From a virus (lineage: Duplodnaviria; Caudoviricetes): DNA of 35,777 nucleotides. The notes beneath the pieces are model-generated. The model saw only the letters and a list, made by a program, of their open reading frames with translations, ran no database searches and was not told the origin of the DNA. A program made the position numbers and the translations under genes. This document shows, piece by piece, positions 1 to 35,777 of the stretch (position 1 is its first letter; the number at the start of each line of letters is the position of its first letter). The stretch lies in the IMG/VR virus record IMGVR_UViG_3300042366_000723, positions 1 through 35,777 of that record; one strand, written 5' to 3'.

Positions 1-110
1 CGACCTCGGACTACCTCCAGCTCACCATCAACACCGCGACGGCACTCGCCAACGGTGACGTGGTGAAGTTGCTCGTTGCCTACGTTCCGACCAACGACGT
101 GGTCAACTGA
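1..110 (+). CDS. 3' end of a head-region gene (capsid or cement/decoration protein), partial
   Basis: Frame from nt 3 reads TSDYLQLTINTATALANGDVVKLLVAYVPTNDVVN* with GC3-rich codons, followed by a terminator; product inferred from position only. Confidence 0.6.
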   Translation, partial: TSDYLQLTINTATALANGDVVKLLVAYVPTNDVVN

Positions 111-120
111 CCCACCTCAC

Positions 121-160
121 GCCCCAGGCCGGAACGACCACCGGCCTGGGGCTTTCTTTT
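121..160 (+). terminator. Rho-independent terminator
   Basis: Perfect 12-bp stem GCCCCAGGCCGG/CCGGCCTGGGGC, 8-nt loop, then TTTCTTTT. Confidence 0.9.
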
Positions 161-166
161 CTCAAT

Positions 167-239
167 CGCGGGATCGTCTAGCCTGGCAGGATACCTGGCT
201 CATAACCAGGTGGCGCGGGTTCAAATCCTGCTCCCGCAA
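167..239 (+). tRNA. tRNA-Met(CAT), initiator-like, CCA not encoded
   Basis: Acceptor CGCGGGA/TCCCGCA with C1:A72 mismatch and A73; D arm GTCT/GGAT; anticodon arm CCTGG-CTCATAA-CCAGG; T arm GCGGG-TTCAAAT-CCTGC. Confidence 0.9.
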
Positions 240-250
240 TTCCTCCGGCA

Positions 251-2044
251 ATGACGAACACCGATCTCGCGAACATGGCGCTCTCCCGGCTCGGAGAGCC
301 CAGAATCACGGACATTGCCGAGAACTCTCCCGCGGCGATCTCCTGCCGCGAGAACCTCGAACTGGTCCGCGACTCGCTTCTCAGAGCGCACCCGTGGAAC
401 TTCGCCATGGGCAGGGCCACGCTCACCGCCGGGGCCGCTCCTGCCTTCGGATGGGAATACTCCTACCCGCTTCCCGCTGACCTCCTGCGGGTTCTCACGT
501 TCAACGGCGTGCAGGCGGCCATGTGCGCCGCCGACTTCACCATCGAGGCCGGGAAACTGCTCGCCCATGTCGAGGAGGCCAAGATCACCTACGTCCGCCG
601 GGTGACCGACCCGACCTTCTTCGACCCGCTCTTCGTCGAGGTGCTGGTCCTCCGCCTCGCCTCGGCCATTGCCCTGGATGTCACCTCCTCGACCGAGAAG
701 CGGGACGCCATGGAGGTGCTTGCCGATCAGCGGATGAGGGGCGCGACGTTTGTCGATGCCGGGGAGCGCCGCGTCCAACTCGTTGACGGGCTTGAGGGCG
801 TGCGGATGCGGCACTACGGGTCCGTGGGGGAATGCCTCCAGAGCCCGATCTGGTCTGCCGGGACGCACGGGTGGTCGCCGGTTCTTGCTGCCGTACCCCA
901 CAGCAACGGCAAGGTGCTTCAGATCACCAACTGGATTGGCGGGAGCGGTGAAAAGCCTTCGACCGGCTACGTTGGCGCGAACGGGATCGTTTCCAGCATC
1001 AATGACGCGACCGTCATTCCTGACGGATTGTCCGGGAGTGAGGGAGACGACGGATGGACTCCCGTTTTTGCTGTCGAGTCCGATGGCGAGCGTCGCGTTC
1101 TGAAGGTGGTCGATTGGACCGGCGGGCAGGGAACAAAGCCCGCCATCAACGTATGGGTGGGGGCGACCGGGTTCGTGACAAGCATCGCGTCCGCGGTCAA
1201 CATTCGCGGCCCGCAGGGATTGTCGGGTCCGTCGGGCAATTCGATCACAGGCCAACCGGGACCGGCTGGACCGGCTGGACCGGCTGGGCCGGCTGGGCCG
1301 GCGGGAGCAGATGGTGACAGCGCCTACGAGGTGGCGTTGGCCAACGGGTTTGTCGGGACGGAAGAGCAGTGGCTCGACTCGTTGATCGGTCCGGTGGGTG
1401 ATGCAGGTCCGGCGGGTGCAGACGGGTCCAGCGGATCCCCCGGTCCGCAATTCAATAGCCGTGGGGAATGGGCAATCAACCAGACCTACAACCTCTACGA
1501 TGCGGTCACGCACGAAGGGTCGAGCTACTGGGCTTTGAGCCAACTCAACAGCGTTAACAATACTCCTCCAAACGTGCCGCAGTCTTGGCAACTCATTGCG
1601 TCAAAAGGCGACACCGGACCGGCGGGAGCGACCGGTCCGGCGGGAGCAACCGGCCCCCAAGGCCCAGCCGGTGCCACCTTTTCCAACGGACAGCTCGGCA
1701 TCGTCATCGACGGGGCGGGAAGCACGATTACCACGGGGGTAAAAGGCTATCTGCGAGTGCCCTACGCCTGCACGATCAACTCCGTCGAGATCGTCGCGAA
1801 CGCATCCGGTTCGATCGTCGTCGATGTCTGGCGAGACACGTACGCCAACTTCCCTCCGGTCGTCGGTGATGCCATCACCGGATCGGCGAAACCGACTCTA
1901 TCAAGCGCACTAACCTCGCAGTCCTCGACACTGACCGGATGGACGACGAGCCTGTCGGCGGGTGATTATCTTGCGTTCAACGTCGATTCCGCCACCACCG
2001 TGAGCCGCGTCACCCTCACCCTCGTCGTCACCCGCACCTCATGA
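251..2044 (+). CDS. Tail tubular protein A/adaptor-like domain fused to collagen-like fibre (paralog 1)
   Basis: N-terminal ~190 aa with DLANMALSRLG, LLRAHPWNFA, YSYPLPAD, FDPLFVEVL adaptor motifs; two GW(S/T)PV..KP..VGA repeats; GXY runs; SAYEVA..GFVGTEEQWL motif; RGEW..Y..YDAV.H.GSSY module; C-terminal beta domain. Confidence 0.8.
   Translation: MTNTDLANMALSRLGEPRITDIAENSPAAISCRENLELVRDSLLRAHPWNFAMGRATLTAGAAPAFGWEYSYPLPADLLRVLTFNGVQAAMCAADFTIEAGKLLAHVEEAKITYVRRVTDPTFFDPLFVEVLVLRLASAIALDVTSSTEKRDAMEVLADQRMRGATFVDAGERRVQLVDGLEGVRMRHYGSVGECLQSPIWSAGTHGWSPVLAAVPHSNGKVLQITNWIGGSGEKPSTGYVGANGIVSSINDATVIPDGLSGSEGDDGWTPVFAVESDGERRVLKVVDWTGGQGTKPAINVWVGATGFVTSIASAVNIRGPQGLSGPSGNSITGQPGPAGPAGPAGPAGPAGADGDSAYEVALANGFVGTEEQWLDSLIGPVGDAGPAGADGSSGSPGPQFNSRGEWAINQTYNLYDAVTHEGSSYWALSQLNSVNNTPPNVPQSWQLIASKGDTGPAGATGPAGATGPQGPAGATFSNGQLGIVIDGAGSTITTGVKGYLRVPYACTINSVEIVANASGSIVVDVWRDTYANFPPVVGDAITGSAKPTLSSALTSQSSTLTGWTTSLSAGDYLAFNVDSATTVSRVTLTLVVTRTS
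1259..1309 (+). repeat. 9-nt tandem repeat encoding (GPA)n collagen
   Basis: GG(A/G)CCGGCT units in tandem. Confidence 0.8.
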
Positions 2045-2358
2045 GCGATCGAGAGCAGATAATCGCCAGCATGGCGGCAGACTTTGAAACACTCCCGCAG
2101 TGGCTCCGCGATCCTTTTGAGCCATTCCGCGACACCGTGGTGCTGCTCATGGAGCGGCGCCAGGAGGAACTCGCCCGCAATCTCATCGCCGCGATTCCGA
2201 CTCCGGCGGGTTTCGATGAGAGTCAAGTGTCCGCTTTTTCTGCGGCAGTCGCGGCAATTCTTTCCGGCCTTGACGCGATCATCGCCGCCCGGCCCTGCAA
2301 CCAACCCGAATTCATCGCCGCCTACGAAGCCACCGTGCAAGCCCGTCTCGACCAATGA
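2041..2358 (+). CDS. Hypothetical protein, possible fibre assembly chaperone
   Basis: 105 aa, acidic and helical-looking, ATGA-coupled to both neighbours; function inferred from position. Confidence 0.6.
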   Translation: MSDREQIIASMAADFETLPQWLRDPFEPFRDTVVLLMERRQEELARNLIAAIPTPAGFDESQVSAFSAAVAAILSGLDAIIAARPCNQPEFIAAYEATVQARLDQ

Positions 2359-3404
2359 TTGCCTCCGTTCCAACGATGTCGATGCCCGCCTTCCCGAACA
2401 ATGTTTCGGCGGCCCCCGCTTTGGCATCCGGCACGAATTTTGACCTCAACGCCGCGTCTGCGTCGGTGGCATACGTGATGCAGATGCCGTCAACTCAAAC
2501 CATCGACCGAGTGTGGTTTCGAGTTGGGGCGGCAACAACCGGATGCACTGCGACAGTGCGGCTCGAAACGGTCGGCACTGGGGACGGTCTTCCGACCTCG
2601 ACACTCGTCCATGCGAACGCATCACAGACGGTGACAATCACCAGTGGCGCAGCCGACTACGAGGTGACTTTCCCCGGCACCTTTTCGATTTCTCAGGGAG
2701 ACCTGTTCGCCTTTGTCATCCAGGCAACCAGCGGCACACCGTCAGCGGTGCGTTTCGCGAACTTCGCCGACGACAATCACGGCAACGGACTGCCCTACGC
2801 GCTCGATTCCGGGTCGCACGTAGGGACGCTCGCGCCATGCTTTGGCATCGGCATCAGCGGCAGTGCGGTGCCGATGCGGCATATGTGGCCGATCAATGCT
2901 GCCGCCCTCGAAACCTACAACAACACATCATCGCCCGATTTTCGAGGCAACAAAATCACGATCAGCGCACGGGTGCGGTGCGTCGGATTGCGGGTCTGGG
3001 TCGATCTCGACGCTGGGGCGGAAGCGATTCTTTTCGCGGCAGATGGACAGACCGAACTGGCTGCGGTGACGTTGCACGCGAGCGTGCCACCGGACACAGC
3101 AGCATGGACCCAAGAGTGCCTTTTCGCGTCGTCGGTTACTCTTGAGCCTGGCACGTATTACGTCGCGGTCGAGGCGACGAGCGGAACGAACATTGGCCTC
3201 GGTGTCATCACGTTCCCTTCCGCGACGTGGCGGGCTGGATCGCCTTTCGGTGGAGCGGACGTGGTTTACACGGGCGCGACTAACGCACCCAGCGGCACTG
3301 GTAGCTGGACCGATACGACAACAAAACAGGCGATGATCGCCTTGCTCATCGACGGCGTCGATGACGGGGCAGGCGGACAAACTGCGCACGTTTTCATGGC
3401 ATGA
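2355..3404 (+). CDS. Putative receptor-binding or fibre-tip protein
   Basis: 349 aa, T/S/G/A-rich, beta-strand-like, apparently two similar halves; lies between the two fibre genes; ATGA-coupled. Confidence 0.55.
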   Translation: MIASVPTMSMPAFPNNVSAAPALASGTNFDLNAASASVAYVMQMPSTQTIDRVWFRVGAATTGCTATVRLETVGTGDGLPTSTLVHANASQTVTITSGAADYEVTFPGTFSISQGDLFAFVIQATSGTPSAVRFANFADDNHGNGLPYALDSGSHVGTLAPCFGIGISGSAVPMRHMWPINAAALETYNNTSSPDFRGNKITISARVRCVGLRVWVDLDAGAEAILFAADGQTELAAVTLHASVPPDTAAWTQECLFASSVTLEPGTYYVAVEATSGTNIGLGVITFPSATWRAGSPFGGADVVYTGATNAPSGTGSWTDTTTKQAMIALLIDGVDDGAGGQTAHVFMA

Positions 3405-5677
3405 CCGAGACTGACATCGCCAACCGCGCCCTCTCCCTCCTCGGGGAGCCGGCCATCCTGTCGTTGGACGACGGGACTGCGGTTTCGCGGGCGCTGGGTG
3501 TCCATTACGAGCAGGTGCGAGATTCGCTCCTGCGCTCTCATGCGTGGGACTTTGCCATTGAGCGGGTCGAGCTGTCCCAATCCGCCGAGGCTCCGCCCTT
3601 CGGGTGGCAATACCAGTTCCCGCTTCCGGCAGACTTCCTCCGACTTGAAACCTTCAACCAGGTGGAGGCCGGATCCTGCCAATCCTCCTTTGCGGTGGAG
3701 GGCGGGATGCTCGTCACCAACTCCTCGGCGGCGCAGATCACCTATGTGGCGAGGGTCACCAATCCTGGCCAGTGGGACGCCCTTTTCGCGGACGTGTTCG
3801 CCCACCGCCTCGCCGCCGCAGCCTGCCTCCAGATCACGGGCAGCGATGGCCGGAAGCAGGGCATCGACCGCCACGCGGAGCGCCGACTCAAGGAAGCCCG
3901 CATGGTCGATGCGAACCAGGGCTTGAGGACGCCGGATCCGCTGGAGCGCGGGGCCATTGGCCGGAACGTGCGGCCCATGAACGGCGACTTCGACCACGTC
4001 AGGACGGTCATCGGCCCGCCTGGACCTCCGGGACCGGCAGGCCCGGCTGGACCGGCGGGCGGACCGCAAGGACCGGCGGGACCGGTGGGACCGCAAGGAC
4101 CGGCGGGAGTGGGTTCGCTTTGGCTACAAGGCGAAGGCGCACCTTCCTCGGGAGATGGAGGGGAGGGGGACTTCTGGCTCGACACGGACACCGGCAACAT
4201 CTACGGTCCGAAGGGAAGCAGTGCGTGGGGAGGTGTGGTCTTCAACATTGCCGAGGGGCAGCAGGGAACCCAAGGCGCGCCCGGAATACAAGGGCAGCAG
4301 GGAATTCAAGGAATTCAAGGAATTCAAGGCCAGACCGGACCCGAGGGACCGGCAGGACCGTCGAACTTTCTCAGCATTGGGAACGTGTCAGCGGTGTCCT
4401 ACGACTCCAACGCTTACGGGGTGACCATCAGTGGTGCGCCTCCGGCCCAGCAACTTAGCTTCATCCTTCCGAGCGGACCTCCCGGTTCCATCGGGGCGCA
4501 GTACCAATTCTCAAGCGGCACATCAACCGCCACTGCGTTCAATCGCTTCTTGAACTTCAACAATGCGACCTTCGCGAATATCACCGCGATCCTACTCAGC
4601 ACGACCGACGACTATCTCATCGACCAGACCGCATGGCTGGATTCGTTCGACGACAGCAGCAGTGCCATCCGGGGGCAGGTCCGCATCATCAAGAAAAACC
4701 AACCCGGAGTCCAACGCCTCTTCAACATCACCGGAGCGACGACGAGCATCACCGGAGGCAGGATTCTCTCGGTGACGCCAGTGTCGAGCGTCGGAACGAT
4801 CAACGCAGGGGATGTCCTTGAAGTGGGTTTCAGCCGGACGGGAGACAAGGGGGAAGTCGGAGCGCAAGGACAGCAGGGGGTGCAGGGGTTGCAGGGGGTT
4901 CAAGGCCCATCTTCCGGCATTCAACTGACCAGAACAACGGACGGGAACTCGAATCCGTTCGGGACGATTTTTTCTGTTTCATTCGGGAGTCCGTCACCGG
5001 GAGCAAGCTTCACCATTTTTTTCAACGAAGGCACGTTTATACCTGCTCTCAGTTTGGTTGCGGGTGACTACGTCAACGCGAGTTCGGCAACGACCCATAT
5101 CTCGTTCGAGGTGGTATCAACATTCGGCACGGGCACCGGGGCGATTCAAGTCAGTGCGAAAAATATCCAGGGATCGTTCGGCTCAATCAACGCCGCGCAC
5201 GGGTTCACTGTATCAAAGCGAGGAAATGATGGGTTCGGAATCCTCACCGGGATGGTGACTCCCTATGCCGGAATGGCACTCCCCGCCGGGTGGCTATGGT
5301 GCGACGGATCGTCTGTTTCGCGCACGACCTACGCCGACCTTTTCACCGCCATCGGAACCACCTACGGGTCCGTCGATGCGTCGTCCTTCACCCTCCCCGA
5401 CCTTCGTGGTCGTGTCGCAGCCGGGCGTGATGACATGAACAACACCGTCGGCACAGGCGGAGGGAATGCCGGGCGACTCACAACGGCATCTCTCGACGGG
5501 GACATCCTCGGAAACGCAGGCGGAGCAGAAACTCACTCGCACTCGATCACGCGTTCGTCGGCGAGCACCACAACCACTGGCGGCAGTGCGACTCGCGTCA
5601 CCTCAGTCACGACTCCCACGAGAGGCGCGTCGTCACTCCAGCCGACCATCATCCTCAACTACATCATCAAGACCTGA
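3401..5677 (+). CDS. Tail tubular protein A/adaptor-like domain fused to collagen fibre with tail-collar domain (paralog 2)
   Basis: N-terminus paralogous to 251..2044 (DIANRALSLLGEP, VRDSLLRSHAWDFA, FGWQYQFPLPADFLR); GXY runs; collar motif GMVTPYAG..PAGWLWCDG..SRTTYADLFTAIGTTYG..FTLPDLRGR; ends QPTIILNYIIKT. Confidence 0.85.
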   Translation: MTETDIANRALSLLGEPAILSLDDGTAVSRALGVHYEQVRDSLLRSHAWDFAIERVELSQSAEAPPFGWQYQFPLPADFLRLETFNQVEAGSCQSSFAVEGGMLVTNSSAAQITYVARVTNPGQWDALFADVFAHRLAAAACLQITGSDGRKQGIDRHAERRLKEARMVDANQGLRTPDPLERGAIGRNVRPMNGDFDHVRTVIGPPGPPGPAGPAGPAGGPQGPAGPVGPQGPAGVGSLWLQGEGAPSSGDGGEGDFWLDTDTGNIYGPKGSSAWGGVVFNIAEGQQGTQGAPGIQGQQGIQGIQGIQGQTGPEGPAGPSNFLSIGNVSAVSYDSNAYGVTISGAPPAQQLSFILPSGPPGSIGAQYQFSSGTSTATAFNRFLNFNNATFANITAILLSTTDDYLIDQTAWLDSFDDSSSAIRGQVRIIKKNQPGVQRLFNITGATTSITGGRILSVTPVSSVGTINAGDVLEVGFSRTGDKGEVGAQGQQGVQGLQGVQGPSSGIQLTRTTDGNSNPFGTIFSVSFGSPSPGASFTIFFNEGTFIPALSLVAGDYVNASSATTHISFEVVSTFGTGTGAIQVSAKNIQGSFGSINAAHGFTVSKRGNDGFGILTGMVTPYAGMALPAGWLWCDGSSVSRTTYADLFTAIGTTYGSVDASSFTLPDLRGRVAAGRDDMNNTVGTGGGNAGRLTTASLDGDILGNAGGAETHSHSITRSSASTTTTGGSATRVTSVTTPTRGASSLQPTIILNYIIKT
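4301..4329 (+). repeat. 9-nt tandem repeat GGAATTCAA x3 (GIQ collagen)
   Basis: Three exact copies followed by GG. Confidence 0.8.
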
Positions 5678-8600
5678 TGAGCATCCACGTCCATCGAAAC
5701 AGCTTCAACGCCGGGGAACTCTCCCCGCTCATGGACGCCCGTGTGGACGAGGCGAAGCACCCGTTCTCCTGCCGCATTCTGGAGAACTTCATTCCGAAGA
5801 TCTACGGCGGCGCGTTTCGTCGGCCCGGCACGATGTATCTCGCGACCCAGCACGCTTTGGCGGATTGGGTGGAGAATGTAAATCGCGACCACCGGCTATT
5901 GTTTCCCAATGGAAATCCTCCACCCCCTCCGACAGTTTTCCGTGCCAATGGGGTGGAAGCAAATGACGCCGATTGGGTCGTGGTCACGGCGAAGGTGGAA
6001 TATTCAACCGCCTCCAATCCTACCAATGCCGCAAACACGACCCAGGGTTTTTCCTCTGGATCGGTCTGGGTGAATCTTTCCACCGGTGCGGTTTACACCT
6101 GCTCCAGTGCCGACAGCAGCACGGCGACGTGGACCCTTTCGACGGCACAGCACAACAAGACCGCAACGACATTTCCGATTCCATCTGACGACTCTGGAGA
6201 TGGTTATCAAGTCGGTTCTCTTTGGTTCGATGTTGGCAAGTTCTACCCGGCCAATACGCTTTACCTTGAGGATGACGGCAAGACGGTCTACAAGGTCACC
6301 GCATCGACGCCATGGACATGGACTTTGGTCACTGTGCAGAACAAGCTGGACGGAAACGGACCACCAACGTCGGCCAATAACAACTCGCAAGGTTACGTCG
6401 TGAACTCGGTGTGGATTGATGAGCCCAACAGGGCGGTCTACGTATGCACCGCATCCACCACCGCTACGGCAACCTGGGCTTTGTCTACCGCAAAGAATAA
6501 TCTCGACGGGATCACTATCCCGACCGAAAGCAACAATTCCTCGCAGGGCTACACCAACGCCGGTGCTTACACAAGCGAATCGTATTGGGTCCGCAATAAC
6601 CGGAAACTCTGGAGACGAAATTCAACAAGTGCTGGGATCCTTGTTTGGTCTGATGTGACCGGAACCAGCAACCTGACCTCGACCCGCCCTCCCTCCGGCG
6701 CGGACATTGGGCATCCCATCGGAGACTACTGGGTTTGGGAAGATGAAAACCGTGCCTGGCAACTGGCCTCGCTCACCAACCAAGAGCCGATCCGACTTTT
6801 CGACTTCAACGTCTCAGCCACGACCCGCTACATTCTCGCCTTCGGGGACGGGTATGTCCGCATCTACAACGACGACGGAACTCCGTTCATTGACCAAGTC
6901 AATTTGCCCTACAACCTTCCGCTCCAGCTTGCCACGCCCTATCTGGCCGCCGACCTCTTCGAGGTTCAGATCGCGCAGTTGGGGAACCTGGCCTATTTCG
7001 CGCACCCCAAGTATCCACCCCAGAAGCTGGAGCGATTTTTCCGCGCCAACTTCAACGCGGACACTTTTCAGTGGTCGCGAGTCAGCTGGTCTTTCCCCGC
7101 CTTTCGAGACACCAACAATTCCGGCGTCACTGCCACCCCTTCGGCAACATCGGGAAGTTCCATAAACATCAACTTTACGGCGGATCCGTTCACTGACACG
7201 CTTCAGTATGGCAAATACACCGGCGCAAGGATCATGCTGTCGCAACGGCGTGCGGCGAGTCATGTGAAACTGGCGCTGGGCGGGACCGCAAGCAGTGACG
7301 CGGTCAACATTCTTGGATCCTACCAAGTCTTCACCTACGGAACCTTCACCGGAACGCTGCGGGTGCAGGCCAAGGACAAGGCCGGAGCATGGACGACCCT
7401 GCGCTCGTTTGAGTTCACCGCCGAAACCGGCGGACGGCAGATTGTGTTCAGCTCGGCAACTCAGGAGGCGACCGACCTTCGCCTCGACGTGACCCACACC
7501 TCAACGCCTTCCGGGGCGTCACCCGTTGCCTACCTCGAAGCCGGAGACTCCCGCCGCGTCGGCTACGCACGAATCAGTGACGGTATTGGGTTTAACGAAT
7601 CGCTCCCAGTGGTTGATTGTGCCGTGCAGCTTCCTTTCGACTCGACCGCCGCAACGACCGAATGGGCCATTGAGGCATGGGCTGAATACGCCGGGTGGCC
7701 TCGGGCCGTCTGCTTCCACGAACAGCGCCTCTGGTTTGGCGGAACCGAACTCCAGCCCAACACGATCTGGGCCTCCGCCACCGGGGACTACGAGAACTTC
7801 CGCCGAGGCGCCTTTGACAACGATGCGCTCGCCTTCACGCTCGCGGCGCAGGAGGGCTCCGCGATTCAAAGCCTGGTCTCGCATTCCAGCCTCGTCATCT
7901 TCACGCAGAGTGAGGAGTGGACCGCCGCCACGTCGCAGCAGACGGCGATCACGCCGAGCAACATCTTCGTCCGGCGTCAATCGCGTTTTGGCTCAACGCA
8001 CCGCCAGGCGTTCGTCGCGGCCAACAACCTGCTTTTCCTCCAGCGGGGGGCGCGGAAGCTCCGCCAGTTCAGCTACGGGCAGGGAGGGGAGGGTGTCGCC
8101 AGTGACCTGACCCTGTTGGCCGAGCATATCACCCGCTCCGGGATCCGACAGATGGCCTTCCAGCAACAACCCGACCCGATCATCTGGGCGGTCCGAAACG
8201 ATGGCGTCCTCCTCTCCCTGACCTATGAGCCCGACCAGAGCGTCATTGCCTGGGCTCGCCACACCTCCGGAACCGGCTTGGTCGAATCCGTCGCGGTGAT
8301 CTACGGCGACGAAGGGGACGCTGATCAAGTCTGGCTGGTCGTCAACCGGGGAGGGACGCGCCTCATCGAGCGGTTCGACCCGGACCATTTCGCGAAGCTC
8401 GACGAGAACAATGCCGACGAACTGGTCTACGTCGATTCGGCGGTCCTCGTCTCCGGCTCACCCAGCACGACCATTTCCGGCCTGACCCACCTCAACGGCT
8501 CAACGGTGGCCATCCTCGCGGACGCCGGGGTCGAGGAGTCCAAGGTCGTCTCCGCCGGTCAAGTGTCCATCGGGACGGCGGCGGCGGTGCGGATCGCGGG

Positions 8601-8949
8601 GATTCCGTATACCTCGCGCCTCCAGCCTTCCAAGATCGAGGTGGGCATGGACAACGGCACGGCGCAGGGGCGGCGCTTTGTCGCCAAGCGGGCCACGTTG
8701 AACCTGTGGAAGACTTTCGGGGCGCAGTATGCCGACGACCCGTCCGCGACCGAATCGAAGTGGTTCGAGGTGCTGGGCCGGTCCACCGAAACCAACAGTG
8801 GCGAGGCCGAGCCGCTTTACACAGGAATGGTTGACATTACCAACCTTGGCGCACACAAGACCAGTATCGACTTCACGCTCCGCCAGACCCTGCCGCTTCC
8901 CTGCAACATCCTCGCGGTGATTCCAAAAATCGAAGTCCTAGGCAAATGA
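5677..8949 (+). CDS. Tail tubular protein B/nozzle-like protein with a ~310-aa insertion
   Basis: SFNAGELSPLM..R.D, LENFIP..GGAFRRPGT, GWPRAVCFHEQRLWFGG, WAVRNDG.L.SLTY..Q.V.AWARH, GLTHLNG.TV.ILAD motifs. Confidence 0.88.
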   Translation: MSIHVHRNSFNAGELSPLMDARVDEAKHPFSCRILENFIPKIYGGAFRRPGTMYLATQHALADWVENVNRDHRLLFPNGNPPPPPTVFRANGVEANDADWVVVTAKVEYSTASNPTNAANTTQGFSSGSVWVNLSTGAVYTCSSADSSTATWTLSTAQHNKTATTFPIPSDDSGDGYQVGSLWFDVGKFYPANTLYLEDDGKTVYKVTASTPWTWTLVTVQNKLDGNGPPTSANNNSQGYVVNSVWIDEPNRAVYVCTASTTATATWALSTAKNNLDGITIPTESNNSSQGYTNAGAYTSESYWVRNNRKLWRRNSTSAGILVWSDVTGTSNLTSTRPPSGADIGHPIGDYWVWEDENRAWQLASLTNQEPIRLFDFNVSATTRYILAFGDGYVRIYNDDGTPFIDQVNLPYNLPLQLATPYLAADLFEVQIAQLGNLAYFAHPKYPPQKLERFFRANFNADTFQWSRVSWSFPAFRDTNNSGVTATPSATSGSSININFTADPFTDTLQYGKYTGARIMLSQRRAASHVKLALGGTASSDAVNILGSYQVFTYGTFTGTLRVQAKDKAGAWTTLRSFEFTAETGGRQIVFSSATQEATDLRLDVTHTSTPSGASPVAYLEAGDSRRVGYARISDGIGFNESLPVVDCAVQLPFDSTAATTEWAIEAWAEYAGWPRAVCFHEQRLWFGGTELQPNTIWASATGDYENFRRGAFDNDALAFTLAAQEGSAIQSLVSHSSLVIFTQSEEWTAATSQQTAITPSNIFVRRQSRFGSTHRQAFVAANNLLFLQRGARKLRQFSYGQGGEGVASDLTLLAEHITRSGIRQMAFQQQPDPIIWAVRNDGVLLSLTYEPDQSVIAWARHTSGTGLVESVAVIYGDEGDADQVWLVVNRGGTRLIERFDPDHFAKLDENNADELVYVDSAVLVSGSPSTTISGLTHLNGSTVAILADAGVEESKVVSAGQVSIGTAAAVRIAGIPYTSRLQPSKIEVGMDNGTAQGRRFVAKRATLNLWKTFGAQYADDPSATESKWFEVLGRSTETNSGEAEPLYTGMVDITNLGAHKTSIDFTLRQTLPLPCNILAVIPKIEVLGK

Positions 8950-9764
8950 TGATTCTCCCCACACTCATTTCTGCCATCGGCGGAGGGATCGGCGTTCTCG
9001 GGCAACTGGGGAGCGCACGCCGCTATTCCCAGACCGCCGGAATCAACGCGGGAATCGACGCCGCCAACGCGACCCAACAACGGGCCACGACGCTCAACCA
9101 GCTCGCCCTCAATCGCGTGGGCATCGGCATCCAGCGGGGAGCCAATCGGGCGAACCTGCGCCTTGCCATTGCCGAGAACGAGGCCCAGCAGCGGAACGCC
9201 GAGCGACTGCGGAACTTTGCCGAAGCGCGAACCGCATCGAGCCGGGAAGCGATCCGCCGGAAGATGCGTGCCTTCGATGAGTTTCAAGGGCGGCAGCAGG
9301 CGGCCACGGCGGCGAGCGGCGTCATGATGTCCGGCAGCCCTCTGGAGGTCATGGCCGAATCGGCGGCCCAATTTGCCCTGGAGGTGCAGGACGCGCAGGA
9401 TGCGGCCAACTTCGAGCGGAACGACACCCTCGCCCGCGCCGGCATGATCGAGGCCGGGGCCGCCCTCGGCAACGCCCGCGCCCGCGCCGACTACCAGATG
9501 GGCCAGCGGGGAGCCGCCCTCTCCATGGCTGCCAACAAGCTCGGTCGCATCGGAGCCCAGACTGCCTACCAAATGGCGCTCCAGCAGGCGGAGATGAAGC
9601 GCCTCGCCGGAATGGACGCCGCCCAAGGGGCGACCACCTCGGCCCTCGGATCGGCCCTCGCGGGCGTCGGCGGAATCCTCCAGCAGAACTACACCAGCAA
9701 TTACCTCGGCATGAACCTCCCCGGCGTGACTTCGCGTCCGGCGGGATCCTCCATTTGGCGATGA
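8946..9764 (+). CDS. Internal virion (ejection) protein, gp14-like
   Basis: A/Q/G-rich, hydrophobic N-terminus, GRQQAATAASGV...GSPL motif, directly after the nozzle gene. Confidence 0.7.
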   Translation: MMILPTLISAIGGGIGVLGQLGSARRYSQTAGINAGIDAANATQQRATTLNQLALNRVGIGIQRGANRANLRLAIAENEAQQRNAERLRNFAEARTASSREAIRRKMRAFDEFQGRQQAATAASGVMMSGSPLEVMAESAAQFALEVQDAQDAANFERNDTLARAGMIEAGAALGNARARADYQMGQRGAALSMAANKLGRIGAQTAYQMALQQAEMKRLAGMDAAQGATTSALGSALAGVGGILQQNYTSNYLGMNLPGVTSRPAGSSIWR

Positions 9765-10147
9765 GCCTCCACTTTGAACTGATGAGCGAACAGGAACAGC
9801 ACGAACTTTTCGAGGCTTTGGAGCGGATCAACCACGCGGGTTCCGCCCTCAAGGTCATCGCATGGGCTCTCGGCGGCCTCGCGGCGGCGGGCGTGGCGGT
9901 CGCCGGGTGGGTCTTCACCGTCAACCAGGTGCAGGCGGAGCATGGCGATGACATCGCGGAGCTGCAACCGAAGGTCGCGCAGCTGGAAACGCGGGCGGTG
10001 CGGTTCGACGCCGCACCTCCTCCGTCGCAGGCGCAGTTCCACGACATCGACAAGCGCCTCGACCGCACCGAGGACCAGCTCGCGGACATCAAGGAGCAGA
10101 GCGCCCTGATCCTCGAAGCCGTCAAGAAACTCGAAGCCAGACCCTAA
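9761..10147 (+). CDS. Hypothetical membrane protein with coiled coil
   Basis: ATG 9761 overlaps the previous stop (ATGA); one hydrophobic segment VIAWALGGLAAAGVAVAGWVFTV followed by heptad-like sequence. Confidence 0.7.
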   Translation: MSLHFELMSEQEQHELFEALERINHAGSALKVIAWALGGLAAAGVAVAGWVFTVNQVQAEHGDDIAELQPKVAQLETRAVRFDAAPPPSQAQFHDIDKRLDRTEDQLADIKEQSALILEAVKKLEARP

Positions 10148-10148
10148 A

Positions 10149-12071
10149 ATGCCCATCATTCCACAATATCGAGCAGAGGGACCGGCCCAGCCGGTGGCTC
10201 CGGCCATGGAGTCCGAGCAGGGGCTGCGGGTCGATGCGTCCACCGCCCTTCGCGGCATCGCTTCTCTGGCGGACGCCCTGGGCGATGTCAAGCAGCCCGT
10301 CGCCAACGTCTCGCCGGAACTCGGCCAGGCAAGCGCCAGGGGGCTCCAGAACCTGGGGCAGGGCGTCGGCAACCTCGGGGAGGCCATGTTCGACGTGCGC
10401 CAGCGCATTGCCGAGGCGTGGAACTTCCGCAAGGTTTCGGAGGCGCAGGAAGCCATGGACCGCGAGGTGGGCGAATTCGAGGCTTGGAAGCTGACTGAAC
10501 CCAACCCGACCCGGTGGGAGTCGGAGTGGAAGGGCCGGATGGAGCGCATCCAGAACGACCTGCTTTCCGGCGAGGATCTCTCCCCGGCGGCCAAGGACCA
10601 GATCTCGGCGCGGGTCATCACCTTCGGCAACCGGCACGGTGTCCGCGTGGGCCTCGACGCCGCGAAGCAGGTCGTGGAGTTGGCCAACCAATCGAACGGC
10701 GCGGAGATCATGCGGGCGGTTCGCGCGGGGGATCTGGCGACGGTAGAGAACCTCACCCAGTATGCCGTCGATCAAGGCTGGCAGGGCGCGGATTGGGCGG
10801 AGCGGACCCGGTGGGAGGCAAGCGAGAAGATCCGCGAGGACGCGCTCAACGGGGCGAAGCTGCGGAGCGAGACCTTCGCGCTGCGCGGATTGTGGCAGGA
10901 AGGCCGGGACGAGATCGCCAACGCGCCGTGGGAAACCGAGGACGACCGCCAGAATGCTGTCGCCAACTTCGACAGCAAGGTCGTGTCCCGGCAGATTCAG
11001 TTCGAGGTCATCGAGCGTGCGCGTGACGGCGCGGACCCGGACGACCTTATCGCGGAGCTGACCGCCAAGGACGCCGAGGGCAACTACGTCAACCACCCGG
11101 AACTTTCACCCATGATGCGGGCCGAGACTTTGGAGCCGCTATACAAGGCCAAGAACGACGAATACGCGTCCCAGGTCGAGGCCGCCGAGATCTACATTGG
11201 CAACGGTGACATCAAGACCGAGGGGGATCTCGACGCGTTCTTCGACGGCAAGCCCATCGACCCGCTCAACCGGTCGATCCTGACGGCCAAGCTCAAGGAG
11301 GAATTCGTCAAGACCGAGGCCGGCATCGTTGACCTCATGGCCAAGGCCGCTGCCTACGACCCGGCCAAGGATGTCGGAGGAGTTGCCGCCGGGGTTCTGG
11401 AGTTGGCTATCGGTCAGACCATGGGCGACGACCCGAGGGCGGAGGGCGCTCGAACCATCCTCGAAAAGCGCAAGAACGGGGAGCCGCTGACGTTTGGGGA
11501 GGACATCCTTGCGACGAGGAAGAAGGCCATGGAGGAAATGGCCCACGCCGGGGCTGATTATCGCGTCGAGGCCGGGAAGCTGGAACAGCGAGAGGTTTCG
11601 GGAAAGACGCTCTTCATCGACTTCAGTCAGCAGCCCGACGAGGGTGACGCGGCGCGATACGAGGAAACGGTCGATCCTTGGTGGCGGGGGCCGAGGCAGA
11701 AAGTCGGTCGCATCGTCGAGGTCAGCCAGGCGGATCGCGAAGATCTGCTTGAAGGCAAGGCCAAGTTTGTCACCGACCAACGGAAGAAGCGGGCCGTCGA
11801 TGAGGATGTGGCGAAGACTCTCCTTGAAATGCAGCGCCAGGCCGACACCGGCGAGATGACGCGGGAGAACGCGCCGGAGGTCGAGCGCAAGATCACCGAG
11901 CCCGCCCGAGCGAAGGCCGCCGAAAAGATGGTCGATGAGAAACTCAGCGGCGACGACCCTCTCGGAATGTCACCCGCAGGGGAGAGCGGCCAAATTGACC
12001 CTGCCCTGTTTCCAGAAAAAGACCTCGAGTGGCTCAACAGCTACACCATCCCGGCGCAAGCCACCATGTGA
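10149..12071 (+). CDS. Internal virion (ejection) protein, gp15-like
   Basis: 640 aa, helical and acidic, MPIIPQY start, GLQNLGQGVGNLG segment, position between gp14-like and giant protein genes. Confidence 0.65.
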   Translation: MPIIPQYRAEGPAQPVAPAMESEQGLRVDASTALRGIASLADALGDVKQPVANVSPELGQASARGLQNLGQGVGNLGEAMFDVRQRIAEAWNFRKVSEAQEAMDREVGEFEAWKLTEPNPTRWESEWKGRMERIQNDLLSGEDLSPAAKDQISARVITFGNRHGVRVGLDAAKQVVELANQSNGAEIMRAVRAGDLATVENLTQYAVDQGWQGADWAERTRWEASEKIREDALNGAKLRSETFALRGLWQEGRDEIANAPWETEDDRQNAVANFDSKVVSRQIQFEVIERARDGADPDDLIAELTAKDAEGNYVNHPELSPMMRAETLEPLYKAKNDEYASQVEAAEIYIGNGDIKTEGDLDAFFDGKPIDPLNRSILTAKLKEEFVKTEAGIVDLMAKAAAYDPAKDVGGVAAGVLELAIGQTMGDDPRAEGARTILEKRKNGEPLTFGEDILATRKKAMEEMAHAGADYRVEAGKLEQREVSGKTLFIDFSQQPDEGDAARYEETVDPWWRGPRQKVGRIVEVSQADREDLLEGKAKFVTDQRKKRAVDEDVAKTLLEMQRQADTGEMTRENAPEVERKITEPARAKAAEKMVDEKLSGDDPLGMSPAGESGQIDPALFPEKDLEWLNSYTIPAQATM

Positions 12072-15000
12072 TGCCCATCCCAGAACAAGACGCCCTTCGT
12101 GCCATTGCCGTCGCAAAGGCCAACCCGAACGACCCTGCCGTCATCGCCAAGGCGCAGGCGCTCACCCGTGCCTATCAGGCCCAGCAGGAGGCCGCCGGTC
12201 TCTCCATGTTCCCCGAGCAGGAGCGCCGCCGAGACGAGCAGGCATCGACCCTCCGGTCGTTCTTCACCGAGCCCAATCACGGCCTTGATGAGGACACGCT
12301 TGTTTCCCTCAATGAAAACTTCCGCGAGTCCCCGGACGAGAAGTTCAAGCTCTTCAACCGGAAGTGGTTTGAGGCTGCCGGAGTCCCCAGGGAGCGCGTC
12401 GAGCGCGAGGCCGATGAGCTGATGAAGATCTACTCGGAAAGGGAGTGGGGAACTCCCTCCACGACCCACAAGCATTTCTTCGACCGCATCGCGAGGGATT
12501 ACCAAACCCGCGAGGAGGTCGCCAACGCCGCCAAGGAAACCTCGCTCCAGAACCTGGGCGTCCTCCGCTCCGAGCTGGCCTTCAAGGAGCGGTTCCGCGA
12601 GAACTCCTCCTATGTGGGGCGGGAGCAGAAGTGGGACAAGGAGTTCCAATCCCTCAAGGACCGGTTCGACCAAAAGCTGGCTCCGCATCGCTCGACGGTC
12701 AAGCTGCTGTCGGCGGCCCTGATGACCAAGGAGGGCGTCGATGTGGAAGATCCCACGACGATGGACGAAGCCCTGGCCCAGCGGCGCGAGATCGACAATG
12801 CTGCGAGCTATCGGGAGCTGGCCGAGATGGTGATGATGGTCCCCGCCGAAGACCGCAAGCTCGTCATCGCTGCGGCGGTGGCGGCCAGCGCCAACGACGA
12901 GGCCGGGAGGAAGAGCGTCATGGAGGGGCTGGTCGAGAAGTTCGACCGGGGGCTGCGCGGCGGAATGGATTCTGTCGTCTCCATCGGTGAGCGCAGTCAG
13001 GCCATCGCCGTTGAGCGGGCCATTGCCGAGGGTGTCGAGGTTCCCGCCGAAAAGGCCGGAACGCCGGAGGAATACATGGAAGCCGTGCTTCAGCGCGTAG
13101 CCGGTGGTGACGCTTATGAGGTCCGGGCTGGAGTCATGAAGGCGGTGGCCGGGGCGGATTTCGACAAGCCCTCGGACGAGGTCAAGGACCAGGCTTTGGC
13201 CATGATCCGAGAAAACAAGGACGCCATCGACCTTCGGGACGAGCTTCGGCTCGCGGCAGAAAACGACATTGATCCGGTGACTTCGGAGTTCCTTCCCGTG
13301 CGCGGGCTTTACGCCGCCGCCGAGTCCGTCCCCTACATGATGACCTCCATGGCTCGCGGCGGATGGGCGATCAACGCCATGGCCTTGGCCGGGGATTCCT
13401 ACCGGTCCCTTCGGGCGGCGAATCCGACCATGACCGCAGAGCAGGCGCAGACGCTCTCCATGCTTTCCGGTCCCTTCCAGGCATTCATCGAGAAGGGCCA
13501 GACCACACTGGCACTGGGCCAGTTCAAGGCCGTCAACCGCTTCTTCAACCAGATCACCCGGACCAAGGGCGCGGTCGCCTCGCGATTCCTCACCCGCACC
13601 GCCGCCACAGCCGGTCTGGAAATGGTTCAAGAGAACGTGCAGGATTTGACGCCCTTCGTGCTGCAAGGGCTCCTTTCGGCCCTCGACGAGGATATGCCGG
13701 AAGTTCCCTGGGGGCCGGTCTATGGCGACCTGCTCAAGCAACAGCCCGAACTGTTCTTCGCGGTGCTGCCACTGGCGGTGATCGGCGGCGGGGCCGGGAC
13801 GTATTCGGATTTCAAGGGCGGGGCGGAACTTCTCACCTCCTACGACCTCCTCCGAGCCACCGGCCTGTCCGAGGCGGCGGCTTCCGAGGTGCGGGCGCTG
13901 GCAAGCCAGGGCAACGTCGAGGGGGCGCAGACTCTCCTGCGGCAGGAGTTCAAGACCCTCGGCCAGGACCAGAAGTCGGTGCAGGAGGCGCGGGCCGAGG
14001 CGATCCCCAGAATGATCGCGGAGCGCGAGGCCATGCAGCAGGCGCTGAACGAGGCCGGGGAGCTGGACATCCTCCCGGCCATCCTTCGCGAGGGCGAGAA
14101 ATACACGCTCCGCTACTCCGGCGGGGAGGCGGTCCAATACGATTCCCACGCGGAGGCGTTCGCACGCTTCGAGGCGGTGGCCTCCAGTGCGGTCGCCGCC
14201 CTCCATGAGGACATGATCACCGCCGCCCGCATGACCACCTCGCAGATCGAGCGGGGCCGGGAGGTGAAGTTCATCGTTTCTCCCCTGCGTCCAACGACCG
14301 AGGACATGGAGGCGCAAGGGGTGGCGACCGGCGAGGACATGGCCCAGCGCATGGAGATCTCCGAGGCCGACAAGGCGCTCACGCCCAAGACCGAGGAGCG
14401 AAAGGCCAAGGCCATGGCGGGCATGGTCGCCAATTCGCCGGAGGCGAGGACGGCGGTCAACTACATTCTCGGATCCGCCACTACCTCTGAGGCCGCGCCG
14501 GATTCCTTCGGGGACCGGGTCGTTCGCAACACGGTGCGGCTCTACCAAGGCGCGACACCCTTCACCCTCTTTGAGGAAACCGCCGAGGGAGACGCGAAGT
14601 TCATGATCCGCGAGCTGGGCCTCCGGCGGTGGATGATCGGGGCGCTCCGGCAATGGGAGGCGACGAGCGGGGACACCCTGTTCCGCGCCAGCATCAAGGA
14701 AGAATCGCAGATCAAGGACCAGGACATCGTCGAAGCCTATAGCAAGATGGTGCAGGGCTACCTGGCGGGCCGGTCGAAGTCTGGCGATCAGGGCAGGGTG
14801 TTCTCCAGCCGGTTCCGAAAAAGCATTGCCGACGCCCTCCGGGGCGACTTCGGGGCGGTGCTGACCGGGTATGCCAGCCTCTTCGAGGCCGTCTATCGCC
14901 GCGCCGCCATGATCGAGAAGGCCCGCCGGGACAAGACGTTCGACGGGGATCTGGAGACGTTCCTTGCGAAGTCCACGGGGATGAGCGAACAGCGGCTCTT

Positions 15001-18000
15001 TGAGCGGGATGTTCAGCGGGAAGGCAGCGCAATCGCCCAGGATTTGAGCGGGAATCCCGATTTTTCGAGCGGGGAGGGAACGGAGACGACGTTCTCGGTG
15101 ATCGAGCCGGGACAGGGTTTCAAGCAAACCGCCATGCCTGACGGGATGGTCCTCCAAGGCCCAGCGACGTTCTCGGTGCTGGCGCACCATGGGACACCGC
15201 ACAAGGTGGACCGGTTCCGCCTCGACAAGATCGGGACCGGGGAGGGGGCGCAGGCGTATGGGTGGGGATTGTATTTTGCGGAGGCAATCAAGGTGGCGAT
15301 AGGATACAGGGATTCTCTTTCTGACCCAGGCAACGTGCCGCTGCATTTTGACGGCAGACCATTGAACACTCCTTGGACAAGTGAAATCCGCGAACGGTGG
15401 TCTGATTACTACAAGAATCTCAGCGAGTCTGACGCTGATGCGATGGATGAACTTCTCAGCAATCTTTCGCAGGCCGATGATATTTCATCTGTATCAGATG
15501 CGCTGGGATTCGTATCAGGTCGAGCGAAGTCTCTTTACACGAAGATCGTCAAACTAAAGTTGGAAAAGCCAGAAATTGGTCCGGGCAACCTCTACACCGT
15601 CGAACTGCTCCCCGACGAAGGCGACTTCCTCGACTGGGACAAGCCGCTGAGTGAGCAGAGCGAGAAGGTGAAAGCCGCGATTCAAAAGGTCATTGGTCCC
15701 GACGAGGAAATGACCGAGTACATGAAACGTCGCGGAGGAACTGGCGGGTATCTTTACGGTGCCCTCGCGACCCAGTGGAACGCCGAGATCGACAAAGGGA
15801 AGTCGGCATCAGCAGAATTACTCCGGGTCGGCATCCCCGGCATCCGCTACCTCGACGGCAACAGCAGGGCGGACGGGACGGGAACCTACAACTATGTCAT
15901 CTTTGACGAGAGTCTCGTCCGCATCCTGGAGGAGAACGGGCAACCCGTCGAGCAGCAAGGCGGGGAGACGACGTTCTCGGTGAGGGTTTCCGCCACCGGG
16001 GTCAAACCCCCCAAGGGCGTGAAAGCAAAAGTCTCTGATGCGCTTCCAATCTGGTCGATCCCGAACACGAAAGGGAAGTCTCTCGGGAAGAAACTCACGA
16101 CCAAGAAGAATCGCGAAAAAGTTTTTGCTTCAATCGACAATGCCCTCACCTGGCTCAGGGGAGACCCCTCCCGAATCGCGACTCCATCTGGATGGGTGAA
16201 CTACTTGAAAAAGTCCGGCGTTTATGGCGATGTGATGATGCCTCCGACTGGAATCGGGCAACTGTTTGAAGACCCGAAGGGATATGTCGAAAAGCTCAAT
16301 GGAGCCTATCATGGCGATCTCACAATTCCGGGGACGCAGCAGTCGGCGCAGGAGGGTCTCAACTCCACAAAGACGATGCGAGACCTCATCGGAGAAGGGC
16401 AAGCTCCGCATGTCTGGGTGACGGCATTGCATCACCTGTGGGGAATCCTTTCCCGGATGCTTCCTCCGATTCATCAGGAGGGGATGTGGATCCGGTTGAT
16501 CAGCAGCAAGCCTGTCCTCGCCGCCATCCAGTCATCCATCGACGGCAATTTCAAGATGACCGTCAAGCAGTGGAAGAAGGTCGTTCAAGGGGCGCGATTG
16601 GAAACTCCCGGCGCAGGCAAGATTGGAAACGCCGCGACCGCAAACGCGAATTCGTTTTACCTGATGCTCTCTAGGCTAAACGGGAGATGGGAAGATCTCG
16701 CCAATGTCTACGCGGCACCATCGGCGCAGGAAATGGGCCGGAGGTTCTGGTCGCTAGACGCGGGATCCCTCGGAATCAAAAACAAGGTGCAGCGGTTCAT
16801 TGGCCTGACCTACGGAATTCCCGGCGTCATCATGGATCGGTGGAAGTTTGTCGAGTTCTGGCTTCCGACCGCTATTCGCGGGACCGGCGCAGAGTCGCCA
16901 ATGGATTACTTTGCCTACAGCAACGGAGTTCCTGAGGATCCGCTCGGAATCTACGGAGTCTATGGCGGCATTGATTCCGGCAACGAGGCTTTGAGCCTCG
17001 CGATGTATGAAGGCATGGAACTTGCCCTCCAGTCTGCCATCGACGCATCTCCAGAACTTACTGCCGCCCTTGGATCTCACGCGAATCCCGGAGGCCTGCA
17101 CTGGGCAGGGTGGAATGCCATCAAGAACGAGGCGGTAGGGCACAGTTCCCTCGACTTCACCGCCGACTTGATTCGGAACTTCGGGATGGACATTACCGCC
17201 GATTCCGTCTACTCTCAAGCCCGGAACGGCGTCTACTACACCGAAGGCGCGGACACCTCAAAGACCAACGCAAAACTCATTCTCGACCATGGCAGCATCA
17301 AGCTCGAAAGGACCAGCATTTCCGGGGGACTTCAGCAACGACGCGCCGGAATTCTCGGACGAGGAACTGGAGTTGGAAATGGAAAAAGCGGAGAGGGAAC
17401 TGCTCGGGGAAGTCAACGACGAGGAGGAGTAGACACCACCTTTTCCCTCCTCCCCGACGCGAGCAACCTCGACAGCGAGTTCGCCCGGATGTTCTCGCCG
17501 TTCCAACGGTCGCCGGAACTTCGCGCCAAGCTGGGCATGGAGATGCGCCGCCGGGTCGCGGATCAGGTCACCAAGCTCCGGCCCATTCTTCGCGCCAACC
17601 GGACCAAGGCCAGCATCGAGGCCGAGCGCAAGCGGCGGCAGGACGAGATCTTCACCGAAAAGCTCGACACCCTCAGTGCCGGGGAGATCCAGGCGCTCGC
17701 CAACGAGAACCTCCTCGAAGACAATTCCCTGACTCCGATCCTCGCCGAGCTGCTTCGCCAGAAGACCTACAAGACCAAAAGCGGGAAGCGGGTCCGCTAC
17801 TGGACCGGCTCCCTCATGTCCAAGAGCGAGGCCAACCGCCGAGGCTACGACACGACCGGCGGCGAATGGGACGCAGTCCCCGAGGGGCTCCCGCCCTACG
17901 TCTACGGGGGCTCCATCACGCCCGACGAGGCCGCGACCATGTTCGACTTCGAGACTCCCGAGGCGTTCTTCGACGCCCTCGCCAGCGAGATCCAATCCCG

Positions 18001-20707
18001 AGGCGACCGCAAGCAGGAGGTCGAGGACGCCAAGCGCCGCGTCCGCGAGCTGGAAAAGGAGGCCCGGAAGGAAGCCCGCGCCTGGGCGGACGAGGCCATG
18101 AAGGAGCGCAAGACCGTGGGCGGCGACCGGGCCGTCCTCCTCGGATTCCTCCGCACCCTCGACGCCATCACCCGTGCGCTCCCCGCCGAGGTGCGCGGGA
18201 AGATCGGCGGGTCCGTGGCGCTGGCCAAGTTGGTGACTCCGGCGGCCATGCTCGACGAGATCGAGAGCCGGGTCGAGCGCATCGACGTGGAGCTGGAGCG
18301 GTATCTGAAGAAGGAGGCCGACGACCGGCGAAAGGCGCTCTTTGAGACCGCCAAACCCAAGCGCGAGGCCGGGAAGAAACCGAAAGGCAAGGCGGGCGCT
18401 GACATCCACGACCTCTTCGACCGGCTCAAGGAGGCGCTCCTGTGGGACGGCGACCAGGCGGAGGCGTGGGCAACCATGCTCGAAGACCGGATCGGGAAGG
18501 GTGAACTCAGCGCCGAGGCCGAGGCTCACGCCAAGATCGAGGCCAACCTAGTCCGGCTCTTCTCGGATTGGAAGAACGCGGACGCAGCCCGGCGAACCGC
18601 CGCAGTCGATGCGGGGGAGGAAGTCTGGCGTGTTGGCTACCTGGCCGAGAAGGAGCGCATCGCCCAAGAGCGCGAACGGCGGGCGGAGGTCCGTGCGGAA
18701 ATCATCGCCGGGACCGGAAAACTCGGGAGCCGCCCCGAGCGGGTCGTGAAGGCCCAGCAGGATGCCGGTTTGTCCGGCCAGTGGAAGGAGTGGTTCCTCT
18801 CGCTCTTCAACTTCGAGCAGGTCGCCGGGTTCGCCATGGGAGCCGAATCGAAGTGGACCCTTTGGTTCTCCGACGCACAACGCGAGGCCGAGGCCAAGAA
18901 GCTCGACGAAGTGCAGGCCGTCCTCGACGGGCTTGACGAACTGTTCCGCGAACTCGGGGGCTCCCGTCTCGGCGGGGAGAAGCTCCAGTGGAAGCTGTCA
19001 CAACCCTCCTTCGAGACCAAGGCGGGCGGCAAGATGTCTGAACTCCAAGGCATCACCGCCCTGCTCATGTGGCGGCAGGAGGACGGGAAGCGGCACATGC
19101 GGGGCAAGCGTGATGAAAACGGGAAGATCGTTTCGGCCTGGTCCTACGACGAAACCTTCATCGCTGAGATCGAAAAGAACCTCTCGACCGAGGCGCTGGC
19201 GGTGATGGACTACCTCACCGATCAATACGCGGGGGAATACGAGACCCTCAACCCCATCTTCCGCGAACTCAACGGGATCAATCTCCCGCGAAACGACAAA
19301 TACTCCCCGCTCACCGTCAAGCCGCAGCAGGCTCCCGGCGGGCAGACGACCGACCCTGTGACCGGCTCGACCATGAGCAACGGAAGCATGACGCCGGGCA
19401 GCCTCCGCACGCGGGCGCAGGTCGTGGCCGAGCCCGACTTCCGCAATGCCGTCGAGGTCTTTGTCGGCCACAAGAAGCAGCTCGCCCATTGGAAAGCCTA
19501 CGCCGTGTTCTCCCGTGACGCGCAGGCGATCCTCGGCAACCGGGAGGTTGGCAACGCCATCGAGGCGGCAAGCGGACAGGAGGCGGCCAAGGTGTTGCGT
19601 TCGTGGCTCGACTTGTTTGCCCAGGGTGGCGTTCGCGATGCGGGCTCCCACCTGGCCCTGACGAAGGCGCTGGGAGCGGCCATGGGTCGCGCCTCTGCGG
19701 TGCAGCTTGTCGGTCGCCTCGGCACGCTCGCAATTCAGACGACGCAGCTCGGGGCGGCGGCGGCCAAGATGCCTGTCCGCGATTACATCGTCCGCCTCTC
19801 CAAGCTCCTCACCGGGAACCTCGGGTGGGGCGAGGCTCTCAACTCTCCCTACATTCAACGCCGTCTGGCCCTGATGCCCGCTTCGGTGCAGGTGGCAATG
19901 GAAGGTCTCCGGGCCGGGAAGCCCAACATGATCAAGCACGCCGCGCAACGCGTTGGCCAACTCCTTTCCGGGACTGACGCCCTCTTCACCGCCGGAACCT
20001 ATGCCATGGTGTTCGACTACCAGTTGACCAAGGCCACCAGGGCCGGGGTCGATCCCGTGACCGCCGCCGAGATCGCCCGCAACGAGGCCGAGCGAATCGT
20101 GGATGAAATCGCGCAGCCCACGCGGCAGGGGACGCGGAGCCTGTTCGAGGCCACCGCGACCAATCCACTGGGCCGGGTCGCCTGGGCGTTCGCGTCCGAG
20201 GCTCGGAAGAACATGGCCCTCGTCGCGTACACGGGCGGCAAGCGGCCCTCCGGCGACTTGGCCAGGGCGCTCCTCTACGTCATCGTCTTCAACGGCGTCC
20301 TTTCGGCGCTGATCCGAACGGCGTGGCGCGATCTTCGCGACGACGAGGAGGGCGAGGACGAGTGGGGTATGCGCCGCATCCTTCTCAGCGTGGCGTCGGA
20401 ACCGCTCTACGGGTTCCCCGGCTTCGGGGAAATCGCGCAGGACGCAATCTTCGCCGCCGCCGGGGAATGGAAACCCAGCGGCTCCATCCTCGACGCGCCC
20501 GTCAAGGCTCCTCCAGCCATCGTGCGAGCGCCGGAAAACTTTGGCATGGTGCTGGAAGGGGACTTTGAACAGCCGCTCCGCGACCTCGAAACCATTCTCA
20601 TGGCGGGCGGACTGTTCAACGACACCGTCGCCGGTCTCGCCTCCTTCTCTCACGTCCTCCGCGATGCGGAATCCCTCATCCGAAACTTCATTCCCAACAC
20701 CCCATGA
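12071..20707 (+). CDS. Giant internal virion/polyvalent protein (~2880 aa) with ART-like and HhH-GPD-like central domains
   Basis: Start probably ATG 12071 (TGATG coupling) rather than GTG 12029; occupies the gp16 position; central HGT..GEGAQAYGWGLYF..GIPGIRYLD..NYVIFD domain and GIKNKV..VIMDRW domain. Confidence 0.85.
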   Translation: MPIPEQDALRAIAVAKANPNDPAVIAKAQALTRAYQAQQEAAGLSMFPEQERRRDEQASTLRSFFTEPNHGLDEDTLVSLNENFRESPDEKFKLFNRKWFEAAGVPRERVEREADELMKIYSEREWGTPSTTHKHFFDRIARDYQTREEVANAAKETSLQNLGVLRSELAFKERFRENSSYVGREQKWDKEFQSLKDRFDQKLAPHRSTVKLLSAALMTKEGVDVEDPTTMDEALAQRREIDNAASYRELAEMVMMVPAEDRKLVIAAAVAASANDEAGRKSVMEGLVEKFDRGLRGGMDSVVSIGERSQAIAVERAIAEGVEVPAEKAGTPEEYMEAVLQRVAGGDAYEVRAGVMKAVAGADFDKPSDEVKDQALAMIRENKDAIDLRDELRLAAENDIDPVTSEFLPVRGLYAAAESVPYMMTSMARGGWAINAMALAGDSYRSLRAANPTMTAEQAQTLSMLSGPFQAFIEKGQTTLALGQFKAVNRFFNQITRTKGAVASRFLTRTAATAGLEMVQENVQDLTPFVLQGLLSALDEDMPEVPWGPVYGDLLKQQPELFFAVLPLAVIGGGAGTYSDFKGGAELLTSYDLLRATGLSEAAASEVRALASQGNVEGAQTLLRQEFKTLGQDQKSVQEARAEAIPRMIAEREAMQQALNEAGELDILPAILREGEKYTLRYSGGEAVQYDSHAEAFARFEAVASSAVAALHEDMITAARMTTSQIERGREVKFIVSPLRPTTEDMEAQGVATGEDMAQRMEISEADKALTPKTEERKAKAMAGMVANSPEARTAVNYILGSATTSEAAPDSFGDRVVRNTVRLYQGATPFTLFEETAEGDAKFMIRELGLRRWMIGALRQWEATSGDTLFRASIKEESQIKDQDIVEAYSKMVQGYLAGRSKSGDQGRVFSSRFRKSIADALRGDFGAVLTGYASLFEAVYRRAAMIEKARRDKTFDGDLETFLAKSTGMSEQRLFERDVQREGSAIAQDLSGNPDFSSGEGTETTFSVIEPGQGFKQTAMPDGMVLQGPATFSVLAHHGTPHKVDRFRLDKIGTGEGAQAYGWGLYFAEAIKVAIGYRDSLSDPGNVPLHFDGRPLNTPWTSEIRERWSDYYKNLSESDADAMDELLSNLSQADDISSVSDALGFVSGRAKSLYTKIVKLKLEKPEIGPGNLYTVELLPDEGDFLDWDKPLSEQSEKVKAAIQKVIGPDEEMTEYMKRRGGTGGYLYGALATQWNAEIDKGKSASAELLRVGIPGIRYLDGNSRADGTGTYNYVIFDESLVRILEENGQPVEQQGGETTFSVRVSATGVKPPKGVKAKVSDALPIWSIPNTKGKSLGKKLTTKKNREKVFASIDNALTWLRGDPSRIATPSGWVNYLKKSGVYGDVMMPPTGIGQLFEDPKGYVEKLNGAYHGDLTIPGTQQSAQEGLNSTKTMRDLIGEGQAPHVWVTALHHLWGILSRMLPPIHQEGMWIRLISSKPVLAAIQSSIDGNFKMTVKQWKKVVQGARLETPGAGKIGNAATANANSFYLMLSRLNGRWEDLANVYAAPSAQEMGRRFWSLDAGSLGIKNKVQRFIGLTYGIPGVIMDRWKFVEFWLPTAIRGTGAESPMDYFAYSNGVPEDPLGIYGVYGGIDSGNEALSLAMYEGMELALQSAIDASPELTAALGSHANPGGLHWAGWNAIKNEAVGHSSLDFTADLIRNFGMDITADSVYSQARNGVYYTEGADTSKTNAKLILDHGSIKLERTSISGGLQQRRAGILGRGTGVGNGKSGEGTARGSQRRGGVDTTFSLLPDASNLDSEFARMFSPFQRSPELRAKLGMEMRRRVADQVTKLRPILRANRTKASIEAERKRRQDEIFTEKLDTLSAGEIQALANENLLEDNSLTPILAELLRQKTYKTKSGKRVRYWTGSLMSKSEANRRGYDTTGGEWDAVPEGLPPYVYGGSITPDEAATMFDFETPEAFFDALASEIQSRGDRKQEVEDAKRRVRELEKEARKEARAWADEAMKERKTVGGDRAVLLGFLRTLDAITRALPAEVRGKIGGSVALAKLVTPAAMLDEIESRVERIDVELERYLKKEADDRRKALFETAKPKREAGKKPKGKAGADIHDLFDRLKEALLWDGDQAEAWATMLEDRIGKGELSAEAEAHAKIEANLVRLFSDWKNADAARRTAAVDAGEEVWRVGYLAEKERIAQERERRAEVRAEIIAGTGKLGSRPERVVKAQQDAGLSGQWKEWFLSLFNFEQVAGFAMGAESKWTLWFSDAQREAEAKKLDEVQAVLDGLDELFRELGGSRLGGEKLQWKLSQPSFETKAGGKMSELQGITALLMWRQEDGKRHMRGKRDENGKIVSAWSYDETFIAEIEKNLSTEALAVMDYLTDQYAGEYETLNPIFRELNGINLPRNDKYSPLTVKPQQAPGGQTTDPVTGSTMSNGSMTPGSLRTRAQVVAEPDFRNAVEVFVGHKKQLAHWKAYAVFSRDAQAILGNREVGNAIEAASGQEAAKVLRSWLDLFAQGGVRDAGSHLALTKALGAAMGRASAVQLVGRLGTLAIQTTQLGAAAAKMPVRDYIVRLSKLLTGNLGWGEALNSPYIQRRLALMPASVQVAMEGLRAGKPNMIKHAAQRVGQLLSGTDALFTAGTYAMVFDYQLTKATRAGVDPVTAAEIARNEAERIVDEIAQPTRQGTRSLFEATATNPLGRVAWAFASEARKNMALVAYTGGKRPSGDLARALLYVIVFNGVLSALIRTAWRDLRDDEEGEDEWGMRRILLSVASEPLYGFPGFGEIAQDAIFAAAGEWKPSGSILDAPVKAPPAIVRAPENFGMVLEGDFEQPLRDLETILMAGGLFNDTVAGLASFSHVLRDAESLIRNFIPNTP
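15082..17449 (+). repeat. Dispersed in-frame TFS(V/L) boxes
   Basis: GGAGACGACGTTCTCGGTGA exact at 15082-15101 and 15964-15983; 14-nt core CGACGTTCTCGGTG at 15165-15178; diverged DTTFSL at 17432-17449. Confidence 0.85.
17289..17432 (+). CDS. Candidate overprinted 47-aa acidic protein (+1 frame inside the giant gene)
   Basis: ATG..TAG; MAASSSKGPAFPGDFSNDAPEFSDEELELEMEKAERELLGEVNDEEE; 16 D/E against 3 K/R; main frame here is forced into GGA/CGA codons. Confidence 0.55.
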   Translation: MAASSSKGPAFPGDFSNDAPEFSDEELELEMEKAERELLGEVNDEEE

Positions 20708-21129
20708 TCAACCAAACCACCAGCTCCCTTACGTTCGACGGAAACAACTCGACGGTCACCGCCTACCAGCTCCCAAACTTCCCTCTGGCCGACGCAGCTC
20801 ACCTGGTCGTCACCGTCACAACCAACGCGGGCGCGACGACGACCCTCAACAGCAACCAGTTCACGTTCACTGCCACGGTGGACGGCAACGGCAGGATCAC
20901 CGGGGGATCGGCCACGACAGCCGCCGCCGTGGCGACAAGCTCCAAGATCAGGTTCAAGCGGGTCACTCCCCGCACCCAGACGGTCAACCTGGTCCAGGGC
21001 TCGCGGCTCTCCGCCGAGGCGCTGGAGTCCGGGCTCGACCGAATCGTGCTGATCCTTCAAGAAATCGAGAGGGACTACCTCGACGCTGATGTCGTGCTCG
21101 ACGCCCGCCTCGACGCTCTCGAAGCGTAA
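20704..21129 (+). CDS. T7 gp17-like tail fibre N-terminal anchor only (stub)
   Basis: FDGN.S...Y..PNFP, LVVTV, R.TP.TQ.....G.RL.AE.LE..LDR...ILQE motifs; stops at 141 aa after a short coiled coil. Confidence 0.75.
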   Translation: MINQTTSSLTFDGNNSTVTAYQLPNFPLADAAHLVVTVTTNAGATTTLNSNQFTFTATVDGNGRITGGSATTAAAVATSSKIRFKRVTPRTQTVNLVQGSRLSAEALESGLDRIVLILQEIERDYLDADVVLDARLDALEA

Positions 21130-21135
21130 GGTTTC

Positions 21136-21179
21136 GCGAAAAAGTTACGCTTGACGGCTCGGGCTTTGACGCAAAGCCC
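21136..21179 (+). promoter_or_regulatory. Conserved putative late promoter/operator, copy 1 (upstream of lysis genes)
   Basis: GCGAAAAA..CGCTTG-N10-CTTTGACGCAAAGCCC; palindrome GGGCTTTG-ACG-CAAAGCCC; second copy at 33837-33878. Confidence 0.65.
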
Positions 21180-21185
21180 TGCCTT

Positions 21186-21359
21186 ATGCAAGCACCCATT
21201 GTCTTCGGTCTGGTTCGTCACGTCCTCACCCTCGTCGCCGGGGCTCTTGCCTCGAAGGGGGCCATCGCCGCCAACGAGCAGGAAGTCCTCATCGGCTCCA
21301 TACTCGGCCTCGGCGGGATCCTTTGGTCGATCTTCGACAAAAAGAAGCGCCGGGGATGA
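21186..21359 (+). CDS. Putative holin (57 aa, not in ORF track)
   Basis: MQAPIVFGLVRHVLTLVAGALASKGAIAANEQEVLIGSILGLGGILWSIFDKKKRRG*: two hydrophobic segments, basic tail, ATGA overlap with endolysin. Confidence 0.8.
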   Translation: MQAPIVFGLVRHVLTLVAGALASKGAIAANEQEVLIGSILGLGGILWSIFDKKKRRG

Positions 21360-21922
21360 CCGCCGGTCTGGCCATCGTCAACTTGGAGGCTCGCCGGGAC
21401 AAGGACGGTTTCCCGATCCTCTACGAACTGCCCGCCAACGACGGCGGCGGGCGCTTTGAAATCGCCGGGATCAACGAGCGTTTCCACCCGGAGGCACTGG
21501 AGCGAATCAAGGCAGCCCCGCCGAAGGAGCGCGAGGCGCTGTGTGCGGAATACATCGAGGAGTGGACTCTCAAGGGAACTGGCCTCGACCGGATCGACCT
21601 TTCTCCCGGAGTCCGGTTCTACGTCCTCGACACAACCTTCAACCGTGGCCCCGGCGGCTCCGCGTGGATCGTGCAACAGGCGCTTCGACGGCTGGCGATC
21701 CACGTTCTGATCGACTCTCAATGGGGGCCGCGCACCAGGGCCGCTCTGGAGGCCGCAGATGGAAAGGGACCGAATCGCCTGCTCACGACCCTCCGGCAGA
21801 TGCGGGAACTCTACGAGCAGGAGAAGGTGGGCGTGCGGACCAACCTCTGGAGGGGTCTCGTCAACCGATGGGACCGGGCCATGATGATCGGTCGCGAGAT
21901 GAACCAGGAGGGGAAGGCATGA
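21356..21922 (+). CDS. Endolysin, glycoside hydrolase 108-like
   Basis: E..DGGG..EIAGI, DTTFNRGPG, D.QWGP.T and C-terminal GLVNRW motifs; start probably ATG 21356. Confidence 0.78.
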   Translation: MTAGLAIVNLEARRDKDGFPILYELPANDGGGRFEIAGINERFHPEALERIKAAPPKEREALCAEYIEEWTLKGTGLDRIDLSPGVRFYVLDTTFNRGPGGSAWIVQQALRRLAIHVLIDSQWGPRTRAALEAADGKGPNRLLTTLRQMRELYEQEKVGVRTNLWRGLVNRWDRAMMIGREMNQEGKA

Positions 21923-22014
21923 TTCCCGACATGATTTTCGGGTCTCTGTGGTTCGCGTTTTCGCTCGCCATCGCGGTGGGCATCGCCCTCGGCATCAGCG
22001 CCTACGACCCATGA
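21919..22014 (+). CDS. Small hydrophobic peptide (31 aa)
   Basis: MIPDMIFGSLWFAFSLAIAVGIALGISAYDP*, ATGA-coupled at both ends. Confidence 0.55.
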   Translation: MIPDMIFGSLWFAFSLAIAVGIALGISAYDP

Positions 22015-22283
22015 GAAGGACGGCGCCCCTGCCCGACGACATCTGCATGTGCATCCCCAGCCTCGGGCGTGTCTGCGTCTGGTGCGAGCGGAGGGCGGCC
22101 AACCCGCCGGAGACGGTTGAGGAGGTTGACGGGCTGACCGAAGAGGGTCCGCTAGCAGGGCTCGGCTACCGGGGAGCGGACCAGGACGGCTACGACGGGG
22201 AGGAGTGGGTCACGCCCGAGGAGCATAACGCCGGGAACCTCGTCGAGGCGATCAGGGTGCTGTTTGAGGCCGAGGAGATATAG
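22011..22283 (+). CDS. Hypothetical acidic protein with CxC..CxxC motif (90 aa)
   Basis: ATG 22011 coupled to previous stop; CMC...CVWC; converges on and overlaps the integrase 3' end. Confidence 0.6.
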   Translation: MRRTAPLPDDICMCIPSLGRVCVWCERRAANPPETVEEVDGLTEEGPLAGLGYRGADQDGYDGEEWVTPEEHNAGNLVEAIRVLFEAEEI

Positions 22284-23436
22284 CGGGAGCGATCCTGCAA
22301 AACCTCCCCGCCTCATCCCGACTGACGAGCTTGGCAACGTAGCTCCGGTAAAGTTGGGCCGCGTTGGTGTGCCGGGACCAGTTGGCGACTTTCGCCGCGT
22401 CACCATGCAGGGACATGAGCATGGTGCAGAAGGTGTGGCGCATCGCGTTCTGGGGCCATTCCGGGATCCCGAGCTTGGGGAAGTCTTTTTGACGCATCGC
22501 CTCGACTGTGACATTGCCGGGGACGCGGATCTTTCCGGTTCCGGGGTACGCTTGAAGCCATTGCCAGAGGCTCGCGGGTAGGTCATGCAGCGCCCAATCG
22601 TCGCCCGTTTTCACAACCCGCTTTCCCTCGGACCAGCCCGGCAGGGTGATTGTCTTGGCGTCGAGGTCGATCCACTCCCATCGGAGTCTGCCCACCTCCG
22701 CCCGCCGGATCCCGGCGAAGAGCTGGAGCGCGTGCCAGGGGATGTACTTCGGGCGCTCCATTTCGAGGTAGAGCATCATGGCCGCGCACTGGTCCACCGA
22801 CAAGACACCCTTGGCCTTCGGTCTCGCGGCGGGAAGGTCTGCCTCATGGATCGCATCGCCCGGCGAGACGGTGATCAGGTTCCTTCGCTTGCACCAGTTG
22901 AAGAAAGCCCGAAGGCTCCCGGCGTAGTTCCGCACCGTCCTCGGCTCGAAGCGGAGTTCGCGGAGCCAATCGAGGAGGTCATTGCCTGAGATGGCGGCCA
23001 CCTCGCGGGAGGCGAAGCAGGAAGCGAAGGTCTCAACGTGCTGAGTGAGGGCGGCCATGTGGCGAACCGACAGCCCCTTCCCTTTCTGAGCCTCCAGAAA
23101 CGCGCTGGCGGCCTCGGGAAGGGTGGCGCTGTCCTGACCCTCCGGGTGGTGCGCTCGCCAAAATGCGGCCACCTGACGAAGGTCTTCGCCGCCGGCGATC
23201 CGCTTCGCCTCCCGGAACTCCGCGTGATCCTCGGGGGAGTAGTCGCCGGACCCGGAGCCGAATCGTTTCACCCGGTGGCAGTGCTTCGACCAGGCAGTGA
23301 GGGCGTCCTTCTCAGTTTCGTAGAAGGTCCGTTTCCGCTTGCCGTTTGAGTGGGTGGTCAACTGCCACCGGTCCCGGTCGGGGAGGTAAACGATGGGGAC
23401 GGTTCCGGCTCTCGTTCGTTGTGGATTTGCGGGCAT
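22252..23436 (-). CDS. int: Tyrosine integrase
   Basis: LFAGIRRAEV (R), VKTG (K), NAMRHTF (HxxR variant), WSRHTN (H), YRSY (Y); N-terminal arm-binding-like region; adjacent attP. Confidence 0.93.
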   Translation of the reverse strand: MPANPQRTRAGTVPIVYLPDRDRWQLTTHSNGKRKRTFYETEKDALTAWSKHCHRVKRFGSGSGDYSPEDHAEFREAKRIAGGEDLRQVAAFWRAHHPEGQDSATLPEAASAFLEAQKGKGLSVRHMAALTQHVETFASCFASREVAAISGNDLLDWLRELRFEPRTVRNYAGSLRAFFNWCKRRNLITVSPGDAIHEADLPAARPKAKGVLSVDQCAAMMLYLEMERPKYIPWHALQLFAGIRRAEVGRLRWEWIDLDAKTITLPGWSEGKRVVKTGDDWALHDLPASLWQWLQAYPGTGKIRVPGNVTVEAMRQKDFPKLGIPEWPQNAMRHTFCTMLMSLHGDAAKVANWSRHTNAAQLYRSYVAKLVSRDEAGRFCRIAPAISPRPQTAP

Positions 23437-23450
23437 TCTTGTTCCCCAGA

Positions 23451-23490
23451 GTGGCAGTTCGGTGGCGGTTCAGTGGCGGTTCAGTGGCAC
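23451..23490 (+). repeat. attP arm-type sites, left (11-bp direct repeats)
   Basis: GTGGCAGTTCG, GTGGCGGTTCA, GTGGCGGTTCA, GTGGCAC in tandem. Confidence 0.8.
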
Positions 23491-23561
23491 AAGAATACCC
23501 TATTTTGCACAACCTGAGAAGCTGGAACCCTTATTCTACCGTGGTTTCGGGGTCCGAAAAA

Positions 23562-23584
23562 GTGGAGGTGAGGGGAGTCGAACC
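23562..23584 (-). other. attP core: 3' fragment of tmRNA (ssrA) or an Ala-type acceptor RNA
   Basis: Minus strand GGTTCGACTCCCCTCACCTCCAC = T loop, 3' T stem, acceptor strand CACCTCC and discriminator A; the 5' part of the RNA is absent. Confidence 0.8.
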
Positions 23585-23634
23585 TGTGTGCAGATTGAGC
23601 AACCGCAAGGGTTCCGGGCTCTTTTTTTTGAGAA

Positions 23635-23656
23635 GTGGCGGTTCGGTGGCGGTTCG
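23635..23656 (+). repeat. attP arm-type sites, right
   Basis: GTGGCGGTTCG x2, same motif as the left array. Confidence 0.8.
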
Positions 23657-23747
23657 GTTTTTTGAGGCCATTGGCACTGCCGTTTTCCGGCTCCTCACAG
23701 ATCGCTCTTGACGCTGTTCACGCGTTCAGTATTTTTACGCATGGCGA

Positions 23748-23939
23748 TCACTTCTCTTCGCTGTTCCCTGACTTGGTCCCTCGGGTGACCAGACCCTGGC
23801 AGTTCTTTGCGAACCAGGCCAGAAAGTCGGTCCTGGTCGCGAAGCCTCTGCGCTTCGCATCGGCATCGAGCCGGTCGAAGTCGTCCGGTTCTAAGTAGCC
23901 TCCCCACAGGCGCTTGCCCTCTTTCCTCTGCGCTGGCAT
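23748..23939 (-). CDS. Putative ribbon-helix-helix repressor (63 aa)
   Basis: KRLWGGYLEPDDFDRLDADAKRRGFATRTDFL strand-helix-helix pattern; co-oriented with int; divergent from the early operon. Confidence 0.65.
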   Translation of the reverse strand: MPAQRKEGKRLWGGYLEPDDFDRLDADAKRRGFATRTDFLAWFAKNCQGLVTRGTKSGNSEEK

Positions 23940-24047
23940 CCAAGGGTGTTTAACATTTTTTTCAAGAATAGCAATTTTTCTGTTGCGGTGTTTAACACCC
24001 GGTGTTTAATACCGCGCTTTGAAACAATCACTCAACATTAACAATCA
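23940..24047. promoter_or_regulatory. Divergent promoter region with three operators
   Basis: AT-rich; GGTGTTTAACATT 23945-23957, GGTGTTTAACACC 23987-23999, GGTGTTTAATACC 24001-24013; leftward TTGCTA-N16-TAAACA, rightward TTGCGG-N16-TTTAAT. Confidence 0.8.
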
Positions 24048-24224
24048 ATGATCCTGAACTTTGAAATCGACGATCACCACGGCGAGCGGCTCGACGAGCT
24101 GGCACGTCGGGAGCGCCGCAGTCGTCGGGCGCAAGCGACGAAGCTGTTCCTCGACGCGCTGGAACTGGTCGTGTCTGACGAGCTGGAAAGCGACCGCGAA
24201 CCCCAACCCGAGGAGGCCCAATGA
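24048..24224 (+). CDS. Putative Arc/CopG-like ribbon-helix-helix protein (58 aa, not in ORF track)
   Basis: MILNFEIDDHHGERLDELARRERRSRRAQATKLFLDALELVVSDELESDREPQPEEAQ*; ATGA-coupled to the next gene. Confidence 0.75.
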   Translation: MILNFEIDDHHGERLDELARRERRSRRAQATKLFLDALELVVSDELESDREPQPEEAQ

Positions 24225-24427
24225 ACCCTCACGCCTCCCTCATCCTCGACATGCCCGTTCGTCGGGCAATCGGGACTCCTCTCAAGTTCCGCTCTCGCAC
24301 GACTCTTCGGACCCGGTCCGGTCGCATCGTTCGCGTCTCTGGCGAGGGGGTGCGGGTGGTGGGCCGCAAGCGGGTGTCCTCGTTCGTGCCGTGGGACGCA
24401 ATCCTTGAAGTGGGAGGTGCCGCATGA
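24221..24427 (+). CDS. Hypothetical basic protein
   Basis: 68 aa, ATGA-coupled at both ends. Confidence 0.65.
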   Translation: MNPHASLILDMPVRRAIGTPLKFRSRTTLRTRSGRIVRVSGEGVRVVGRKRVSSFVPWDAILEVGGAA

Positions 24428-24660
24428 CCATCTGGGTTCCGCGCTACCTCACCAACGACGGCGAATCCTTCCTGGGCGTCGGTCATTTCCCGACCCGCTC
24501 AAAGTGCATGGAGTTCGCGAGGCACATTGCCAGCAAGCCATGCTCCCGGATCGTCAACTACAAAGCGATGAAGTTCACCCTTGAGCCCGAGACCCATGTG
24601 GTCGCGTGGCCCAAAACGGGCAGCCTCATCGGTGAACTGATCGGAGGCCACGATGAGTGA
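24424..24660 (+). CDS. Hypothetical protein
   Basis: 78 aa, GGAGG upstream, coupled to neighbours. Confidence 0.65.
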   Translation: MTIWVPRYLTNDGESFLGVGHFPTRSKCMEFARHIASKPCSRIVNYKAMKFTLEPETHVVAWPKTGSLIGELIGGHDE

Positions 24661-24886
24661 CTCGGAAATCATCGAGCGCCTCGACCGCATCGAGGCGGCT
24701 GTCACGGTGTCAACCTCGCCGTGGCTGCGAGGCGACAACGAGGCTGCGCGTTGGGCGGGATACAAGAGCCGGAAGGCTTTCCGCGCCTGGGCCAAGGAGG
24801 CCGGGATCCGCCCGAGCGTCGATTCCGGCATGAACTTCTGGGCCAAGCGCGACATCGAGCGTGCGAGGGAAAGGAGCAGGGCATGA
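24653..24886 (+). CDS. Excisionase-like winged HTH protein
   Basis: SPWL...EAARWAGYKS..AFRAW...GI.P......FW...DIE pattern; early operon near attP. Confidence 0.65.
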   Translation: MSDSEIIERLDRIEAAVTVSTSPWLRGDNEAARWAGYKSRKAFRAWAKEAGIRPSVDSGMNFWAKRDIERARERSRA

Positions 24887-25083
24887 GCGAGGCACTTTCC
24901 GATGGGGCTGTCGAACTCTACCTGCTCAACGGGGACTACGAAGACCGGTATGTCTGGGTCGAGGTCGAGCGGGCTGAGGTCGTCTCAGTCCTCGACATGG
25001 AGTCCGGCGACATCCTGCCGCTTTCGGCGGTGGGAGAGGAAGACCGTAAGCGGGTGATCGCCCGCATCAACGAACGGATTTAA
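24883..25083 (+). CDS. Hypothetical acidic protein (66 aa)
   Basis: ATG 24883 coupled to previous stop; MSEALSDGAVELYLLNGDYEDRYVWVEVE... Confidence 0.65.
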   Translation: MSEALSDGAVELYLLNGDYEDRYVWVEVERAEVVSVLDMESGDILPLSAVGEEDRKRVIARINERI

Positions 25084-25704
25084 ATGACCGTCACAGAACA
25101 AATTCGACGAGACCTTTCTACCGAGGTTGTTCTTGGTCTTGCCGAGGCTTTTCATTCCGAGGTCAAGTATTTTTGCGAAGACCGCGATGTGAGGAGGGCG
25201 ATTTTGGCATGGGCGTTCAGTGAAGGAAAGCTTGTTCATATCTCGAAGAAATTCATGGGGCAGCAAGTCTACCTCGACGGAAACCGGTGGCGTTTTTCCG
25301 ATAATCGCCGAGCGGGTTTCGCGGCACTCGCTCACGGTTGGTTTCTCAAGCTTTCCGATTGGAATGTTTGGAAAATTGAATATTCCAAAGGGGAATTTTT
25401 CTTCAGCGACGGGAGTTATCGGGTTTTTCCTGGGATCATGCTGAAAATAATTTCCGACTTTGAGCAAATCCCGCAAGGTCGGTTTTTGTATCGCGAATAC
25501 AAAACGAGGAGAAAAATGAAAACGGCACAGATCGCCGCCATTTCGTTTCTTCAAGAAGCCGCCGAGTTAAGCCCTTCTGCCGTCCTTGTCCGGTTTAACA
25601 TTTTAGCAAAAGACGCGACTGTTGAAATCTTGGCAATCGCAAGACTGATTTTTGCCATCGGATTGATGGCGAACTACAAAACCAAAAGAGAAACAAAACC
25701 ATGA
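25084..25704 (+). CDS. Hypothetical protein, AT-richer than flanks
   Basis: 206 aa, abuts the previous stop, frequent TTT/AAA/ATT codons. Confidence 0.65.
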   Translation: MTVTEQIRRDLSTEVVLGLAEAFHSEVKYFCEDRDVRRAILAWAFSEGKLVHISKKFMGQQVYLDGNRWRFSDNRRAGFAALAHGWFLKLSDWNVWKIEYSKGEFFFSDGSYRVFPGIMLKIISDFEQIPQGRFLYREYKTRRKMKTAQIAAISFLQEAAELSPSAVLVRFNILAKDATVEILAIARLIFAIGLMANYKTKRETKP

Positions 25705-25907
25705 AAAAATCGAAAATTACGAGCAACGAGGAGTTGCGCGGAGAACTCATTAACGTCTTTAACGACTTGGTCAATGGCGACGCGGACCTTCGCGAGGTTC
25801 GCGCCAAGGTTTCTGCGGCGGGGAAAATCCTTCAATCCGCAGCGTTGCAAATGAAATACCAAGACCTTCGCGGCGAAAAGCCTCAAGTGGAATTCCTTGA
25901 GTCCTGA
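25701..25907 (+). CDS. Small helical hypothetical protein
   Basis: 68 aa, ATGA-coupled to 25084..25704, same AT-richer composition. Confidence 0.7.
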   Translation: MKKSKITSNEELRGELINVFNDLVNGDADLREVRAKVSAAGKILQSAALQMKYQDLRGEKPQVEFLES

Positions 25908-25954
25908 CGGTGTCGCAAACAACCGGGGCGCGACGGAAACGCGCACAGAACAAA

Positions 25955-26791
25955 ATGAACGAACTTACCATCCAAAACCAAGGCGGTTTCGCCATCATGC
26001 GCCAAACCGCAGAGCTGTTCGCCAATGCGGACATTGTCCCGAAGGCATTCCAAGGGAACCTCGGCAACTGCTTCATCGCCATCCAACTGGCCGACCGAAT
26101 GAAGGCCGACCCGTTTCTCGTCATGCAGAACGTGGACATCATCCACGGCAAGCCCGGCTTCTCCTCGAAGTTCCTCATCGGGTGCTTCAATTCGTGCGGT
26201 CGATTCTCGGCCATCCGCTACGAACACGACGACCAGGACGGTGGTCGAACCCGTGCGTGTGCCACCGAGTTGGCCACCGGTCGCGAGATCCTCGGGCCGT
26301 GGGTTTCGATGAACATGGCCAAGGCCGAGGGCTGGCTCTCCAAGAACGGGTCGAAGTGGCAGACGATGCCGGAGCTGATGCGCTCCTACCGGGCCGCTGC
26401 ATTCATGATCCGCGTCACGGCTCCCGAAATCTCGCTGGGCCTGCCGACGACCGAGGAGGTCATCGACACGGGTGGGATGGGTCGGGAGGTCCGCGACATC
26501 ACGCCGAAGACGCCGTTTGCGCGAGCCAAGGCGGAGCCCGTTCCTGTGGTCGCCTCGGTCGAGGTGGTCGAGGAGAAAGCTCCCGATCCGCTCGAAGTCA
26601 TCAAGGCCAAGCTGACCAAGTCCGGCCTCAAGGTGAGCGAGGCGCTCGGTGCGCTCGCTACACTTGGAATCGGCGACGGCAAGACGCCGTTCAGCAAGAT
26701 GGACCCGGCCACGCTTGAGAAGGTGGCCAGCGATTGGTCCACGGTCGAGGAGGTCGCGGGGCAACTCAGGGCGCAGGAGGTGATCGCATGA
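25955..26791 (+). CDS. RecT-like single-strand annealing protein
   Basis: IVPKAFQGN.GNC.IA.....R...DP..VMQN..II.GKP and GW..KNGSKWQTMPELM..YRAA motifs; next to an exonuclease gene; start probably ATG 25955. Confidence 0.75.
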   Translation: MNELTIQNQGGFAIMRQTAELFANADIVPKAFQGNLGNCFIAIQLADRMKADPFLVMQNVDIIHGKPGFSSKFLIGCFNSCGRFSAIRYEHDDQDGGRTRACATELATGREILGPWVSMNMAKAEGWLSKNGSKWQTMPELMRSYRAAAFMIRVTAPEISLGLPTTEEVIDTGGMGREVRDITPKTPFARAKAEPVPVVASVEVVEEKAPDPLEVIKAKLTKSGLKVSEALGALATLGIGDGKTPFSKMDPATLEKVASDWSTVEEVAGQLRAQEVIA

Positions 26792-27591
26792 TCGAGGGCA
26801 TCAACCTCAACGTCCCCGAGGCCGCTTACCACGCGTTCCCTGCCGTCTCGAAGTCCACCCTGTGGAAGTTCGCCAAGAACCCGCACAAGTGGCTCCTGAC
26901 GAAAGACGAGCCCATGGCTCCGACCGCCAGCATGAACTGGGGAAGCTTGGTCGATTGCTGCCTGTTGCAGCCGCAGGAACTTTCCCAATGCTTCGCGGTG
27001 TCCTCCTTTCCCGACTTTCGGACCAAGGAAGCGCAGTCGTGGCGGGATTCGCAGACCGTCCCCATCGTCACCTTGGCCCAGGTGGCTGAGGCCAAGAAGG
27101 CGGCGGAACTGATCCGCTCCCATCACTTTGCTGGAGCGATCCTCGACGGCGCCGCGGCGCAGGTTTCGGCCTTGGTCGAGGGCATCGAGGACAAGACCGG
27201 CGAGCGGTTCAGTGGCAAGTGCCGGATCGACATTGTGCCGGACGCCGCCGGGGCTTTCGGGGATTGGCTGGTCGATCTCAAGACCACGCAGTCGATCTCG
27301 AAGCTCCCGGCGACCATCGCGGAATTCGGGTATCATGCCCAGGCGGCGTGGTATCTCGACATGTTCAACGCCGCGAGCGGCGAGAACCGGACCCGGTGGG
27401 GTTTCATCTTCCAGGAGTCGGAATCCCCCTACGAAATTGCCGTGGTCGAGCTGGATGCCGACAGCATTGCGAAGGGCCGGGAGTGGTATCTGACCGCTCT
27501 GGAGAAGTGGTGCCACAGCCACAAGACCGGGAATTTCCCCAATCCGTTCGATGACGAGATCCGCGTCATCAGCATCCCGAAGTGGGCATGA
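26788..27591 (+). CDS. RecE-like PD-(D/E)xK exonuclease (DUF3799-like)
   Basis: YHA..AVSKS, KCRIDIV, VDLKTT, YHAQAAWY, FIFQE...PY motifs. Confidence 0.85.
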   Translation: MIEGINLNVPEAAYHAFPAVSKSTLWKFAKNPHKWLLTKDEPMAPTASMNWGSLVDCCLLQPQELSQCFAVSSFPDFRTKEAQSWRDSQTVPIVTLAQVAEAKKAAELIRSHHFAGAILDGAAAQVSALVEGIEDKTGERFSGKCRIDIVPDAAGAFGDWLVDLKTTQSISKLPATIAEFGYHAQAAWYLDMFNAASGENRTRWGFIFQESESPYEIAVVELDADSIAKGREWYLTALEKWCHSHKTGNFPNPFDDEIRVISIPKWA

Positions 27592-27989
27592 GCGACAAGT
27601 CGATATATCACCTGCAAAAGCTGAACGGAGCGCGAGTCATTCGGCTCAACCTCCGCGCGGTTCGCGACCTTCTTCCCGAGGACAGCATCGAAAACTTCGA
27701 CTTGTCCGAGGCGCAACGGTCTCAACTGCAACGGCGTTTGGACCGATATGTGAAGCTCGGTGGAAAGCTTGACCTTCAGTGCGGAGTGCCACCTCAGCCC
27801 GAGCGCATGAGCTACCCAAGGATTCAGAAGGCGAGGCCCGAGCGCATGGTGCGCGGCGCTTTGCGCAAAGCGACTCCAAGGATAGTCATTCCGGCCAAGC
27901 TCATCCCGGCCCAGAACGGGATCGAACCGAGCATCGACCATCTACCAACGAAGGGGGCGCTGGCAATGGCGGTGCGCATGAAGCGATGA
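27588..27989 (+). CDS. Hypothetical basic protein
   Basis: ATGA-coupled at both ends. Confidence 0.6.
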   Translation: MSDKSIYHLQKLNGARVIRLNLRAVRDLLPEDSIENFDLSEAQRSQLQRRLDRYVKLGGKLDLQCGVPPQPERMSYPRIQKARPERMVRGALRKATPRIVIPAKLIPAQNGIEPSIDHLPTKGALAMAVRMKR

Positions 27990-28369
27990 AAGCCTACCGC
28001 CTTGAACATGACGAGCAGTCGGCCCTCTTCGTGTGGGCGCAGTGGAGCCGTTTGGACTTCCCCGACCTCCAGTGGATGTTCGCCATTCCCAACGGCGGCC
28101 ACCGAAACCTGCTCGTTGCTCGAAAGATGAAGGCCGAGGGCGTGAAGCCTGGGGTGCCGGACATCTTCCTCCCGGTGGCCCGCAAGGGGTTCCATGGCCT
28201 GTTCCTCGAAATGAAGGTCGAGGGCAGTCGCCCGGTCCGAGGCGGCAAGGGTGGATTGTCCGACCTCCAGTGCGAATGGATTGCGGCGATGCGGTCGAGG
28301 GGATACTCGGCGCAGGTCGCCTATGGAAAGGACGAAGCTATTAAAATTATCACCGATTACCTGACATGA
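27986..28369 (+). CDS. VRR-NUC domain nuclease
   Basis: EHDEQ, FAIPNGG.R, MKAEGVKPGVPDIFL, LFLEMK, S..Q.EW motifs; start ATG 27986. Confidence 0.88.
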   Translation: MKAYRLEHDEQSALFVWAQWSRLDFPDLQWMFAIPNGGHRNLLVARKMKAEGVKPGVPDIFLPVARKGFHGLFLEMKVEGSRPVRGGKGGLSDLQCEWIAAMRSRGYSAQVAYGKDEAIKIITDYLT

Positions 28370-28566
28370 GAGACGTTTACGGGACCATCGCGTCCTTGGC
28401 CATTGGCCTTGCCGTCGGGCTCACCTTCGCGTGGGCGCAACACATCGCGCAGGAGCGCCGTCTCAGGGCCGCCGAGGCCCAGGTGGCGGAACTAAGCGGG
28501 GAGCTGAATGCCATGCGCGTCATGGCGGAATGGGAGCGGTTTGAGGAAGGGAGGGGTCATGAGTGA
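28366..28566 (+). CDS. Small membrane protein with coiled coil
   Basis: 66 aa, N-terminal hydrophobic helix, coupled. Confidence 0.6.
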   Translation: MRDVYGTIASLAIGLAVGLTFAWAQHIAQERRLRAAEAQVAELSGELNAMRVMAEWERFEEGRGHE

Positions 28567-28837
28567 TACCCCAAATTCTTTCCTTCCAGGCGAAATCAAC
28601 GAGGACGACGCCGAAATGATCGCGAGAATCTCCGGTGCGGTAATTTCAAAAGACTGGCGGAAATTCGCCGAACTCGTCGTTGAGGCTCCAGACATTGAGG
28701 TGGTCGGGAAAGCAAATGTCGCAATCAGGTGGATTGCGGAGGCGGCGATTGAAAAGCTCGGAAACTATAGCCAGTCCCGACACCTTGAGGGCATCATCGA
28801 TCTGGCGATCATCTCGGAGAGAAATTCCCGCCTTTAG
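28559..28837 (+). CDS. Hypothetical protein (92 aa)
   Basis: ATG 28559 after GGAGGGG; AT-richer codons. Confidence 0.6.
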   Translation: MSDTPNSFLPGEINEDDAEMIARISGAVISKDWRKFAELVVEAPDIEVVGKANVAIRWIAEAAIEKLGNYSQSRHLEGIIDLAIISERNSRL

Positions 28838-28854
28838 TCGAACACCAACTCCGC

Positions 28855-29091
28855 ATGATCAGCCCCTACCGAGACGCCATTCTTGACCTTCTCGCTGACG
28901 GCGTTGAGCGCACCGTCGAGGAGATCCGACTGGCTGTGGACGCTCCGGCGACCGCCAGGATCCACCATGTCCTCGAGGCCGCGATGACCAGACAGGTGGC
29001 GAGGAGGGAGACGTTTCGGCTCCGGTCGAGGCGGATCGGTGGGCGGCTTTACTATCGGTTTGTGAATTTTACAAGGGGGGGAGAGAAGTAA
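28855..29091 (+). CDS. Hypothetical protein, possible winged HTH
   Basis: AILDLLADG...TVEEI pattern, 78 aa. Confidence 0.55.
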   Translation: MISPYRDAILDLLADGVERTVEEIRLAVDAPATARIHHVLEAAMTRQVARRETFRLRSRRIGGRLYYRFVNFTRGGEK

Positions 29092-29096
29092 TTTTA

Positions 29097-29915
29097 ATGA
29101 AAGACCCGATTTACAAGATCATTGATTGGGACCGGCATTTCGAGAACAACCGTTCAAGGACGGTTGAAAACTTGAGGTGGGTCTGCGTCCCCAACAAGCA
29201 CGACGGGGAGGGCTTCTCCACGATCATGGAACAGGAAAATGCCGCCGAATTGTTTGCGGCCTGGGTGCTGATTTTGCAGGTGGCATCCAAGTGTCAGGTA
29301 CGTGGCAGCCTGGTGCGGGATGATGGCACTCCCCTGACAGCCAGATCGCTGGCATCGAAGACTCGCGGCAACGTGGCGTGGTTCACCGAGGCTCTTAACT
29401 TCTTCACAACCAAGGTGAAGTGGATGGAGTGTCAGGCAGCTGACAGCCAAGTGTCACCCGCCTGCCAGGCAACTGACAGCCAAGTGACGAAGAAGGGAAG
29501 GGAAGAGAATGGAAAGGAAGGGAGTGAAGGCGCACCCGCCCCCGATCCCCTTCCCGAACTCGACTCCGAAACCCTCGCCCGCCAAGGCAAGTCTCTTGAA
29601 TCCATTGCCGCCCGCCTCACCCTCCCTGCCGCGAACTTCATCGAGCACGGCGCGACCGTCGGCCTTTCCCCGGATCAGGTCCGGCAATGGGCGGATTCTC
29701 GCGTTTCGAACGGATGGAGCACGGGGAAGGGTAAGCCCCTCACGCCGATGACGTGGCCCGCCGACCTGCAAAACTTCGCTTCCGCCTTCAACCAAATTTC
29801 ACAAAAGCAAAATCATGGAAAAAATCATTCGAATGGTTCCCGAAACGATCAAACGGCTAACGCAGGTCGAGCCGCCGCCTTCGCTGACATTGGAAAACTT
29901 CGCCCCGGGGTATGA
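29097..29915 (+). CDS. Replication initiator (lambda O-like organisation)
   Basis: N-terminal I.DW..HFE..WV..PNK domain, central iteron-encoded linker, C-terminal NGW..G.GKP...W motif, followed by a DnaC-like gene. Confidence 0.7.
   Translation: MKDPIYKIIDWDRHFENNRSRTVENLRWVCVPNKHDGEGFSTIMEQENAAELFAAWVLILQVASKCQVRGSLVRDDGTPLTARSLASKTRGNVAWFTEALNFFTTKVKWMECQAADSQVSPACQATDSQVTKKGREENGKEGSEGAPAPDPLPELDSETLARQGKSLESIAARLTLPAANFIEHGATVGLSPDQVRQWADSRVSNGWSTGKGKPLTPMTWPADLQNFASAFNQISQKQNHGKNHSNGSRNDQTANAGRAAAFADIGKLRPGV
29428..29530 (+). repeat. Putative replication origin (iterons plus purine tract)
   Basis: TGNCA every 11 bp five times; CAGGCA(G/A)CTGACAGCCAAGTG at 29433 and 29466; then a G/A-rich tract. 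Confidence 0.65.
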
Positions 29916-30435
29916 TGCGAGCTTTCATCCCGAATGCCGCACCGCCGCCGCCGAGGTTATCCGCTTCATCGAATCGACCATGAGCGGCGGAAAGCAATGG
30001 TGTGCCCTGGTTGGCGTCTCTGGTGTCGGAAAGACGATGCTGGCCCGCGCCGCCAATCAATACCTTTCCGAACACGGAAAGAACGCTCGGTTTCTCCGGT
30101 GGATCACGATTGTCGATTACATGCGAAAGGGCGACTACGGAGTCATTGACCACGTATGCGAAGCCAAGGTCGCGTTCATCGACGATATTGGAGCCGGTTA
30201 CGAAACCGCGCTGAGCAAGGCGAAGATTTTGGAGATTGCGGAACGCCGGACGGGAAAGCCTACGTTCTGGACTTCCAATCTCACGGCGCAACAAATCGCG
30301 GATCAAATTGACGTTCGTGTCGCCTCGCGCATGGTGCGGGATGGCAACCGAGTGTTTCAGTTTTCCGAGTGCCCGGATTGGTCGATTTTGAATTATGGGA
30401 ACGACCAAGCGCACGGAGCGCGAGAAGCAAAATGA
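29815..30435 (+). CDS. DnaC/IstB-like AAA+ ATPase (helicase loader)
   Basis: Walker A GVSGVGKT, Walker B AFIDDIG, TSNL and R.ASRM motifs. Confidence 0.88.
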   Translation: MEKIIRMVPETIKRLTQVEPPPSLTLENFAPGYDASFHPECRTAAAEVIRFIESTMSGGKQWCALVGVSGVGKTMLARAANQYLSEHGKNARFLRWITIVDYMRKGDYGVIDHVCEAKVAFIDDIGAGYETALSKAKILEIAERRTGKPTFWTSNLTAQQIADQIDVRVASRMVRDGNRVFQFSECPDWSILNYGNDQAHGAREAK

Positions 30436-30491
30436 GCACTTCCCAAGAGACGAAATCACGCGCCACCGGGGCCAAGCCGCTCGTCAATCGC

Positions 30492-30521
30492 TTGCGCGAG
30501 GACGTTTGTCGGTTTTACGCT
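30492..30521 (+). promoter_or_regulatory. Putative sigma70-type promoter for terS
   Basis: TTGCGC-N18-TACGCT, 10 nt before ATG 30532. Confidence 0.45.
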
Positions 30522-30531
30522 ATGTGACGCC

Positions 30532-30933
30532 ATGCTCAACCCTCGACAACTGAAGTTTGTGAAGCTCTACCACCTGAGCGGCAATGCCTCCGAGGCGTAT
30601 TCGGAAGCCTATGGGGTCAAGAAGCCCGATGTCGCCAAGGCGAACGGATGCCGTCTGCTTACGAACGCTTACGTCCAGGCTGAGCTGGAGAAACTCGCGA
30701 AGGAGGCCGAGAAAGTCTTCGAGGTGAAGCGGGCGGATATGCTGCAACTGTTCCATGAGATCGCCACCTCTCCGGTCGAGGCCGCGAGGGATCGCATCTC
30801 CGCAGCCAAGGAGCTGTGCCGAATGGAGAGTTTCTACAGTGCCGAGAAGGTCGAGGTTTCGGCTGAAGCGTCGGCGGTTGATTTGATACGTTCACTCGTT
30901 GGATTGAAAAACAAAGATGAAAAAGACACATGA
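30532..30933 (+). CDS. terS: Terminase small subunit
   Basis: LNPRQLKFV..Y...GNASEAY..AYG....A.ANG.RLL.N..V and DRISAAKEL motifs. Confidence 0.85.
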   Translation: MLNPRQLKFVKLYHLSGNASEAYSEAYGVKKPDVAKANGCRLLTNAYVQAELEKLAKEAEKVFEVKRADMLQLFHEIATSPVEAARDRISAAKELCRMESFYSAEKVEVSAEASAVDLIRSLVGLKNKDEKDT

Positions 30934-31126
30934 CCTGACCGCCACCATTGGCGAATACATCGACAGGGAAACGGGCGAGAAAAAGAAACGCCGGGTGCAT
31001 TGCGGAATCGTTCTGGAGGACGACCACGGGAGACCGGTCATCAAGATCGAGAGCCTTCCGGTCACCGGGTGGAATGGTTTCCTGTCCATGTGGGAGATCG
31101 ACAAGGACAGGAAGGGACCGTTTTGA
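30917..31126 (+). CDS. Small beta-rich hypothetical protein (possibly ssDNA-binding-like)
   Basis: GEY.D..TGEKKKR...CG.V....IKIESLPV.GWNGFLS pattern. Confidence 0.6.
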   Translation: MKKTHDLTATIGEYIDRETGEKKKRRVHCGIVLEDDHGRPVIKIESLPVTGWNGFLSMWEIDKDRKGPF

Positions 31127-31130
31127 GAGC

Positions 31131-31388
31131 ATGACTGAAATCAACAACACTGAACCAATGAACCCGCAAGACTACGAGTTCGCGGAAGGTCATCGCATCG
31201 GATACGAGGCCGGGCTCCGGGCGGGAAGTCTGCCGGACGGCGAGGTTGCGAGGGTGCTGCTTCCGTTGGGCGTGTTGGGCGTGACGGCACTGAGTAAAGT
31301 TGTTGACGGTCTCGGGAAGCATTTCGGGGATGATTTGAGAATGATGCAGCGGGGCGACTGGTTAATTTTCATTAAGCCGAACGTCTAG
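31131..31388 (+). CDS. Hypothetical protein (85 aa) ending inside the attC1 core
   Basis: ATG 31131; last codons (PNV*) are encoded by GCCGAACGTCTAG. Confidence 0.65.
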   Translation: MTEINNTEPMNPQDYEFAEGHRIGYEAGLRAGSLPDGEVARVLLPLGVLGVTALSKVVDGLGKHFGDDLRMMQRGDWLIFIKPNV

Positions 31389-31475
31389 CTGACGCACCGA
31401 TATGAGCGGAATCGACTCACTACTCTCGCAGGACTTGGCCGCTCACATCGGTTGCGGTCCAGCGCCTTGTTCGAC
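31376..31475 (-). other. Integron-type attC site (attC1, 100 bp)
   Basis: Minus strand: R'' GTCGAAC, 5-nt spacer, GCTGGACCGCAACCGATGTGAGCGG, loop, CCGCTCATATCGGTGCGTCAGC, 5-nt spacer, R' GTTCGGC; three unpaired bases all on one arm. Confidence 0.82.
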
Positions 31476-31889
31476 TTCTTAATTTAGAATCACCAAACAA
31501 CTATGAACATGCAAGCAATGATGGATGGAATGTCTGCCCAATGGCAGAAGGAACGCTCGGAGTCTCAAATGACTCTCGGGACACTGATTGACACTCTGGC
31601 CGCAATGCCGCCAGAAACGGAACTCGAAGGCTTCGGGGAGGCGCATAGCTATCGAGGCTACTACTCGGATCTCGCCTTCGAGAAGCTGGAGGAAAAGACC
31701 ACGGCAAGCAAGGCGCTGGAAATGGCGCGTGTCTGCATGGGGGAAGTCTTCACGGGCTACAAGGGCGGCGACTTCCAGATGGGACGCAACACGCCGGTAT
31801 GGCTCGCGGAATACGGATCGTGCGGCATGAAGATCATGGCTATCCGCGACGATGGAACTCTCGAACTCGCGAAGGATTCTTGAGTCGAA
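31382..31889 (-). mobile_element. Integron-type gene cassette with gene in inverted orientation
   Basis: Begins (minus strand) at G/TTCGAC, exactly complementary to its own R'' GTCGAAC; ends at G/TT of the attC1 R'. Confidence 0.72.
31503..31883 (+). CDS. Hypothetical phage protein (cassette cargo, 126 aa)
   Basis: QMTLG.LI..L, HSYRGYYSDLAFE, F.GYKGG.F.M...TPVW.A.YG motifs; fills the cassette. Confidence 0.8.
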   Translation: MNMQAMMDGMSAQWQKERSESQMTLGTLIDTLAAMPPETELEGFGEAHSYRGYYSDLAFEKLEEKTTASKALEMARVCMGEVFTGYKGGDFQMGRNTPVWLAEYGSCGMKIMAIRDDGTLELAKDS

Positions 31890-31931
31890 CACGCGATAGC
31901 CACAAAAATTTGTGGCCGAATCGGATTCGTC
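31884..31931 (-). other. Short or degenerate attC-like site (attC2)
   Basis: Minus strand: GACGAAT, CCGAT, TCGGCCACAAA, TT, TTTGTGGCTA, TCGCGT, GTTCGAC; one bulged base; R'' has AAT instead of AAC; only 48 bp. Confidence 0.55.
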
Positions 31932-31948
31932 CACAAACAAATTGACCA

Positions 31949-33559
31949 ATGACCGACCTCGACCAGCTCCGCGCCCTTCTGGCATCGAAAGCATGGCGAA
32001 TGGCGAATCTCTATCTCATCCTCGACGAGGACGGGAAGACGATTCCGTTCCGAATGCGAGGCGAGCAGGAGCAGTATCTGGCCGAGCGTCACAACCGGAA
32101 CTTCATTCCCAAGGCGCGGAAGTTAGGTGTGTCCACCGCCATTGTGCTGGCGAACCTGGACGATTGCCTGTTCAACGCGAACCTCGCCGCCGGGATCATC
32201 GACCTCACCAAGGACGATGCCTTCGCCAAGCTCGCGATGGCCCGGTTCGCGTGGGAGAACGGACACCTGCATCCTGATCCTGCCATCGGTGCGCTCTGGC
32301 GCTGGATCCGCAAGGCCAACCCGCTCGACAAGGATGCGGGCGGGGAGATGACCTGGGCGAACGGATCGAAGATCACGGCGGGGGTGGCCTTCACGGGCCG
32401 CACGCCGCAACGCCTGCACATTTCCGAGTTTGGGCCGATCTCCGCGAAGTTCCCGGCGAAAGCGACCGGGATCAAGCGAGGTGCGTTCAACTCCCTGCCG
32501 CCCGGCGGGATCATCGACATCGAAACCACGATGGAAGGAGGGCAGTGGGGTGAGTGCTATGCCATCTTCCAACTGTCACTGGAGGCCGCAAAGCTCGACC
32601 GCCTGACTGCCTTAGACTGGAAGCTCCACTTCTTCCCATGGTGGGGCCATCCAAGCTATGTGCTGCCGGGCGTCAAGCCCTCACGGGCTGAGACGGCGGA
32701 GTATTTCGCCGGGCTTCGCGAACGCTACGGCATCGAGATTCCCCTCGACCGCCAGGCGTTCTACGAGCGCAGGAAGGCGGAGCAGGGGGAGGAAATGTGG
32801 CAGCAGTTTCCCAGCGTCATCGAAGAGGTCGATCGCCAGGTCGTTCCCGGGCAGATCTACCCGGAGATGAAGCGGGTCCGAGCGGAGAAGCAGGTGGCGG
32901 CCTTCGAACCCGAGAAGGGGTATCCCATGTTCACCGCATGGGATCTCGGCTCCTCCGACAACATGGCGGGGGTTCTCATCCAGCCCGCCGGGAAGGCGCA
33001 CAACTTCCTCGACGGGGCCGTGGGCGAGGGCGCTGGAGCCGGGGGTGTGGCCGAGGTCATCCGGTCATGGGAGCGGACGCATGGCGAGAGCTTCGCGCAC
33101 TTCCTCCCGCACGATTGCGAGATCACCGACAAAGGATCCGGCAAGACCTACCTCCAGCAACTGGTCGAGGCCGGGATCCCGAGGAGGAGCATCGTCGTCG
33201 TCCCGCGCATTCCCGACCTCTGGGTGGGCATCGAGGAGGTCAGGCGCATCCTCCCGAACTGCTGGTTCCACGCGAGGATGGACGAGCCGATCTACTCCGA
33301 GACCGGGGCGAAACTTCCCAGCCTGGTGGGCCGCCTCGAAGGTTACCGAAAAAAGCTCGACCAATCCACCGGCATCCTGCGATCGGTCCCGGTGCATGAC
33401 CTGTGCAGCCATTTCGCGGATTCCGTCCGCACCTATGCCGAGGCGCTGAGTCGCGACCTGGTCCGAGGATCGAACGTCAAACACAAGGGGGCGACGGTCG
33501 TGGACGGGTTTCGCGGCGAGGACAGGCCGGTGCGGAAAAACGTGCAGATTTTGTCATGA
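31949..33559 (+). CDS. terL: Terminase large subunit
   Basis: WR..NLY.I, IPKARKLG.ST (Walker A-like), LHISEFG, IETT, FFPWW, AWDLG..D, LPHD, HD..SH.ADS.R motifs. Confidence 0.93.
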   Translation: MTDLDQLRALLASKAWRMANLYLILDEDGKTIPFRMRGEQEQYLAERHNRNFIPKARKLGVSTAIVLANLDDCLFNANLAAGIIDLTKDDAFAKLAMARFAWENGHLHPDPAIGALWRWIRKANPLDKDAGGEMTWANGSKITAGVAFTGRTPQRLHISEFGPISAKFPAKATGIKRGAFNSLPPGGIIDIETTMEGGQWGECYAIFQLSLEAAKLDRLTALDWKLHFFPWWGHPSYVLPGVKPSRAETAEYFAGLRERYGIEIPLDRQAFYERRKAEQGEEMWQQFPSVIEEVDRQVVPGQIYPEMKRVRAEKQVAAFEPEKGYPMFTAWDLGSSDNMAGVLIQPAGKAHNFLDGAVGEGAGAGGVAEVIRSWERTHGESFAHFLPHDCEITDKGSGKTYLQQLVEAGIPRRSIVVVPRIPDLWVGIEEVRRILPNCWFHARMDEPIYSETGAKLPSLVGRLEGYRKKLDQSTGILRSVPVHDLCSHFADSVRTYAEALSRDLVRGSNVKHKGATVVDGFRGEDRPVRKNVQILS

Positions 33560-34014
33560 CTCCCGCCCTTCGCGCCGCTCAATGGCACTCCCGGCAACCC
33601 GACTGCGAATCGTTCAGCGAGGCACTGCTGGCGCATCTCCATGGCGGCTATGTGATCTCGACGCCCGAGGTCTTTCTGCTTTTCCGTCCCGTCGATTCCC
33701 GAGGCGACCGGCTCCTCTTCGATGACCCTTGGCACCGGTTCGAGACTTTCGATACCTGGCACTGCTACCTCGCCGCCGGAGACCTCACCCAGTTCCGCCA
33801 GTTCATTCCTTTCGACCTGCCGTTTTTTTCCTATGTGCGAAAAAACCGCTTGCGCGTTCGACCTTTGACGCAAAGCCCAGTTCTCTATGGGCGGAAAACA
33901 GAAACTCGCAAAGCAGCAGGCGCAGGCCAACTTTTTGTCGCAGCAATCCATCCGGCAACAGGCGGCTGCGAATCGACAGGCGCAAAGGACCGCACAGCAG
34001 GCGGCAGCGGCTGA
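33556..34014 (+). CDS. Hypothetical phage protein
   Basis: ATG 33556 coupled to terL stop; G.V.STP..F...RPV and W..YLAAGD motifs; 3' end overlaps the next gene by 128 nt. Confidence 0.65.
   Translation: MTPALRAAQWHSRQPDCESFSEALLAHLHGGYVISTPEVFLLFRPVDSRGDRLLFDDPWHRFETFDTWHCYLAAGDLTQFRQFIPFDLPFFSYVRKNRLRVRPLTQSPVLYGRKTETRKAAGAGQLFVAAIHPATGGCESTGAKDRTAGGSG
33837..33878 (+). promoter_or_regulatory. Conserved putative late promoter/operator, copy 2 (upstream of portal operon)
   Basis: GCGAAAAAA.CGCTTG-N10-CTTTGACGCAAAGCCC, 8 nt before ATG 33887. Confidence 0.65.
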
Positions 34015-34243
34015 CCGGCGGTTCCAGGCCGAGCAGACCCGCCGCATGAGTGAGGTCGAGCGGCGATCTGCCGACGCGCTCGCGGCGATGAAGGACAAGC
34101 AGGATGTCCGCACCGACTACATCGAGGACGAGGAGGCCATGCGCCGACGCCGCGGCGGTGGAGGTGGTGGCGGGGGTGGCGGTTACGGATTCGCCCGTCC
34201 CATGGGAAGTGGCCTCGGAGGTTCCCCGAGCAAGCTGGGATGA
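33887..34243 (+). CDS. Small pre-portal virion protein
   Basis: MGG start, Q/A-rich helix, G-rich tail ending in KLG, ATGA-coupled to the portal gene, in the usual pre-portal position. Confidence 0.7.
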   Translation: MGGKQKLAKQQAQANFLSQQSIRQQAAANRQAQRTAQQAAAADRRFQAEQTRRMSEVERRSADALAAMKDKQDVRTDYIEDEEAMRRRRGGGGGGGGGGYGFARPMGSGLGGSPSKLG

Positions 34244-35777
34244 CCGACGCCGCTCAAATCCTGCAACGCTACAAGGCCGCCGAATCGGTGCGCCTGGCGA
34301 TGTGTTCGATATGGAGGGATGTCGGAGCCTACGGCGATCCGCTCAACCGGCAGATCGGTATGGACACCGCGACGGTGGGCTGGTCGCCGTCCCTGGCTGG
34401 TCAGGCGCAGATCTTCGACTCGACCCTCCGGCAGGCCGCGATGACCTACGCCGCCGGGTGCATGAGCTGGATCACTCCGGCGGAGACGAAGTGGTTCGCG
34501 TACACTGCGCCGCGATTCCTGCGGGGTGACGACGCCGCCAAGAGCTGGTATTCGGAATGCTCCGACATCGCGTCCGAGGTGCTGGCCGGGACCAACTTCT
34601 ACAGCCAGGTGCATGATGTCTACATGCAGGACGGCATCTACGGAACCTCGGGGCTGTTCGTCCGCGAGAATACCCGCTACGGGCTCCACTTCGAGTCCAT
34701 GCAGATCTCGGAGTATTCCATCCTTGAAAACCACCTCGGGGATGTGGACACCGTGTTCCGGGTCAAGAAGTATTCCGCCCGCCAGATGGCCGACGACTTC
34801 GGGGAGCGGAACCTGCCGCACGAAGTGGCGCAGTGCCTCGGCTACCCGCTCAAGGAGCGCAGTGAGGACCATGAGGTCATTCACTGCATCTCCGAGCGCA
34901 AGGAGCGCGACCGATACCGGAAGAACGTGCAGAACGCGCCGTGGGCCTCGGTGTGGATCCACAAGGCATCCGAGACGATCCTGCGGGAGAGCGGCTTCTA
35001 CGAGGCTCCCTTCTGCGTCCACCGCCACCTCCCGTGGGGGCGCACGCCCTACGGTCGCAGCCCCGGCATGGAGGCGATTTATGACACGCGCACGCTCAAC
35101 TACATGCAGCAGCAGCTCGACACCCTGGTCGAGAAGCAGGTTTCCCCGCCCGTGATCGCCCCAGCCAACTTCGAGGGGACCATCGACCTGCGGGCTCGCG
35201 GCATCACCTACACGCCCGACATGAATTCCCGGCCCCAGTATTTCGGGGAGCCGGGCAACTACATGATCGGAGAGGACCGCACCGAGTTCCGCAAGCGGCA
35301 GATCAACAACGCCTTCCACGTCGAGCTGTTCCAAGCCCTGGCCTCGGTCCCCATCGGCAAGCAGATGACCGCCGAGGAGGTGCGCCAGCGCCGCAACGAC
35401 CGGCTCCCGAACTTCTCCCCGACGTTCGCGCGAAAGACCCGCGAGATCTGCGATCCCATCATGCGCCAGGTCTTCTCGGTGCTGGCCAAGGCCGGGGCAT
35501 TCCCGCCCGCTCCGCGTCAACTGATGCAGAACCTCGGCAACGGAGAAGTCTTCATTCCCGACCCGAACATCGTCTACTCCTCGCGCATGGCTCTGGCGCT
35601 CCAGACCATCCACAACGATGCCTTCTTGGATGCCATGACCATGGCCGGGAACATCGCCAACGTGCGGCCCGATGTCCTCGACAACCTCAACATTGACGAC
35701 GGGTTCCGCAACTACGCCCGCAACCTCGGCGTCCTCGAATCGTCAATCGTCCCCGAGCGCATCCGCGACCAGATGCG
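34240..35777 (+). CDS. Portal/head-tail connector (T7 gp8/Bbp21-like), 3' truncated; absent from ORF track
   Basis: MTDAAQILQRYK..IFDST.RQAA..YAAG.MS.ITP....WF..ESGFYEAPF..YGRSPG..MTAEEV.QR; open to the window end. Confidence 0.92.
   Translation, partial: MTDAAQILQRYKAAESVRLAMCSIWRDVGAYGDPLNRQIGMDTATVGWSPSLAGQAQIFDSTLRQAAMTYAAGCMSWITPAETKWFAYTAPRFLRGDDAAKSWYSECSDIASEVLAGTNFYSQVHDVYMQDGIYGTSGLFVRENTRYGLHFESMQISEYSILENHLGDVDTVFRVKKYSARQMADDFGERNLPHEVAQCLGYPLKERSEDHEVIHCISERKERDRYRKNVQNAPWASVWIHKASETILRESGFYEAPFCVHRHLPWGRTPYGRSPGMEAIYDTRTLNYMQQQLDTLVEKQVSPPVIAPANFEGTIDLRARGITYTPDMNSRPQYFGEPGNYMIGEDRTEFRKRQINNAFHVELFQALASVPIGKQMTAEEVRQRRNDRLPNFSPTFARKTREICDPIMRQVFSVLAKAGAFPPAPRQLMQNLGNGEVFIPDPNIVYSSRMALALQTIHNDAFLDAMTMAGNIANVRPDVLDNLNIDDGFRNYARNLGVLESSIVPERIRDQM

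Follow-up and report, generated by a model that had tools for sequence, protein, structure and literature searches.

The window, that is, the whole 35,777-nucleotide stretch of viral DNA analysed here, contains a podophage-like genome with tail, terminase and head-tail connector genes (Pfam and PHROGs), of which the tail and connector genes are T7-like. It is present in 20 listed lake or freshwater sequencing runs from 18 studies, six of which are possible sources, with no RNA dataset listed. The GenBank phage collection yielded no match, and thus no cultured relative was found; an exact DNA pattern designed for close relatives also returned 0 hits in viral contigs. Two of the four genome-collection matches lie in assemblies labelled Verrucomicrobia, a weak hint of the host only. 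The integrase gene suggests that the phage is likely temperate, and RecT-like, exonuclease VIII-like and DnaC-like genes lie further downstream (Table 1). The 15 presumed gene starts in the window have A/C-rich, weakly structured leaders, and many of the genes are joined by ATGA overlaps.

Among the tail genes, within the podophage morphogenesis block, lies a giant gene that opens with GTG at 12029, the ATG at 12071 being the likelier start. From this gene context, a virion or ejection role can be proposed for the protein. Its modules are delimited by T(T)FS boxes at residues 1020, 1047, 1314 and 1803, and the GC3 of its core parts is mostly 0.7-0.95. Searches of the entire 2892-residue protein against Pfam and PHROGs gave no MuF match. 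The first of two cassettes matches ART-PolyVal weakly, below the curated cut-off, and the second encodes a domain with a predicted DNA-glycosylase fold. Between 15269 and 15510, within the first cassette, the codon adaptation of the main frame falls to 0.43-0.48 and no acidic +1 open reading frame (ORF) is found; this segment may have been inserted from a foreign source or may contain a hidden gene that is not acidic. Within 16600-17700, neither a sigma-70-like promoter nor a terminator was detected.

Table 1. Positions of the features discussed in the text, in window coordinates
Feature	Position	Strand	Remarks
Giant gene, putative virion/ejection-type polyvalent protein	12029..20707	+	2892 codons
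14-bp near-repeat, copy A	15068..15081	+	2319 bp before copy B, in frame
First cassette, weak ART-PolyVal match	15161..15964	+	E 3e-4, 21.9 bits (curated cut-off 31.2)
Domain with predicted HhH-GPD glycosylase fold, about 403 aa	16100..17308	+	aa 1358-1760; model pLDDT 93.9
Invariant Lys (domain K229), candidate catalytic/lyase lysine	16784..16786	+	43/43; start of the helix after the hairpin
Invariant Asp (domain D246), candidate catalytic aspartate	16835..16837	+	43/43; after the Gly/Pro loop
Leader of the hidden gene, A/C-rich, unstructured, without Shine-Dalgarno word	17259..17288	+	within the domain-coding sequence
Hidden +1-frame gene, predicted cognate inhibitor (immunity peptide)	17289..17432	+	47 aa
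Conserved core of the hidden gene, predicted interface	17310..17405	+	residues 8-39
14-bp near-repeat, copy B	17387..17400	+	within the hidden gene
DTTFSL module box	17432..17449	+	
Integrase	22252..23436	-	phrog_1, E 3e-31
RecT-like and exonuclease VIII-like genes	25910-27591	+	
DnaC-like loader	29815-30435		

An acidic +1 reading frame behind the domain

Immediately behind the domain, an ORF in the +1 frame relative to the giant ORF runs from an ATG at 17289 to a TAG at 17430-17432. The encoded peptide contains 16 Asp/Glu and three Lys/Arg residues (net charge about -13), and its conserved core consists of an FPGDFS-x-D-x-PEF motif followed by a helix. Neither the peptide nor the upstream domain matched a Pfam or PHROG family. 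In the sequence-only reading, the main frame had been described as a G/R/S linker with unusual codons and the +1 frame as an acidic 47-residue protein with ordinary ones, and the codon statistics bear this out: across 17289-17432, GC3 and codon adaptation are 0.35 and 0.52 in the main frame, compared with 0.68 and 0.60 in the +1 frame. The stop also lands where that reading had placed it, the last base of the TAG being the first base of the Asp codon in the DTTFSL box.

The acidity of the hidden ORF is far above chance. Other 47-codon +1 windows in the giant gene contain a mean of 1.1 acidic codons and a maximum of five, and when the linker was recoded at random with synonymous codons 200,000 times, no coding reached 16 acidic codons (mean 3.8, maximum 13). 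Openness by itself was ruled out as evidence, because 89% of the synonymous codings are stop-free in the +1 frame. We also scanned the long frames of the window for further acid-rich hidden ORFs, and none was gene-like.

The A/C-rich leader, previously noted as similar to those of other genes in the genome, is 77% A+C and 10% G, with a predicted folding energy of -3.3 kcal/mol. On all three measures it is more extreme than the leader of any of the other 121 ATGs that the giant gene contains; it resembles the leaders of the 15 presumed true starts (means of 62% A+C, 19% G and -5.3 kcal/mol). A Shine-Dalgarno-like word is absent at 17289 and at all 15 presumed true starts.

Nested and free-standing homologues

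Domain searches retrieved 98 loci, which, after duplicates were collapsed, correspond to 57 distinct anchored sequences, including the window; L059, where the contig ends, and L093, which lacks an anchor, were left out of the locus counts. The domain is internal in 18 of these sequences (hereafter nested) and C-terminal in 37 (hereafter terminal), and two are uninformative. At the protein level, the domain is C-terminal in 130 of 171 anchored relatives and internal in 41, most of which have a G/R-rich linker following the domain. If the hidden ORF were a gene, homologues would be expected to keep it open at the linker position, and all 17 distinct full-length nested loci do so, each with at least one ATG ahead of the core. 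In most of the nested homologues, the +1 ORF ends just before the next FS box.

In the terminal loci, a separate small, mostly acidic ORF is located at the stop codon of the domain in 36 of 37 cases. These free-standing ORFs start within -14 to +17 nt of the stop, with an ATGA overlap in 17 (counted by script), and many of the peptides share an FP[AG]DF[ST] or PE[FY][ST]D.EL motif. Several of them (L012, L079-83, L086 and L094) are too divergent for homology to be recognized by eye. The homologous peptides are less acidic than that of the window, with 7-13 Asp/Glu in 38-55 residues, and some are net basic. The one terminal locus with no small acidic gene after the domain's stop is L092, where a different ORF, presumably transposase-like, follows the domain.

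An HMM built from 35 free-standing peptides alone (L012 was left out) matched the window ORF with an E-value of 9.8e-8, the sole significant match among 716 six-frame segments of the window, the next best having an E-value of 1.8. None of 2000 shuffles reached the real score. Of the 17 nested homologues, the same HMM recovered 16 (E<0.005) and missed the L015 peptide (E 1.0). These profile matches demonstrate, at the level of sequence comparison, that the hidden gene is homologous to the free-standing genes coupled to the stop of the domain. Wherever it was found in the loci examined, which were themselves collected via the domain, the small gene adjoins the domain.

To this homology can be added a frame-specific conservation analysis of the kind proposed with the sequence-only reading. 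It covered 25 codons in 10 of the 18 nested sequences, with the peptide motif as anchor; these 10 come from related lineages. Among variants that would be silent in the +1 frame, 23 of 41 were seen, compared with 15 of 61 among those silent in the main frame (p=0.002); the latter were no commoner than variants non-silent in both frames (33 of 123). Differences among the nested sequences peak at +1 third positions (0.36), and main-frame third positions differ at 0.21 in the linker versus 0.56 in the domain. Furthermore, the +1 frame over the last 20 codons of the domain is stop-free in 11 of 11 nested versus 9 of 23 terminal lineages (p=6e-4). By this substitution pattern, selection acts on the hidden gene in its own frame. 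The hidden ORF is confirmed as real and conserved.

The layout extends to two distant subfamilies, which encode different +1 peptides at the same place after the domain. In subfamily C (L120-L199), an ATG-started +1 ORF was identified in 79 of the 80 loci fetched from 364 found (71 by pattern and eight by eye), and the remaining locus has a broken domain frame. The core of these peptides is of the AL.GL.KV.TP type, and the peptide profile of family A does not match them (best E 0.07). Nested versions in subfamily C frequently continue into a second helical segment of acidic character, which ends with MGF or a similar sequence. In subfamily B, a third +1 peptide type with a MEELVRQVSGLM-like core follows the domain in L099-L109; candidate ORFs are present in most distinct loci but not in all, L108, L110 and L113 having none and L111 only an unrelated ORF.

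In the phylogenetic tree, from which P0147 was left out, nested forms are placed inside free-standing ones, requiring one or two changes, and terminal forms are basal provided that the root, which rests on a long-branch outgroup, is correct; the support for the single-origin branch is only 67/88. From this placement, the small gene probably came first, and the linker is probably the derived reading, produced as a shadow of that gene by read-through. The earlier proposal that a new gene had been overprinted on the linker is the reverse of this and is probably not what happened.

The upstream domain and its predicted complex with the peptide

The structural model of the domain has the HhH-GPD fold. 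In a wide fold search (48,161 chains), the best match was Thermotoga maritima Ogg (3n0u; rmsd 3.5, 204 aligned) with a Z-score of 12.7, close to the value of 13 at which the tool advises caution for helical models, and ranks 1-23 were all glycosylases or queuine-salvage DUF2419 proteins. Ogg was also the top Foldseek match (E 0.094), with no PDB match reaching an E-value of 0.001. The fold search gave DUF2419 a Z-score of 7.5 and 8z2m, a base-modifying transferase from a phage, one of 4.3. A PDB sequence search with the domain profile returned 0 matches, and the leads from the ESM Atlas, all below 0.9 and pointing to viral clusters of which some carry the label DUF7178, were set aside. The invariant K229 and D246 may be catalytic; in the secondary structure of the model they occupy the positions expected of the HhH lysine and the GPD aspartate, and they may be equivalent to the catalytic residues of Ogg.

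We modelled the domain together with the hidden peptide, a check suggested when the ORF was first noticed. The complex reached an ipSAE of 0.83, whereas the best of three controls scored 0.12 and the swapped-domain control 0.00; in calibration, 116 of 157 solved pairs came up to the ipSAE mark, as did 2 of 215 mismatched ones, counts that are roughly applicable here, our own alignments having been used. The runs agree in at least 72% of contacts, and the pLDDT of the partner is at least 66. The predicted interface comprises peptide residues 8-39, including D14, D18, E21 and D24, and 11 of the 15 invariant residues of the domain, K229 and D246 included, are among 51 interface residues, although structure predictors tend to dock partners onto conserved surfaces. 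Sequence identity in the domain correlates with that in the peptide (rho 0.39; 0 of 2000 permutations), a relationship that shared descent alone can give. The model supports binding of the peptide at the active site of the domain.

The idea of a Ugi-like DNA mimic, raised at the outset, stands in part. The peptide is acidic and its predicted interface covers the pocket; however, that interface is formed by the hydrophobic/acidic FPxDFS motif and an amphipathic helix, and the very acidic tail is neither conserved nor part of the confident interface. As modelled, the peptide resembles a plug in the active site more closely than a mimic of the Ugi type, and it has no family match in Pfam or PHROGs to Ugi or any other named mimic.

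Function and expression of the hidden gene

We consider it likely, with a probability of about 0.7, that the hidden ORF is a conserved nested gene and its product the probable cognate inhibitor of the domain, with a predicted binding site on the face that bears the active site. The pairing of an effector with a nested inhibitor, as originally conceived from the DNA letters, is thus supported by the free-standing homologues, selection in the +1 frame, the HhH-glycosylase fold and the complex model. In the corresponding scenario, the giant protein would be packaged and injected into the next cell, where the domain could attack DNA bases, either those of the host or those of a rival phage's modified DNA. 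The peptide would be translated from the same late mRNA by internal ribosome entry at the unstructured ATG lacking a Shine-Dalgarno word. Since the hidden gene lies on the mRNA of the effector, the inhibitor would be made wherever the effector is made, and could guard both the producing cell and the phage's own DNA. The arrangement might have arisen from an ancestral C-terminal toxin-plus-immunity pair in which the toxin lost its stop codon, allowing read-through into further modules; the -1 shadow of the acidic gene, with GAN codons read as GGA or CGA, would then have become the G/R-rich linker. Such a cassette would keep its antidote and leave the giant ORF unbroken.

A broader generalization, to which we give even odds, is that giant virion proteins are chains of toxin-immunity cassettes, with the antidote of each internal effector encoded in the +1 frame of the next, G/R-rich linker. 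Under this generalization, the effector in the window would be an HhH glycosylase/lyase that the virion delivers and that damages the DNA of the host or of a rival phage. The hidden peptides, which fall into at least three dissimilar families, would be natural inhibitors of HhH glycosylases. To our knowledge, natural protein inhibitors of HhH glycosylases have not been described.

The most serious competitor to the inhibitor reading, though clearly less probable, is that the peptide binds the domain as a chaperone, a packaging tag or a regulator of a non-toxic enzyme, for example one protecting, repairing or modifying phage DNA on entry. The sequence results fit any partner gene equally, and the HhH fold also spans repair enzymes, queuine-salvage DUF2419 and the base-modifying transferase 8z2m. 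However, the predicted interface lies over the invariant pocket and thus suits blocking, and the overall pattern is that of toxin-immunity systems: a C-terminal domain with a coupled small gene, partner families that differ by subfamily, and a cassette apparently lost in some contigs.

It is improbable that programmed frameshifting, in place of internal initiation, appends the peptide to a shortened giant protein. Frameshifting would accommodate the variable start codons of the nested loci: the ATG at 17289, which corresponds to D-H-G in the main frame, is lineage-specific and absent from the fetched loci (the two closest proteins keep D-H-G), the +1 start position varies from E-16 to E+15, and many homologues have theirs some 21 codons farther upstream, at a position that reads ACG in the window. 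The N-terminal extensions also resemble low-complexity shadow sequence. Nevertheless, no slippery run or re-pairing site of any kind was found in the window, nor a conserved one in 14 nested sequences. An ATG is present in each nested locus, and the free-standing homologues possess their own starts. The context of the nested ATGs is mostly unusually open: of 13 nested loci analysed, 12 have a +1 ATG that ranks in the 90th percentile or higher for low structure, whereas the upstream ATG of L014 is only at the 73rd. Internal initiation with a variable N-terminal extension fits these observations best.

Slightly less probable still is a fossil, that is, an old immunity gene captured as a linker whose expression has been lost in the window phage. 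Free-standing ancestry is likely and the linker must stay open in any case, as this explanation would have it, but third-position variation tracks the +1 frame among loci about 65% identical in the domain, and the leader of the window ATG is the best of 122. In addition, a diverged contig in run X20 retains GAC CAT GG in register (one loose end only). A general acidic DNA mimic directed against host enzymes (Ocr- or Ugi-like) and unrelated to the neighbouring domain would suit the charge of the window peptide, but is very improbable given the much less acidic, in part net basic homologues, the position of the gene next to the domain in the loci examined, and a complex model that passes with the cognate domain and fails with the swapped one.

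Polymorphic toxin-immunity pairs of the MuF type were reportedly described by Jamet in 2017. In a more recent account, MuF pairs of temperate phages comprise a virion-associated carrier, a variable C-terminal enzymatic domain and a cognate immunity protein (PMC12226406). On that description, the 37 terminal loci share the layout of carrier, C-terminal domain and immunity-type gene; in contrast, there is no MuF domain here, a giant, putatively ejection-type protein serves as the carrier, the predicted fold of the effector is that of an HhH glycosylase and, in 18 sequences, the domain is internal with the immunity-type gene out of frame inside the carrier ORF. Polyvalent proteins, as outlined in the main text of Iyer et al. 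2017 (PMC5512222), are giant multi-module phage virion proteins with shuffled cassettes. The weak ART-PolyVal match in the window, and the ART-PolyVal, RadC and other Pfam domains of its homologues, are in line with this class. That main text contains no mention of 'glycosylase' or 'overlap', and its passages on 'immunity' describe no cognate immunity genes of polyvalent proteins.

HhH-superfamily glycosylases also serve as weapons in bacteria: Dag1 and Dag2 are antiviral, and the bifunctional Dag1 destroys DNA that contains modified guanines (10.1101/2025.10.29.685425). The domain described here is likened to them by predicted fold; unlike these bacterial defence proteins, it is phage-borne, fused within a virion protein and accompanied by a predicted inhibitor. 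Acidic toxin-immunity DNA mimics such as RehhI (10.64898/2026.09.22.753552) share with Ugi and the hidden peptide a small acidic partner, here one predicted to lie over the DNA-binding/catalytic pocket. Whereas Ugi targets uracil-DNA glycosylase, the modelled motif-plus-helix peptide, of variable charge among homologues, would target its own neighbour.

Embedded genes are known from lambda, where Rz1 lies within Rz, and from comS within srfA. A synthetic counterpart is the alternate-frame insertion OAFI, in which an inner gene is placed in a flexible region of the outer protein (10.1101/2024.11.07.622342). All of these have, like the locus described here, a small gene wholly within a larger gene on the same strand. 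What distinguishes the present case is that the inner gene encodes a predicted inhibitor of one of the outer protein's domains, and that a single family comprises both nested and free-standing forms. In the literature covered, with most subscription papers and supplements outside it, we found neither nested immunity genes nor a glycosylase domain in polyvalent or ejection proteins. MuF pairs, polyvalent proteins, acidic immunity proteins, embedded genes and engineered alternate-frame insertions are known separately, and their combination was not found in the literature searched.

Gene finders would miss such a built-in, likely antidote, which would explain the apparent absence of immunity genes from these polyvalent phage proteins; the linkers examined would be G/R-rich, with odd codons, because they are shadows of hidden genes. 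With a ready effector-inhibitor pair, the domain could be cloned and its substrate found. A gene that exists in both free-standing and nested states offers a rare traceable route to gene overlap. If the inhibitor reading is true, the locus would provide an example of a DNA glycosylase that phages deliver as a weapon, together with a peptide inhibitor directed at an enzyme superfamily to which OGG1, MutY and EndoIII belong.

Additionally, contig ends in runs X7, X8 and X14, from two studies, join copy A of the 14-bp near-repeat to copy B. This is a hint of an allele without both cassettes and without the start and core of the small gene, and only a hint because the joining pieces are shorter than 31 letters per side. 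The RecT/RecE-like genes of the phage could potentially drive such cassette exchange. Several lake-run contigs also join or leave the window within the first cassette, with loose ends at 15584 and 15632-15674, and one contig joint within 15584-15860 skips 171 bases, which suggests a second exchange point inside the ART-PolyVal-like module.
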